From Candidatus Methanomethylicia archaeon (GTDB lineage Archaea > Thermoproteota > Methanomethylicia > CALHIW01): 64,000 nucleotides of DNA. Below are positions 1 through 64,000 of this stretch, piece by piece. The notes beneath the pieces are model-generated. The model was not told the origin of the DNA and searched no databases. It saw nothing but the letters and a program-made list of their open reading frames with translations. The stretch is taken from NCBI GenBank assembly GCA_038845975.1, contig JAWBQF010000003.1, forward strand, positions 80,872 through 144,871, written 5' to 3'. The position numbers and the translations under genes are program-made. Numbering within the stretch: position 1 is the stretch's first letter; every line of letters starts with the position of its first letter.

Positions 1-259
1 TATTATTAAGCTTATGTGATCCGCCGCAAAGTAAATCCTCCCTCTTCAAATATATTTTGAAGCCTACAAATCTACTGAGGTTTCTCGCATAGTAGAGTGG
101 TGTTGGTCTTCCACCGTAATCTCTTAGGAGCTCTATAAGCTCCTCTTGAAACTCTGGTGTTGGATATATTTTTTCGAATGCTTCTTCAAGCTCTATGAGG
201 GCCTGCATTAAAACCTCACTTATGTATTGTCCACCATATCTTCCAAACCTTCCCTTCAA
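1..259 (-). CDS. trpB: Tryptophan synthase beta chain, 5' part (runs off window)
   Basis: Read manually: GGTGA RBS, TTG start, [18 protein letters not shown]...[13 protein letters not shown]...[18 protein letters not shown] (TrpB1 PLP-lysine motif). Confidence 0.95.
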
Positions 260-269
260 GTACGTTCAC

Positions 270-604
270 CTAGTCATCTATAGCTATACTTGGAATCTTC
301 TTCCAGTAGCGTATAGCATGCCCCCAGTAATTTCCTTTACTGAGATTGGAGGATCATCCATACATATGGTATCTACTCTATCCTGTACTATAACTCTTCC
401 ATTCTTCACTATTACAATTATTTTAGGATCAAAGCCTATGAAGGAGTATTCCGTAAGATTCTCAGGTTCAGTAAGAGATTCTAGAATGTGGATGTAATCA
501 TAGTGTTGATGGATTTTTACGAAGAACTCCAAAGGGAATTTTCTGTTTTTAATCCTTATTATTTCTGGTTTATGGTTAATGGTTTTCTGGAAGTTTAAGG
601 TCAT
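270..604 (-). pseudogene. trpE: Anthranilate synthase component I, N-terminal remnant
   Basis: ILESLTEP...YSFIGFDP motif; after a frameshift/deletion the alternate frame reads DAIRYWKKIPSIAIDD*; chorismate-binding domain absent. Confidence 0.85.
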
Positions 605-668
605 ATTAATCCCACTTAATCATACGACATTTCCAACATATTAGTGGTTTATCTAGGTTAAGTATGAT

Positions 669-1469
669 TTATTTAGCTGTTTCATGTAGCTCTTGATTTA
701 GTAAACATAGCTCCATAACTTTACCTCTTATATCCCTAGCTTCACTTATAGCTGTTCCAACAAGTATTCCATCGGCATACTTCATTACGAACTTAACATC
801 ATCAACACATCTTATCCCTGACTCGCTTACTAGGAATTCCGCATTAACCATTTCCGAAAGTATTTCCGTCTTCTTAAGATCTTTATCCTCCCCCTCACCG
901 TTATTTATTCCTACAAGTCTTGTGGAAGTTCTGGATATTATTTCAGCATCTCTAGCTGTACTTATTTCAACTAACGGCTCCATATTGAAGCTTCTTCCAA
1001 GCTGTATTAGATCCTCTATATCCCTATGTTTTTCAAATTGGTCTGCTATGAGGAGGTATGAGCTTGCGCCTGTAGCTGCAGTTTCATATATTTGAAATTC
1101 CTCAATAATTAAATCCTTTCTTAAGGTTGGAATATTAAATAGTCTTGAGGTAACATATAGATAATATAGTGATCCACGATAGTATACGGGTTCAGTAAGT
1201 ATTGAGATGGCTGCTGCTCCACCCTTAATCATCTCCGATATTGTGGTAATAGGATCATAATAGAAGCGATATATGGCTCTAGGTGATGCTGGCTTAAACT
1301 CAGCTATAAGTGGAACCCTATCCTTAACTGATTTAAGCGTTGAAATGATGTTTAGCCTCATAATCTTTCTAGCTTCATCAGCAAGCTCTTCAAGCTGTTT
1401 AGTATCTATACGTTGCTTATCGTAGAGTATATGTCTACGCATATCACTAAATATTTCACTTCTACTCAT
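669..1469 (-). CDS. trpC: Indole-3-glycerol phosphate synthase
   Basis: LIAEFKPASP, AISILTEP, LRKD, VSESGI motifs; operon context. Confidence 0.92.
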   Translation of the reverse strand: MSRSEIFSDMRRHILYDKQRIDTKQLEELADEARKIMRLNIISTLKSVKDRVPLIAEFKPASPRAIYRFYYDPITTISEMIKGGAAAISILTEPVYYRGSLYYLYVTSRLFNIPTLRKDLIIEEFQIYETAATGASSYLLIADQFEKHRDIEDLIQLGRSFNMEPLVEISTARDAEIISRTSTRLVGINNGEGEDKDLKKTEILSEMVNAEFLVSESGIRCVDDVKFVMKYADGILVGTAISEARDIRGKVMELCLLNQELHETAK

Positions 1470-2549
1470 CTATATCCTCCATGAAGACTCAACTATTTCT
1501 TCAAGTTTCTTATAGGCTAATCCATCATCTATAATCTTCCCGGCAAGCTCAACCCCATCCCTAAAGCTTTTAACTAGCCTACCTACAAGAAGTGATCCTG
1601 CAGTATTTACAAGTAGGAAGTCTCTTTTCTCTTTCCTCTCCTCTCCTCTTAGAATTCTCCTTATTATTTCAGCATTACATTTAGGATTGTCCTCTTCAGG
1701 TTTTAAATCCTCCACTTTAGCCTTCTTAATCCCGAAATCCTCAGGAGTAACTTCATATATGTCTTTAACTCTACCATTCTCGATTTCTGCTATTAGTGTA
1801 GGTCCTGTATTTGAAACTTCATCCAGTCCATCCAATCCATGAACGACCAGAGCCTTAACGTATCCTAGTCTTGCAAGAACTTCAGCTACTGGTTTAACAA
1901 GCTCTCTCCTATATACTCCTAATACATGAGCCTTAACGTGAGCTGGATTTATTAATGGACCTATAACAGTATAGAATACTGTTTTAACTCCAAGTTCGCT
2001 TTCAGGCTTTAAAACCTTACCCATTACTGGATGGAATAGAGGAGCGTAGAGAAATGCGTATCCAACCGTTTCAATAAGTTTCTCAGCTTGGCTCTTCGTT
2101 AAATTTATGTTAATACCTAATGCCTCAAGTACATCTGCACTTCCTGACATATGGGAAATAGATCTACTTCCATGTTTTGCTACAGGTATTCCAGCGGCTG
2201 CAGTAACTATACTATTAGCAGTACTTACATTAAATGTTAATAATCCACCACCAGTACCACAAACATCAACAATTAAATTGTTAACTCTAGGCTTCACAAC
2301 AATAGCGTTTAAACGCATCCATTCAGCAATAGCTGTAAGCTCCTCAACACTAACACCCTTAATTGCTAATCCTATAAGAAAACCGCCGATCTGTGTATCT
2401 GTCACATGATTATTCTTTATCTCTTCAAGAACGTTAAATATCTCATCCCTACTTAACCTCTCTCCTCTTACAAGTTTATCTATAGCTTCCTGGATATGTA
2501 ATCCTTTAATTACCATTGGGACATAATTCCACCGGATATTAACGTTCAT
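1470..2549 (-). CDS. trpD: Anthranilate phosphoribosyltransferase (true start probably ATG at 2516)
   Basis: DVCGTGG, FNVST, KHGSRS, GSADVLEALG, GLDEVS motifs. Confidence 0.96.
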   Translation of the reverse strand: MNVNIRWNYVPMVIKGLHIQEAIDKLVRGERLSRDEIFNVLEEIKNNHVTDTQIGGFLIGLAIKGVSVEELTAIAEWMRLNAIVVKPRVNNLIVDVCGTGGGLLTFNVSTANSIVTAAAGIPVAKHGSRSISHMSGSADVLEALGININLTKSQAEKLIETVGYAFLYAPLFHPVMGKVLKPESELGVKTVFYTVIGPLINPAHVKAHVLGVYRRELVKPVAEVLARLGYVKALVVHGLDGLDEVSNTGPTLIAEIENGRVKDIYEVTPEDFGIKKAKVEDLKPEEDNPKCNAEIIRRILRGEERKEKRDFLLVNTAGSLLVGRLVKSFRDGVELAGKIIDDGLAYKKLEEIVESSWRI

Positions 2550-2946
2550 ATTAAGCTATTTAAGTCTTTCCTGTACAAAAATGAGTATTGCAAATCTAGT
2601 GAAGTTGTAATTTGTAGACTAGATCTAGTAGAGAATTATTGAAATCTGTTTAAGTAGCTTGCTGATTGTAGTATTGGATTTCCAGCCCATATATTAAACA
2701 TGTTCTGCAAGTTGTTGAAGTTATATTAGAGTTTGCGGTTTACTTGTATTTATTGCTTCTCTTGATTTACTGGATGCTTACTCATGTATTTAAGCGTTTT
2801 CTTCTATTTCATCAGTACAGCTTCCTATTGTTTATTATGTTAGGTTATGGTTTACTCAGCGTCTTAATATATTTATGAGTATGATTATCATTATTTATTA
2901 GCAGCTTAATGCTTAACATATACAATTCTAGGGATAGATTCCGTTA

Positions 2947-3074
2947 GCTTTGTGACTTAATATTCATTTCTCGTAATCTATATCATTAAATACTATGGTT
3001 ATAGGAATGTTTATTAAGCTTTTCGTAATTTATGTAAACTTGAATTTGCAAATTTCAGAATTAAGCCACAAAGC
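2947..3074. mobile_element. MITE with IS5/IS903-type TIRs, related to the element at 50204
   Basis: TIRs gctttgtgacttaat / attaagccacaaagc; flanking direct repeat attccgtt(a/t); no coding capacity. Confidence 0.8.
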
Positions 3075-3501
3075 ATTCCGTTTATTATTCTATAACTCCA
3101 TCTATATATCAATGATGTGTTAGTATTTTAGAGCTATTGACTAGTAATGGTTGCTAATTTTCTTGATTGTTTGATGGAGATTCTGATTATGGATTGAATG
3201 TTTATACACTTCTATCGCTTACATATTCTAGTGGATGGCTATTCATATGTATTTCCATGATTACATGATACTGGAATTACTATAAATCTATTGGAAGCTA
3301 ATCGATTAACTATGGAAACATTTAGTAATGGGGAAGAGATTAACAGAACTATATCATTCATTAAAGAAGCGGAATTGAACCTGTAAGCCCAATAAGATAC
3401 TAGTAGTAAAATTCAAGTTTACACTTATAGAATTTTCTTAATTCTACTTGAAGCTATAATGTTTACGTTAGATTTATATTTGTAGGGTTCATATATTTTC
3501 G

Positions 3502-3927
3502 GTGTTGGATATGCATTTATGGATTAAGGAGTTTGAGAAGGTTGTTGAAAGTATAAAAACATCTAATAGACGATTACAAACCCTTATAGAGCTTATGAAG
3601 TCTAAGAGGATTTCCCAATTAACATTTGAGTATTTAAAGAGAAGCTATGAATCTGAAGCTAAAAGTATCGAGGAGAGACGTAGAAGCCTACTTGATAGAT
3701 TAAGAAATTACCTTAACGAAATCGATCAGCAGATAAAATCTATTGAGAAACGTATTGTCAGCATTGAGGAGAGATATACTGTAGGGGAAATAGATGAGGA
3801 ATCCTACAAGAAACAGATAGAAGCATTACAAACAATACTTCAAGGAGTAACTGAAGAATTCGAATCTGTCAAGAAATCAATAGCTGTACTAGAGGAGTTA
3901 AAGATAGAGCTTCCAGGAGAACTATAG
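3502..3927 (+). CDS. CdvA-like coiled-coil protein (no PRC barrel)
   Basis: RRLQTLIELMKSKRISQLTFEYLK and EERYTVGEIDEESYKKQ match the CdvA coiled-coil pattern. Confidence 0.7.
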   Translation: MLDMHLWIKEFEKVVESIKTSNRRLQTLIELMKSKRISQLTFEYLKRSYESEAKSIEERRRSLLDRLRNYLNEIDQQIKSIEKRIVSIEERYTVGEIDEESYKKQIEALQTILQGVTEEFESVKKSIAVLEELKIELPGEL

Positions 3928-3986
3928 TAGAACCCATACTCTAAAATGAAATACTGTTAGTGTATGGAGTTACATAAAGGATTTAG

Positions 3987-4463
3987 ATGGCTAAGAGACA
4001 CTTAATGTTTTGTAAAGACTTTAAAGAGTTTGCTTATAACAAGTTTGAAAACTACATACTTAAAATTTTTGTTTTAGGTTCAGCTAAACGTGGAGAATGG
4101 GTTTACGGTAGGTCAGATATAGATATAATTGTTGTATTGAGGAGAAAAGGTGTTGAAAGCTTTATATGTAAGTATTATTGGTATTTAGATTTAAAATATG
4201 AAACAAACATAATAAACATACCGTTCTATCATCCTCCAATAATGTTTGTTAGAAATAATATAGATTATAAGCTTGCATTTATAGATTTAATTCCTAATAA
4301 ATCTCCACGTTTAAGTATGATTTTGAAGAAATCACTTCACTGTATAGTTCCAAGAATTAAATACTTAAAACCATGGCTTACAAAACATCCAGTAATTGCT
4401 AGTAATCTATTCCTAGCAATACTCCTCCCTATTAGGAGTCTAGCTAGAAAGCTAGAGTCGTAA
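3987..4463 (+). CDS. Minimal nucleotidyltransferase (Pol-beta/MNT family)
   Basis: FVLGSAKRGE...SDIDIIVV motif. Confidence 0.8.
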   Translation: MAKRHLMFCKDFKEFAYNKFENYILKIFVLGSAKRGEWVYGRSDIDIIVVLRRKGVESFICKYYWYLDLKYETNIINIPFYHPPIMFVRNNIDYKLAFIDLIPNKSPRLSMILKKSLHCIVPRIKYLKPWLTKHPVIASNLFLAILLPIRSLARKLES

Positions 4464-4623
4464 AGTCTAAATACCACCATTCTACATAGCTTAAGTTACA
4501 TTAAATTTGATGGGAGACATAAAGCTTTAGCTCTTGAATGAGTAAGTATACCAATACTATTCTAGGAGTATATTGCCTATTTTAGCATCTTACCTGTTTA
4601 CTATAATGAAAAATAATGGGGAT

Positions 4624-4914
4624 TTATTTAAGCTCCTCCTCGGTCCTCCTCTTTTTTACAGCTCTATCAAACAATATCCAGTTTCTATACCACTCCTCAT
4701 TCTCTCTTTTAAGCAGTTCAAGAATCATTTTAGTTAGCTCAATAGCACTTATATCTGAAACTCCCTTATCTAGAAGCCTTCCCTCAACGATCTTAGCTAT
4801 CTTTCTAGAAGCCTCCAATGCCGCGCCGGCCTTTAAACAGCTTACAACCACCTTTTCATATACGAATTCCTCTCTTGACCCGTTACGTTTAGAAACATAA
4901 ATCATAGACGTCAA
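4624..4914 (-). CDS. Stand-alone ATP-cone domain protein
   Basis: VSKRNGSREEFVYEKVVVS ATP-cone signature. Confidence 0.85.
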   Translation of the reverse strand: MTSMIYVSKRNGSREEFVYEKVVVSCLKAGAALEASRKIAKIVEGRLLDKGVSDISAIELTKMILELLKRENEEWYRNWILFDRAVKKRRTEEELK

Positions 4915-5176
4915 AATATTATTACCTAAATAATTTATAAAGTTTTACTATTATATCAATATTACCTCCATGTATTTAACTCTGAATAAGTTAATAAAGA
5001 TACATTTCAAAATCATTTCTTAATTCCCCGTGAAGTTCAAGTTTAAATCTTGATATAATGAATCTGTAATCATATTAATAACCATGACAATCTAGGAAAG
5101 TGAATTTAAGTTACTATGTCCAAATTTAAACAGGGAAAGTTTAAATATTGAAGGAATACTTAGCATGTAGAGTAGT

Positions 5177-5929
5177 ATGTCCTTTAAAAATTATGTTGAG
5201 AAGTTACAGCTTGAACAGCTTTTTCAAAGGCTATGTGTTTCTAATCCCGCATTATTAATAAAGGAGGTTAAACATTTCACAAATAAGGAAGCTGAAGATA
5301 GAGATAGAATTGTCTTGAATTATTTTGGAGAAAATGGAGTAAATCAAATAGTTAATACTATTTACGATTTCTTGTTTACATCACCAAGAATTTCTGTAAA
5401 TGCTAAAGTGTTGGATATCGGTGCTGGTACTGGTTTTTTCACGGTTAAACTATATAGTAAACTATGTGAAGAATTACCAGGGGTTCGTTTTTATGCTATG
5501 GATGCAACTCCAGCAATGCTCATATCATTAGAAAAGAAGAATACTGGAATAATACCATTTCTAGGCGTAGCGGAAAACATTAAGGGCAGTGTAAAAGAAG
5601 CAAGAAAATACTTTAAAATTCCAAGCAAATTTGACATAGCTTTTTCAACGCTGATGCTTCACCATGTTGCTGAACCAGAAAAAGTTTTCAAAAGTATTAA
5701 AGAAATTCTGAAAAGTAGAGGTAAAGCCATCGTTATAGATCTTTGTAAACACAATTTTGAAGAGTTTAAAACAGAAATGGGTGATATCCATCTAGGTTTC
5801 GACCTAGAAAGAATCAACGAGATGGCTTCTAAACATTTTTCAAGAATTAAAATTGAAAAGATTGCTAATATTCGCTGCGAATGCTCAAGCCGCTCCGCAG
5901 AAATATTTGCTGTTTCCCTGTGGAAATGA
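5177..5929 (+). CDS. Class I SAM-dependent methyltransferase
   Basis: VLDIGAGTG motif I, FDIAFSTLMLHH. Confidence 0.9.
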   Translation: MSFKNYVEKLQLEQLFQRLCVSNPALLIKEVKHFTNKEAEDRDRIVLNYFGENGVNQIVNTIYDFLFTSPRISVNAKVLDIGAGTGFFTVKLYSKLCEELPGVRFYAMDATPAMLISLEKKNTGIIPFLGVAENIKGSVKEARKYFKIPSKFDIAFSTLMLHHVAEPEKVFKSIKEILKSRGKAIVIDLCKHNFEEFKTEMGDIHLGFDLERINEMASKHFSRIKIEKIANIRCECSSRSAEIFAVSLWK

Positions 5930-6039
5930 TTGATAACCAGTAAAATAACATTATATAATATGGGAGTATAAAGCATACAGTTCGTCAAGTATATAGTAAA
6001 TTACAGATAGAAGCTTATAGGTAAAGAAAGAGTTTATAG

Positions 6040-6200
6040 AAAAGCTGATTTGAGGACTCGCAGCTGTTCATAGGAGGTAGACTGATAGAATACAGGAAGT
6101 GTTGCTCAGTGATGGATGGAGATGTCGCAGTAGTTTTGAGCCTTCAAATGTAGGGGCTGAACCTCCTTGAAAGCCCTTGATGAATTCGTAGAGAGGAAAT
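6040..6200 (+). pseudogene. tnpB: TnpB (IS200/IS605) 3'-end remnant
   Basis: Degenerate GGRLIEYRKCCSVMDGDVAVVLSLQM*G resembles the TnpB zinc-finger/RuvC-III end (CG..MDRD.VA.LNL). Confidence 0.5.
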
Positions 6201-6963
6201 AATTGAGTGGAGGTGAAAGTATATATATTTCCATCTAACCCAGAACCAGTAGCCTATATTGCTTAGCCATTATGTTTATATGCTCCTAAACATGGAAATG
6301 AAATTGATAAATTAAGATCATAGTTTAAAGGAGATAAGACATGGTCAATAATTATATATGGTAGAGAACTGAATAGATAAAGCTAGGTCTCCTTCCATAT
6401 AGATATGCAAGTCTTTTCCTCAATAAATACTTCCCAAAAGATAAAGTTAGAGGTATGCTATTCTTGGAGGGGCTCTATACCTATCTCTACAGATCAGAAT
6501 CCGCCTTAATCGAAAACAGAAGCTTAAATAATAAGTAACCTCCCCACTCTTTTAGAAGTCCTACGTAATTCTAAGTCAGAAAACTAGAGAGCTTCTTAAA
6601 TACATGACTATACTTCAAGCAATAGAACTATAAGTTCAAACGATCTTCCTAAGTATTTATAAATCTTAAAAGTCAAAACCCACACAATAAAGTATTAATT
6701 AAAAGTGGACTTAATACTAATGCTAGAATTACTACTAACATTAATACAATAAGCTTACTTGTTCTCTATATCCTCTAGATATAAATATTATTAGAGTGAT
6801 TTTACTCCTAGATACTATTAAGAATAATGCGAATACATTAGATTCCTCAATAACCTCACATATTCTAGTAATTTTAGTAACTAAAATATCGAATCATCTT
6901 AGTTGCTATATGTTTCTAATAGAAAAGCTTTAAATACAGTAAATAATAAATGAAGGTGGTAAG

Positions 6964-7110
6964 ATGAAAAAGCTATCGAAAAACCAAATATTAACATCAG
7001 TTTCAATTATTATACTGCTCTTTACAGCAATTATTAACTGGAACATTTACTCATGGCTGATTTTAATCGCTATAATCCTGATATTGATTGCATGGTATCT
7101 TCAAAAATGA
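6964..7110 (+). CDS. 48-aa hydrophobic membrane protein (below ORF-track cutoff)
   Basis: MKKLSKNQILTSVSIIILLFTAIINWNIYSWLILIAIILILIAWYLQK; AGGTGG RBS; BRE-TATA aaaagctttaaata at ~6923. Confidence 0.65.
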   Translation: MKKLSKNQILTSVSIIILLFTAIINWNIYSWLILIAIILILIAWYLQK

Positions 7111-7232
7111 AATTTAGCTACTATGTATTTTCCAATACTAAGTTTATAGAATTATTAGAATTTAAGTAACTAGCCGTAGCTTTTAAATATCTTAGATGGT
7201 CTCCATTACTAAGTTATAGCTTAATAAATCAA

Positions 7233-7543
7233 GATGTGGCAACTTAAGTTCACCTTTAGGTGGTTGTAGTATAATGATAGTTTATTAATAGGTTCAGTAT
7301 TCAATTTTCTCTTATCTAGGATTTTGTATTGGGTTAAGGTTATGCTGAGAATACTCTTATTCTCTGAATGATGATATCTTATCTACTATAAACCCATGAG
7401 CCTCAAGTAATACTTTACTTCTCAAACTAGACATCTAATATGAATACTATATCAGAATCTTAACCTCCAACAAGACCAAACCCTAATACTAACATAACAA
7501 TAAACAGTAGAGTTTACATAACTTATTAAGTTGCCATGTCCAA
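7233..7543. mobile_element. Internally deleted IS remnant with tggcaacttaa TIRs (second repeat family)
   Basis: Inverted ends atgtggcaacttaa / ttaagttgccatgtcc; the right ~65 bp recur inverted at 29636-29700, and a similar end sits at ~5108-5125. Confidence 0.6.
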
Positions 7544-7872
7544 TAAAGCATATGATTAACTTTATATGATGGCTTCCTCAATCCTTCTAGTTTCTTCCTC
7601 TCAGCCACGTCTTATAAATTCCTCTATTTCACGTTTATTATATGGATTCCTACATGTATTCTCAAGAGTCTCATTTATTCAATATGCCAGCGAGGTCAAG
7701 GTAGACAAGAACTCCTCCTATAGAGCTGCTTAACTTTTAAACCTCCTAGAAGTACCCATATCGTTAAGAATTGTTAAGAGGCAGTTCTACTCATCAAGAA
7801 GCTTCACTTATATCGATCTATAAATTTTTCTATATCTAGTTGGATTGCTATATTATTGAATGATCTATTATT

Positions 7873-8097
7873 TTATTCATGTAAGTTTCCTTGATTTTGT
7901 CTCTTCGGTTTAGGTATAACTATATATGTTATTATGCTTGCTATGATGTTTGCTAGAACGATGATTACGTATACTTCCTGCATATTCATTCCTGATAGAT
8001 TTAAACCTATCATCTTCCCCCATACAATCATGGCTGAAACTATAAATGAATTGAAAAGCTTCTCAAAAACCCACTTAGCAAATCTATATCTAATCAT
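7873..8097 (-). CDS. Small two-TM hypothetical membrane protein
   Basis: Two hydrophobic segments; TTTATAA box ~20 nt upstream. Confidence 0.55.
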   Translation of the reverse strand: MIRYRFAKWVFEKLFNSFIVSAMIVWGKMIGLNLSGMNMQEVYVIIVLANIIASIITYIVIPKPKRQNQGNLHE

Positions 8098-8174
8098 AAG
8101 ATTATCTAAAAATTAAGCTTATAAACCTCTAGTAGTTTTAACAATTCCCTAAATGATCCTATATTGTTAGTAAC

Positions 8175-8676
8175 ACTTTGTGAGCTTTAGCTTTATTTAA
8201 GTCTCCATTTACTTATGGTGAGGCTATGTCTAAAATTGTTAGGATTACTATGATTGATGATGCTATTACGAGTGTTAGTTCTAGGGTTAGGATTATGTAT
8301 ATTACTTGTTATTGAGGATATTATAGTATGATTTGATATTGTGAATACGTTTACATCTTTATTATTTATTAGGGAGGCTATTTATGGATCTAAAATAATT
8401 AGGTTAAGTGATATCTCAATATCATAGGGCTACATGTAAAATACTATAAGCATCAAATATATTTTACGAGGTCTAAATAGAGAGAATCATAAAGTTAAGA
8501 ATAAATAAGCTATTTGATAACTATATATGAGGGAAAACGCAATGATGAACAGCATTCATGCTTATGAAGTCAACTGCTTCATACTAAACAAACATGGATA
8601 AGGAAGATAAAAGCTAAGAATTCATAGAAACATAATACTAAAATAGAGAGAATCAAACATGCTTAAGTTCACAAAA
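8175..8676 (+). mobile_element. Highly degenerate IS6-family copy
   Basis: Aligns by eye with 16932 and 36988 copies (ctttagctttattt... to ...catgcttaagttcacaaa); internal deletions. Confidence 0.75.
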
Positions 8677-8921
8677 TTTCTAAATTTCTACCTTACAAAT
8701 ATAAGTAAATTGAAATATTAAATTATGGATAGAATCATTAGGATGATGGTTGAAGATTGTTATGATGATATAAATGGAAAATGTATGCTCCACCTCCATT
8801 TTAAACTTAGGAGGAAATATTACAGCATTTTTATTTAGCTTATTCGTTTTTATAGTTTTATAATTTATGCTTACAGGTTTTCTAGACGTTAGGTTTAAAT
8901 AGTATGGTTTAGTCTTGATAT

Positions 8922-9872
8922 GTGAGTTTAGAGTTTAAGTGTGGTAGGTGTAGTGCCCCATTAACATATACACCTGAATCCATATTTTCGGTTTGTGATT
9001 ATTGTGGTTACGTTAACTGGTTTAATGAAGAAGCTAAGGTAAAAATACTTGTTGCTCCTTCAAAGCCTAGAGAAGACATTATTAACGGTTTCTGGAGTAG
9101 GATGAGGATGGATAAGGATATGAGTAAATATGTAAGTATGATTAGTATTGAAGATGTTTACGGGGTTTATGTTCCGCTTTACATTTCAACAGTTAATGTA
9201 GATGTTGAATGGATTGGTTATAGGGTTGAAGCAAGGAGGAGTGGAAGAAATGTAACAACTAGTAAGGTTACGAGGAGGGGTAGGTTTAATACTGATATTA
9301 GACATGTTTATCATGCTAGAAGACATGTTGAAGAGTTTGGTTTAGATGAGCTTTGTGAGAGAGCTAAGGGTTTTAATGATTATGTAGCTTTAGATTCTTT
9401 AAGATGGGATGATGTTAAGCTTCAGGTTTTAAATGTTGAATACTCTATAAATGAAGTTTTAAATATTATTAGGGATGATGTTGAAGACCATGTTAGGGAT
9501 GATGTTAAGATGAGGGAGCGGCTTCACGGCTTCTACTATTACTCCTGTAAAACTGATGTTAGAGATGTTAAGCTTGTATTAGCTCCACTATGGATTATTA
9601 CATATAGGTTTAGAGGAGGAGTATTTAAGGTAGCGGTTTCAGGTTTCGATGTATCGATATTGAAGGCAAGTGAACCAGTATTTCTACATCAAAGACTAAT
9701 ATATATTATAGCTTCAATAATAGCAGCTATTACAGGATCCCTATTAATGATTATTACTGCTAGCGGGTTTTTTGAAGTTAGCTTATGGATTCCTATTTTC
9801 TTCCTAGTCATAATCCTTACTGGAGCTGGATTAGCAGCTAAAAGTATTAGTGATGTTAGGGAGGAGAAGTAA
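8922..9872 (+). CDS. Zinc-ribbon membrane protein (YdjG-like)
   Basis: N-terminal CxxC..CxxC; VYVPLY and APLWIITYRFRG motifs; 2 C-terminal TM helices. Confidence 0.75.
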   Translation: MSLEFKCGRCSAPLTYTPESIFSVCDYCGYVNWFNEEAKVKILVAPSKPREDIINGFWSRMRMDKDMSKYVSMISIEDVYGVYVPLYISTVNVDVEWIGYRVEARRSGRNVTTSKVTRRGRFNTDIRHVYHARRHVEEFGLDELCERAKGFNDYVALDSLRWDDVKLQVLNVEYSINEVLNIIRDDVEDHVRDDVKMRERLHGFYYYSCKTDVRDVKLVLAPLWIITYRFRGGVFKVAVSGFDVSILKASEPVFLHQRLIYIIASIIAAITGSLLMIITASGFFEVSLWIPIFFLVIILTGAGLAAKSISDVREEK

Positions 9873-10855
9873 TGGGTCTTAAAAGTTTCGAATGTCCACA
9901 CTGTAACGCATCCTTCCCTGCACCTAGTACTATTTCAATTCTTACATGTCCATACTGTGGCTACACGTTTGAAGCTTCAAGTAGGAGGGAATGGAGTCAC
10001 TTCTTCTTCCCAATACTTCTTGATGTTGGATATGCATGGAGGAGAGGGTATCAGTTCATATCTAGAAGATATGGTGTTCCAAGCGATTTTAACACATCAT
10101 TTCTAACATCATCATTACTACATAATGTTCCATTTCATATCTTCTACTGTGAAGCTAAGGCTGAGTGTAGGTATTCTAGGGGATTCATATTTAGGGATGA
10201 GAAGATAGCGGAATATACTGAAGCTATGGATATATGTATTCCAGCAGTTTCAGTAGGGGAATGGATTGATAGGCTTCTCTGGAATCATACGTTTTCGGTT
10301 AAGAGTAGAATATATTTTAAGCCTGAAATTATGAGGATAGGTAAATTCTATAATCCAACCTTAAGCTATGATGAAGCCTTAAAGTATGCTAGTGAAAGAA
10401 TTTCTAGAGCTGTTATAGATGAAGCTGGAAAGAGCTGTAGTGGAGATAAGAAAATTATAGATGTTAAAGTTAAGTATTATGGACTTATCCACTATCCATT
10501 CTGGGAGTTAAAATATAGCTATAAAGGTGAATATTTCAACATGCTTATCGACGCATCTAGTGGAAGAATAATCTATGTAGAGTATCCTCTAAGTAGAACT
10601 GCAAGAACATTAATGCTCACCGCCTCAACTATAATAGTTACTTCAACAGTAATTATTAGTGGACTTACTGGATTAGCTCTGGGAAGAATAGCTTTAGGAT
10701 TAGTATCAGGAATTATAAGCTCAATCATAGCATCATCCCCAATAATTATAAAAGCATTAAGACTTAAAACAAGAGGATCTGAAGAAATCGGTAGAGAGGA
10801 AAAATATAGCTATAAGAATCTAGCAGATCTTGTGGGGAAGATTTTAAGAGTTTAA
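9872..10855 (+). CDS. Zinc-ribbon membrane protein (YdjG-like paralog)
   Basis: CPHC..CPYCG; VPFHIF, HYPFWELKYSYKG..IDASSG; 2 TM; TAATG overlap with upstream gene. Confidence 0.75.
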   Translation: MGLKSFECPHCNASFPAPSTISILTCPYCGYTFEASSRREWSHFFFPILLDVGYAWRRGYQFISRRYGVPSDFNTSFLTSSLLHNVPFHIFYCEAKAECRYSRGFIFRDEKIAEYTEAMDICIPAVSVGEWIDRLLWNHTFSVKSRIYFKPEIMRIGKFYNPTLSYDEALKYASERISRAVIDEAGKSCSGDKKIIDVKVKYYGLIHYPFWELKYSYKGEYFNMLIDASSGRIIYVEYPLSRTARTLMLTASTIIVTSTVIISGLTGLALGRIALGLVSGIISSIIASSPIIIKALRLKTRGSEEIGREEKYSYKNLADLVGKILRV

Positions 10856-10974
10856 GTTTACATGACCTCGCCAAGTCAAGCATCCCGCCTTAATGTTAAT
10901 ACCTTAGATATCCTACTTAATAGGATGCTATTATTATGTGGAAATATTTAAATTAATCTACATGTTTCAATATT

Positions 10975-12018
10975 ATGCCTACTCCACCGTTTCTCGTTTC
11001 ATACTCTATTACTAGGAAATGTAATCTTAAATGTAAACATTGTTATAGTGATGCTACAGAGGAATTTGCATCAGATGAGCTATCCACAATGGAGGCAAAG
11101 AAGCTTCTAGACGATATTGTAAGTTTGGGTGTAAGGCTCCTAATCTTAGATGGAGGTGAGCCTCTCTGTAGGGATGACTTCTACGAGGTTGCTGGATATG
11201 CTTCAAGTAGAGGTATTAGAGTTGTTGTTGGAAGTAATGGAACACTTATAGATGAGAATACTGCTAGAAGAATGGTAAGTGTAGGTGTGGGGTGTGTAGC
11301 AATATCCCTAGATGGAGCTAATCCTGAAACCCATGACTCCTTTAGAGGTGAAAAAGACGCATTCAGTAAAGCTATTGAGGGGGTTAAGGCATGTAGGAAG
11401 GCTGGATTACCATTCCAGTTCAATATTGTAGCTAGGAAGCCTGTAATCGATGAGTTGCCCGATATTTTAAAGCTAGCTCTAAACTATGGAGCTGAAGCTA
11501 TTGAAATCTTCGATTTAATCCAGGTTTCAAGAGTTAAAAATAGATGTTACGATGAAGTTTTAAGCATAAATGAAAGGAGAAGAATAATGGAATGGCTTGC
11601 TGAAACACAGAGGAATTATCCAATCATAATTAGGACGCCTGCATGTCCAATGTATCCATTAATGCTTAAGGAGAGAAACATTCTTCCTAAATATTTCCCC
11701 CATCAAGCCCTAAGAAGAATACCATACTATGATCGTGGATGTGCTGCAGGAATGCCTAATGGCTACATAACCATACTTTCAAACGGAGATGTTATACCAT
11801 GCATGCTACTACAGGTTAAAATAGGTAATGTAAGGATGGAGAATATCGTTAAGATATGGAATGAATCACCTATACTTTCCACTCTTAGGGCAAGAGAAAA
11901 TCTACTTAAAGGTAGATGTGGTGAATGTAGATATAAGGGAATATGTGCTGGATGTCGTGGAAGAGCATTTGAAGAAACAGGAGACATTATGGCTGAAGAT
12001 CCTGGATGCTGGCTATAG
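10975..12018 (+). CDS. Radical SAM/SPASM protein (NirJ/Ahb-like)
   Basis: CNLKCKHC; GCAAG...GDVIPC; CGECRYKGICAGCRGRA...DPGC SPASM. Confidence 0.9.
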   Translation: MPTPPFLVSYSITRKCNLKCKHCYSDATEEFASDELSTMEAKKLLDDIVSLGVRLLILDGGEPLCRDDFYEVAGYASSRGIRVVVGSNGTLIDENTARRMVSVGVGCVAISLDGANPETHDSFRGEKDAFSKAIEGVKACRKAGLPFQFNIVARKPVIDELPDILKLALNYGAEAIEIFDLIQVSRVKNRCYDEVLSINERRRIMEWLAETQRNYPIIIRTPACPMYPLMLKERNILPKYFPHQALRRIPYYDRGCAAGMPNGYITILSNGDVIPCMLLQVKIGNVRMENIVKIWNESPILSTLRARENLLKGRCGECRYKGICAGCRGRAFEETGDIMAEDPGCWL

Positions 12019-12179
12019 AATGTTTAAATAGCTATATGTTCTTGTATTCTAGTGAATGATAGCCTACTTATAGTAACTTAATCTACGTGGTGCTATTATA
12101 AGTCTGATGAGAAACCAGTCAATTAATTTATAATAGTAGGTAAAGACTGAAATACATCATTCATAGGAGACAAACATAG

Positions 12180-12701
12180 CTATATTTTTACTTTAGCTAG
12201 AATTTTAATCCATATTGTTGCTGCTAAGTATCCGCCAATTATCCCCTGAATTAAACCCACTATAAATATTAAAGCTATAACTATTGTAGGTATTGGTAAT
12301 CCTATCATTATCGTAATTAAAATACCTAAAAGCCCAACTACTATGCTAGCAATCCCGGCAGTAATAGCTAATCTACCCTTATTAACATTAAAATCAGCTT
12401 TTACCCTAAAAACCTTAGACAATATACTTATCAGAAGTCCGTAGAGTAAAGCTAGAGTAATCGTAAATGGTGCAAGTCCACTTCTCATAGAGGCCAGGAG
12501 CCCAGAAACCAAACCTATAGCTATAGGTCCTGAAAACCCTACAATTATAAAGCCTAAGCATAGAAGAAGACTTTCAATAAGTATTGTGAAAAACTTATCG
12601 TAAGGAGGAGGTATAAAGGCCTTCTCAATAAATATTATTAAGCTAAATAATGCAATAATAGCTACATCCCTAGCTCGACGATTAGTAAGCATAACTAACA
12701 A
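12180..12701 (-). CDS. Multi-TM membrane protein (ECF S-component-like)
   Basis: 5-6 hydrophobic helices; N-terminal RDVAIIALFSLI. Confidence 0.6.
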   Translation of the reverse strand: MLVMLTNRRARDVAIIALFSLIIFIEKAFIPPPYDKFFTILIESLLLCLGFIIVGFSGPIAIGLVSGLLASMRSGLAPFTITLALLYGLLISILSKVFRVKADFNVNKGRLAITAGIASIVVGLLGILITIMIGLPIPTIVIALIFIVGLIQGIIGGYLAATIWIKILAKVKI

Positions 12702-13571
12702 AATAACTTAAATATTTAAGTTTTACATCTTATAGAAACATTCCATAAATTTAGCTATATTAATTCTGGATAATCATTGATTATGGAAGAATTGGAAATT
12801 TGACTGTTAAGATAGATAAATGTAAGAAGGATATTAGTGTAGATCATCTTGTAAATAATCCTCTAAGCTTTTAAGTCTAGTAACTGATTATTTGGAATAT
12901 GTGCTAAAGTTAAGCTGAGAACTTACATAGCTGTAAGAGAATACATATTAAACTTATTTAATATCGGTTAGTACTCAAGAGAAAGTTTTCTATAAGCCTC
13001 CTCATATTCCAGTTTTACAGGCTTAAACATGTCTAATCCCTTATTTTGTACTATGTATCTACGATTCTTAACATTACCTTAAGATAGCATTAACAACTAT
13101 GTAGTTCTAGCGTATTTAGATGAGGAGATTCATAGATAAGCTAAACTAGAAGCTATCATTGAAGCATATTATGTAGTTGAACTCCATATTAACTTATGGC
13201 TATCAACGTTTCAGAATAGCTAAATTTAATAGAGTCAAGCTAATAGATATGTTCCGCTGAATATATGTTCATGTTAGAGATTTTGATCTATACTAGTTTT
13301 GGACTACATTTAGGATTGTTAAAATACGTTCTAAAAGGTAATAGGAGGAAGAGCAGTAATAGAAATAGTCTACATCCGCCAGCCAACTATTAAGCATTCT
13401 TCAATCATATCTGAATTGCTAAGGGGAGAATTCTCCTAAGCCCTTAGGATAATTGAAGATTTTACAAAATAGATATCCCTAACTTTAGTTGTGGGATGCT
13501 GGATCATATGGAGGAGGATCTAAATAGATGTTAATAGTAATGCTTAAATATGTTACTTATATTAGGTATTC

Positions 13572-14315
13572 ATGTCGTTGCTTGTTGTTAATGATCTTCA
13601 TGTAAATGTTAATGGTAGGAATGTATTGAAAGGTGTAAATATAAGTATTGGTCCTGGTGAAGTTCATGTACTTCTAGGCCCCAATGGCTCCGGTAAAACT
13701 ACTCTTGTTAATGCTATCATAGGGAATCCTAAAGTTAAAGTCATTAGGGGGAAAATATACTTTAAGGGTAGGGATATAACAGATACGTCGATGTATGAAA
13801 GAGTAAGAATGGGAATTGGAGTTTCCTTCCAGCATCCACCGAGAATTAAGGGTGTAAAGCTTAGAGATCTACTTTTAAATATGGCTTCTAAGCTTGGCAG
13901 GGAGGTTAATATTGAGAGAGTTTCCTCTCTTGTTAAGATGAGAGATCTTATTGACCGTGATGTTAATGTTGGTTTTTCAGGTGGTGAACTTAAAAGATCC
14001 GAAATTCTACAGTTACTAATTCAATCCCCTGAGCTTGTACTACTTGATGAGCCTGACTCCGGTGTTGATGTTGAGAACCTCATAGTTATAGCAAATGCAA
14101 TTAATGAAATGTGTGGGTTAAACATTAAGCCAAGTATGAGAAGTAAATCAGCTCTACTTATAACTCATCTAGGATACATATTAAATTATGTTAAGGCTGA
14201 CCGTGCACATGTATTAGTGAATGGTAGAATAGCATGTTCAGGTAAGCCTAATGAAATATTGGAGCAAATAGCTAAACATGGCTTTGAGAAATGTGCTGAA
14301 TGCTTAGTGAAATAA
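13572..14315 (+). CDS. sufC: Fe-S assembly ATPase SufC/SmsC
   Basis: GPNGSGKT, GFSGGELKRSE, LLDEPDSGVD; C-terminal C-x18-CxxC. Confidence 0.93.
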   Translation: MSLLVVNDLHVNVNGRNVLKGVNISIGPGEVHVLLGPNGSGKTTLVNAIIGNPKVKVIRGKIYFKGRDITDTSMYERVRMGIGVSFQHPPRIKGVKLRDLLLNMASKLGREVNIERVSSLVKMRDLIDRDVNVGFSGGELKRSEILQLLIQSPELVLLDEPDSGVDVENLIVIANAINEMCGLNIKPSMRSKSALLITHLGYILNYVKADRAHVLVNGRIACSGKPNEILEQIAKHGFEKCAECLVK

Positions 14316-14418
14316 ATCATGTGAACACTAATAAAGTATATCTATCAATATTTCAATAAATCCATTTTGGAAATGACTAAGGTAATTGTAGATTATAACA
14401 CTTATTACATAACAAGCA

Positions 14419-15008
14419 TCTTATGAACTTTAGCTTTATTTAAGTTTTTCACTTTATTCATGGTGAAGCTATAGCTAAAGCTATTAGGTTTACTAGGAAG
14501 AGTTTCATTCATATTGGTTGTTTATAATGCTTATATATTTGTTATCTAGAAATGACTTATTATAGAGTTATACATCCATATCGTCCTAGTTCATCTTAAG
14601 TTTTCTATTTGAGCTTGATAAGAGGAATATTAGAATTAATAGTTAATGATACTACTACTAGATTCTAGAGTGAAGTTGTATGCTATCTTAGTCTCTATCA
14701 AGAAAGGTGTTCACACAAGTTTGTGAGTTTAACTGATGGAGCACTATAGAGAAACATACAGAATACTAAACTTAAAGCATGAAGTATATAGTTTAGAGAT
14801 TAGAAACCTAATGAGGCAAGTCATACAGTATGTTAAAGATAGAACTAGGCTATTTGGTAATTATTGAAGAGAAATGTGATGGTGAGCATAAATATGTATC
14901 CATGAAGTTAATAGTGTGACTAAACGAAACATTGATTAATGAGAAGATAAAATGGGAATTCATGGAAACAATATCAAAAATGATTAAATATGTTTAGATT
15001 CATAACCT
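14419..15008 (+). mobile_element. Degenerate IS6-family copy between sufC and sufB
   Basis: Left end gaactttagctttattt and internal aaagatagaactaggctattt match other copies. Confidence 0.7.
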
Positions 15009-15048
15009 GTAACGTTATATTTTTATGTAAGCTATTCTTTAAGGGTTT

Positions 15049-16266
15049 ATGAGTTTAAACAAGTCTAGAAGAATTGAGGAGGTAAAAGGAAAAGCTAAGG
15101 AGGCATTAACAAAACCTCCAAGTATTGGTCCTGATATTGATGTTTCAAAGTTTAAGTTTGAATCTAAACCCCTAGAGCATGTTACAGATGATTTGGCTCA
15201 GCGTGCTTCAATAGTTGGTGTAGATTTGAACGGTAGGGGTAGAGCTGGAACATATATTCAGATAGATCATTCCCCATTATTGGAGAAGTCTATGTTAAGC
15301 GATGTTGAAGTTATGAGTATAGGTAAAGCATTAGAGGAGTATGATTGGCTTTTGGAATACTACTGGAATGCTCTAAATGTGGATACTGATAAGTTTACTG
15401 CTCTTGCAGAGCTTAAGAGGAATGAGGGCTTCTTCGTAAGGGTTAGAAGAGGAGTTAAAGTTGAGCTTCCTGTTCAGACATGTTTATACTTGAGAACAAG
15501 TAAGCTATCTCAAAATCTTCACAACATAATTCTAGTTGAGGAGGATAGTGAGCTTCATGTAGTTACTGGATGTGCATCACCTAGAGTTGCTGAAGGGCTT
15601 CATGTAGGTGTATCTGAATTCTACGTTAAGAATGGGGGGAAGTTAACGTATACTATGGTGCATGCCTGGGCTGAAGATGTTGATGTTAGACCTAGAACTG
15701 GAGTTATACTTGAGGATAATGCCTCCTTTATAAGCATATATGTTAACCTACATCCCGTCAGAACACTACAGATGATGCCTAAGATACGTATAAATGGTGT
15801 TAATTCGAGAGTAAGTCTAATATCTGTTATAACTGCTTCCGGTAAAAGCTACTTTGATGTTGGAGGGGAAGTATATATTAAAGGTGATTTTGGAAGAGCG
15901 GAAATAGTTTCAAAAACAATAGCTAAAGACAATGGGAAAGCCATATCTAGAGGAGTAATAATCGGTGAGGGGAGAGGGGTTAAGGGACATTTAGAATGTA
16001 GGGGAATTATGCTTACACCATCAGCATCAATAATAGCAATACCTCAGCTTGAAGCTAGATCAAGAGATGTCGAGTTAACACATGAAGCAGCCATAGGTAA
16101 AATTGCTGAAGATGAAATCTACTATCTAGTAGCTAGAGGATTCAGTGAGGAGGAAGCAACATCAATAATATTGAGGGGATTTATGGATATAGATATTAAG
16201 GATTTACCGCCAATACTAGTAACACAAATTAAAAAGACACTGGACATAGTAGCAAAAACCCTTTAA
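15049..16266 (+). CDS. sufB: Fe-S scaffold SufB/SmsB
   Basis: VTGCA, HLECRG, LTHEAAIGKI, YLVARGFSEEEA. Confidence 0.93.
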   Translation: MSLNKSRRIEEVKGKAKEALTKPPSIGPDIDVSKFKFESKPLEHVTDDLAQRASIVGVDLNGRGRAGTYIQIDHSPLLEKSMLSDVEVMSIGKALEEYDWLLEYYWNALNVDTDKFTALAELKRNEGFFVRVRRGVKVELPVQTCLYLRTSKLSQNLHNIILVEEDSELHVVTGCASPRVAEGLHVGVSEFYVKNGGKLTYTMVHAWAEDVDVRPRTGVILEDNASFISIYVNLHPVRTLQMMPKIRINGVNSRVSLISVITASGKSYFDVGGEVYIKGDFGRAEIVSKTIAKDNGKAISRGVIIGEGRGVKGHLECRGIMLTPSASIIAIPQLEARSRDVELTHEAAIGKIAEDEIYYLVARGFSEEEATSIILRGFMDIDIKDLPPILVTQIKKTLDIVAKTL

Positions 16267-16269
16267 CTA

Positions 16270-17665
16270 TCTATATCTTGCTTAGAGCTCTTCTTAATGT
16301 TTCCCTGTATAGTGGTGTTTTGCCAAGCATGCTTTCTTCCTAAACGATCTCTAGGTCCAGCTTCGCCTTACCATAATCTAAAGGTACTCCACCCTTATAA
16401 GCATATTATTTTCCACTAAGATATCCTCAATCTTAGCCATATTTCTTGTTATTTTTCCCATTATGTTATCTAAATCCTCAATAAGCTTCCACATAAGATC
16501 ACATAGCCACTTAACATAATGCTTCACTCTATCTAACCCTATAGCTCTAACAATATCGTCTATAGCAATAAGAATGTATCTATCTCTAAGATTCTTTCTA
16601 AAAGCTTTCTCAGCAATTCTATCGATAATTAGCGAAATAGGTCTTAATAATGCATGACCAAGCAGAGTATTTTGCTGGAGGAGATCCATGATGCTTCTAA
16701 ACCAATTTTGGAAATATCAATTAGCATAGATGATGTTAAAGACTTCCTAACATCTTTATCCTCAAGAGCATCAATATATACTACTACACCATCCATAAAG
16801 AAATCATTAAACCTCCTAACAAACTCTCTTAAAAGCCTAGTTTTACCACATCTCTCAGGACCATATATGTGGAAAGATATAGTTCTAAATCGACTACAAT
16901 ACTCATTTAAAGCTTTAAGCTCTCCAATTCTGGCTTTGTTAACTTTAGCTTTATTTGGGTCTTCCTTATTTATGGTGATGGTATGTCTAAAGTTGTTAGG
17001 TTTTGTTAGGAAGAGAACTCTATTTACTCTAGTTGTTTACCAATTATATATTCGTTCATCTAGGATGGCTTTAGATATCCTACTTTATTGTTGTTAGGAG
17101 TTATGTATCTATATTATAATGGTTTAGATCTTTAAGCTTCCTATTCAAATTTGGTAGGAGGGTTAGAATTTTATAGTTGATGATACTATTATAAGTTAGG
17201 CTCTATGAGGAAGATTGTTTATGTTGCTTTTAAGCCATTATTAAGAAAAATTCTATATGTATGGGTTTGTGATGTTACAAGTATGCTTACATCACTAACA
17301 TTAAAAGATTAGAGCTATCTATGGTTCTAATATAATTGTATTAAGTGATGGTGTTCATTATTATAAGGCATCATGTAGAATATTGAATTTAAAGCATAAT
17401 AAAGTATTTAAAAGTTAGAATTAGTGGAGGGAATTATACAATACATTAGGATAGATAAACTATCAATAATTAATACCGTGTATGAAGGATAAGTGTGATG
17501 GTGAACATGTATTAATTCTTATGAAGTCAATAGTATAGCTAAACGAACATGGATTAATAAGAAGATAAAAGCTAAGAATTCTAGAAACACAATACCAAAA
17601 TAGAGGTAATAAAATGTTTAAGTTAACAAAGCCCTAATTCTATCAATAAATCTTATATTCTCCAT
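16270..17665 (-). pseudogene. Archaeal AAA-type ATPase pseudogene interrupted by IS6
   Basis: Removing the IS gives MENIRFIDRIGELKALNEYCSRFRTISFHIYGPERCGKTRLL (Walker A); after a frameshift ILIAIDD (Walker B). Confidence 0.8.
16932..17633 (+). mobile_element. IS6-family element, frameshifted transposase
   Basis: TIR ggctttgttaactt / aagttaacaaagcc; 8-bp TSD ccaattct/ctaattct. Confidence 0.9.
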
Positions 17666-17830
17666 TACTCATCCTAATTAAAGCATGATATAGTATTGAT
17701 AAACTAAATATTTTCCTCAATGAAGACATTAACCCCAATATGAAGTATGGGAACATCATATATTTAAATATCTTCTAAATCATAAACCCTCATTTTTTAA
17801 ATATAGACTTTGCAACTCTAAGTTAAAATA

Positions 17831-17921
17831 GAACTCATCTGAAAACTCTTTAGATGTTGTTAAGACTTAATTAAGTTAATAATTTAACTATAAATTAATT
17901 ATGGAGTTTTCAGGCAGACTC
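17831..17921. mobile_element. Putative ~90-bp MITE
   Basis: Inverted ends gaactcatctgaaaactc / gagttttcaggcagactc; an identical 20-bp end recurs inverted at 49974-49993. Confidence 0.5.
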
Positions 17922-18466
17922 ATAAAGTATACTAAAACCTATTTAAGCTCTCTAGAAACCCTATTGAAAAGGCTTTAAATAGCCTCTAAAACTGCTCATA
18001 TCAGAAATATGATTCTAATACAAAACGTACTAATTATGGAAGATTAAAATACATAGGGTAGACATAATCTCTCTTTTAATATTTGAATAGTTTATACATC
18101 TTATAATCTACAACCATCTATCCCTATGATTACTATAGCGATTAGTAGATACTGTAAGAAGTATACGGCTAGCTCACTAATCTATTTACATGAACTCTTA
18201 AATATTGAGGAGACTGCTAATAACTTTCCATCTGTATTATGAGGAGCTTCTTCTCTACTACATTACTATTACGTGTACTCTAGACCTAGCAGCTTAGGAA
18301 GGAAGCTATAGTAAATAAGTTACATGCCGAACTTCTACAATACATTTATAGTTCTTCAATATAGTGTAGCTGTCTACATATCCCATAGATTGATTTGTAA
18401 GCTGGAGTTTTAATAGTTTCATTATTCATGTTATCATATCAGGTATATTTTCCATGTTTGTAATAC

Positions 18467-18477
18467 AAATATTTATA
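18467..18477 (+). promoter_or_regulatory. Putative BRE/TATA box for the structured RNA
   Basis: aaatatttata, with TTTATA ending ~24 nt before 18501-18502. Confidence 0.5.
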
Positions 18478-18500
18478 GGGAGTAAGCTACTTATACTATT

Positions 18501-18661
18501 TGGGTGTGAGCAAGCTTAAGCCAGATAACTGGCTAAGCTTAACAGTTTACCTTAAGATTATGGGTTTGAAGGATCTATGGGAAACCATAGATTCTAGAAC
18601 TCAGTCTTAAGGTAGATTGTTAAGATTTAGTTAAGTATTTGGCTTAGGCTTAGAACACCCA
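18501..18661 (+). ncRNA. Candidate novel structured ncRNA (rod / four-way junction, GAAA tetraloop)
   Basis: 7-bp closing stem; 19-bp + 6-bp + 11-bp central helix capped by GAAA; helix mismatches are G-U; upstream TATA. Confidence 0.6.
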
Positions 18662-18667
18662 CTAATT

Positions 18668-19855
18668 CTATAATTTATGATGGATTGAATGTGTAAATGT
18701 TATGGTTGTATTAGTGAATGGGCAGAGTGGATCAGCTTCGAAAATGTTTCCTGTAAGTAGATATGCTCTTGATCTACATCCTCCACAGTTTTCTCTATGA
18801 ATACATGATTTACATGGTTTCTCCAGATTTTCCCTATTACGTAGCTTAGCTAGTATCCTATTTCCCCTCCATATTTTTATAGCAGGCTCCTTAATTATGT
18901 TTCCAATACCTATCTGTAGGAAGACACAGGGCCATACTTCACCATACCATTTAACGTAGAACATTCCTCTTCCAGCTATACATCCATGAAATAGCTTGCT
19001 ATCTATTTTCCTAGATAGATATGCAAAGTATTCAGGTAAACCTATAGGAACTACTAAGGCGTTAAGGTTTCTCTGTATGCTTACTGTTGTTTGGATTACT
19101 TTTAGGATTTCATTTTTACTTAGCATTTCACTATTTATGTTTAAACCTCTACCGAATGGTTGGAATTGGTAGAGAAGTATTACATGTGCTCCAAGTCTAT
19201 CTGCTAGGTATAGTAGGCTTGGAAGCTCGTGAAGATTTAGTTTTGAAACGGTAATGTTAACCTGTAGGTAAAGTTTCTCTTTCAAGCTGTTTTTAATACC
19301 CTCCATCGTCTTAATCCATGTTCCAGGTACTCCTCTAAAGTAGTCGTGGAGTTGTGGCTCAATAAAATCTAAACTTACAGCAACACCAGCAACCCCCTTC
19401 TTGGAGAGTTCTTTAGCTATGTTCTCGGATATTAGGGTTCCATTAGTTGCTATTACTGTTTCGAAACCGTAGCTTCTAGTATAGTCTATTATTTCAATTA
19501 TGTTATTATTCATTAATGGATCCCCCCCAGTTAAAACAAGCATTTTAAACTCAGGTACTGTAGCTATTGAATCTATCATTTTAAATATGTTTTCTAGAGG
19601 TGGATCCATTTTTACTTCTCCTCCCCTCACCTCGCAATGTATACATTTCATATTGCACCTATTTGTAATCTCCAATACTGGATGCGGGGGATAGCCGAAG
19701 CATCCAGCTCCATATGCTCCAGCAGCAACTTTAAACAGTTTGTTTAGAGAGAGTATCCATCTACTCATCCTCCATCCAGTAGCTCTTCTAAAAGTTAGAG
19801 CAGTAGATATCTGTTTAAAGCTGAGAGCTAGCTCAGATAGATTGTGGAGACGCAT
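18668..19855 (-). CDS. Radical SAM/SPASM protein
   Basis: CNMKCIHC; GCIAGRG...EVWPC; CKSCIHRENCGGCRSRA...DPLC. Confidence 0.9.
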   Translation of the reverse strand: MRLHNLSELALSFKQISTALTFRRATGWRMSRWILSLNKLFKVAAGAYGAGCFGYPPHPVLEITNRCNMKCIHCEVRGGEVKMDPPLENIFKMIDSIATVPEFKMLVLTGGDPLMNNNIIEIIDYTRSYGFETVIATNGTLISENIAKELSKKGVAGVAVSLDFIEPQLHDYFRGVPGTWIKTMEGIKNSLKEKLYLQVNITVSKLNLHELPSLLYLADRLGAHVILLYQFQPFGRGLNINSEMLSKNEILKVIQTTVSIQRNLNALVVPIGLPEYFAYLSRKIDSKLFHGCIAGRGMFYVKWYGEVWPCVFLQIGIGNIIKEPAIKIWRGNRILAKLRNRENLEKPCKSCIHRENCGGCRSRAYLLTGNIFEADPLCPFTNTTITFTHSIHHKL

Positions 19856-19856
19856 T

Positions 19857-20774
19857 TCAGCACCCTACAATATATCCTAGAGATAGGAGAAGAGATGCTG
19901 AAATGAATAGTATAAGTGTTCCACTCATAGCCGGTATAAGTCTTCTAGAATTTACATACTCCCTACTTAAAATCATACAGTTCCTAATAGCTAACGGTAT
20001 TGTAGCTAGTACGATTAGACTTGCTGAAGGCATAACTCTACAGGTAACACCTACCATTACGATTAAATATGTTAAGCCTACTAGGAGGTAATAGATGTAT
20101 TTTGCTCTCTCCCTTCCAATCCTAACAACTAGGTTTAGCTTCCCAGCTTTTCTATCAGCTTCATAGTCTGGGAACTCATTAATCCATATAACTAGGGTTA
20201 TGAGAATACCTGGTATAAGTGAGGAAATTATTACCTCCCTTAATAGTAGGCTTAACGTCTGTACATAGAAGCTTCCTAATACTATTAATGGACCGTAAGA
20301 TAACCCTATGAGAAACTCTCCAATCCCTCTATAAGCCCACATAAACGGAGGAGTACAATATAAAGCTCCAGTAAATATGCCTAGAAGCATCAAGACCAAT
20401 ACTGGGAAGCCACAAATCAAGGTTAAATATAAGCCTATAGCTATAGCAGCCATATAGAAAATAAAGCCAGCCTTAAATACTGTTTTAGGATTTAAAAGCC
20501 CTAATGGAAGCATACGGCTACCAGCATTAAATGGAGTAATGTCTTTTTCATCAACAATAATATCCACTCCACTTCTCCAGTCAAAGTACTCGTTAAATGT
20601 ATAGCATCCAGCCATAGCTAAAGAAACCCCGAGAAAAGTTAGGAGGAAAACATGTATGTTAAGGACTTTATAGTAGTAGTATGCTAAGCAGGTCCCTAAA
20701 ATTATTGATGGAATACCTGCAAGGAAAAACTTAACCCTAACTACATTAATCCATGGCTTAACATAACCAGACAT
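19857..20774 (-). CDS. menA: UbiA-family prenyltransferase, MenA-like
   Basis: NEYFDWRSGVD and INEFPDYEADRKAGK motifs; multiple TM. Confidence 0.8.
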   Translation of the reverse strand: MSGYVKPWINVVRVKFFLAGIPSIILGTCLAYYYYKVLNIHVFLLTFLGVSLAMAGCYTFNEYFDWRSGVDIIVDEKDITPFNAGSRMLPLGLLNPKTVFKAGFIFYMAAIAIGLYLTLICGFPVLVLMLLGIFTGALYCTPPFMWAYRGIGEFLIGLSYGPLIVLGSFYVQTLSLLLREVIISSLIPGILITLVIWINEFPDYEADRKAGKLNLVVRIGRERAKYIYYLLVGLTYLIVMVGVTCRVMPSASLIVLATIPLAIRNCMILSREYVNSRRLIPAMSGTLILFISASLLLSLGYIVGC

Positions 20775-21254
20775 AAAGCTAACTAATAATTAAGCTTAAA
20801 AATTTTTCCAAACTAGCTAAGCTTTGTAAATATTCATCATTTCTAACAGTATTCTCATCAAGCTTCAATTTAAGATTTAGAATTAACTCTACAAATATTA
20901 AATCCATTTAACCATCAAGCTCACGAACTTAACAGTTAAATATATTTCATTTAATAAAGCCATAGCTTATAAAGCCTCTAATTAAACCTATTACTCCTAG
21001 TATAGGTTCTCCTAATGATAATATGTTCTAGCATAATTAAGTAATATGGGAAGCTAGGTTTTAAATCTACTAGGCTTAATACCTTTTTATCTGATTAAGG
21101 AATAATTATTAGTCGCTATGTGGGTTTATAGATGTGAATTTCAGAATTAAGTTGTAAGCCTTAGATTTTGATGAGAATAAATCGTACAAGCATCTTTTTC
21201 CCATAGATATATCAAAGTAAACATCTTACTTAAACTCTAATTTAACCCATAAAG

Positions 21255-22028
21255 TTAGCATTTAATGCTATCTCTTACAGTATGGTGTTGGAAGAATTTA
21301 TTAGCTTCAATATATGATTCTTTAGTCCCTATATCCCACCAATAACCATCCAAAACATATCCATAAACAGATTCTCTTCTATGAAGCCACTCTATAAATC
21401 TCCCAGGCTGATCCTTCTCTAAGCCTTCCTCAACATATTCTTTAATTCTTGAAAGTATCCTCTTTGGAAATATGTAGATACATGTTCCTATAAGAGTTGT
21501 TCTTGGTTGCTGTGGTTTCTCCTCAAAATCTATTATTCTACCCTCCTCATCAAGTAGGACTGTTGCATAATGCTTAGCTAAATCTCTATTCTTCACATCG
21601 TATAGAGCAACTATCGATGATGATTTCTCCCTATAGAAGTCAATAATCCCTTTAAGGCTAGTAGTAAACAAGTTATCTCCAGCTATAATTAAACAGTCAC
21701 TATGAATATTTGATGTAATTTCAGCTAATGCCTTTACAGCTCCAGGTTTCTCCTCCTCACATCGCGACTTATCAACAACAATCTCTACATATTGATAATT
21801 TTTAGTATTAAGCCACCTCCTAAAACATTCTTCAAATCTAAGATTTGTAGAAATAACAATACGCTCTACATCACCTACCAAATTCAACCTATCCAATATA
21901 TATTCAATAATAGGCTTCCCAGCTATCGGTAGGAGGGGCTTAGGCTTATCCATAGTTAAAGGCCAAAGCCTCTTAGCATATCCTCCAGCTAAAATAATAG
22001 CTATCATCCTCCACCCCACAATAAGCAC
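21255..22028 (-). CDS. NDP-sugar pyrophosphorylase (sugar-1-phosphate nucleotidyltransferase)
   Basis: IILAGGYAKRLWPLT..PKPLLPIAGKP; WWDIGT. Confidence 0.92.
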   Translation of the reverse strand: MLIVGWRMIAIILAGGYAKRLWPLTMDKPKPLLPIAGKPIIEYILDRLNLVGDVERIVISTNLRFEECFRRWLNTKNYQYVEIVVDKSRCEEEKPGAVKALAEITSNIHSDCLIIAGDNLFTTSLKGIIDFYREKSSSIVALYDVKNRDLAKHYATVLLDEEGRIIDFEEKPQQPRTTLIGTCIYIFPKRILSRIKEYVEEGLEKDQPGRFIEWLHRRESVYGYVLDGYWWDIGTKESYIEANKFFQHHTVRDSIKC

Positions 22029-22329
22029 CCAATTCCCTACTCCACTAAGTATTAAAAATCATACTTATAAATTCTTAAATATCTATTACATTGGCAATAT
22101 GGAAAAGTATATACTACTTAGCCTAAAATCATAGGTTGAAACTATTACCTCCCATATAAACTTCTCCAGTAAAATACTAAATTAAAATTAGGAGGATTTG
22201 CCTACGAGACCTCTCATGCTATTAATCTAGCAAGCATCTGAATCTGTAGCCATCATATCTCCAGTTATATTCCCTACTAAGCACATTAAAGCCAATCTCC
22301 ATATTCCCCCTAAGTCTAACCAACTCAGC

Positions 22330-22440
22330 CTATGTTCCTTAGAATCCCATCATGTCTCTTAAATTCAGCTATAATATCCTTCCTTAACCTAGCGATTTCA
22401 CTCCATATCTTAGCAAATTCTCCATCACGCCACTCATCTT
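22330..22440 (-). pseudogene. Remnant of repetitive coiled-coil (DUF3782/paREP-like) gene
   Basis: RDGEFAKIWSEIARLRKDIIAEFKRHDG fragment. Confidence 0.45.
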
Positions 22441-22599
22441 TTATGGATTTCGCTGTTACTGTTTGAGTAAAGTTTAGTTTTTAGATGTTTCAGTTACTCC
22501 ATGCTCTATTTGATCGTTAGCTTGTCTCTACTGCTTCTTCAATGTTAAGCTCCTCAGTTAGTTTTAATGTTCCTCTACATTATTATGATTATTACTTGC

Positions 22600-22982
22600 A
22601 TCCTATATTTATTTCTCATATTTTAGGTACTTCAACTATTCCACCTAGCAATGCAATCTATCCAGGCAATTTGTATTTCAACGTCGAATTCTCTGGATGT
22701 GAGTTCAAGCCTTCTAGTCATGCTCGCCTTGAGGAGGTGCATTCCGCTACGGGGATTGCAGATTTTCTTACTCATTAGTAGGCTGAATGCTATGCTTATG
22801 ATGTGGTTTCCAATCCTGTGGAGGATGAGTATGTTTCACGATCTTTCTTAAGCCTACGGCCTCATCATGGTCTTCAGCATGCTTTAGGAGTTTTCAAACA
22901 TCTTTGAAGTTGTAGGTGTAGGCAGCATCCATAACTAGCATGTAGTGGGTGGAAACCTTCTCTATGGCGGGTCTGATAGCTC
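22600..22982 (-). pseudogene. Glycosyltransferase family 2 remnant
   Basis: AIRPAIEKVSTHYMLVMDAAYTY...LHRIGNHIISIAFSLLM...RRLELTSREFDVEIQIA, with stops and frameshifts. Confidence 0.7.
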
Positions 22983-23584
22983 AAGTTCTCTATGAAGCAT
23001 GTTACTACTCCTGCTTATTGGCTACTCTGTCCAGGTTCATAGACATTAAACAATCTCAGTATAACGTATTTTAAGTCTTGCTTAGCATAGAATTTAATAA
23101 ACTTCTCATACATTAGTTTTGTAAGGCCATGGATAAAATTGAATTTAATTGATGATTTTCACTTATAGGTAGGATTTTAGGTTCACCATATACAGCTGTA
23201 CTACTTAAATAGACCCTGTAAATCCTAATTTAAAAATGGTTAAAATTGTAAGCTTAACACCACTATCTAGACATGCCTTAGCTACATTAGCTGTTCCAGC
23301 TACATTATTCCTGAAGTAGAGTATGGTCTTCCTCATTGATTCTTCTACATTTATTAGGTAGCTGTATGCACCACTACATTAACATCCTCTAGGGCTTTCT
23401 TCATAACATTGACATTTAATACATTACCTTTAAGGAAAGATACCTTATACATGCAGTCTTTTCCAAGCAAACCCCGCTGCTCTTTCAAGATTATCAAAGA
23501 CTAAAACATCATAACCATAATTCTTCAGAAAATTGCTGTATTATACCCTATAAAACCCATACCACCAGTAACCAGAATATACAT
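22983..23584 (-). pseudogene. NAD-dependent sugar epimerase (GalE-like) pseudogene
   Basis: MYILVTGGMGFIG, FRNNVAGTANV, YLSSTAVYGEP, LRLFNVYEPGQ; multiple frameshifts; ~32-bp insertion at 23212-23243. Confidence 0.85.
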
Positions 23585-24456
23585 AGTCAATACAGTATTT
23601 CTAAATTTATATTTATTTACTTGCTAGTTACCCAAGTCTTTCAAAGCTTCTTTAATGATTAGTATTGCTTTAAACTTACTGATATTGGTTTTACTGAAAT
23701 CACGTAGTTAAAGCTTTAATTTCTACAATCACCTTACCATAATACTTGCTTATTATTCTATTTTCTGTTTTCTAGATGTTTCTTCTTGTTATTGTTAGTG
23801 TTATTATTACATACATATGTAACCTCCATGTTTCAGGTTTTCACCATATTCCAATACGAATTTCCTAGCAAGATCTCTAAATTCTTCGGCTTCCTCAAGT
23901 ATAATAGTATTACCCTCACTCTTCTCAATATATTCCTCTATCTTCTTTAACTCAACTCTAGATGATGGATTCAGCACGCTTAACTTAATGGTTCTTGTTA
24001 CTAGCTTCCCCTATTAGGACCTCCTTAGATTCATCCCTACTAACCCCTATGAACTAGAACTTGAAATTAACTTGCTTGAAGAAATCAATCATAGACATGA
24101 CTCTTTTAAAGAATGTGTTCTGATTAAAATCGATCTGTTTGACTTCTTTATCAACATGCTTCATAGAATTTTCCTCAGAACTCAGGAACTCTACATCCAG
24201 AAAGGATAGAGTTTCTAGTTCAAATTGTAGAGGTGAACTAGGAGCCTAAGCTCAGTAAGGTAAAACGGGATATAACAGTTTTTAAGTCGGTTCTAAACAT
24301 TTCCACTTACCTAAACAGTTCCTCACAAAACTTAACACCAGCAATAAATGAAAAGAATTAATGCAAAGAATCTTTTAATGTCTCTTAACAGATCTTGGGG
24401 ATTTATGTAAAGTCGTGGAAAAATGTAGTGAAGATATTTAGATATGTTGTTGGACT

Positions 24457-25128
24457 TTACTCTACCTTCTTATAGCATAACCACCAATCTAGACACTTTA
24501 TCTCCCCAGTTTTCTCTTGTTCTCTTCTTTTCCGGATCATATCTACCGTGTTTGCTGGTGGAACGATTACATTGTCGCCAATTATCTCATTGTTGGGCCA
24601 GTTGGCTGGTATAGCGTAGCCTTTATCAGCTATTTGAAGCGCTCTCACCATTCGGAGTATTTCATCCATGTTTCTGCCGAGCTCCATTGGATAATAAAGT
24701 ATTGCCCTGACAATGCCTTTAGGGTCAACTATGAAGACAGCTCTTACGGTCTGTGTTCCTGCAGCCTGCTTGTGACGCATACCTAATCTTGCAGATATTT
24801 CACCAGTATTGTCTGCAATTATTGGGAACTTTATCTCTACGTTAAGCTTTTCCTTAATCCATTCTTCCCATTTTAAATGTGCGAAAACTTGGTCTATGCT
24901 TAATCCTATTAGCTCACATTGTAGCTTCTGGAATTCCTCATATCTTTTCTGGAATGCAACAAATTCTGTAGTGCATACTGGTGTAAAATCGGCTGGATGG
25001 CTGAAGAGAATAAACCACTTACCGCTATAATCATCTGGAAGTTTAATCACACCCCTAGTGGTTCTAACCTCCATTTGAGGAAATCTATCACCTATTAACG
25101 GCATTTTATACTCTTCCATAAAAATCAC
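24457..25128 (-). CDS. Peroxiredoxin (archaeal Prx6/TPx type)
   Basis: [15 protein letters not shown]; GRNMDEILR; C-terminal CLDWWLC. Confidence 0.95.
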
Positions 25129-25494
25129 GTAGATTATATTATAATAAGCTATCTTATAAAGCTTGTGATCTAGCTAAACATCTTATACTTTTCACAAAAT
25201 CGCTAAACACTTTTCATGATAATAATGACGTATAAAGTTTGCTTGTGAGATTCTCTCTAAACTGTAAATTTATTCCAGTACTGTTATTACCATTAACCTA
25301 GTAAACGTGAAGTTAAGGAGTTGGGAAAACTATAGATTTTCTACTTTCTCCTTTGCTAGCGGGTTTTCGATTATCTTGAGGATTTGTTCATGTCTAGATC
25401 GCTACATTTAACTTCTCCTATTAAAGTCTTATAAAAGATGTGGGGTGATAAAATTTTAGTAAGTGATTATTAACTGAAAAGTCGGGGTGTTTAA

Positions 25495-25905
25495 ATGCGG
25501 TTGTGGTTGATTCACCCTAAATATCTTGATTGTAGGGGTTTGATTGCTGTTTGGAGAGAAGGCCTTTTAGCAAAGAAGGTTCTAGAGGGAAAAACTAGAG
25601 GCTATAGGAATCATCCGCAGCTTACAATTTTTAAATCATATGAGAAACCTATTGATTTGATTAATGCTTATTTGTTTCAAATTTATCTTGAAGCAAGGAG
25701 AAGAGGTTATTCCTTTGATTCTTCAAAAATAGAGTTCCTGAATTTAAAAGAAGCTATAACCATTACAAAAGAACAATTGAAAATCGAGTTTCAGTTATTG
25801 CTGGAAAAGTTAAAGGTAAGGGATAAAAAGAAGTTTGAAGAAATAAAGAGCCTACAACTTGATAGTGTAGAGTCAAATCCTATCTTTAGAGTAGTTGAGA
25901 AATAA
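25495..25905 (+). CDS. Pyrimidine-dimer DNA glycosylase / T4 endonuclease V family
   Basis: MRLWLIHPKYLD..GLIAVWREGLLA...GYRNHPQL...EARRRGY. Confidence 0.85.
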   Translation: MRLWLIHPKYLDCRGLIAVWREGLLAKKVLEGKTRGYRNHPQLTIFKSYEKPIDLINAYLFQIYLEARRRGYSFDSSKIEFLNLKEAITITKEQLKIEFQLLLEKLKVRDKKKFEEIKSLQLDSVESNPIFRVVEK

Positions 25906-26489
25906 AGACTTTTAAATTATAGTTCAGATAGTAAGGACAGAGTATTTATGGTTTAATTCTTAAATACTAATAGTTTACTTAAACAGTTGATGTGGGGGAG
26001 CAAATTAAATAAGGAAAGCTGAAGAAATTGCTTTAAACAGTGGATATGAGCCTATAGAGCTTTACTGAATGACTAGCTTATATAACCTAAGGAAAATGAT
26101 GAAAATGGAGAAATATTCAAGCATACTTTCAAAGATTTAGTTTATAACTTAAGAATGGAGAGTTCAAAGTTTGGATAGCTGTTCTGTTACATGCTCTTAA
26201 TTTCTTCATTGAATTCTATTGAAATGAATGTCCCTCTATGAGTGTAAGAATCTCCTATCTCTAACCATCGGCAACACTACTTCTCCAAACCTCTCTCTAA
26301 ATACATGGGTATTTAGAGAGTTTCCAAGCTTCCTCAGATAAACGTTAACTGTACCATCAGAACCACGTGCCCATATATTAATGCTTCACGTTTGGGTTAG
26401 TTAAGAGGTAACAGTACTTCTTGATGTGTACAAGTACAACTATTAGATAAAGTCCTCAATAAAATTTCGGTTCTAAACCCAATTGGATG

Positions 26490-26563
26490 CGGGCCCGGTG
26501 GGACTTGAACCCACGACCATCGGCTCCGAAGGCCGACGCGCTTCCATACTACGCCACGGGCCC
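26490..26563 (-). tRNA. tRNA-Arg (anticodon UCG), intronless, no encoded CCA
   Basis: GGGCCCG acceptor stem, TCGGC-CT TCG GA-GCCGA anticodon arm, GTGGG-TTCAAGT-CCCAC T arm; upstream gaaaagatataaa promoter. Confidence 0.97.
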
Positions 26564-26667
26564 AATTTCTACATTATTTATTAGGTTTATATCTTTTCCT
26601 GATAAGTAACTCCTAGATATTGATTGTTTATTACGTGCTGTTTTTCTGAGTTTACCTATTTGATTTT

Positions 26668-26950
26668 GCTTTTGACTTAATCTTTTAGTTTTTCCTGTTT
26701 GTTATGAATTGATGTATTGTCGATGATGGGTCTATTAAGCATGATGTATCTCTTCTTAATCTTAGTTTATAGTTATGATGAGAAGATAAGCTTTACGAAC
26801 TACCTAGATTAGTGGTTTCTAAGTTTATGGATGTATATGTTAGGTTCTAGCTATTGTATGCTACCTGTTCATAGCCTTGCAGTCCTGAAGGCTTTACTGG
26901 AATGCTTAATTCTACTCATAAGCTTCCATTAATAGATGTTGATTAGAGGC
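26668..26950 (+). mobile_element. Highly degenerate left part of IS5/IS903-type element
   Basis: gcttttgacttaat end and ...gcagtcctgaaggcttt... align with 50204 element. Confidence 0.5.
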
Positions 26951-27219
26951 TTAGACTTGATTTATTGCTTACTATATTTATCTCTAGTAACTGTTGTAGT
27001 AGTGTAGGTATTGTATATGTATGTTAAAAGATATATGATGTAGACAATACATAAAATATGCTTTATAGTAAACATTAAGGCTGGAGAGGTTGTAGCCATC
27101 ATGCTGGCTCTATGAATTCTAGATTTGGAAACAGTATGTGTTAATGGTCCAAGTTCATAAGGCATCATGTTAATAGATTAAATTTATTAGTTAGTAATTT
27201 AATTCTGGCTGGTATCTGT

Positions 27220-27720
27220 ATGAGTTATGAAGATGTTGTTAAAAAGGTAGGGGATTTAGCTTACTACTACGAGCTTGTATATCATGGATGTTCTCAATGT
27301 GTGTTGAAGGCTATACAGGATAGCTTGAATGTTGGGGATAACTTAACGTTTAAAGCTGCAACAGCATTTGCTGGCGGAATTGCGAGAGCTGGGGAGGAAT
27401 GTGGAGCATTAATGGGTGGAATTATGGCTATTAGTGTAGTTTATGGGAGGGATAGACTTGAGGAATCTATAGTATCTAGTGGATATCTTAAAGCTATGGA
27501 GTTATCAGTAAAGCTATATGAGGAATTTAAAAAAGAGTTTGGAAGTGTGAAGTGTAGTGATATTCAGAAAAAACTGTTTGGAAGAAGCTTTAATCTTAGA
27601 AGTGAGGAGGATAGGAAAAAGTTTGCAGAGGCAGGAGCATACGGTCCCTCAGGATGTGCTCAAGTAGTAAAGAAGGGAGCAATGCTAGCCGCCAAGATAA
27701 TTTTAGAAAACCTAAAATAA
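27220..27720 (+). CDS. C-GCAxxG-C-C family redox-active protein
   Basis: GCSQCV, GEECGALMGG, GSVKC, C-terminal C. Confidence 0.88.
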   Translation: MSYEDVVKKVGDLAYYYELVYHGCSQCVLKAIQDSLNVGDNLTFKAATAFAGGIARAGEECGALMGGIMAISVVYGRDRLEESIVSSGYLKAMELSVKLYEEFKKEFGSVKCSDIQKKLFGRSFNLRSEEDRKKFAEAGAYGPSGCAQVVKKGAMLAAKIILENLK

Positions 27721-27756
27721 TACCTCAAATTTTTATTCATAATATAGTATAGGTAG

Positions 27757-29070
27757 GTGGTGTTGCTGGTTGTTTTAAGGAGGCCACGGGGTACAAGGGA
27801 TTTTCTTCCATGGGATATGATTAGGAGGAGATATGTTATTGAAACTATAAAGTCTGTTTTTGAGTCTTACGGCTATGATGAGATTGAAACTCCTGCTTTT
27901 GAGTTCCTTGATGTTTTAACCGCTAAGTGCGGACCTGAAATTAGAAGTCAAATCTATGCTTTCAAAGATAAGGCAGGTAGGAGTTTAGGGCTTAGATATG
28001 ATTTAACAACTCCTCTAGCTAGAATTGTAGCTAGCTATCTAGATCTACCTAAACCCTTTAAGAGGTACTGTATATCGAGGGTTTGGAGGTATGAGGAGCC
28101 CCAAAGCGGGAGGTATAGAGAATTCTGGCAGGCTGACGTAGATATTATTGGATGCTCTGAAATGGCTGCTGATGCTGAGGTAATAGCGGTTGCTATATCA
28201 TGCCTTGAAAAGCTCGGAATGAAAAACTTTAAAGTTAGACTTAACAATAGGAAAATACTTGAATCAATATCTTCAGCTATAGGTGTAGATAGAGGAAATA
28301 GCTTAAATGTTTTCCGAGCAATAGATAAGCTTGATAAAATAGGTATTGATGGAGTTAAGCTTGAACTGGAGAAAATAGGTTTAAGTAAGGATCAAATATC
28401 AGAAATAGCTAACTACATATCAATATCAGGAAGTATAGATACTATTGAGAGAAGTATAGGGTGTATGCTTGATAATATTGGGAAGCAGGGCTTTAAAGAA
28501 TTGATTGAGATTGTGGAGGATCTTGAAAAGTATGGATTCTCAAACTATGTATTGGATTTAAGCTTAGCAAGAGGATTAGACTACTATACAGGCCCAATAT
28601 TTGAGGTTCATGCTGAAACAACAGTTAAGATTGGTAGTGTAGCTGGAGGGGGAAGATATGATAGTCTAGTAGAGCTTTTAGGTGGACCACCTACGCCTGC
28701 AACAGGAATATCTTTAGGTATAGATAGGATTGTTGAGGTTCTCGGTGAAGCTAAAATGCTTCCAACAAGTAAAACAGTAACTCAGCTATTCATAGCCTAC
28801 GTTAATCCATCAATTAGAACTGAAGCAATAAAGCTAGCTAGTAAATTAAGAAGTGAGGGATTAAGAGTTGAAGTAGATATTATGGGGAGAAAGCTTGAAA
28901 GACAGCTTAAATATGCTGATACTAAAGGAATACCATATACTCTGATAATTGGACCGAAAGAACTAGAACTTGGAGTCTACAGATTAAGAGATATGATAAA
29001 CAGAGTGGAGAAAGAAGTTAGACTGGAAGACATATCGAAAATATGCCAATCCACTAAGTATATTGTCTAG
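27757..29070 (+). CDS. hisS: Histidine--tRNA ligase
   Basis: PRGTRDF, LRYDLT, WRYEEPQSGRYREFWQ, LARGLDYYTG, AGGGRYD. Confidence 0.98.
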   Translation: MVLLVVLRRPRGTRDFLPWDMIRRRYVIETIKSVFESYGYDEIETPAFEFLDVLTAKCGPEIRSQIYAFKDKAGRSLGLRYDLTTPLARIVASYLDLPKPFKRYCISRVWRYEEPQSGRYREFWQADVDIIGCSEMAADAEVIAVAISCLEKLGMKNFKVRLNNRKILESISSAIGVDRGNSLNVFRAIDKLDKIGIDGVKLELEKIGLSKDQISEIANYISISGSIDTIERSIGCMLDNIGKQGFKELIEIVEDLEKYGFSNYVLDLSLARGLDYYTGPIFEVHAETTVKIGSVAGGGRYDSLVELLGGPPTPATGISLGIDRIVEVLGEAKMLPTSKTVTQLFIAYVNPSIRTEAIKLASKLRSEGLRVEVDIMGRKLERQLKYADTKGIPYTLIIGPKELELGVYRLRDMINRVEKEVRLEDISKICQSTKYIV

Positions 29071-29635
29071 AAGCCTAACTTAGCAAATACCTATTCATAC
29101 TACTTAATACTAATAGTTTCCTATTTCATCACAAATATTGAAGGGAGAAATAATAGAGTTAAGTAGAATCTATACAAGTAATCCATGGACATATCGTGTA
29201 ATCATAATAGAGAATAAACACTCATACTTAACTATTTCAGTATCTTAGGATTACTAATTCTACAATTACATGAACTTAGCCTAACTCTCTAAAGCTAACA
29301 GAATACTTTTCTATGATGTAGCATCTCATAGTGGCTATAGATGATATAAGTAGTCTGATGAATATATTCCATTCAATTACCTATTTAGTAGTTTGTTGAT
29401 TTCGGTTAAGAACATCATTTTCTTAATATAATGATAATTATACTCCTACTATACTTCTCCTACTAGGGAGGTAATGTATGGTAATCAAACTATTCGAGAA
29501 CCTAATGTATTATCAATAAGAATGTTTGCTTATCATAATAGTTTAACCCGTCAATGAACTGTCTAGATATCATTATGTTTACGGTTCTTGTAGTTATTAC
29601 CTTAAATATTTTATAGCTTCACAACCAAATACTGC

Positions 29636-29700
29636 TATTGGACATGGCAACTTAGAGGTTATATAAGTTCTATTTTATTGTTTTATGTTGGTATTAGGGG
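29636..29700 (-). repeat. Solo IS end, inverted copy of 7480-7543
   Basis: tattggacatggcaactta...tttattgttttatgttggtattaggg. Confidence 0.6.
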
Positions 29701-29774
29701 TTGATAGTATCTTATCCTATATCCTCTAGAATCATTTAATGCTATGCTTAAACTATCTCAATACTGCTAGTGGA

Positions 29775-30542
29775 TTAGTGTTCCATATAGTAATTGCTTA
29801 AATACTTTATTTTCGGGAGCTTAAACAATTCATTATCTTCAACTACTATTGGAGTAAGCTCCTCAATATCTATGCTCTGTAAAATTGGGGATAAGAACTC
29901 CTCTCTTCTAGCTTCATTTACTGAGGTTCCTGTTGCAAGCGGTGAGAAGGCAGGAATAACTATTAGTTCTCTACCCTTATATGTACCTTTAAGAAAACAT
30001 TTAAACTTAAATTTAGCTCCTAGCTTATCTCTTAATGTTACTGCTGGATGTTCATGAGCCATAATTATCATTTCAGTATCCCCTATATCTTGAGGTAATT
30101 GTTCATGTCCATGAATAAATATAGTATCCTCCAGTTTAAAGCATGGATAGTGGAAGTCTATGGAGAATTTACTTAGAATGTTTAATATGTAGTTATCATG
30201 ATTCCCCCTTACAACATGTATTCTCAACATATTCTTTAAGGTATTAAGCAAATCTTTAACTTCAATCCATTCCTGTATTGACGGTCTACCAAACTCTGTT
30301 TTAATATCACCCAGTATAATAAGCTCAGCTATATTTCTCTCATCAATCATATTTAGAAGCTTCCTCTTCATTCTAGGATAGGTACTTAAAGGTAGGAGTA
30401 CTCCATGCTTTTCCAGAGCTGCCTCATGTCCAATATGTAGGTCAGCAATAACTAGAATCCCTAAATCACTTATATACAGTCCCAAATCAACTATTTCTAT
30501 CTTCACTAAAATATTAGGAATCAATAAATATATAAATTTCAC
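29775..30542 (-). CDS. Calcineurin-like metallophosphoesterase (ICC-like)
   Basis: IADLHIG, LGD, RGNHD, HGH, AHEHP motifs. Confidence 0.92.
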   Translation of the reverse strand: MKFIYLLIPNILVKIEIVDLGLYISDLGILVIADLHIGHEAALEKHGVLLPLSTYPRMKRKLLNMIDERNIAELIILGDIKTEFGRPSIQEWIEVKDLLNTLKNMLRIHVVRGNHDNYILNILSKFSIDFHYPCFKLEDTIFIHGHEQLPQDIGDTEMIIMAHEHPAVTLRDKLGAKFKFKCFLKGTYKGRELIVIPAFSPLATGTSVNEARREEFLSPILQSIDIEELTPIVVEDNELFKLPKIKYLSNYYMEH

Positions 30543-30794
30543 TATTACCTTAAATATTGGTTTGTGCTGTTATGAATTATTATTGGTTATTGAAGCCTCC
30601 AATATGCTACTTGTTAGACTGGTAATACTCTAAAAGATCTTCCATATTGCTGTATATTTAGCTATAGTGAGATGAAGATTTCCGTTATCTCTGAATAATA
30701 ATAAACTCTTACTTCTCTCTGGAAGGGTATAAATATAGCTATTAATTCTAGATAATTTTGAAGCTGATATAGCTTACTGTTATGTAGGTGTAGA

Positions 30795-31712
30795 ATGTTG
30801 ACAGGTGAGATTATTATTAAAGCAGTGAATCTTACGAAGAGATTTGGGGAGTTAGTAGCTGTAGATAATGTAAGCTTCCATATTTTTAAAGGGGAATGTT
30901 TCGGCTTTCTAGGTCCTAATGGCGCGGGGAAAACAACAACTATGAAAATGATTTACTGTGTACTACCTTTAACCTCTGGTACATTAACAGTAGCAGGTAT
31001 GAATGTAAACGATAATGCAAGAGAGATAAAGAGAATAGTAGGAGTAGCTCCACAGGAAAATAATCTTGACTCAGATCTTACTGTTTTTCAAAATCTTATA
31101 GTTTATGCTCGTTACTTCGATATACCTAAGATGGAAGCCTATAAGAGAGCTAAAGAACTCTTAAAGTTTATGCAGTTAGATGGAAGAATGAATGCTAAAA
31201 TTGATCAGTTATCAGCCGGTATGAAGCGGAGACTTATTCTTGCAAGAGCTTTAATAAATAAGCCGCAAATACTAGTACTTGATGAGCCGACGATAGGTCT
31301 TGATCCTCAAGCACGTCATTTAATATGGGATAAAATAAGAAGTCTAAGAAGACAGGGTGTAACTATAATTTTAACTACTCACTACATGGAGGAAGCAGCA
31401 CAGCTTTGTGATAGGATAGCTATTATGGATCATGGAAGAATTATTGAGGAGGGTAATCCAGTAGAGCTTATTGAGGAGCATGTTGGTAAGTGGGTTTTAG
31501 AAGCAGCTTATGATGAGGAGGCTTTTAAATCTCTTGTAAACATCTTTCCAAACGTCCAGATAGTAGGTAGTAGAATACATGTTTCCATCAATAAATCGAG
31601 AAGTGTTTTTAGAGATGTTTTAAGTAGGTTAAGCTTTAAGGAGGTTGTAGTAAGGGATGCAAATCTTGAGGATGTATTTCTAAAATTAACAGGGAGGAGG
31701 CTGCAGGAATGA
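30795..31712 (+). CDS. ABC-2 exporter ATP-binding subunit (NodI/DrrA-like)
   Basis: GPNGAGKTT, LSAGMKRR, LDEPTIGLDPQ. Confidence 0.93.
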   Translation: MLTGEIIIKAVNLTKRFGELVAVDNVSFHIFKGECFGFLGPNGAGKTTTMKMIYCVLPLTSGTLTVAGMNVNDNAREIKRIVGVAPQENNLDSDLTVFQNLIVYARYFDIPKMEAYKRAKELLKFMQLDGRMNAKIDQLSAGMKRRLILARALINKPQILVLDEPTIGLDPQARHLIWDKIRSLRRQGVTIILTTHYMEEAAQLCDRIAIMDHGRIIEEGNPVELIEEHVGKWVLEAAYDEEAFKSLVNIFPNVQIVGSRIHVSINKSRSVFRDVLSRLSFKEVVVRDANLEDVFLKLTGRRLQE

Positions 31713-32509
31713 GTATTACTACTTCAATTTCTCTTCTCAAGTTACCTAGGCTTTCATACCGTGTATGGAAGGTATGGAGGAGGAATTTAGATGTATTTAT
31801 GAAGACATATAGAGTAAACTTTATTCCCCCATTACTAGAACCTATACTTTACCTGGTGGGTTTAGGATTTGGTCTTGGAGGCTATGTTCAACCTCAAGAT
31901 GGTTTACCCTACATAAACTTTATTGCTCCAGCTCTAGTAGCTATATCAATGATGTTTTCATCTTTCTATGAATGTACCTATGCTTCATTTGTTAGAATGT
32001 ATTATGAGAAGGTTTTTGATGCAATAATCGCTACACCTGTAAGTCTTGAGGAGGTTATAGCCGGTGAACTACTATGGGGAGCTACGAAAAGCCTCATAAA
32101 CTCCTCTATAGTTTTAGTTGTTACTATTGTTTTCGGCTTGGTTTCCAGTCCGTTTTCTCTATTAATTATACCTCTCTCCATTCTTGTAGGGTTGCTGTTT
32201 TCATCAATAGCTATGTGTTTTACAGCTATAGTACCTAATATAGATTCGTTTAACTATCCATCCTTCCTCTTCATAACTCCAATGCTTATTCTAAGCGGTA
32301 CATTCTTCTCCATAGTAAGCCTTCCACTTGGGATACAGATATTCATTAATATTTTCTTCCCCTTAACTCATGTAGTAGCTCTTACAAGAGCATTAGCAAT
32401 AGGTAAGCTTACCGTAGACCTTATACTTCACTTCTTCTGGCTTCTAATAGTTACTTCTATCCTATTTATTCTATCCATAGGTTTGATGAGGAGGAGGTTA
32501 ATTAAGTAA
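31709..32509 (+). CDS. ABC-2 exporter permease (NodJ-like)
   Basis: 6 TM; LEPILYL, LSGTFF, PLTH; ATGA overlap with ATPase. Confidence 0.9.
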   Translation: MSITTSISLLKLPRLSYRVWKVWRRNLDVFMKTYRVNFIPPLLEPILYLVGLGFGLGGYVQPQDGLPYINFIAPALVAISMMFSSFYECTYASFVRMYYEKVFDAIIATPVSLEEVIAGELLWGATKSLINSSIVLVVTIVFGLVSSPFSLLIIPLSILVGLLFSSIAMCFTAIVPNIDSFNYPSFLFITPMLILSGTFFSIVSLPLGIQIFINIFFPLTHVVALTRALAIGKLTVDLILHFFWLLIVTSILFILSIGLMRRRLIK

Positions 32510-32808
32510 GCTTAATAACTCTAAAAGCTTAATATGAAGCTCATTGATGAGCCTATACTGTCTAACATAGTAAGATGAAGTTAAAGCTTAGCTATAATCT
32601 TACTTTTAATAAACTGTATATAGCTTTCCGAAATGTATTTATAAGGTATTTTATAGTAGGTTGCATATTGTTGAGATTGGTATTACATGGATTTAAGTAG
32701 TGTTTAAAATTAGTAAAATAGTTAAAGTCTTAAATCTATGTTAGCTATATAGCTTTAGTATCTTAGTAGCTTATCATGTATATTCCGTGAAGTATATATG
32801 TTTGTTCT

Positions 32809-34281
32809 ATGGATTTGTATGGTGGCTGTATGGGGTTATTAAGGTTTAGGAGGAGAGTTAAGCTTAATGTTGTTGATAGGGGTTCTCTTGAGAAAATTCA
32901 TTTAGCTTCTCTTCAGATACTTGAAGAAGTAGGGGTTTATGTTTATAGTTTAAGAGCTTTAAAGATATTGGAGGATCATGGATGTAAGGTTGATAAGAGG
33001 AGGATGAAGGCTAAAATAAATTCAGATATTGTTGAGGAAGCATTAAGGAAATGTCCTAGGGAATTTACATTGCATGGAAGGAATCCTAACTATAATCTTC
33101 ATCTAGATGGTTCTCAAACATATCTATTTACTAATGGAACCTGTACTCTAATTATGGATTTAAATACTGGGGAGAGGAGGAAAGCAATCTATAATGATAT
33201 TGTTGAAACAGCTATTCTAGCTGATGCCTTAGAGGGGATTCATGGATACTATCCTACAGTTATTCCCTCGGACTGCCCTGAGTATCTACATGGACTCTAC
33301 GAGTTGGAAGCATCATTAAACAATACTGAGAAGCATATTATGCTTGGCTCAACATCAACGTTTAGAGAGGCGGAGCTACAGGTAAAGATGGCTGAAGCTG
33401 TTATTGGTGAGTTACGTAGGAAGCCAATAATTTCTAGTGTATTCTGTACTTCATCACCTTTAAGACTTGATGGAGAGGCTATAAATGCAGTATTAGAATT
33501 TGCTAGGGTAGGTGTTCCTATTAGAGTGATGAGTATGCCTATACAGGCTGTAAGCTCACCAGTAACTATTGCTGGATCTATAAGTATAGCTAATGCTGAG
33601 ATTCTAAGTGTAGTATCAATAGTTCAGCTAGCATATCCTGGAGTACCCTTAATATATGCTTTAGACCCTATAGGTATAGAGCCGAGAATGGGGAGGTTTA
33701 CAGCATGTACACCAAGTACATTACTAATTAATTGTACAGCTGTTCAGCTTGCAAGAGAATATTATGGTATACCCTGCGGTAATGGCTTTACATCAGCATC
33801 TAAAATACCTGATTCCCAAGCAGCTTATGAAGTAACTTTAACAGCACTATCAATGATGGCTTCAGGCGCTGATATTGTATCCGGACCTGGTGGATTAGAG
33901 AATTATAATGTATTCTCATATGAGCAATTCTTAATAGATTATGAGGTATGTATGTTGATCTTCAATATGTTGAAGGGGTTTGATATAGATGAGGATAGTT
34001 TAGCTCTAGATACTATATCTAGGAAAGTAGATAGTGGAATATTTCTAGGTGATAAGCATACTCTTAAACATATACGTAGCCTATGGACACCATTAATCTC
34101 AGATTTAAATCCCTATGAAACATGGATAAGAAGAAATATTGGAAACATTACTCAGAGAGCAGGAAGTAAAGCTAGAGAAATTCTTAAAGTACATAAGCCA
34201 ACACCATTAGATCCAGATATACAGGAAAAACTGAGAAGTATAGTTAAAGAGGGATGGGTCTTAATGAAGCCTAGCCCCTAA
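32809..34281 (+). CDS. MttB-superfamily corrinoid methyltransferase, non-pyrrolysine (start probably 32830)
   Basis: IHLASLQILEEVGV, SPLRLD, SPVTIAG, ANAEIL, SKIPDSQAAYE, FSYEQFLID; no in-frame TAG. Confidence 0.9.
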   Translation: MDLYGGCMGLLRFRRRVKLNVVDRGSLEKIHLASLQILEEVGVYVYSLRALKILEDHGCKVDKRRMKAKINSDIVEEALRKCPREFTLHGRNPNYNLHLDGSQTYLFTNGTCTLIMDLNTGERRKAIYNDIVETAILADALEGIHGYYPTVIPSDCPEYLHGLYELEASLNNTEKHIMLGSTSTFREAELQVKMAEAVIGELRRKPIISSVFCTSSPLRLDGEAINAVLEFARVGVPIRVMSMPIQAVSSPVTIAGSISIANAEILSVVSIVQLAYPGVPLIYALDPIGIEPRMGRFTACTPSTLLINCTAVQLAREYYGIPCGNGFTSASKIPDSQAAYEVTLTALSMMASGADIVSGPGGLENYNVFSYEQFLIDYEVCMLIFNMLKGFDIDEDSLALDTISRKVDSGIFLGDKHTLKHIRSLWTPLISDLNPYETWIRRNIGNITQRAGSKAREILKVHKPTPLDPDIQEKLRSIVKEGWVLMKPSP

Positions 34282-34340
34282 ACATTTATTCAATCAATAA
34301 CCAATTTATTAGTTGTAGTAAGTGAATAAACTATTATGGT

Positions 34341-35375
34341 TTAAGTTAATTGTTGTCCACAGTTTGGACAGAATTTTGCTCCGGGAGTTATCTGTACACC
34401 GCATTTAGGGCATTTCCCGGATTGTAGCGGTATACCACAGCCTGCACAGAATCTTGCATTTAGTGGATTTATGAAGTTGCATTTAGGGCACTGTAATCCT
34501 CCAGCTACTATTTGGGAGCCACAGTTCATACAGAACTTTGCACCTGAAGGATTCATGAAGCCGCATTTAGGGCATGGTTGCTGTGTTAATGGTTGCTGTG
34601 TGGATGGCTGCATCATCATTGGAAGTATCATTCCAACCCCTATCCCCGCTCCTGCACCTGCCCCTGGTGCTTGCGAGACTGCCTTAGCGCTTTCCTTAAC
34701 AGTCTCCATTCTAAGCATGTCAGCTGCACTTACTCCTGTTCTTAGGTAGAATATTCTATCTCTCCATTCAGGCTCAGTATCTATGCCTTCAAACTTAACA
34801 TCAATAAGTTCAAGTCCAATTCTTCTGAAATCCTCTTGGAGAGTGTTTTTTGCTAGAAAGCTTGTTTCATCAAGCTTTCCATATACTTGTGCTAGGTTAT
34901 ACTGGCTTAAGGCATCAATAATTTTCTCATTAAAGTATCCTCTTAGAAATTCCTGAAGCTGAGATGTTGTATAGATGTTTTGCCCTCCAACAACTTCTTG
35001 AACAAATAGATTTGGCTCCTCAACTCTAAACCAGAAGGAGCCGAAGAACTTTATCGGTGCAAGCTCTATTGTCTGTCCTTTCGCTCCGAATTTTCCTTGA
35101 AGCTGTTTAAGTGAGATAAATATTACTGATGCTTTAAATGGAATCTTATCGAAGCCGGAAATCCTTGAAAGTATGCCTGTTATTAATGGTAGGTTTGCTG
35201 TTGTTAATACATGTCTACCAGCTCTGAAAACATCATATACTTTCCCATCCCTAAAAAATACTGCTGCTTGATGCTCCTCAACTATTAATACATCACCCCA
35301 AGATATTTCATCGCTTGGATACCTCCATACAACATCATCTCCTCTATATCCTATCCACTGTATGACTTTAGGCAT
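34341..35375 (-). CDS. SPFH (band-7) domain protein with C-terminal zinc ribbons (YdjI-like)
   Basis: LIVEEHQAAVFFRDG...GRHVLTTANLP; GAGAGAGIGVG linker; three CPKC...FCxxCG repeats. Confidence 0.9.
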   Translation of the reverse strand: MPKVIQWIGYRGDDVVWRYPSDEISWGDVLIVEEHQAAVFFRDGKVYDVFRAGRHVLTTANLPLITGILSRISGFDKIPFKASVIFISLKQLQGKFGAKGQTIELAPIKFFGSFWFRVEEPNLFVQEVVGGQNIYTTSQLQEFLRGYFNEKIIDALSQYNLAQVYGKLDETSFLAKNTLQEDFRRIGLELIDVKFEGIDTEPEWRDRIFYLRTGVSAADMLRMETVKESAKAVSQAPGAGAGAGIGVGMILPMMMQPSTQQPLTQQPCPKCGFMNPSGAKFCMNCGSQIVAGGLQCPKCNFINPLNARFCAGCGIPLQSGKCPKCGVQITPGAKFCPNCGQQLT

Positions 35376-35377
35376 TT

Positions 35378-35899
35378 CTACACCTCTATAGATTTCAATA
35401 TTTCAACTCTACAATCTATAAGTTGATCAATTTCCTCGGTAAGCTCTGTAAGCTCTGTTAAACATTTTCTCCAATCTTCAGATCCAGGAGTTTTACTGCT
35501 AGCATCCCTAACCTTTCTTAGAATTTCCTCTGTTTTCTCTATTAGACTTAGATCATGCTCAATAACTTTATCAAGCCTCCACTCATCAACCTTTACAATA
35601 TCGAAAAATCCAGAGTAGCCTGCAATAGCTTTATCAATTCTCTGGGTAATTCTATCCATTCTGTTTAGAAGCTGATCGAAAACCCATTTATCTTCATCGT
35701 TAAGCTTAGATATAACTATAGGGTTTGAAAGCTGTATTCTCAATTCTTTTTTAGCTCTTCTCAGCTTACTCGTAGCCTCCATTCTTACAAGTCTATCAGT
35801 TTCTCTTCTAACCTCCTTCTCTTTATATCCTCTATATCCTGGAATATAGCTTAAAATCTTTTCTAAAATTCTTAACTGGGGCTTAACCTTACCACTCAT
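35378..35899 (-). CDS. Helical/coiled-coil hypothetical protein
   Basis: IPGYRGYKEKEVRRETDRLVR; tight operon spacing. Confidence 0.75.
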   Translation of the reverse strand: MSGKVKPQLRILEKILSYIPGYRGYKEKEVRRETDRLVRMEATSKLRRAKKELRIQLSNPIVISKLNDEDKWVFDQLLNRMDRITQRIDKAIAGYSGFFDIVKVDEWRLDKVIEHDLSLIEKTEEILRKVRDASSKTPGSEDWRKCLTELTELTEEIDQLIDCRVEILKSIEV

Positions 35900-35903
35900 A
35901 TTC

Positions 35904-36212
35904 TCACCTTCTACTAGGAACTAGTATTAGTAGCGCAAGGATAGTTATAAGTATTCCTATCCAGAAAATAGGGTTAATGAACTCTATGGAAATAGTTGCT
36001 AAGCCAGTAATGGTAAGTATAAAACACCATGCAAGATAAAACCTAATATCTCTTGTAAAGAAGCAGTAACCGCCAATACCAAGCCCAACTATAATTAGTA
36101 TACATCCAATAGCGAAGTTAAGAATCCAAGGAATAATACCAATAGATAATGCAACTATAAAGATACCAATTACAATAAGTAGAGAAGCTAAGTAAACATC
36201 ATTAATCCTCAT
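35904..36212 (-). CDS. 4-TM small membrane protein
   Basis: Four hydrophobic helices; TATA ~25 nt upstream. Confidence 0.7.
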   Translation of the reverse strand: MRINDVYLASLLIVIGIFIVALSIGIIPWILNFAIGCILIIVGLGIGGYCFFTRDIRFYLAWCFILTITGLATISIEFINPIFWIGILITILALLILVPSRR

Positions 36213-36300
36213 ATTGAAAATTAAACATAGATAAATATAAATCTTTCAGTTTTATGATAACTATTTAAACTATATGTGTATTCCTAAACTCTTTATAAAG

Positions 36301-36897
36301 TTATTTTCTAGGTGCACCGCAATGTGGACATGTTGTTGCTGTTTGGGGTATTAGTGTCCCACAGTATTGGCATTGTATCATTACAACCTCACGGATAACA
36401 ACCTCTTTCTCCTTAACAATAGGTGCTACGCTTGGCTGAACTACATCAACTTCAATAGTTTCACTTACCCTATCAAGTCTCCCCTTAACAGCAATAACAC
36501 CCTTAATTGTCCATTTAACCCTTCTATCTATGCTTTTATAGCTTGGTCTTCCAGTAGCTGGAATACCTATACTGAATGGGAAAGATTTATTGAAGCCTAC
36601 ATTTATATGTATCGGACCGCTAAGTATAGGATTTGCGGAGTATAGCGTCGCAGACTCCCATACCTCCCTTTCAACTTCATGTTTAAGCCTCTCATCATAA
36701 ATCCTCCTTAAAACCTTCCTCTCTTCAACACATCGAACTTCACATCTAATTTGCTCAGCATCGAAATCCTCACTTGAAGATACCGTTAAATCCCCATCAA
36801 TACTCTCACCTAAAGCAAAACTATTCCTACTAACTCTTAATGAAAGGGTAGCTTTTGGTGGAGTAAGCTTCTTCATAAATTTGTCAAGAAGAGGCAT
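36301..36897 (-). CDS. Arrestin-N/SpoOM-like beta-sandwich protein with C-terminal zinc ribbon
   Basis: FALGESIDGDLTV...FPFSIGIPATGRPSY...VKWTIKG pattern; CQYCG..CPHCGAP; GGTGA RBS. Confidence 0.7.
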   Translation of the reverse strand: MPLLDKFMKKLTPPKATLSLRVSRNSFALGESIDGDLTVSSSEDFDAEQIRCEVRCVEERKVLRRIYDERLKHEVEREVWESATLYSANPILSGPIHINVGFNKSFPFSIGIPATGRPSYKSIDRRVKWTIKGVIAVKGRLDRVSETIEVDVVQPSVAPIVKEKEVVIREVVMIQCQYCGTLIPQTATTCPHCGAPRK

Positions 36898-36987
36898 TTA
36901 CTCACCCAAATTTAACATAAAGCATTCACCAAATCCAGTATAACCTATCTCCTCTAAGCTGTATTTAAACTTTTACTAGATCTATTA

Positions 36988-37699
36988 GGCTTTGTTAACT
37001 TTAGATTTATTTGGGAGTTCCCTCCCCTATTTATGGTGTGTTTATGGTTAAAGTTGTTAGGTTTTAGGGAGAGAACTCCATTTACTCTAGTTGTTTATGG
37101 TGCTTACATATATTTTCGTTCTTCTAGAATGGCTTCGGATATTTTAAGCTTCATTATTGTTAGGAGTTATGTATCTATATTATCGTGGTTTATCTTAATC
37201 TTCTATTGATGGGAGGGATGTTAGATTTTATGGTTGATGATACTATTATTAGTGTAGGTTCTAAGAGTAAGGTTGTTTATGTTGCATTTGAGCCATTATT
37301 AAGAAGGATTCTATATGTATGGTTTGTGATGCTGCAAACATACTTACATCTCTAGCATTCCTTAGAAAATTAGAGCTATTTACGGTTCTAATATAGTTTA
37401 TTAAGTGATGGAGCTCAATACTATAAGCATCATGTAGAATATTAAAATTAAAACATGAATTGTATAGTTTAGAGGTTAGAATAATGGAGGGAATAATACA
37501 ATATATTAAGGATAGAACTAGATTATTCGATAACTACATACCATGCATGAAGGATAAATGCGATAATGAGCATTAATGCTTATGAAGTCAATAGCATACA
37601 TACTAAACAAACATGGATAAGGAAAATAAAAGCTAAGAATTCATAGAAAACATAATACCAAAAATAGAGGTGATAAAACATGCTTAAGTTAACAAAGCC
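36988..37699 (+). mobile_element. IS6-family element, frameshifted
   Basis: TIR ggctttgttaactt; perfect 8-bp TSD atctatta; VDDTIISVGSKSKVVYVAFEPLLRRI remnant. Confidence 0.92.
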
Positions 37700-38395
37700 A
37701 TCTATTAGTATAAAATTTTGAAAAGCCCCATCTTTGGGTTATTGGATATGGATGATATGAGAAAACTTTAATTGAGCTATATACAAGAGCCTTGCAGAAT
37801 CTTGTATAAGGAGTAAATAGAGGAGCAGAGTGGAAAATCTTGAAAGACTTAAACCGTAAGGAGGAGACATAGATGCTACTGAAGTATATCAGTTCAAGCG
37901 GATCACGCATGGTACTCAGCTAGCCTACATAGTATAGGAATATGCTGAGATCGCAGCTTATTCAGCCCTGAAACGGAATCGTTGAGGCTTTCAAGCAACA
38001 CGGAAACCAAATAAAATGTAAACATCTATCATATCTCCGTATGATGTTGAATGTTTGTATGATCTGAGATACCCTTTCCGCAAATATGAGCTAATCGCTG
38101 AGGAGAAGTTAAACCATACATAAACCAAGGAATCTAAATGAAGGATAGGGCTATGAATATGGAAAACATGGTATTTCATAGGGTGAATTCACATATATTC
38201 GATTGCTTTTACAAGCTACATTGGAAGTTTAAAGCAGAATGATATTTGCTTAAAAGCTTGTGGGAGAGTGATTGAAGTAGGATGAACAAGCCGTAAAGCA
38301 GATATCTTATCAAAATCATTTACTATAACTTATATGGACAACTAGGAGGCTAAATTATATTTATTAGAGCATGTTTAATTATATTGGGTTAAATC

Positions 38396-39094
38396 TTGCT
38401 TATTCTTATTTTAGCTGAATCCGCTCTTGAAACTGTTCCAGACGAAATAGCTAATCATCCAGTTATTAGAAGGTACTCTAAAAAAAGAGGTAAGGATCCT
38501 AATTTGGTAATTCTCGATCGTTCATATCATCATCGTGCAATGCTTAATCTTCCTAATGGATTTAAGAGGGGGAGACCTGATATAGTCCATTTTTCCCTAC
38601 TTTCAGCTTTAGGAACGCCATTAGTAAGGGAGAAATTAATGGAAGTATATGTACATACCATAGCTAACTATGTAATCTATATTAATCCTGAAGTTAGAAT
38701 TCCTAGAAATTATCTACGCTTTATAGGGTTAATGGAGCAGCTATTCCAGTATGGAATGGTCCCGCCAAACAGTAAGAATCCCCTCATGAGAGCTGCAAGG
38801 AAAAATCTTAGAGACTTACTATATGAACTAAATCCCAACTATACCGTAGCATTTACAAGAAGAGGTATTGCTCAAACTTTAGAGGACGCTATGTCCAGAA
38901 TTATGAGTAGAGGAAAGATTGCCGTTCTAGTAGGCGGTTTCCCTCATGGTGGATTCTCCGAGGAAACATTAAGACTTGTAGATGAGACTATATGTATCGA
39001 TCCTGAAACTCTTGATGCTTGGACGGTTGTATCTAGAATAATTTATGAGTATGAAAGAATCAGTAATATTACTAAAAGAAGAATTAAATTATAG
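38396..39094 (+). CDS. nep1: 16S rRNA pseudouridine N1-methyltransferase Nep1
   Basis: ILAESALE, LDRSYH, RGRPDIVH, RIPRNYLRFIGL, VGGFPHG. Confidence 0.95.
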   Translation: MLILILAESALETVPDEIANHPVIRRYSKKRGKDPNLVILDRSYHHRAMLNLPNGFKRGRPDIVHFSLLSALGTPLVREKLMEVYVHTIANYVIYINPEVRIPRNYLRFIGLMEQLFQYGMVPPNSKNPLMRAARKNLRDLLYELNPNYTVAFTRRGIAQTLEDAMSRIMSRGKIAVLVGGFPHGGFSEETLRLVDETICIDPETLDAWTVVSRIIYEYERISNITKRRIKL

Positions 39095-39254
39095 AAACAT
39101 AGGTTAAATTGTATTTTAAGAACGGTTTTAATCCATTTCAAGTTGTTTATCATTATAATTATTTCAGCTCTAACAAAAGTAGATATTTCAGCTAAATGAG
39201 AGCTACTATAGTTTAGTAGAAATAGATGAGTATTATATCGTCTTTTATATTAGT

Positions 39255-40859
39255 TTATGATAATATGCTTTCCATTATTTTCCCGGCTACTTCCTCAATT
39301 AGTGGTATGCCCGTAGCTTTAGAAGCTCTTTCAGATAATGCTACTAAATCGTTTCTATCAAGTAGATTAAGCTTCCACTTTCTTGCTCCAGCCATTAATT
39401 GCTGTAAGCCAATCCTGATCCTATCCATATATGTATATAGGCCAACTGCTCCCCAAGGTATTTCTCTAAATCTCTCCTTGAATATGGCTTTTAAATCTGG
39501 AGCACTTATGAAGAATTTTTCAGGAGAATTACCGTAAAGCTCTTCAAAGCTTCTTGGTAGTTTGCCCTTTTCAGCTAGCTCAGCGAAGTATGATGCCTTC
39601 ATTACGGCAGTTAATGGTGCTCTACCCATCAATATAGCTTTCACGTAAGGCCCATTACCGAAGTTGCTTAATGCGATTGATTTGAATATTTGTGTTTCAT
39701 CAATGAATCCTCCAGCCATGACTATGTCAGGTATGTATTTACCTTTTCTTTTAAGGATTTCAGCACACTTTAAGACTTGTGCTTCAAGATAAACTGTTGG
39801 TGTACCCATTTCATTCATTTGCGGTACAGGACTCATTCCAGTACCGCCACCAGCTCCATCGAAAACAACATAGTCAATCTTGGCTTCAGAGGCAACCTTC
39901 ATAGTGAAGGCTACAGCCTCCGGACTATAAGCTCCTGTTTTTAGGCTTATCTTCTTTGCTCCATGCTCTCTTAGCCACTCGATATCCTCAATAAATCCTC
40001 TCTCCGTAGGTATTCCAACACGGCTATGTCTCTCAAATGTTTTGAAGACTCCTTGCTTAAATGCCTCCTGAACTCCAGGATCTTCAGGATCAGGTATTAC
40101 TATGTATCCTCTCTTCTTTAATAGAATAGCTTTCTGTAAATCATTTATTCTAACTTCTCCACCTATTGCTTTTGCTCCTTGTCCCCATTTTCTTTCAATA
40201 ACGTTTACTTCAAGTCTTGATATTGCATAGATATCTACTCCAAGTCTTTGATCCTCAACATTTGTTTGAACAGCTATATCTCCATATTTTCCATCCCAGA
40301 ATTTCCGGAAGGCCTCAACTCTTCTCTTAAGTTCTGATGAATGAACAACTTTACCGTTTTCAATTCTTGATTCGGGATCCATTCCACATACATTCTCCCC
40401 TATAGTAACTATTATTCCGGATAGTGCTCCACCAATTGCTAATCCATCCCAATTCAGTCTTGCTACCTCAGTAGAGCCGTAAGCACCTATTATTATCGGT
40501 ATTTTAAGAGGAATACCTCCAACCTCAGTTTCTACATTAACATTTGGGAAAATAGCTACATCAGGATTCTCATCTATACCTATTACACCTAAAAGTCTAG
40601 ATTGAATATTGAAGTGGGACCAATCCAAACCATAATCTTTCAGGGATCCTGCTGTACTATTCCCGAACATGCTTGGATCTGGATAGAGAGCTTCTCTTCC
40701 CCTAAATGCTGAGAGCGAAACCATACATATAACTGGGCATCCCTTAATACATATCGGGCATAAACCGCTAATTGGGCAAACATCTTCAACTCTTGTTCTT
40801 GTTCCGGTTGTAGACATAGCATTTAAATATGAGGAATTTCTATGAATAGGGCCAGGCAT
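39255..40859 (-). CDS. FMN-binding glutamate synthase family protein
   Basis: IGENVCGMD, KWGQGAKAIGGE, DGAGGGTGMSP; N-terminal Cys cluster. Confidence 0.92.
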   Translation of the reverse strand: MPGPIHRNSSYLNAMSTTGTRTRVEDVCPISGLCPICIKGCPVICMVSLSAFRGREALYPDPSMFGNSTAGSLKDYGLDWSHFNIQSRLLGVIGIDENPDVAIFPNVNVETEVGGIPLKIPIIIGAYGSTEVARLNWDGLAIGGALSGIIVTIGENVCGMDPESRIENGKVVHSSELKRRVEAFRKFWDGKYGDIAVQTNVEDQRLGVDIYAISRLEVNVIERKWGQGAKAIGGEVRINDLQKAILLKKRGYIVIPDPEDPGVQEAFKQGVFKTFERHSRVGIPTERGFIEDIEWLREHGAKKISLKTGAYSPEAVAFTMKVASEAKIDYVVFDGAGGGTGMSPVPQMNEMGTPTVYLEAQVLKCAEILKRKGKYIPDIVMAGGFIDETQIFKSIALSNFGNGPYVKAILMGRAPLTAVMKASYFAELAEKGKLPRSFEELYGNSPEKFFISAPDLKAIFKERFREIPWGAVGLYTYMDRIRIGLQQLMAGARKWKLNLLDRNDLVALSERASKATGIPLIEEVAGKIMESILS

Positions 40860-41521
40860 TTCATCACCAAATCTATATTAGGTGTATGAGTAGCTTATTG
40901 CCTAAATATAAATTTTTCGGTAAGATGAATCTGGAGCCCATATTTACCACTAACAATTAGGTGCCGGTTACCGGTTGCCGTATATAAGTTTTTCTACAAA
41001 ACAATATTCCGTTTTTCAAACTAACTGCCTCAAATTATAGAAGTTTCATGCATTTATAATTTACTATATTAAGAGTTCTTCGAATAATCTCACATAGAAT
41101 TAGGACGAAAAAGAAACCAATTCAATAGAATTAATTCTTTAACAGCTTTATAGCTTAATTTAGTGTTATAATTTATAAGTTTTGATTACAGCTTAACTAT
41201 AAGGCTTCCAAGCTATACTACCATTACTAAATCATGTAGATCAAACCATAATGTTAGAACCCTCTATTATAAGTTAACTAAAATAAGTAATGAAGTGAAA
41301 ACTTAAATCAACTATTAGCAACATATACTACCAGATTTACCATCTATTCTATAGATGCTAAATAACTTATATAATACTTAACCTAACCAAAACTTTAATA
41401 CTACAAATTCCAACACACACATCATGAGTTTCTAAGATTAACAGAGCTTATTAGCTGTAAACTAGGTATAGGTATATGGATGCTTATAAGCTTATAGTAG
41501 GTATGGTTAGTTTACATAGTT

Positions 41522-41746
41522 CTAAACTGCTTTCCATCTTTCCCTTTCTAAATCTATTTTCTTCTTAATGGCTTTCTTAACAGCTTTATAATGCTTCTCA
41601 CATAGATATATATTTCTCCCTCCACTCTTAAATTGAAACCCTACATTGGATGGTATGCTTTTTAAAGATACTGACTTAACGGCCCGATCAGTACAGTTAT
41701 GAATAGAGCATTCAACCCCCTTTCCAACCTTCCCCATCAAGACCAC
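41522..41746 (-). CDS. Small basic C3H zinc-finger protein
   Basis: CSIHNC...YLCEKHYK; Lys-rich. Confidence 0.75.
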   Translation of the reverse strand: MVLMGKVGKGVECSIHNCTDRAVKSVSLKSIPSNVGFQFKSGGRNIYLCEKHYKAVKKAIKKKIDLERERWKAV

Positions 41747-41796
41747 TATAACCTAAATAGTACTGAATTATTTAAGCTTACCTACAGGTTACTATG

Positions 41797-41830
41797 CTTT
41801 GTGGACTTAAGTATGTTTATTACCTTCTAA
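41797..41830 (-). repeat. Solo degenerate IS6 right end
   Basis: gctttgtggacttaagtatgtttattacc. Confidence 0.5.
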
Positions 41831-42008
41831 GCTAATCCAGGGAAATAGGTTAATAAAACCTACAAACATGAATGATATCCTCATCCTATTAAAGAACCCT
41901 AGTTATCAATCATGCTTAATATAGGATAAAAATACTCCTACCTAAACTTCTAAAGTTGACAGGCAACAATACCTATTAGTAATTGGTATCCTATAACTAT
42001 TTGGAGTA

Positions 42009-43952
42009 CTAGCTGTACGGCTCCATCCTAACCAATGTTGAGTTAAAGCTTGATCCTCCACCTAGTATTTGAGGCTTATCTGATGTTATAGTGTTTTGAG
42101 GTTTACCATTAACTCCTATACAGAGCCGTGGAGACCATAATGTACCTTTTAAAACTTTATTTGTTACTATTGCTTTAAGTATTACTTCACCTTTATCATT
42201 ACATAGTTTAACCAGCTTCTGATCTTTAACTCCATGTTTTTCAGCATCTTCAGGATTTATCCATACAGTAGCTGGTATTGCCCCGTAAACGTCTTGGAAT
42301 TGGCTGTGAGTATATTTTGAGTAAGCACTCGTAATAAGTGTAAGATATCCCCTTTTGGTAGGAATTGGTTTTTGCATTGGAATTGGAGAAATATTGTATT
42401 TTTCTGCTTTTGTAGAGTAGATTTCAATTTTACCTGTAGGTGTTTGATAGATTTCTTTAGGTTTTGCTTTTAGTTTTAATGTTTCTCCTCTAAAAAGATT
42501 GTCTAGTACCTCATTTTCAAAGGCGTTTATTAAAGCTTTTTTAAGAGCGTTAAGAGGATCTTCATAAAGCCACCATTTCCTTAAGTTAAGTTTCTCTGAT
42601 AGCTTCCCAGTAACCCATAGTTCATCTCTACTCTCACCTAGAGGCTCTAAAACATTTCTATATAGTTTAACATAGTTATGGCTGTAGGGTATAACTAAAT
42701 CTTTCTTTTCTAGGAATGTTGGAGCTGGTAATACTATATCAGCGTATTCTGTAGTTTCACTCCAATGTGTTTCATGAACTACTGTAAATACATCATTTCT
42801 AGCTAGTCCCCTTCTAACTGCTTGCTGATTTGGTAGTGATGCTAGTGGATTCATGTTGTGGATCCAGATAAATTTGAATTTTCCTCTCTCTAATAATCTA
42901 CCCAATGCTACTTGGCTAACTGTATATGGTTTTCTATGAGTTAATTTTTCACCTGTTAAGTATGGTAGGTCGACGCTCCATCCATCACTATTAGTATAGT
43001 AAAATCCCCGATGAATACCTATTAATGCAGGTAGTAGGGATACTGCTCTAACAGCCTCCCACCCATGAATACTTTTCTGTAGCCCTATCCCAATCATGAT
43101 CACGCTAGGCTTTAAAGATCCATAGATTTCACCGAACTCTCTAATAATACTCCACGGCACTCCAGTTGTTTCCTCGATTTCCTCTTCACTCCACTTTAAA
43201 ACTTCATTTTTAAAGTATTGGTAGCCATAAGTGTATTTATCTATGAATTCATGATCTATATGATTCTTCTCTATTAAGTATTTAGCTACCCCATAAGCTA
43301 ATGCTACGTCAGAGCCTGGTTTAGGCTGAATCCATAAATTAGCATTAGCAGCAGTTTCACTAAGTCTAGGATCTACTACAATTATTTTAGATTTACTTCT
43401 TAATGTTTTAAGCAATAGATGTGGAGCACTTACAGCAGCATTAAACCCCCAGTAAATAGTAAGCTTCATATTTACTAGTTCATCTGGAAGTACTCCATAG
43501 CTAAGTCCATAATGCATCTTTAAAGCTTCACGTCCAGACTTACTACATATACTGTAGTCAGTTCTTGATGCTCCTAAAGCATACCATAATCTCTGAGGCA
43601 TATACCATGTTAGAACCCCCATGTTACCAGCATAATTGATATGTAATACAGCTTTAGATCCATAGTTTTCAATGGTGTTTCTTAGCTTTTCAACTATAAG
43701 ATTTAAGCCGTAGTCCCATGATATACGTTTAAATAGTTTACTTGGCTTTTCACCAGTACGTAGATATGGGTATAGTATTCTGCTTACACTATGTGTCCTC
43801 TTAGGATCTGCATAGCCTCTAGGGCAAAGTATACCTTCAGTAATAGGGTTCTCAAAACTTCCCTTAACCTCCCTAATAATATTATTCTCTACATATACCT
43901 TCATGAAGCATGTATCATAACAATCCCTAGAGCAGACGCTATCTACAATCAT
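42009..43952 (-). CDS. Molybdopterin-dependent oxidoreductase (DMSO reductase superfamily)
   Basis: CSRDCYDTC...LCPRG Fe-S motif; ADIVLPAPTFLE; TPTGKIE; C-terminal MGD-binding domain. Confidence 0.93.
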   Translation of the reverse strand: MIVDSVCSRDCYDTCFMKVYVENNIIREVKGSFENPITEGILCPRGYADPKRTHSVSRILYPYLRTGEKPSKLFKRISWDYGLNLIVEKLRNTIENYGSKAVLHINYAGNMGVLTWYMPQRLWYALGASRTDYSICSKSGREALKMHYGLSYGVLPDELVNMKLTIYWGFNAAVSAPHLLLKTLRSKSKIIVVDPRLSETAANANLWIQPKPGSDVALAYGVAKYLIEKNHIDHEFIDKYTYGYQYFKNEVLKWSEEEIEETTGVPWSIIREFGEIYGSLKPSVIMIGIGLQKSIHGWEAVRAVSLLPALIGIHRGFYYTNSDGWSVDLPYLTGEKLTHRKPYTVSQVALGRLLERGKFKFIWIHNMNPLASLPNQQAVRRGLARNDVFTVVHETHWSETTEYADIVLPAPTFLEKKDLVIPYSHNYVKLYRNVLEPLGESRDELWVTGKLSEKLNLRKWWLYEDPLNALKKALINAFENEVLDNLFRGETLKLKAKPKEIYQTPTGKIEIYSTKAEKYNISPIPMQKPIPTKRGYLTLITSAYSKYTHSQFQDVYGAIPATVWINPEDAEKHGVKDQKLVKLCNDKGEVILKAIVTNKVLKGTLWSPRLCIGVNGKPQNTITSDKPQILGGGSSFNSTLVRMEPYS

Positions 43953-43982
43953 TAATACACCGAAATCTAGATTAATGTAAAT

Positions 43983-44883
43983 ACCCTAGTTCCCACCAAA
44001 TAAAGTTTATGTTTTTTGATTGATGCCTTATAGGTATGGGACTTGGAGATGGCTATAGGAAAAAGAGGCTGATTTCATAAGGTCCGTTATATTGCCTAAG
44101 ATGGAGGGATGCTATTCCTCTAAGGCTAATAGGGAGAAAATGAGCCTATATGACCTCGTAGCCTTCGCTGTGTCGGCTCATAAACATTTTGGAGGGGTCT
44201 ATAAGAGGGCTTACAGGCTCCTCATAGAGGAGCTTAAGACCTTTCCTAAGATAAGGTATAATAAGCTTGTTGAGAGGCTGAATAGGTGGGGCTACTGATT
44301 AAATGCCTGAGGCTTTTCAAGCTTAATGGGCTGATAATAGTTGATTCTAAGCCTATTGAGACGAAGAGTCTGGCTAGGTTTGGTAGGCATGCGAAGAGTA
44401 GCAGGTTAGCCTTAATTAGGGGAAGCATAGGCTTCAACCCATTAAAGGGGGTTCTACGTAGGCTAAAGGCTACGTGCTGCACTGATAGCAGGTATATGAG
44501 TCTCTTATACGTTGACCAGCAAACAAGCATGACCTAGTTGTCATAAAGGAGAACAGGGCTGAATTCGCTAAAAGATTTAAAGGTTGTCCTGCTTGATAAG
44601 GCTTATGTAGATGGGCAGTTTGAGGAGGATATGAGGATGAATGGGGTGGGTTACATAGCGATAAAGAGGGATAACATGATTAAAGGCGAGGTGGAAAGAC
44701 TCAGCTACAGGATTCTATCAAGAGTGAGGAGGATGATAGAGACTCACTTCTATTAGCTTGAGAAGCTTGGACTTAGGTTTATGAGAGCCGTCTCAAAGAG
44801 AGGCTTAGCGGTCAAGGTCATCTTAGCCATACTAGCCTTCAACATATACTACACGTGGAAGGGAATTTGATGGGAACTAGGGT
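43983..44883 (+). mobile_element. IS982-family element, frameshifted transposase
   Basis: TIR accctagttccca.caaat / atttgatgggaactagggt; 10-bp TSD taatgtaaat; IIVDSKPIE, LLDKAY, RRMIET motifs; higher GC. Confidence 0.88.
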
Positions 44884-44963
44884 TAATGTAAATAATTGTT
44901 TCGGTTTTCTCATGTATTTTAATTCTAAAGCTCCATCATCTTATTAGTTCCAGTCATATTATG

Positions 44964-45509
44964 CTAATTAATGGTTTTAGTATATAGTTTAAGATTTGTA
45001 TTTAGTCGTGGTATAAGAGCCATTATAGTACCGTAATATGTTAAATCTCTTCTAAGCACAGTATTTCCTGTTAGTAAGCTTATAAATCCTCCCTTTTCAC
45101 CTATATTTCTAGTTCCATATATTTCGTCAACAACGGATTCAAGCTCATCAGCTTCACCTTTAACTATTTTCTCAACAATAAATAATGGAACCTCGAAGGA
45201 TGGGCTTAAACCATAGGTAAACCATCCATTACGATCAACTATAGCTACAACCTGAACGTCAAACCATCTATCATTAACACTATATATGCCTGCCTCAACG
45301 CCAACACCATGATCAGCATTAGTCACTCTAATAGCATTTACAGCTCTACTTATAGCTCCTTTAAATATCATATCTAAACCGAAGGGCTGACGTGGTACAT
45401 TAGACGAGGCTTTAAGAGACTTAAACTCAACATCAGCAAAAAACTTTAGGTAAGCCTTTCTAATACCCTTAATTTTAGATTTATTCACACTACCAATAGC
45501 AACAATCAT
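44964..45509 (-). CDS. yjjX: Inosine/xanthosine triphosphatase (YjjX family)
   Basis: IGSVNKSK, SNVPRQP, GAISRA, GVGVEAG. Confidence 0.88.
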   Translation of the reverse strand: MIVAIGSVNKSKIKGIRKAYLKFFADVEFKSLKASSNVPRQPFGLDMIFKGAISRAVNAIRVTNADHGVGVEAGIYSVNDRWFDVQVVAIVDRNGWFTYGLSPSFEVPLFIVEKIVKGEADELESVVDEIYGTRNIGEKGGFISLLTGNTVLRRDLTYYGTIMALIPRLNTNLKLYTKTIN

Positions 45510-45655
45510 GAGTAAACAAATCTTAAAACCATATATTTTTAATGGTGTTATGTATTCTAACTAGCATGTCATGAAACATATAGAAAATATTGCGTATTAC
45601 TACTAAGTATACTAAGATGTTACGTCCAATATGTTAATCGAAACATTTAAATTGC

Positions 45656-46771
45656 TTGAGTAATTTTACCCGTATGGAGTTTGGAACTGTTGCCTCAACT
45701 TTTCCACCTATATCTGATGCGTCTAGAACTGTGAAAAGAGTTGAGGAGAAGGGTTATGATTCGGTATGGTTTCCAGATCATTTAATGGGTTGGTATCCGC
45801 ATGACTTATGGATGGAGATGCCCTTCGCTTTAAGATATCCTTCATGCCATATGTTTTACGATGCTTTCTGTTCTCTATGTTATGTAGCTCCATTAACTGA
45901 AAGGATTAAGCTCGGAATAAGTGTTACAGAGGTTTTTAGAAGACATCCAGCAGTACTATTACAGCAAGCTGTAACCGCAAATCACGCATCTAATGGTAGA
46001 TTTATTTTAGGTATTGGAGCAGGTGAAGCTGAAAACATAGTTCCTTACGGCATCGAGTTTAAGAATCCAGTCTCCAGGCTTGAGGAAGCTCTTAAACTAA
46101 TTAATATCATGCTCAAAAGCAACTACGGTGAAAAAATAAATTTTAACGGTAAATTCTATAGGTTTAAGGATGCTGTCTTCGATATCAAGCCAATAAGTAA
46201 AATACCTATATGGATTGGTGCTCATGGAGATAAAATGTTGAGAATAACTGCAAAATATGCTGATGGATGGATACCTACAAACATGCCTCTGGACATCTAT
46301 AGGGAGAAACTTAAAAAACTTGAATTATATGCTAAAGAGGAAGGTAGGGATCCATCCGAGATAAGGAAGGCTATGTTCACACATTTAGTTATAGATGAGA
46401 GGAGAGAGGATGTGGAAAACCTTCTTAAAAAACCCGCCCTGAAGATATACTCTCTGCTAATGTCTTCAGAGCTCTACGAGATGTTAGGTTATAAGCATCC
46501 ATTCGGTAAATTTTATGGATTAACCGATTACATACCTACAAGGTATACGAAGAATCAGATAATAAATGCATTAGAGAAAATACCTATAGAAATAGTTAGA
46601 AAGACATTTATATGCGGAACTGTTGAGGATGTAGTTCAAGAGCTAGATAAATATGCAAATATAGGTGTAGAACATATAGTAATATGGAATTTAACATACT
46701 TTGGAGATCCATCGAAAATAAAATCATCATATAATTTAATCGATGAAGTAGTAAAACATTTTAAATCGTAA
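45656..46771 (+). CDS. LLM-class (F420/flavin) oxidoreductase
   Basis: GYDSVWFPDH, RRHPAVL, GRFILGIGAGE, IWIGAHG. Confidence 0.9.
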   Translation: MSNFTRMEFGTVASTFPPISDASRTVKRVEEKGYDSVWFPDHLMGWYPHDLWMEMPFALRYPSCHMFYDAFCSLCYVAPLTERIKLGISVTEVFRRHPAVLLQQAVTANHASNGRFILGIGAGEAENIVPYGIEFKNPVSRLEEALKLINIMLKSNYGEKINFNGKFYRFKDAVFDIKPISKIPIWIGAHGDKMLRITAKYADGWIPTNMPLDIYREKLKKLELYAKEEGRDPSEIRKAMFTHLVIDERREDVENLLKKPALKIYSLLMSSELYEMLGYKHPFGKFYGLTDYIPTRYTKNQIINALEKIPIEIVRKTFICGTVEDVVQELDKYANIGVEHIVIWNLTYFGDPSKIKSSYNLIDEVVKHFKS

Positions 46772-47147
46772 AACCTAACAGCAATAATAGTAATAATACA
46801 TAAGAATATCTAAGGCCATATATGGAAAATATAACATCATAATGATTAGAGTAAATGTATTTTCCCCAATAAATCTAATAACCTCAGCCATACTGCTATT
46901 ATAAATGGGGAACCGAATAAGGCGATGAGCTCAAGACGAATAGCTTATTTATAATGTCGTAGTAGCTGTAGGAAAGATGATGGGTAGCTGAGAACTGGAA
47001 ATAATAGTTTAAACGATAATCCTCTCCTAAATATATCAAGTTATTCGTTGAAGATAATAAAATTCGAAGTACCTATTATAGCTATTAGTTATGAAGCAAT
47101 GAATACGGTATTCTTAATGAGAAGATATATATTCTACCTAGGATAGT

Positions 47148-47822
47148 ATGCTCGTGCATATCAGTTCTCTTGAGTATCTAATTAATCAGGAAGACGATGA
47201 GATCAGGAAAATAGCATTTATAGCTAAAAAATATATGGTTAATGATAGTAGTGGACATGATTGGCATCACGTCTTAAGGGTTTTCAATCTATGTATTAGA
47301 ATAGGCTCAAAGCTAAATATTGATTTAAAGGCTTTAAAAATAGCCTCTCTACTACATGATATTGGATTAACGTATGAAATTAAATTAAACGTAGATCATG
47401 CAGTGAAGAGCGCTCAGCTAGCTAAGGAAATTCTAGGTGAGCTCGGCTATTCCGATATATTCATCAATAAAGTCTATAGTATAATTTTAAGCCATAGATA
47501 CGGTGTAGAGAGAAGCTCAGAACTTCTTGAGGCTAAGATTTTACAGGATGCTGATCGTCTTGATGCTATCGGAGCTATAGGGATTGCAAGAGCGTTTGCA
47601 TATGGTGGTGCAAGGGGAGCACTAATATGTAATCCTGAAGAGGAGATCGAGGAATACAATCCATTTAAAGTAAAATCCACAATTATCCACTTCTATGAGA
47701 AGCTTCTAAAGATAAGGGATAGCTTAAATACCCAGGAGGCTAAAATAATAGCTGAGGAAAGACATAAATTCATGGAGGAATTCCTTAAACGCTTCATTAA
47801 GGAATGGATTGGAGAAGCATAA
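47148..47822 (+). CDS. HD-domain phosphohydrolase (YedJ-like)
   Basis: HDWHHVLRV, LLHDIG, QDADRLDAIGAIGIAR, HFYEKLL. Confidence 0.92.
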   Translation: MLVHISSLEYLINQEDDEIRKIAFIAKKYMVNDSSGHDWHHVLRVFNLCIRIGSKLNIDLKALKIASLLHDIGLTYEIKLNVDHAVKSAQLAKEILGELGYSDIFINKVYSIILSHRYGVERSSELLEAKILQDADRLDAIGAIGIARAFAYGGARGALICNPEEEIEEYNPFKVKSTIIHFYEKLLKIRDSLNTQEAKIIAEERHKFMEEFLKRFIKEWIGEA

Positions 47823-48137
47823 CTACATGGAATTATATAAGTGTTAAGATAATAAAATTAAATTCAATAAATAAGACTAAACAGCTACATCATGAATATT
47901 CGTCCCTTTGCTTTAATTCCCCACAATCAATAACAAGAACAACATATTGAAGGGCATCTAAACTACATATAGTTTGAAGTTTCCTCGAATATGATTATTT
48001 AACTCGTACGCATCGGCTTAACCTAATAAATTATCTATTTGGAAGCTCTTGATTTCCTCTAATCAATATGACTGATTGTTATGATTTAGGATATTGGTTT
48101 CTATTATGGAATCCAATTCGACGTTGATTATTTTAGG

Positions 48138-49175
48138 TTATGGTTTAATTGCTATTTTTAATGCCTTTTTAGATGTTGTAAGCATTTGGAAGATTTCTCT
48201 TATCCTCTCTAGTGGATATGAGTCCGTTATTAGTGGTTTTACGTTAACTATATTGCTTGCTATTAGATTTAATGCTTGATGGAATTCCTGCGGTGATGCG
48301 TGAAAGGAACCTATTATGGATACTTCACCATAATGTAGGAGCTCAGTATTAACCTTAATTTCCGTATTTGGTGGGCATCCTCCAAACATTAAAACCCTAC
48401 CTCCTTTTCTAACAAGATTTAATGCTTGCATCCATGTTTCTAACGTTCCCACACATTCAATAACTACATGTGCACCATACCCTTTAGTTTCCCTTTTTAC
48501 GCATTCAATAGGATCCTCATAATTAATGTTTACTATTACATCTGCGCCTAGAGACTCCGCAACTTTAAGTCTTTCATCAACGGTATCAGTGATGATGATC
48601 TTGGATGCACCCATATGTTTCGCTAATTGTAGATGTAGTATTCCTATTGGTCCCGAACCGATAATAGCTACTGTTTCCCCAGGCCTTATATTTGTTTTTA
48701 ATGCTCCATGAAGTACACATGCTAGAGGCTCTGTTACTGCCGCCTCCTCATAGGATAGATGAGGAGGAATCTCATGAAGATTAAGCTTAACTATTGATTC
48801 AGGAACCTTAATATAATCTGCATAAGCCCCCCAAAGCCAAACCCTATCTTCACAGAGATTAAATCTTCCCTCACGACACATTTCGCATTGAAGGCATGGA
48901 GCTGAATTCCCTCCCCGAACTCTCATACCCACACTAAATTTTTTAACTCCTCCTCCAATCTCAACAATATCTCCAGCCCATTCATGACCGAATGGTGATG
49001 GAAAACCTATAACACCGCTAACATATCCCCTCTGAAATATTTTAACATCAGTACCACAGGTTGTTGCAGCCCTAATCCTTACAAGAACCTCATCATGACC
49101 AATATTAGAAATATCAGTTTCCTCAATTCTAATATCTCCAATACCATACAACATGGCAACTCTAGATCTAACCAT
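48138..49175 (-). CDS. Zn-dependent alcohol dehydrogenase (TDH/SDH-like)
   Basis: CGTD, GHEWAG, CxxCxxC..C, GSGPIG. Confidence 0.93.
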   Translation of the reverse strand: MVRSRVAMLYGIGDIRIEETDISNIGHDEVLVRIRAATTCGTDVKIFQRGYVSGVIGFPSPFGHEWAGDIVEIGGGVKKFSVGMRVRGGNSAPCLQCEMCREGRFNLCEDRVWLWGAYADYIKVPESIVKLNLHEIPPHLSYEEAAVTEPLACVLHGALKTNIRPGETVAIIGSGPIGILHLQLAKHMGASKIIITDTVDERLKVAESLGADVIVNINYEDPIECVKRETKGYGAHVVIECVGTLETWMQALNLVRKGGRVLMFGGCPPNTEIKVNTELLHYGEVSIIGSFHASPQEFHQALNLIASNIVNVKPLITDSYPLERIREIFQMLTTSKKALKIAIKP

Positions 49176-49535
49176 ATAGGTAAGTTAAGAAGCCAACTAA
49201 TAAACTTATAATTAGTTCTAAAATCCGTAAAACATAATTCTTGAGACTCTACCCAGGAAGATAATTCCACCCTACAGCCTACATAAACTTTCAGGTATGT
49301 ATTCTAATGTTTACATATAGAGGATAGGTGGTGGAATCAGATATAGGTAATGGGGCATTAAATAAAACCATAAATCCTACTATTAGCGTTTACATAATAA
49401 CATTGTATATTTAAATGCAAAATATAAATTTCTTGAATTCCTATCGGAATCGTGGAGGAAATAAACTAATTAATGTTGTAAGTTTAAATAGTTCAACTTT
49501 CTCTAGAGGTTAAATAACTCTTTTAAACTTGTAAC

Positions 49536-49860
49536 GCCTTGTAAACTTAAACATATTTATTACCTCTTTAATTTATGTTTTCATTAGTTTTCATTACCTA
49601 TTTTTCTATCAACTCATGTCTCATTAATTATGAATATTCTTAGCTTCATATGCATGGATGATATTCATTACTACATTTACTCTTCAATAGTTACATAATT
49701 GAAATCACTCCATAATTCTATTCTTAACCGTATTATCCTACTAGATTACTCTAAACTATGTTCATGCTTAAATTTAGTATTCTACATGAAGCTCTACAGT
49801 ATTTATCATCATTGCTTAATATGATATCTTTAGCTGTAAGTAGTTAAGCATGGAAGCACT
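49536..49860 (-). mobile_element. Degenerate IS6 3' half
   Basis: gccttgtaaacttaaacat end; tatgaatattcttagctt and ctaaactatgttcatg match 62490 copy. Confidence 0.6.
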
Positions 49861-50118
49861 ATTGAAAGATTCTCCGCATGGATAACAGCGTTCAGAAGAA
49901 TAACTATAGGGTATGAGAGGCCAGCATCAACATTCCTAGCATTCATATAGATAGCATACATAATAATACTACTAAGAGTTTTCAGATGAGTTCGTTGTTA
50001 ATCAAAATAATCTGACATTTCCATCAGAGCTGATGAAATCTAAAAATCTAAGCCATGATAGTATGACTACATATAGCTTAACTTAACACTTCCATATTCC
50101 TAGTAGTGAATTACTAGT

Positions 50119-51483
50119 CTATGTAATGCTATGAGTATTTAACCATATTCTTTTAATTCCAACCTCATCAAAACCTCTATCTTCAGTTACTATTGCTTGT
50201 AGTGCTTTGTGGCTTAATTCTTTAAGTTTCTTATGTTTTACTTTAATTTATGTATTGGTTTGTTGTTGATGAGAGGCTTATTAGGCGTGGTGAGCTTCTA
50301 CTTGGCTTAGACTTTCTTGAAGGCTATGATGTTGAGCTTATGGATTTGAATATTGGTAAGGTAGGTCATCCCTTCAAGCTTACCGTTAGGTATGTTGAAT
50401 TCTTTATGGTTGTACGTTATCTCTTCTCGATGCCTTATAGGCAGCTTGAAGGCTTCACCTTTGAATAGGCTTATCCATCAGTTGATTACTCATGGATTAG
50501 GAGACGTATATTAACGCTTAACCCATCTTTACACGCTGAGGGTTTCAGGAGGTCCTATTACTATAGCTGTTGACTCAAGCGGTGTTAGCATAAGTCTGGT
50601 GGATGGATTACAGTATACATGGAAGAAGAAGCGCTACATTAAGATCCACTTCGTAGTAGACGTTAAGACTAGGGAGGTTTAGCTATGGATGTAACAACAG
50701 ATGACGTTCACGACTCAGAAGCGGCATTAATCAATGATGCATCTAGGGAGGGTTTCCGAAGCTGTTATGGATGGAGCCTACGATAATTCTGAAGTCTACA
50801 ATCTCCTTAGAAGGATGGGTGTAAAACCCGTCATAAAGCCTAGACGTAATGCTAGAGATGATAGAGGTCCTGGAGAGGTGTAGGATGGTTAGGCTTATCG
50901 GAAGGATGGGTGATGAAGGATGGATGGGGATGATGGGCTACGGTAGACGTTGGGCTGTTGAAACAACATTTCCAACATTAAACGCCAGTATGGAGAATAC
51001 TGCATGGCAAAAAACATGGAATAAAGAAAGAACTAGAAGCCAAGCATACATATACAACACGCTAATAAACCTATAAAGCAAAATCAAAAAGAAACATAAA
51101 ATCAGAGAAGAAACCTAGACAACAAAGAATTAAGCCACAAAGCTCTTGTAGTCCCTGTAGTTCTATCGTTACTGTATGAATCGCATCTGAGGGTTTAAAA
51201 CCTTGCTTAATGTATTTTTAGCATCCAAATACTCCCCTAAACCTATTGGTATTACCTCTATATATGGAAGAACAGCTTTATCTAGAAACTCCATTTTATC
51301 AATTGAGGATACATCATATTTCTTCTCGGAGATATATATCGGCTCATCAATTACAATTGTATTGGTTTAAAGTTGATGTTTTCTTATCAAGTCAATCCAT
51401 AAACCATCAATAAACTAGGATGTTTCAAAGGATGTTCTAACATTCAAATATATGAATATACTTGCATCTATGAATATTTTCAT
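50119..51483 (-). pseudogene. vapC: VapC/PIN toxin pseudogene interrupted by IS5
   Basis: MKIFIDASIFIYL...PSDAIHTVTIELQGL|IS|QAIVTEDRGFDEVGIKRIW; internal stops. Confidence 0.82.
50204..51143 (+). mobile_element. IS5-family (IS903 group) element, frameshifted
   Basis: 20-bp TIR gctttgtggcttaattcttt; TSD (g/t)cttgtagt; RLIRRGEL, MPYRQLEGF, IAVDSSG, MDGAYD, YGRRWAVET motifs. Confidence 0.9.
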
Positions 51484-51671
51484 TGATAAATTCCTCTTCT
51501 AAATCTATATTTACTAAATCCCCTAATCTAGCCCCCTTACCGGTAATTCTACTTCCTCTCTCCCTAATCCACTTTAAAGCTTCCTCAATATCCATAAACC
51601 TCTAATAGCAAGTTCATCTTCGGTACTATGATTTGGCCCTTAAGCCCAATCTTTAATCTTAGTTTAACCAT
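51477..51671 (-). pseudogene. AbrB/MazE antitoxin remnant
   Basis: MVKLRLKIGLKGQIIVPK; overlaps vapC start. Confidence 0.7.
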
Positions 51672-51728
51672 AAGTTTCACTAAGCATAACTAAAAGTTAA
51701 ACAATTAAAGCTTTACTATCCCTTGGAT

Positions 51729-51793
51729 GGCTTTGTTAACTTAAGCATGTTTTACTACTCTATTTTGGTATTGTGTTTTCCATGAATTCTTAG
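51729..51793 (-). repeat. Solo IS6 right end
   Basis: ggctttgttaacttaagcatgtttt...gaattcttag nearly identical to 62490 end. Confidence 0.8.
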
Positions 51794-51810
51794 ATTTATG
51801 AAATCTACTG

Positions 51811-52677
51811 TTAAGCTATTGTTACAAGTATAGCTCCTAGAATAATAGCTATAGCGCCAATAATAAGTTTAGATGTTATTTTCTCTATATCTTTAAGATA
51901 GTAGTGGATTAGGAGGAGTATGAATAGAGGCTCTATTTGTATTAGTGGTGTAACAGTTGAGACATTACCATATTTAAGAGCATAAAATGCTAAGAGATGT
52001 CCTATACAAAGCCCTACGCCAGGCTTCCAGAATAGCTTAAAGGAATACTTATCAATTAATGTTGAACCCCTAGATATTATAGGGAGGGTGAAAATATAGA
52101 GGCAGAAGGCAGCAATATATCCAATAGCAACACCCATAATTGGCGTATCACATATATTTAATCCCTTCTTCTTAATAACATATGAGAAGCCAACAAGTAC
52201 TGCTGCTAGAATTGGATAGATTAACTCTTTCACTCTACCCTTCAACTCTACATTACTACTATGTATAGCTCTCTGTACTATTATTGCTCCAAATACGACA
52301 CATATTATACCTAGCCATAATCTAAATGTTAACTTCTCATTCAGTAAAGTTACTGCGATTAGAGAGCTGAATATAGGATATGAAGCATATATTGTTGCAT
52401 TAATTGATGCTCCAATTTCCTCCATGCCTTTAAAATAGAGAAGTCTAACAAGCCCCGGCTGGAGGAAGCCTGCTAGTAGAAAGAGAAGTACTCCATACAT
52501 ATTTATAGATTCTAGAGGAGTTAATAGTAAAGCTAATGGTATGAAAATAACTGCTCCAACAATAGTAATAACTAGGGATACTGAAATAAAGTTCGATGTA
52601 TTCAATCCCTTTCTAATAAAAACAACTGATACTGCCCAAATTAAGGCTGTTAATATAGCTAAAATAGAATCAATCAT
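51811..52677 (-). CDS. EamA/DMT family transporter
   Basis: 10 TM in two repeats; LLNEKLT, ALKYGNVSTVTPL. Confidence 0.9.
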   Translation of the reverse strand: MIDSILAILTALIWAVSVVFIRKGLNTSNFISVSLVITIVGAVIFIPLALLLTPLESINMYGVLLFLLAGFLQPGLVRLLYFKGMEEIGASINATIYASYPIFSSLIAVTLLNEKLTFRLWLGIICVVFGAIIVQRAIHSSNVELKGRVKELIYPILAAVLVGFSYVIKKKGLNICDTPIMGVAIGYIAAFCLYIFTLPIISRGSTLIDKYSFKLFWKPGVGLCIGHLLAFYALKYGNVSTVTPLIQIEPLFILLLIHYYLKDIEKITSKLIIGAIAIILGAILVTIA

Positions 52678-53370
52678 AATATAACTACAATAAATATTTT
52701 AGCCATCTTATAAGGATTATGCTTAGCCAACGTATCCTATTAACTCTAAAAGTTTATTTCGGTAGTTCTTACTCTGTATTGTATGGTTAAGGTTCCCTAT
52801 TCAACTACATGTACTTCCCATATCTAAGTTTACAGAGTCAATTTACTAGCGGTAAGCTACTTAATAATGTAGGATTCTATGTTAATGGTTATGAAATAAT
52901 TGTAGATTATTTAATCCTTTAATTAATGGTTTAAATGTATTTTAGCTGTATGCTCATGTAAGTTCTTAGTTTCACTTTAGCCCCTATAAATGTTGTACAT
53001 TATCCATCTAGATCTTCAAGATGGATTCATAAGCTTATTTACTATTAAGCTCTAGGTCTTAGTAAGCTCTTTAATTCTACTACAGTTAAAGTAGCTTAGT
53101 TCTTCCAAGCGTAGTAACCACTTAATGAGTTTAACTAGTTAAATCACATAAAAGTTTGTAATGAATTCATGGTCTACTAATCAATATCTATAAACATCAA
53201 GACAGCATGAACATACCAGCCTATTTAAACTCTAGAGAAATAGAGATTTAAATAAGCTAGTAGTAATACTCTAGTAAATATTAAGTAAGAATAGTAGATT
53301 AGCTGATTAGTAGTGTTTAAGCTATGAATTAGCAGGTTAATACTTATTTAGACTATAAATTAGTAAAGCA

Positions 53371-53661
53371 TTAATAACTCTTCTTTAAATATATTCTTAT
53401 TTTTACATCTTCACGTCTTCCAGTTAGTTTTTCTTTATAGTCTTTTAGTAGTCTAGGAAGTTCCTCTAATAGAAACTTACCTACAATCCATTCATCCTCC
53501 TTAGAAACTACAAGTGTAAATCCTTTCCCAAATAAGCTAGAGTAAAGTATTTCACGTATTATTTCTGATAGTGATTTCCCCTGTTCCTCAGCAAGCTTTT
53601 CTAAAGAACTACATAGATCATCAGAAGCGTAAAAACCTATAATTCTCCCCATGTTAAACAC
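53371..53661 (-). CDS. CopG/ribbon-helix-helix protein
   Basis: IIGFYASDDLCSSLEKLAEEQGKSLSEIIREIL. Confidence 0.75.
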   Translation of the reverse strand: MFNMGRIIGFYASDDLCSSLEKLAEEQGKSLSEIIREILYSSLFGKGFTLVVSKEDEWIVGKFLLEELPRLLKDYKEKLTGRREDVKIRIYLKKSY

Positions 53662-53991
53662 CCCAGTACTTCAATACTGCAAGCTAGGATAAACTTCAAA
53701 TTAATCACCTAGAATATATATTTACGTAGAATTTAAACTTCTCCCTACTTATTAATGTTATTTTGATTGTGAAGCTTAATAGGAAAGCTTGAGTTTAGAT
53801 AAATTGTTGATTTGTGGAAACCTTTAATTAAGCCTATATCCTAGTATTATGGTTCCACATGTACTGTATACTACTACCTAGTCTTACCCTTCTTATCTTT
53901 ACTCTTCTAAAGTTTATTCATCTCATTAATACAGCATATATTCACATAAATTTACAGAATCTTCAGAAAGGTTAATTAGGTAGATTTCATC

Positions 53992-54372
53992 TTGATATTT
54001 ATGTATGTTACACATGTTGATAATGTTAGAGAGTATGATGTAAATATTAAGGGGGCATGTAAGGTTAGGGTTAAATACCTCCTCCATAAGGGTGTAGGTG
54101 CTGGAAGGATTCAGTTTAGACTTTTCACAATTGATACTGGAGGATATACTCCTCTTGAAAAACATATGCATGAACATGAAGTATACGTGTTAAAGGGGAG
54201 AGGGCTAGTTAAGAGTGGAGGTAGAGAAGCTATTATTGAGCCTGGTAGTGTAGTGTTTATTCCAAGCTTTGAAGAACATCAATTCATAAACATAGGGGAT
54301 GAACCCTTACAGTTTCTATGCACTAAGGAAACATCAGAAATTCCTGAAGTCCTAAGGGGAGAGTTGGGATGA
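53992..54372 (+). CDS. Cupin domain protein
   Basis: HMHEHEVYVLKG, PGSVVFIPSFEEHQF. Confidence 0.9.
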   Translation: MIFMYVTHVDNVREYDVNIKGACKVRVKYLLHKGVGAGRIQFRLFTIDTGGYTPLEKHMHEHEVYVLKGRGLVKSGGREAIIEPGSVVFIPSFEEHQFINIGDEPLQFLCTKETSEIPEVLRGELG

Positions 54373-55385
54373 AAGCTGGAGTATATTATGGTCCTCTAGA
54401 TGTTCGATGTGTAGATATTGAAAAACCTAAAATCGGCTTTAGAGAGATTCTAGTAGAGATGAGAGCATGCGGTATATGTGGATCCGATCTTATGGATTGG
54501 TATCTTAAGCCAAGAGCACCTATAGTTCTCGGACATGAACCTACAGGAGTAATTGTTGAAGCTGATAGCAGTATTGAAGAGTTTAACATTGGAGATAGAG
54601 TTTTCATACATCACCATGTAGCATGTATGAAATGCTACTATTGTATAAATGGAGACTATACATTATGTAGTAAGTTTAGAGAAACACATATTGTTCCAGG
54701 AGGATTTGCAGAGTACTTTAAGGTTCCGGAAGCAAATCTTATAGATACCTTGAAGCTTCCAGATAATGTAAGCTTTGAAGAAGGAGCCTTAATAGAGCCT
54801 CTAGCATGCTGTATAAGAGCTGTAAGAAAGGTCAATATTAAGCATTATAGTAATGCTGCTGTAATAGGTTTAGGACCTACAGGATTAATGATTATACAGC
54901 TTCTAAAAAATTACGGTGTACTTAAGGTTTTAGCATGTGATTTAGTAGATTATAGGGTTAGAGAAGCTAAGAGATTTGGAGCTGATATAGCTGTAAGTCC
55001 TGAAGAATTTAAAGATACTATTAGAAGTGAAACCAGTATTGGCGTTGATGTGGTCTTTGTAACAGCACCAAGTATAGAAGCATATTCTCTAGGAATAGAT
55101 ACATGTAGGAGTGGAGGAATACTATGTATATTTGCTCCTCCACCACCAAGGGAAATGCTACAGTTGGATTTAAATAGGCTTTTCTTCTCTGAGGTAAAGA
55201 TAATACCATCATATTCAACATCTCATATTGAAACTAGAATAGCATTAAGCCTAATAGAGAAAGGTAAGGTAAACGTTAAAGATTTAATAACACATAGATT
55301 TACACTTGAAGAAATAGCTGAAGCCTATAAAGTAGCTGCTAGAAGTAAAAACTGTCTAAAAGTAGTTGTAACCAATTCCAAATAA
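54369..55385 (+). CDS. Zn-dependent alcohol dehydrogenase (iditol DH-like)
   Basis: CGICGSD, GHEPTG, CxxCxxC, GLGPTG. Confidence 0.93.
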   Translation: MKAGVYYGPLDVRCVDIEKPKIGFREILVEMRACGICGSDLMDWYLKPRAPIVLGHEPTGVIVEADSSIEEFNIGDRVFIHHHVACMKCYYCINGDYTLCSKFRETHIVPGGFAEYFKVPEANLIDTLKLPDNVSFEEGALIEPLACCIRAVRKVNIKHYSNAAVIGLGPTGLMIIQLLKNYGVLKVLACDLVDYRVREAKRFGADIAVSPEEFKDTIRSETSIGVDVVFVTAPSIEAYSLGIDTCRSGGILCIFAPPPPREMLQLDLNRLFFSEVKIIPSYSTSHIETRIALSLIEKGKVNVKDLITHRFTLEEIAEAYKVAARSKNCLKVVVTNSK

Positions 55386-55459
55386 TGCTTATAATCAATA
55401 TTTAGAAGCTAGTAGAAACGATTATGATTCCTCATTATATAAGGTTTAAATAGTAGTAA

Positions 55460-55918
55460 TTAAAATCTTCTTACAAATTTTCTACCAGTAACCTGTATTG
55501 GAGTTATTACACATATTCTTACAGCTTCCAATTCAGCTTCAATATTCCTACCGGGCTTACTCATATACTTATTAAATTCTTGTGGAACACGATATTTATT
55601 AATTAGTTTCTGTAGATAAGGTATCATTTCACTTCTATCTTCAATAATTCTAATAGTACCAAATACTACTATACTTTTATACATTGATATGTCTGGAAGC
55701 GCTTCATCAACTTCAAAGCAAACATAGGGTTTTCTTCTTATACTATCCATCTTCAAACCTTTACTACATGTATGGAAAAATATTTCACCATTAGAATATA
55801 CGTATCCAATGGGAACTACGTATGGCTTACCATCTTCAGTAACTACTCCTAATCTTCCAACTCTTGCACATGTAAGAAGTTGTTCAATTTCTTCCCAATT
55901 CATTTCCTCTGTAGACAT
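55460..55918 (-). CDS. Pyridoxamine-5'-phosphate oxidase-like flavin-binding protein (NimA-like)
   Basis: VGRLG...PYVVPIGY...FHT..GLK...VCFEVD...SIVVFG. Confidence 0.88.
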   Translation of the reverse strand: MSTEEMNWEEIEQLLTCARVGRLGVVTEDGKPYVVPIGYVYSNGEIFFHTCSKGLKMDSIRRKPYVCFEVDEALPDISMYKSIVVFGTIRIIEDRSEMIPYLQKLINKYRVPQEFNKYMSKPGRNIEAELEAVRICVITPIQVTGRKFVRRF

Positions 55919-55974
55919 ATACTTTAGCTTATACAGCTAATAGATAAGTTTTCCCATAGGTTAATGATATAGGA

Positions 55975-58900
55975 TTATTCCTGAAGCTTAATCTCTATGG
56001 TTAAAGTATTATTATCCTCATTTTCCTCAACTATACTGTTAAGAGGGTCTATAACTATACCTACTATATGGCTACTATAAGTAGCTTGATAGTTTAGTAG
56101 TAGAGTATGATTTGAAATCTCCATACTTCTTAAACCATTAGAAATAACATATTCCACTACAACATTTCTAGGAGAATCAATCCAGACATGTATCAATATA
56201 GTTCCAGAATAGTTTCCAAATCCAATATTAGATGTTGTAAAATCTATTTTATCTATAACTACGTATTGATATTCATTCCTAAAATATATAGTATAGTAAA
56301 CCTTCAAGTACTCTACTATAAGGTCTGGTAGAGGCCTATTTAAAACATTTACTTGCAGTATGTATTCATTATTTCCCTCATTTAACTCATGAACCATATC
56401 GTATGGATCTACAGTAGCTTTTAATGTGTAGAAACCGGAGGTAGGGAAATCTATAAGAAACTTGGTATTTATACTACTATTAGCCGGAATAGTTATAGCT
56501 TCACTCTCATATATTCTACCATCAGAGATCTCTAGTAAAACTATAGTACTTACTTCAAATTCACCATAGTTATATATTACTACATTAAAACTATATAGAG
56601 TCCCATTATATAAATCCTCTACTGGTACTGTAAGCTTAACACCTAAATCAGGAAGCTTCTCTACAGGTAAAACCTCTAATCGAGCATCTTTAAAATTATT
56701 GTTTTTATCTAATTCCATAATCTCATTCTCTGGATCCACTGTAGCTCTAACTACATATTCACCAGCCTCCTTAAAGTGGTAGTTAAACTCAGCAATAAGA
56801 CTCCTCCCCACATCTAAAAACTGAAACTCTAGTATTCCTACATATATAGGAGTTGCCGGTTCCTTCCCAGGTCTTAAAATCTCTAACTCAACCTTGAAGT
56901 TGTGAGCTGGGCAGTAGCCTATATTTGTAATATTTACCTTAATCTTTACTGTTGTACATGTTTGAATTCTATCAGGAGTAAACATGATATTTTCAATCTT
57001 AAGATCTGGAGCTGATACCTCATATTCATATTCAGCTTCATTATTATCTTCAAAAACCTCATTTACTCTATTATCCGGATCCACTATGGCTTTAAGCTTA
57101 TATTTTCCAGGTTCTCGAAATACACATTTAAACTCTAAAGTTTCAAATTCTCCAGGTTTTAATATAGTATTAACTGTTTTCTCTACTTGAAGCTTATTGT
57201 TTATATAGATGTTTACCTTAGGGTTTTGAATAGAGTCCCATCCTATATTTCTAATAACAGTAATTAAAGGAATAGTGTCTACACATACCTTATTGGTAGT
57301 ATAGAATAGGGAGATCTCTACTACTAGATCAGGTTTTTTAGGAGCTTCCCCAATTTGGGGGCTATCAAGATATCTACCATGTTTCTCCACTTGGTATGGT
57401 ATAAGCTCCTTTAAAGCATTTATAGTAGCTTTATTCCATCCTTCTACGCTTAACTCATTTAGGTTTTTAATGAAGAAATGCTCAAAATCACTCCATTTAT
57501 CTTTGGTAGCGTAAGCTTTCCTATCTTCTCTAGCTGCAGTTACGATTTTATCAACAATTCCATTAAGATTCTCTATGAAACCGCCGCTGAAGCATTGACC
57601 CATTTCAACCAGTATATGTATACCTCTATTATGTAGTGGCTTCAACATTCTGGCGAACTCGTAATCCCATAATTTCTCCCTACCATAAAGACATATGGAT
57701 TCATGGAATGTATATTGGCTTACTTTCTGTCCATCAATATCTAAATCTACACCTACAATAATATTGTCGCTATCAGTATCTTCACCTACAACATGCCAAT
57801 TACCTGAAGAATCTCTTCTTCTAGCAATAAATTTACCATTATTCCATTCAACTCTAAAATCTATTTGTCCATCTCCATCAAGATCATTCTCCCTCATAGA
57901 ATGGTGAGTACTAGTTAAGCTGGATAAATCAATTTCATAGTTACTACTTGGATTATTATCCATGTTTATTTTACCAAGCTCTAATTCACTAATTTTACCA
58001 TTTCCATCTTTATCACTTCCAATACCTATAAGCTCCCATTTACTATTGGTGAGGTTTAGCTTCCAAGCATAGATTTTACCTGTTTTCTCTACATGAATTA
58101 TACACCATCTTCCTGTCGGGAAATTATCTACTCTATATTTATACTTTAGATCTCTAGCATCTATAACTATTTTATCTTCTCTATATTGATTACCAGGATC
58201 ACCGTAACTTGGATCTAAAGGATTTGGAGTACCTATAACCTTTGTAATTTTATATTCTTCCCATCCATCCCCTTGATTAGGATCATATCCGAATCCATGA
58301 TCTGTAATGAAAATATAGAGAGTACAGCATGAATTCATATCCTTAAGATATTTCTTAACGATACTATCAATACTACTTCGTGAGGCATTACCATCAACAA
58401 TGTTTCTACCATTAACTTTAATTTCACCTCCATCGTAGTATAGTACTGTAATCATATCATCATTAAAGCCGAAGCTTCTTAGCTTCCTATATTTCTCCAC
58501 TATATTGTTTCTATATCTTGGATGATTATTATGTTCATCTATTCCTCCACTTATTATAAGAGCTCTATCACAACTTTTCACACTTCCTATTAAATTAGGC
58601 TTTATATATGCTGAATCTAACAATGCATGATGGTATTCACCTGTAGGGTTTTCTAGGAATACTTGGCCTTCCCCTTCTTCCCCAACTACTCTATACTCCT
58701 CAACTTCAACTAGTGGAATATTATAGAGACTAAAAACACTGTATTTATCAGTATATCTTCTAACAACTCCACATACCTGGATAAGGCTTCCATCATAATT
58801 ATTGGATGGAAGTACTCCATCTATCCTAATCCATGAACCAAAGGGGAGAGGTTCATCTAAAATTAAACGATTATAATCAACTATTAAGAAGGAAGCATTT

Positions 58901-59109
58901 CCACAGCCAAAATATCCACCATACCCAAAATAGCCAGCTACTGTAATCTTCCTACCTACATACTCTTCAAGATCATAATTTAAGCTATATATACTTACCA
59001 GTTCATAGATAGGTTTCACTTCCAAAACATTCCTATAATAGGTAAATACATAATATAAAACCCCACTAACCAATATGGCTATAACTAGTAAAACTACGAT
59101 TTTAGACAT
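55975..59109 (-). CDS. Membrane-anchored clan CD (C13/caspase-like) peptidase with CARDB repeats
   Basis: N-terminal TM; ALIISGG; FITDHG (His); MGQCFSGGF (Cys); four PDL...VDP.N.I.E..E.NN CARDB repeats. Confidence 0.8.
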   Translation of the reverse strand: MSKIVVLLVIAILVSGVLYYVFTYYRNVLEVKPIYELVSIYSLNYDLEEYVGRKITVAGYFGYGGYFGCGNASFLIVDYNRLILDEPLPFGSWIRIDGVLPSNNYDGSLIQVCGVVRRYTDKYSVFSLYNIPLVEVEEYRVVGEEGEGQVFLENPTGEYHHALLDSAYIKPNLIGSVKSCDRALIISGGIDEHNNHPRYRNNIVEKYRKLRSFGFNDDMITVLYYDGGEIKVNGRNIVDGNASRSSIDSIVKKYLKDMNSCCTLYIFITDHGFGYDPNQGDGWEEYKITKVIGTPNPLDPSYGDPGNQYREDKIVIDARDLKYKYRVDNFPTGRWCIIHVEKTGKIYAWKLNLTNSKWELIGIGSDKDGNGKISELELGKINMDNNPSSNYEIDLSSLTSTHHSMRENDLDGDGQIDFRVEWNNGKFIARRRDSSGNWHVVGEDTDSDNIIVGVDLDIDGQKVSQYTFHESICLYGREKLWDYEFARMLKPLHNRGIHILVEMGQCFSGGFIENLNGIVDKIVTAAREDRKAYATKDKWSDFEHFFIKNLNELSVEGWNKATINALKELIPYQVEKHGRYLDSPQIGEAPKKPDLVVEISLFYTTNKVCVDTIPLITVIRNIGWDSIQNPKVNIYINNKLQVEKTVNTILKPGEFETLEFKCVFREPGKYKLKAIVDPDNRVNEVFEDNNEAEYEYEVSAPDLKIENIMFTPDRIQTCTTVKIKVNITNIGYCPAHNFKVELEILRPGKEPATPIYVGILEFQFLDVGRSLIAEFNYHFKEAGEYVVRATVDPENEIMELDKNNNFKDARLEVLPVEKLPDLGVKLTVPVEDLYNGTLYSFNVVIYNYGEFEVSTIVLLEISDGRIYESEAITIPANSSINTKFLIDFPTSGFYTLKATVDPYDMVHELNEGNNEYILQVNVLNRPLPDLIVEYLKVYYTIYFRNEYQYVVIDKIDFTTSNIGFGNYSGTILIHVWIDSPRNVVVEYVISNGLRSMEISNHTLLLNYQATYSSHIVGIVIDPLNSIVEENEDNNTLTIEIKLQE

Positions 59110-59163
59110 TACTTCATATATATTAATTACTTAATAAATTTTATGCTGATAAACCAGGTGCTA

Positions 59164-59191
59164 TGAACTTAAGCCACCTGGCTTAAGTTCA
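59164..59191. repeat. Perfect 13-bp-arm palindrome
   Basis: tgaacttaagcca-cc-tggcttaagttca, upstream of the protease promoter. Confidence 0.7.
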
Positions 59192-59229
59192 AATTTATGA
59201 TGTTAATAGGTGGCGTTAATTTAATCCTA

Positions 59230-59487
59230 TTAAAGTCTTTCAAGATATCTACGTGTCCAAGCTACAAGTGTTTGATAGGTTTCTAGTCCATTTCTTGTAA
59301 GCTTTACATATCCATTCTCGCTATCAGTTTCTATAAGTTTCTTTTCAGTAAGCCAGTTTAAATATCTTGTAAATGTTTTATAGTTTAGTCTTGAAGCCAT
59401 TTGAAGCTGTGTTTTCTTCATTGCCCCCTCAATATATAAAGCCTCTATTATTCTGGCAATCACTACTAAATCTAAATGTTCCTTCAT
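59230..59487 (-). CDS. Winged-helix transcriptional regulator
   Basis: KKTQLQMASRLNYKTFTRYLNWL...VKLTRNG. Confidence 0.85.
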   Translation of the reverse strand: MKEHLDLVVIARIIEALYIEGAMKKTQLQMASRLNYKTFTRYLNWLTEKKLIETDSENGYVKLTRNGLETYQTLVAWTRRYLERL

Positions 59488-59546
59488 AAGCTGCTATCTA
59501 CTATCTCAAGCTCTAATATAAGTATTTAGAGTATTAGGCTTGATAG

Positions 59547-60158
59547 TTAGGCTTCAACACCTATAAGCTTTAATAACTTGTTTTGAAGTCTATATATGTG
59601 TAGTATCCTCCAAACAAAGAAAACTAAGACGGAAGACTCGAAAATAAGCATTAAATAAGCAATTAAACCATAATTTAGCCTATGTAAAATTGAATATGTT
59701 AATAGTGTTGACGCTGATATTAATCCCGTAATGTACCATATCTTCGCCGCTTTAAACATTTGGAAAGCTCCTTCTAGATGTCTTCTACTTCTAGAAGCTT
59801 TAAACTCGAAAACTAAGGCTATGGATGTAACTCCTAGTAGTAAGCCTAGTATTAAGACTATTATTTGAGGTAAATAAACATCTACTCCATAAGATGTTAT
59901 TAACATATCCGTCATACTTGTCGATGTCGATTCTACATGTCTATCTAGTGTTTTATTAACTTGAGCTATAGCCGGTGTAGGTATTACTGTTGTATTTATT
60001 GTGAGGGTAGTGACCGGTGCTTTTATAGGAGGTTGGGGTATATTCTCTTTACTTAGCATAGTACTTGGATATGTTATAGTAGCTATGATTAAATATAATG
60101 CTAATACTATATTTAATGCTATAATAACCCTAGCTATAGTTAAAAATGGTTTACGCAT
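59547..60158 (-). CDS. Hypothetical 4-TM membrane protein with Pro/Thr-rich loop
   Basis: Hydrophobic segments; PT-rich extracellular stretch. Confidence 0.65.
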   Translation of the reverse strand: MRKPFLTIARVIIALNIVLALYLIIATITYPSTMLSKENIPQPPIKAPVTTLTINTTVIPTPAIAQVNKTLDRHVESTSTSMTDMLITSYGVDVYLPQIIVLILGLLLGVTSIALVFEFKASRSRRHLEGAFQMFKAAKIWYITGLISASTLLTYSILHRLNYGLIAYLMLIFESSVLVFFVWRILHIYRLQNKLLKLIGVEA

Positions 60159-60651
60159 TAAAGTAGTTTTGTAAAAGCTATTTAAATAGTTAATGCATCC
60201 ATAATACGTACTAAGTAAGCTATCTTAATCAGCTATTAAACCTGATTTTAAGCGATTTCCATGATCTCCTTTATGATTATGGTGGATTTGGTGTCCTCCA
60301 TAACTTGAGTAAGTATCTCTATCTTGGTTTAATTACATGAGTTCAATGTTAAATCAGCCCTTAAATAGAGTATATGTTCTGCTTGCTTAATCTTCATCTC
60401 CCAGTTTGGAGTCTTATTTTATCTCTTGCATTCAGATCATGTTTAAATATACTGCTTAAACAACATATTAAACCATATTTTAAGCCTTTAATAATTCATC
60501 TCTAGTTAAAACTGTAGCTTCTTACTGAGTTCTACGTAGCATTATTAAATTATTTATAATCCAGTTACTTAAAGTAATTAATCTACAAAGTATTTCATAT
60601 TGGCTAGTAGATGTTGCTATAGAATGATTTTGGTATGAAGTAGTAGCTTAG

Positions 60652-61452
60652 CTATTTATAATTGAAGTCTTCAATAAGCTTTTTTCTCTGCACCTCATCA
60701 ATGCTTAGAAATGTATTATGTCTCTCAAGAGTGTATTCCCTGTTTTTGGCTATTGGGCATACTTCAAAGCAAACAGCACAATGAATTATTTTCCAGTTAG
60801 TGCTTTTTCTTAAGTATTGGTAGAACTTTAAGCATTTATCCCTATTAAATCCTTTAGGAGGTGGAAGAGTAGAATCTATGGCTTTTACTGGGCAGTTTTC
60901 AGCACATATAGTACAGTTAATGCATGGATTGAAATCTTCAATTTTTCCTGTCGGCTCCAGTAATGCATCAGTCATTACTACTCCTAGCTTAGTTCTTAGA
61001 CCATATTCTGGAGTAATTATTAAGCCACATTTTCCGAAAACACCTATTCCAGCCTCATAAGCAGCCAATTTAAAGGAGAATTTATGTATACGCTTATCCA
61101 TGCTAAGCCATGCTTCACTACCAGTCCAGTCTATTGGTGTAAATGTTTTAAACCCCTTCCTCCTTAAAAAGCCAGCAACTCTATAAGTAAGCCACTCTAT
61201 AAATAGTTGTGATACTCTATAAGTTTTACCATCAACATCTATTGACTTACCTCCAAAATTAGCCGTTACAAAATCGTTTAAACCTGTACCTATAGCTAAC
61301 ACAATAACTGAATTACATTCAGACATAATATCTCTAGGATGTTGACTGTTAGTAGCATATATCCACGGCCTATTAGCTGATGCAATACCTATCTTCCCTC
61401 CCCCTAACTCCCTAAAGTAGCTATTAATCTCCTCGTTAAGTCCCATAAACAT
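60652..61452 (-). CDS. QueG/reductive-dehalogenase-like 2x[4Fe-4S] protein
   Basis: AAYEAGIGVFGKCGLIITPEYG; CINCTICAENCP; C..CAVCFEVCP. Confidence 0.85.
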   Translation of the reverse strand: MFMGLNEEINSYFRELGGGKIGIASANRPWIYATNSQHPRDIMSECNSVIVLAIGTGLNDFVTANFGGKSIDVDGKTYRVSQLFIEWLTYRVAGFLRRKGFKTFTPIDWTGSEAWLSMDKRIHKFSFKLAAYEAGIGVFGKCGLIITPEYGLRTKLGVVMTDALLEPTGKIEDFNPCINCTICAENCPVKAIDSTLPPPKGFNRDKCLKFYQYLRKSTNWKIIHCAVCFEVCPIAKNREYTLERHNTFLSIDEVQRKKLIEDFNYK

Positions 61453-61531
61453 TTGCTGGCAAGCAGTCTTAAATATTTATCTCAACTCTAAAGTAATGTA
61501 ATCATTAGTAGCCTGTAAACTATTATATGCA

Positions 61532-62131
61532 GTGTTTCAGATAAGTTGTATGGTTAAAAGAATTAATAATTCTGAAGCTATGGATAGGTTTAGAATAAAT
61601 CCTATAATAATCCTAGTAGTACTACTAATTCTTCTAGTAACTACTAGAAGTGTTAGAAGGGCTAGAAGGATTATGAATCTTATTAATAGAGAATTTATGG
61701 AGGATATAGCTGACTCTAGAGGGAGAATTGAGGGTTTCAAAATGTTTAGTAGTCTTAACAATACTTTAAACGGAGATGTTAAACCATTAAGCCATATTGC
61801 TAAGAATGTTAGAACGGTTAAGGTGAAGAGTGAAGTAACTGAAAACTCCTTAACTAGTAGTTCTGAATATCCAGATTTGAAAATGGAAGCTTTAAAGTCT
61901 CCTAGTGAAATTAGAGATTTAGATGATACGTTAATGAGCTATATTAAGATCAAAAAATCTAGGATAAGTATATCTGAATGCTCGAGAGATCTTGGAATTC
62001 CATCTAGTGAAGTTAAGAAAACTCTAGTTAGACTTCATGAAACAGGAAGAATTAAATTACAGTGGGGTATTGAACATGATGTAAGACTAGTACAATCTAA
62101 ACATTCTAAAACATATAGTAATAGCCTATAA
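61532..62131 (+). CDS. Single-TM protein with C-terminal winged helix
   Basis: IIILVVLLILLV anchor; YIKIKKSRISISECSRDLGIPSSEVKKTLVRLHETGRI. Confidence 0.6.
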   Translation: MFQISCMVKRINNSEAMDRFRINPIIILVVLLILLVTTRSVRRARRIMNLINREFMEDIADSRGRIEGFKMFSSLNNTLNGDVKPLSHIAKNVRTVKVKSEVTENSLTSSSEYPDLKMEALKSPSEIRDLDDTLMSYIKIKKSRISISECSRDLGIPSSEVKKTLVRLHETGRIKLQWGIEHDVRLVQSKHSKTYSNSL

Positions 62132-62489
62132 ATACTTTAAGCTAACCTAGTGATTTATTACTATTAAAATAGATATCTTAAACTTTCCTTCATGGTTCCA
62201 AATTGAAAGTATCTATGAAAACTAGCTAGATTTCTCCTTTACTTATTTAACCTAATTCTCTTAGGGGTTACGGAGGCCTCAACATCTTTCTTCTTAATAA
62301 GCTACATAGATACTTTAAGATGTTTATCTTCACATCATAATAACCTATATTTAAGGTTTTTATTCTTTCCTAGAGAGAAGCTTATGCCTTAGAGTTAAGT
62401 ATTTCTTATTATATAGCCTAATAATGTGTAAAGTTAAGCTCTAAATTCTATGTGTTTACTGCATACTAACTTGACAGTATCATTTATAT

Positions 62490-63195
62490 GGCTTTGTTAA
62501 CTTAAGCATGTTTTATCACCTCTATTTTTGGTATTGTATCTTCTATGAATTCTTAGCTTTTATTTTCCTGTTAATCCATATTTGTTCAGTATGTATGCTA
62601 TTGACTTCATAAGCATTAATACATGTTCACTGTCACATCTATCCTTCATGCATGGTATGTAGTTATCGAATAGCTTAGTTCTATCCTTAATTCTAACTTC
62701 TAAACTATACAATTCATGTTTTAATTTTAATATTCTCATGATGCTTTATAATAATGAGCTCCATCACTTAATACAACTATATTTGAACCATAAGTAGTTT
62801 TAATCTTTTAAGGAATGTTAGTGATGTAAGTATGTTGCAGCATCGCAAACCCATACATATAGAATTCTTCTTAATAATGGCTCAAACGCAACATAAACAA
62901 TCTTACTCTTAGAACCTACACTAATAATAGTATCATCAACCATAACAATCCTAACATCCCTCCTATCAAAATCAAATAGGAAGCTTAAAGATCTAAACCA
63001 CGATAATATAGATACATAACCTAAAATAATGAAGCTTAAAATATCTGAAGCCATCCTAGAAGAGCGAAAATATATGTAAGCACCATAACAACTAAAGTAA
63101 ATGGAGTTCTCTCCTAACAAACTTAACAAATTTAACCATATTAACACCATAAATAAGGGAGAGAACTCCCAAATAAATCTAAAGTTAACAAAGCC
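62490..63195 (-). mobile_element. IS6-family element, frameshifted
   Basis: TIRs; perfect 8-bp TSD atttatat; ORF 62818-63150 VMVDDTIISVGSKSKIVYVAFEP. Confidence 0.92.
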
Positions 63196-63250
63196 ATTTA
63201 TATTTACGAAATGTTTATTAAGGTTTTATTTATTTCTGATTGGTGGATTT

Positions 63251-64000
63251 ATGGTTCTCATGAGTAAGGATGAATATATCGAGAGTTTAAAGAAGCTTAA
63301 GCCAAATATTTATAAGTATGGTAAACTTATTGAGGATGTTACTACTTATCCTGAGACCAAGTATACTGTTTATGGTGTTGCTGAGCTTTATAGAATGGCT
63401 TACGATTCTAAGTATTGTGAATTAATAACTACAAAATCAAATATTACTGGTGAAATAGTTAATAGGTATACTAGTATTATGGAGAGTGTTGAGGATGCTA
63501 TAATTAACTTAAAGCTTAAACGTTTAGCCTTCCAGAGAACTGGTACATGTACTGGTGGTAGATGTGTTGGCTGGAGCTGTATGAACTCTATGTGGGCGAC
63601 AACATATGAAATTGATAAAGAGTATGGTACTGACTATCATTCAAGACTGAGAAGCTGGATTAAATATGTTCAGGAGGAGGATTTAGCTATTGCAGGTGCA
63701 TTAACAGATCCTAAAGGTATTCGTGGATTATCCCCATCCCAGCAGCAGGATCCAGACATGTATCTCAGAGTTGTGGAGAGAAGAAGTGATGGCATTATTG
63801 TTAATGGAGCTAAGATAATGATTGCAGGTGTTGCTTCATGTCATGAAGTATTTGTTATGCCTACAGTAGGTTTAAGAGAGTCTGAGGGGGATTATGCTTT
63901 GGCATTTGCTGTTCCAAGGGATGCTGATGGATTAACAATTGTTGAAGCTAGACAGCCTAACGATTCTAGGAAGAGTGAGAATGGATTTGATAAGGCTGTA
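63251..64000 (+). CDS. 4-hydroxybutyryl-CoA dehydratase / 4-HPA hydroxylase family, 5' part (runs off window)
   Basis: Read manually: MVLMSKDEYIESLKKL...RTGTCTGGRCVG...GALTDPKG...DPDMYLRVVE..DGIIVNGAK. Confidence 0.9.
   Translation, partial: MVLMSKDEYIESLKKLKPNIYKYGKLIEDVTTYPETKYTVYGVAELYRMAYDSKYCELITTKSNITGEIVNRYTSIMESVEDAIINLKLKRLAFQRTGTCTGGRCVGWSCMNSMWATTYEIDKEYGTDYHSRLRSWIKYVQEEDLAIAGALTDPKGIRGLSPSQQQDPDMYLRVVERRSDGIIVNGAKIMIAGVASCHEVFVMPTVGLRESEGDYALAFAVPRDADGLTIVEARQPNDSRKSENGFDKAV

Follow-up and report, generated by a model that had tools for sequence, protein, structure and literature searches.

A single-copy long hairpin downstream of sufBD in hot-spring archaea: a candidate small RNA gene with a promoter-like block

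The locus and its genes

The window is the whole stretch of 64,000 nucleotides of archaeal DNA (Candidatus Methanomethylicia) that was analysed, and positions refer to it unless another contig or locus is named. At 18501–18661 the + strand forms a near-perfect long hairpin, folded by RNAfold into a rod of 70 pairs at −93.8 kcal/mol. The order of genes around it is the same in all three distinct loci compared, namely the window and two metagenome loci, L081 and L076: sufC/sufBD, on the same strand as the hairpin, is followed by the hairpin itself and then by convergent genes. The three archaea are related, come from hot springs and all keep the hairpin at this syntenic place behind sufBD. It begins 219 nt past the sufBD stop in L076, 395 nt past it in L081 and 2235 nt past it in the window, where an opposite-strand PF01637 ATPase pseudogene and two MITEs lie in between. 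The pseudogene (16378–16931, − strand) is a frameshifted “ATPase domain predominantly from Archaea” in two ORF pieces, and its 5′ end abuts a repeat of ≈700 bp.

On the downstream side, the convergent radical SAM gene ends in a TAG stop at 18668–70. A previous reading of the DNA, made from its letters and here called the sequence-only reading, had put the hairpin 7 nt from this gene; the gap is 6 nt, and such closeness is seen in the window only. The nearest convergent gene stops ≈720–730 nt short of the hairpin in both L076 and L081, and in L081 the radical SAM gene is ≈2.7 kb away, with another ORF between. Conservation therefore does not extend to a function as antisense RNA or terminator for the radical SAM gene, and we have abandoned the antisense role that the sequence-only reading had put forward. 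The intervening ORF of L081 (L081:5288–7147, 619 aa, no Pfam match) is absent from the window and from L076. L076 and L081 also share a non-coding block of ≈160 nt (L076:5643–5798; L081 ≈7670–7828; 79.5% identical) between the hairpin and the convergent genes. This block has no counterpart in the present genome and could be a second small gene, lost here. In the RNA run X17, which consists of contigs rather than reads, a single 223-nt contig matched at 18681–18900, inside the radical SAM gene; none lay on the hairpin, which with contigs weighs neither way.

Fold and stability of the hairpin

The predicted structure comprises the following elements:

18501–18507 with 18655–18661, + strand: outer (terminal) stem, from RNAfold
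GAGC 18508–18511 / AGA 18652–18654, + strand: purine-rich 4 × 3 internal loop above the terminal stem, from RNAfold, conserved
After the 4 × 3 loop, + strand: 16-bp stem, then a 2 × 2 internal loop, from RNAfold
18530–18558 with 18604–18633, + strand: long helix, interrupted only by a bulged A18625
Apical part, + strand: helices of 7 bp and then 11 bp with a GAAA cap, from RNAfold
18581–18584, + strand: GNRA tetraloop, GAAA in the window and L081, GGAA in L076
18502–18660, + strand: predicted mature hairpin RNA of ≈159 nt, GGGUGU to ACACCC, 66–70 pairs with small internal loops

In the window sequence the rod is made up of 38 A–U, 21 G–C and 11 G–U pairs, and only ≈21 of the 161 bases are unpaired. 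The outer pairing of TGGGTGT with ACACCCA and the sequence itself are as the sequence-only reading described them, and its count of about 11 G–U pairs was exact. Its helix lengths of 19, 6 and 11 bp were approximately right (RNAfold gives the long helix, 7 bp and 11 bp). Its claim that there were no A–C pairs missed a single C·A opposition in the 2 × 2 internal loop (18529/18634), so that 11 G–U pairs stand against one A·C.

In the 4 × 3 loop at the foot, the AGA side is invariant in all three sequences, and the first loop base is G in two of them and A in L076. A K-turn was rejected on inspection, because this loop lacks a 3-nt bulge, although purines do oppose each other in tandem. No bulge-helix-bulge motif (two opposite 3-nt bulges with a 4-bp helix between them) was seen on inspection of the fold, foot included, the loops being 4 × 3, 2 × 2, a 2-nt bulge, 2 × 1 and a 1-nt bulge. 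The foot also holds two 29-nt local palindromes, nearly invariant, with inverted repeats of 12–13 bp that are ≈109 bp apart from centre to centre. The earlier suggestion that the element can switch between the rod and a four-way junction held up in part: both folds are possible, the junction being available in all three homologues, but the switch is not favoured by energy, since the junction is 11–18 kcal/mol less stable than the rod. At this cost the four-way junction would be at most a co-transcriptional intermediate.

Over the 195-nt stretch at 18467–18661, the + strand folds at −97.2 kcal/mol (z = −13.9, with none of 200 shuffles as good) and the − strand at −61.6 kcal/mol (z = −7.65), a comparison of both strands that the sequence-only reading had proposed. 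The predicted fold persists at 80 °C, with ≈−25 kcal/mol. The G+C content of the hairpin homologues is 0.38–0.46, compared with 0.59–0.71 for this genome’s tRNAs, an unusually low value for a structural RNA from a hot-spring organism.

A scan for inverted repeats by dynamic programming over the whole 2.77-Mb genome gave 2626 clusters, among which the hairpin ranks third by score. When the 12 top clusters were folded, the hairpin was the lowest in energy and the only one with a strong strand asymmetry (11 versus 1 G–U). Three of the other top clusters (C1:89583, C55:9238 and C23:10531) contain sequence from the MITE families described below, without comparable strand asymmetry.

Homologues and strand preference

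By blastn, the hairpin had just three matches of 20–31 nt (E 0.0016–0.009) in 60 relatives, and none in 61 other genomes of the class or in 400 genomes of the phylum. The covariance model R1 had no match in the 61 class genomes. Phage and plasmid collections gave no blastn match, and two exact hairpin patterns gave none in a viral contig collection. No such hairpin follows the radical SAM/SPASM orthologues of 60–65% identity in named genome bins, and a genome of the same genus (G001, 62% complete) had no sufBD match, so that its locus was not assessable.

The homologues come from a scan of metagenome contigs with the radical SAM protein, which yielded 57 loci. The hairpin search covered the best 16 of these (L073–L088); the remaining 41 have radical SAM relatives at ≤34% identity only. 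L073 and L074 equal the window over 240 of 240 bases. Diverged homologues are found in L081 and L076, loci of 39% G+C with radical SAM proteins 85% and 84% identical to that of the window; their hairpins are 84% (L081) and 78% (L076) identical to the window and 92% identical to each other. This last figure means that there are effectively two lineages, with most compensatory events on one branch. Model R1 confirmed L073, L074, L081 and L076 and no others among the 23 loci searched. The contigs of L075, L077 and L078, relatives at 82–85%, stop short of the place where the hairpin would be expected.

The same rod is formed on the + strand by all three distinct sequences, with energies of −93.8 (window), −91.3 and −99.9 kcal/mol. 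The corresponding − strand energies, in the same order, are −58.8, −72.4 and −86.5 kcal/mol, so that the + strand is favoured by 13–35 kcal/mol in every case. A coding reading was rejected: the + strand ORF in the hairpin has 16 aa here, another length in L081 and another frame in L076.

This strand preference bears on the idea that the hairpin acts on the − strand as a terminator or 3′-UTR hairpin of the convergent radical SAM gene, or as a bidirectional terminator between convergent operons. The hairpin foot lies right beside the radical SAM stop in the window, and the − strand can still fold at −59 to −87 kcal/mol. However, the + strand is preferred in all three homologues, both in energy and by the excess of G–U over A·C, the nearest convergent gene is some 720–730 nt away in L076 and L081, and the orthologues at 60–65% identity do without a hairpin. 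Archaeal termination relies on oligo-T tracts, not on long hairpins. A terminator role is, in our estimate, very unlikely.

Selection on pairing

A consensus structure of 66 pairs was drawn from the three distinct sequences (window, L081 and L076), with standard pairs in 96% of cells. Between the window and L081 there are 23 substitutions in paired columns, 21 of which are transitions, and 64 of the 66 pairs are still standard. Simulated random substitutions gave a mean of 54.6–55.0 and a maximum of 63 for this comparison, and none of 20,000 simulations reached 64. Between the window and L076, 62 pairs are kept, against a simulated maximum of 61. Six of the 66 pairs are altered on both sides (mean of 3.0 in shuffled data, with 8 of 500 shuffles reaching 6), and control alignments in which the partners were slid by 1–3 columns gave 0–2 double changes. 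One consensus pair is A–U, G–U and G–C across the three sequences. The hairpin is under selection for pairing, and the two diverged homologues keep the rod through changes by way of G–U pairs and through the kind of compensatory change that the sequence-only reading had proposed to look for.

Conservation of sequence peaks at the foot, in the two stems (terminal and 16-bp), the purine-rich loop and the local palindromes, and again at the tip, in the apical 10 bp. Between foot and tip the rod is variable, and it is here that the compensatory changes lie. On the consensus pairs, G–U and A·C occur at ratios of 10:1, 6:1 and 5:2 in the three homologues, the excess being modest in the relatives (6:1 and 5:2); three of the G–U pairs are common to all three sequences.

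A sister strain was present in run X12, from hot-spring DNA. One of its contigs spans 18448–19900 with 35 differences and an upstream contig has 18 differences in 527 nt, giving a flank divergence of ≈2.7–3.4%. Among the differences listed, there is a jump from 18496 to 18697, with none listed within the hairpin, where ≈4–5 would be expected at the flank rate. In the same run, the segment 18354–18464 is split into contigs of 61–93 nt with raised depth, and a single contig runs without a break through the hairpin beyond it. Such fragmentation is commonly seen where strains that differ at single bases occur together.

A hairpin formed in single-stranded DNA would leave the same traces of selection for pairing. 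The element might thus operate at the DNA level in replication, recombination or regulation: single-stranded or supercoiled DNA could adopt the hairpin or a cruciform, or the palindrome could offer a DNA-binding protein a pair of sites resembling operators. Compensatory change and transition bias show that a hairpin is selected but not in which molecule, G·T wobbles are tolerated in DNA hairpins, and the G+C content is low for the RNA of a thermophile. The two local inverted repeats at the foot, nearly invariant and widely spaced, point the same way, and the 29-nt palindromes could equally be operator-like sites on double-stranded DNA. However, a DNA element would have no use for the BRE/TATA block described below, which is conserved and has the right orientation and spacing, and the retention of a GNRA loop despite its varying N would be left unexplained. 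The adjoining ATPase pseudogene belongs to PF01637 and not to Orc1/Cdc6, for which reason a replication origin was also rejected; no integrase or replication gene lies beside the hairpin in the three loci, and there was no match in the phage, plasmid and viral collections. We consider a DNA-level element unlikely. Were it correct, an archaeal chromosome would here have conserved a cruciform site, which would be unusual.

Promoter-like block and boundaries

Two conserved blocks precede the hairpin:

18413–18446, strand unassigned: second conserved upstream block, “U1”, 34 nt (alignment A3, columns 84–117, in all three loci)
18460–18482, + strand: BRE/TATA promoter block, nearly invariant in all three loci, with variable spacers on both sides

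The TATA box, TTTATA at 18472–77, ends 24 nt before 18501, in agreement with the approximate figure of the sequence-only reading. In all three homologues TTTATA starts exactly 30 nt upstream of GGGTGT, and the spacer between the TATA block and the hairpin is variable in sequence and gap-free in the alignment. Among the 16 tRNA genes identified by ARAGORN in this genome, 11 have a TATA-like hexamer starting −31 to −26 from the mature 5′ end. A loose TATA-like motif at that spacing is found at 8.6% of random positions, and an exact TTTATA starting −32 to −28 at 0.5%. The purine-rich ACAAAY upstream of the TATA box fits what we take to be the BRE consensus for rightward transcription, and the other side of the box does not.

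U1 is located 56–89 nt before the predicted RNA start and is separated from the TATA block by a variable spacer. A site for a regulator is one possible role, and the start (5′ end) of a divergent transcript is another. On its − strand, U1 reads as an ATG and a few similar codons, after which the ORFs diverge (27, 11 and 14 aa in the three loci).

The end motifs of the hairpin, GGGTGT and ACACCC, are conserved, while the positions that flank them, 18501 and 18661, vary, and conservation is abruptly lost straight after ACACCC. There is no conserved oligo-T terminator 3′ of the hairpin in the three loci, and the predicted 3′ end of the RNA is for that reason placed by the conservation boundary alone. 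Taken with the pairing in the homologues, the BRE/TATA block and this 3′ boundary favour the main suggestion of the sequence-only reading, that of an unannotated, structured + strand RNA with its own TATA box.

Alternatively, the hairpin could belong to the sufCBD operon transcript, as its processed 3′ end or as an element that stabilises it; it would then be a 3′-UTR-derived RNA and not an independent gene. In all three loci it does follow sufBD on the same strand, and it does so close behind the stop in L076 and L081 (219 and 395 nt). In the window, however, the hairpin is 2235 nt from sufBD, behind an opposite-strand pseudogene and two MITEs, and yet it is intact, with no change among the strain differences listed within it and with a conserved TATA block of its own. 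A processed suf 3′ end fits the relatives but not the window, and we regard it as improbable.

Copy number and mobile DNA

The region is rich in mobile DNA, the principal elements being:

16931–17636: MITE-like repeat of ≈700 bp with terminal inverted repeats and no long ORF
36966–37704 and 62485–63217 (the latter inverted): further copies of the ≈700-bp repeat
Near 8174–8675, 14417–14805, 49523 and 51717: partial copies of the ≈700-bp repeat
17832–17925: palindromic MITE of 94 nt

Where ends of the ≈700-bp family meet head to head, they form inverted repeats that rank among the largest of this genome. The 94-nt MITE has 37 further blastn matches in the genome and a depth of ≈935 in run X12, compared with 12–20, and it is cleanly skipped in the contig of the X12 sister strain, leaving an empty site with the ends AA..AA. 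Based on the empty site, the number of matches and the raised depth, this MITE looks recently mobile. Both MITEs are 600–1500 nt from the hairpin, within the same intergenic region.

The hairpin itself is single copy, with one full-length place in the 2.77-Mb genome by blastn. The other 20 blastn matches are 14–44 nt long, with E from 0.03 to 9.3, as is the case for short chance matches. We rejected target pairing with one of these, an 18-nt exact match at C3:7984–8001 (E 0.03), which was taken as chance because it lies in non-coding DNA and involves the variable part of the hairpin. A search of both strands of the genome with covariance model R1 had the hairpin locus as its sole match. No direct repeat or target-site duplication flanks 18501–18661, and no empty site was found: the hairpin is present in the X12 sister strain, L073, L074, L081 and L076.

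These data speak to the possibility that the hairpin derives from a palindromic MITE or PATE/REP-like element, as a relic or in domesticated form, and has no independent function. Its size and palindromic form do resemble those of MITEs, and it sits among mobile DNA, with the 700-bp and 94-nt MITEs and a broken gene within 1.6 kb. The real MITEs of this genome, however, are multicopy, one of them with an empty site, whereas the hairpin is single copy by both blastn and covariance model, has no target-site duplication, and occupies the same syntenic site in three species with its pairing kept far beyond neutral expectation. A relic without function is highly doubtful, and the IS200/IS605 PATE/REP-like element offered as the second choice of the sequence-only reading does not agree with a single-copy element that is syntenic in three species and has no empty site. 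The Correia elements of Neisseria are palindromic MITEs that are transcribed as hairpins. The present hairpin is like them in being a palindrome of ≈100–160 bp that would give a long hairpin if transcribed, but it differs in its single copy, its synteny in three species, its lack of target duplication and its own conserved promoter block. An integron attC site was likewise rejected: neither a cassette array nor an integrase was present in the loci examined. Words like RYYYAAC and GTTRRRY do occur in the hairpin, as expected in TTAAG-rich sequence.

Comparison with known RNA families

Rfam 15 was searched over the whole window at gathering thresholds, giving one match only, a tRNA at 26490–26563; ARAGORN also found one tRNA in the window. 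When the range 16900–18900 was searched at E up to 10, there were nine matches, none of which reached its gathering score on the hairpin. The best match on the hairpin was to MIR7993, with 30.2 bits against a gathering score of 100. The expectation that the element belongs to no Rfam family was borne out at gathering scores. The sole Rfam models that scored on the hairpin were plant microRNA precursors (MIR7993, MIR9555 and MIR2599). They share the long near-perfect hairpin, but scores of 23–30 bits against gathering scores of 100–120 are so far under threshold that we ascribe the match to generic hairpin likeness.

Bacterial 6S RNA is a long, mostly double-stranded rod of ≈160–185 nt with its own promoter, which acts by protein binding and not by base-pairing. 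The hairpin is similar in being a small rod, predicted to be an RNA with its own promoter and presumably bound by protein, but it lacks the large central bubble, its largest internal loop being the 4 × 3 loop at the foot. It had no match to the 6S model (RF00013) even at E up to 10, and we know of no 6S RNA in archaea. With SRP RNA (archaeal model RF01857) and the bacterial 4.5S hairpin it shares the rod, the GNRA-type apical tetraloop and small conserved internal loops. Unlike these, it has no match to the archaeal SRP model, and a canonical SRP RNA is encoded on a different contig of this genome (C50:8470–8787, 129.8 bits). By analogy, the hairpin would resemble the rod-shaped protein-binding RNAs (6S and SRP/4.5S) most, while having the defining features of neither.

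To our knowledge, no archaeal RNA class consists of a single, nearly perfect duplex of 70 bp, and the titles and abstract openings of the literature searched revealed no archaeal RNA of such build. We would place the hairpin in a new family of RNA, though one of a general type that is already known.

A proposed small RNA gene

The hairpin is probably a single-copy, undescribed small RNA gene with its own promoter and a predicted + strand RNA of ≈159 nt. Transcription of the + strand would be started by the BRE/TATA block (TTTATA at 18472–77) at approximately G18502. The mature RNA would end near C18660 after trimming, and its 5′ GGGUGU would pair with the 3′ ACACCC, closing a blunt-ended, heat-stable rod. 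Such an RNA would most likely bind protein as a scaffold or decoy, the protein recognising its shape and sequence, instead of base-pairing with mRNA. We favour recognition by protein over antisense action because so few bases are free and because the helices, the purine-rich loop and the tetraloop are preserved. Protein binding, the most likely mode, would still be the weakest step in the proposal. The action as a + strand RNA, the RNA ends and the mode of action are inferred.

In a more specific version, the predicted RNA would be an archaeal decoy like bacterial 6S RNA or adenoviral VA RNA. It would be abundant and stable to heat, and by imitating a nucleic-acid duplex it would sequester a protein that binds nucleic acids. 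The sequestered protein could be a chromatin protein, a transcription factor or a nuclease. This analogy is tentative, and we think it unlikely to hold. A role as a precursor of small guide RNAs would lack known machinery in this genome (93% complete), in which Piwi and RNase III domains were not found.

Few archaeal non-coding RNAs are understood beyond the translation, processing and CRISPR machinery. Where a long double-stranded RNA appears to be under selection and neither RNase III nor Argonaute is found, the question arises of what recognises it. Being short and single copy, with a predicted start and end and a covariance model (R1) for searches, the hairpin offers a clean test case.

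Other features of the window

A radical SAM/SPASM paralogue with 38% identity is located on the + strand at 10963–12036 (G000:C3:91834–92907). It has one TAG and one TAA inside the match and is probably a pseudogene. At 34357–34575 there are three direct copies of a 57-nt unit, spaced by 78–84 nt and 61–74% identical, which probably represent a repeated protein motif inside a gene.
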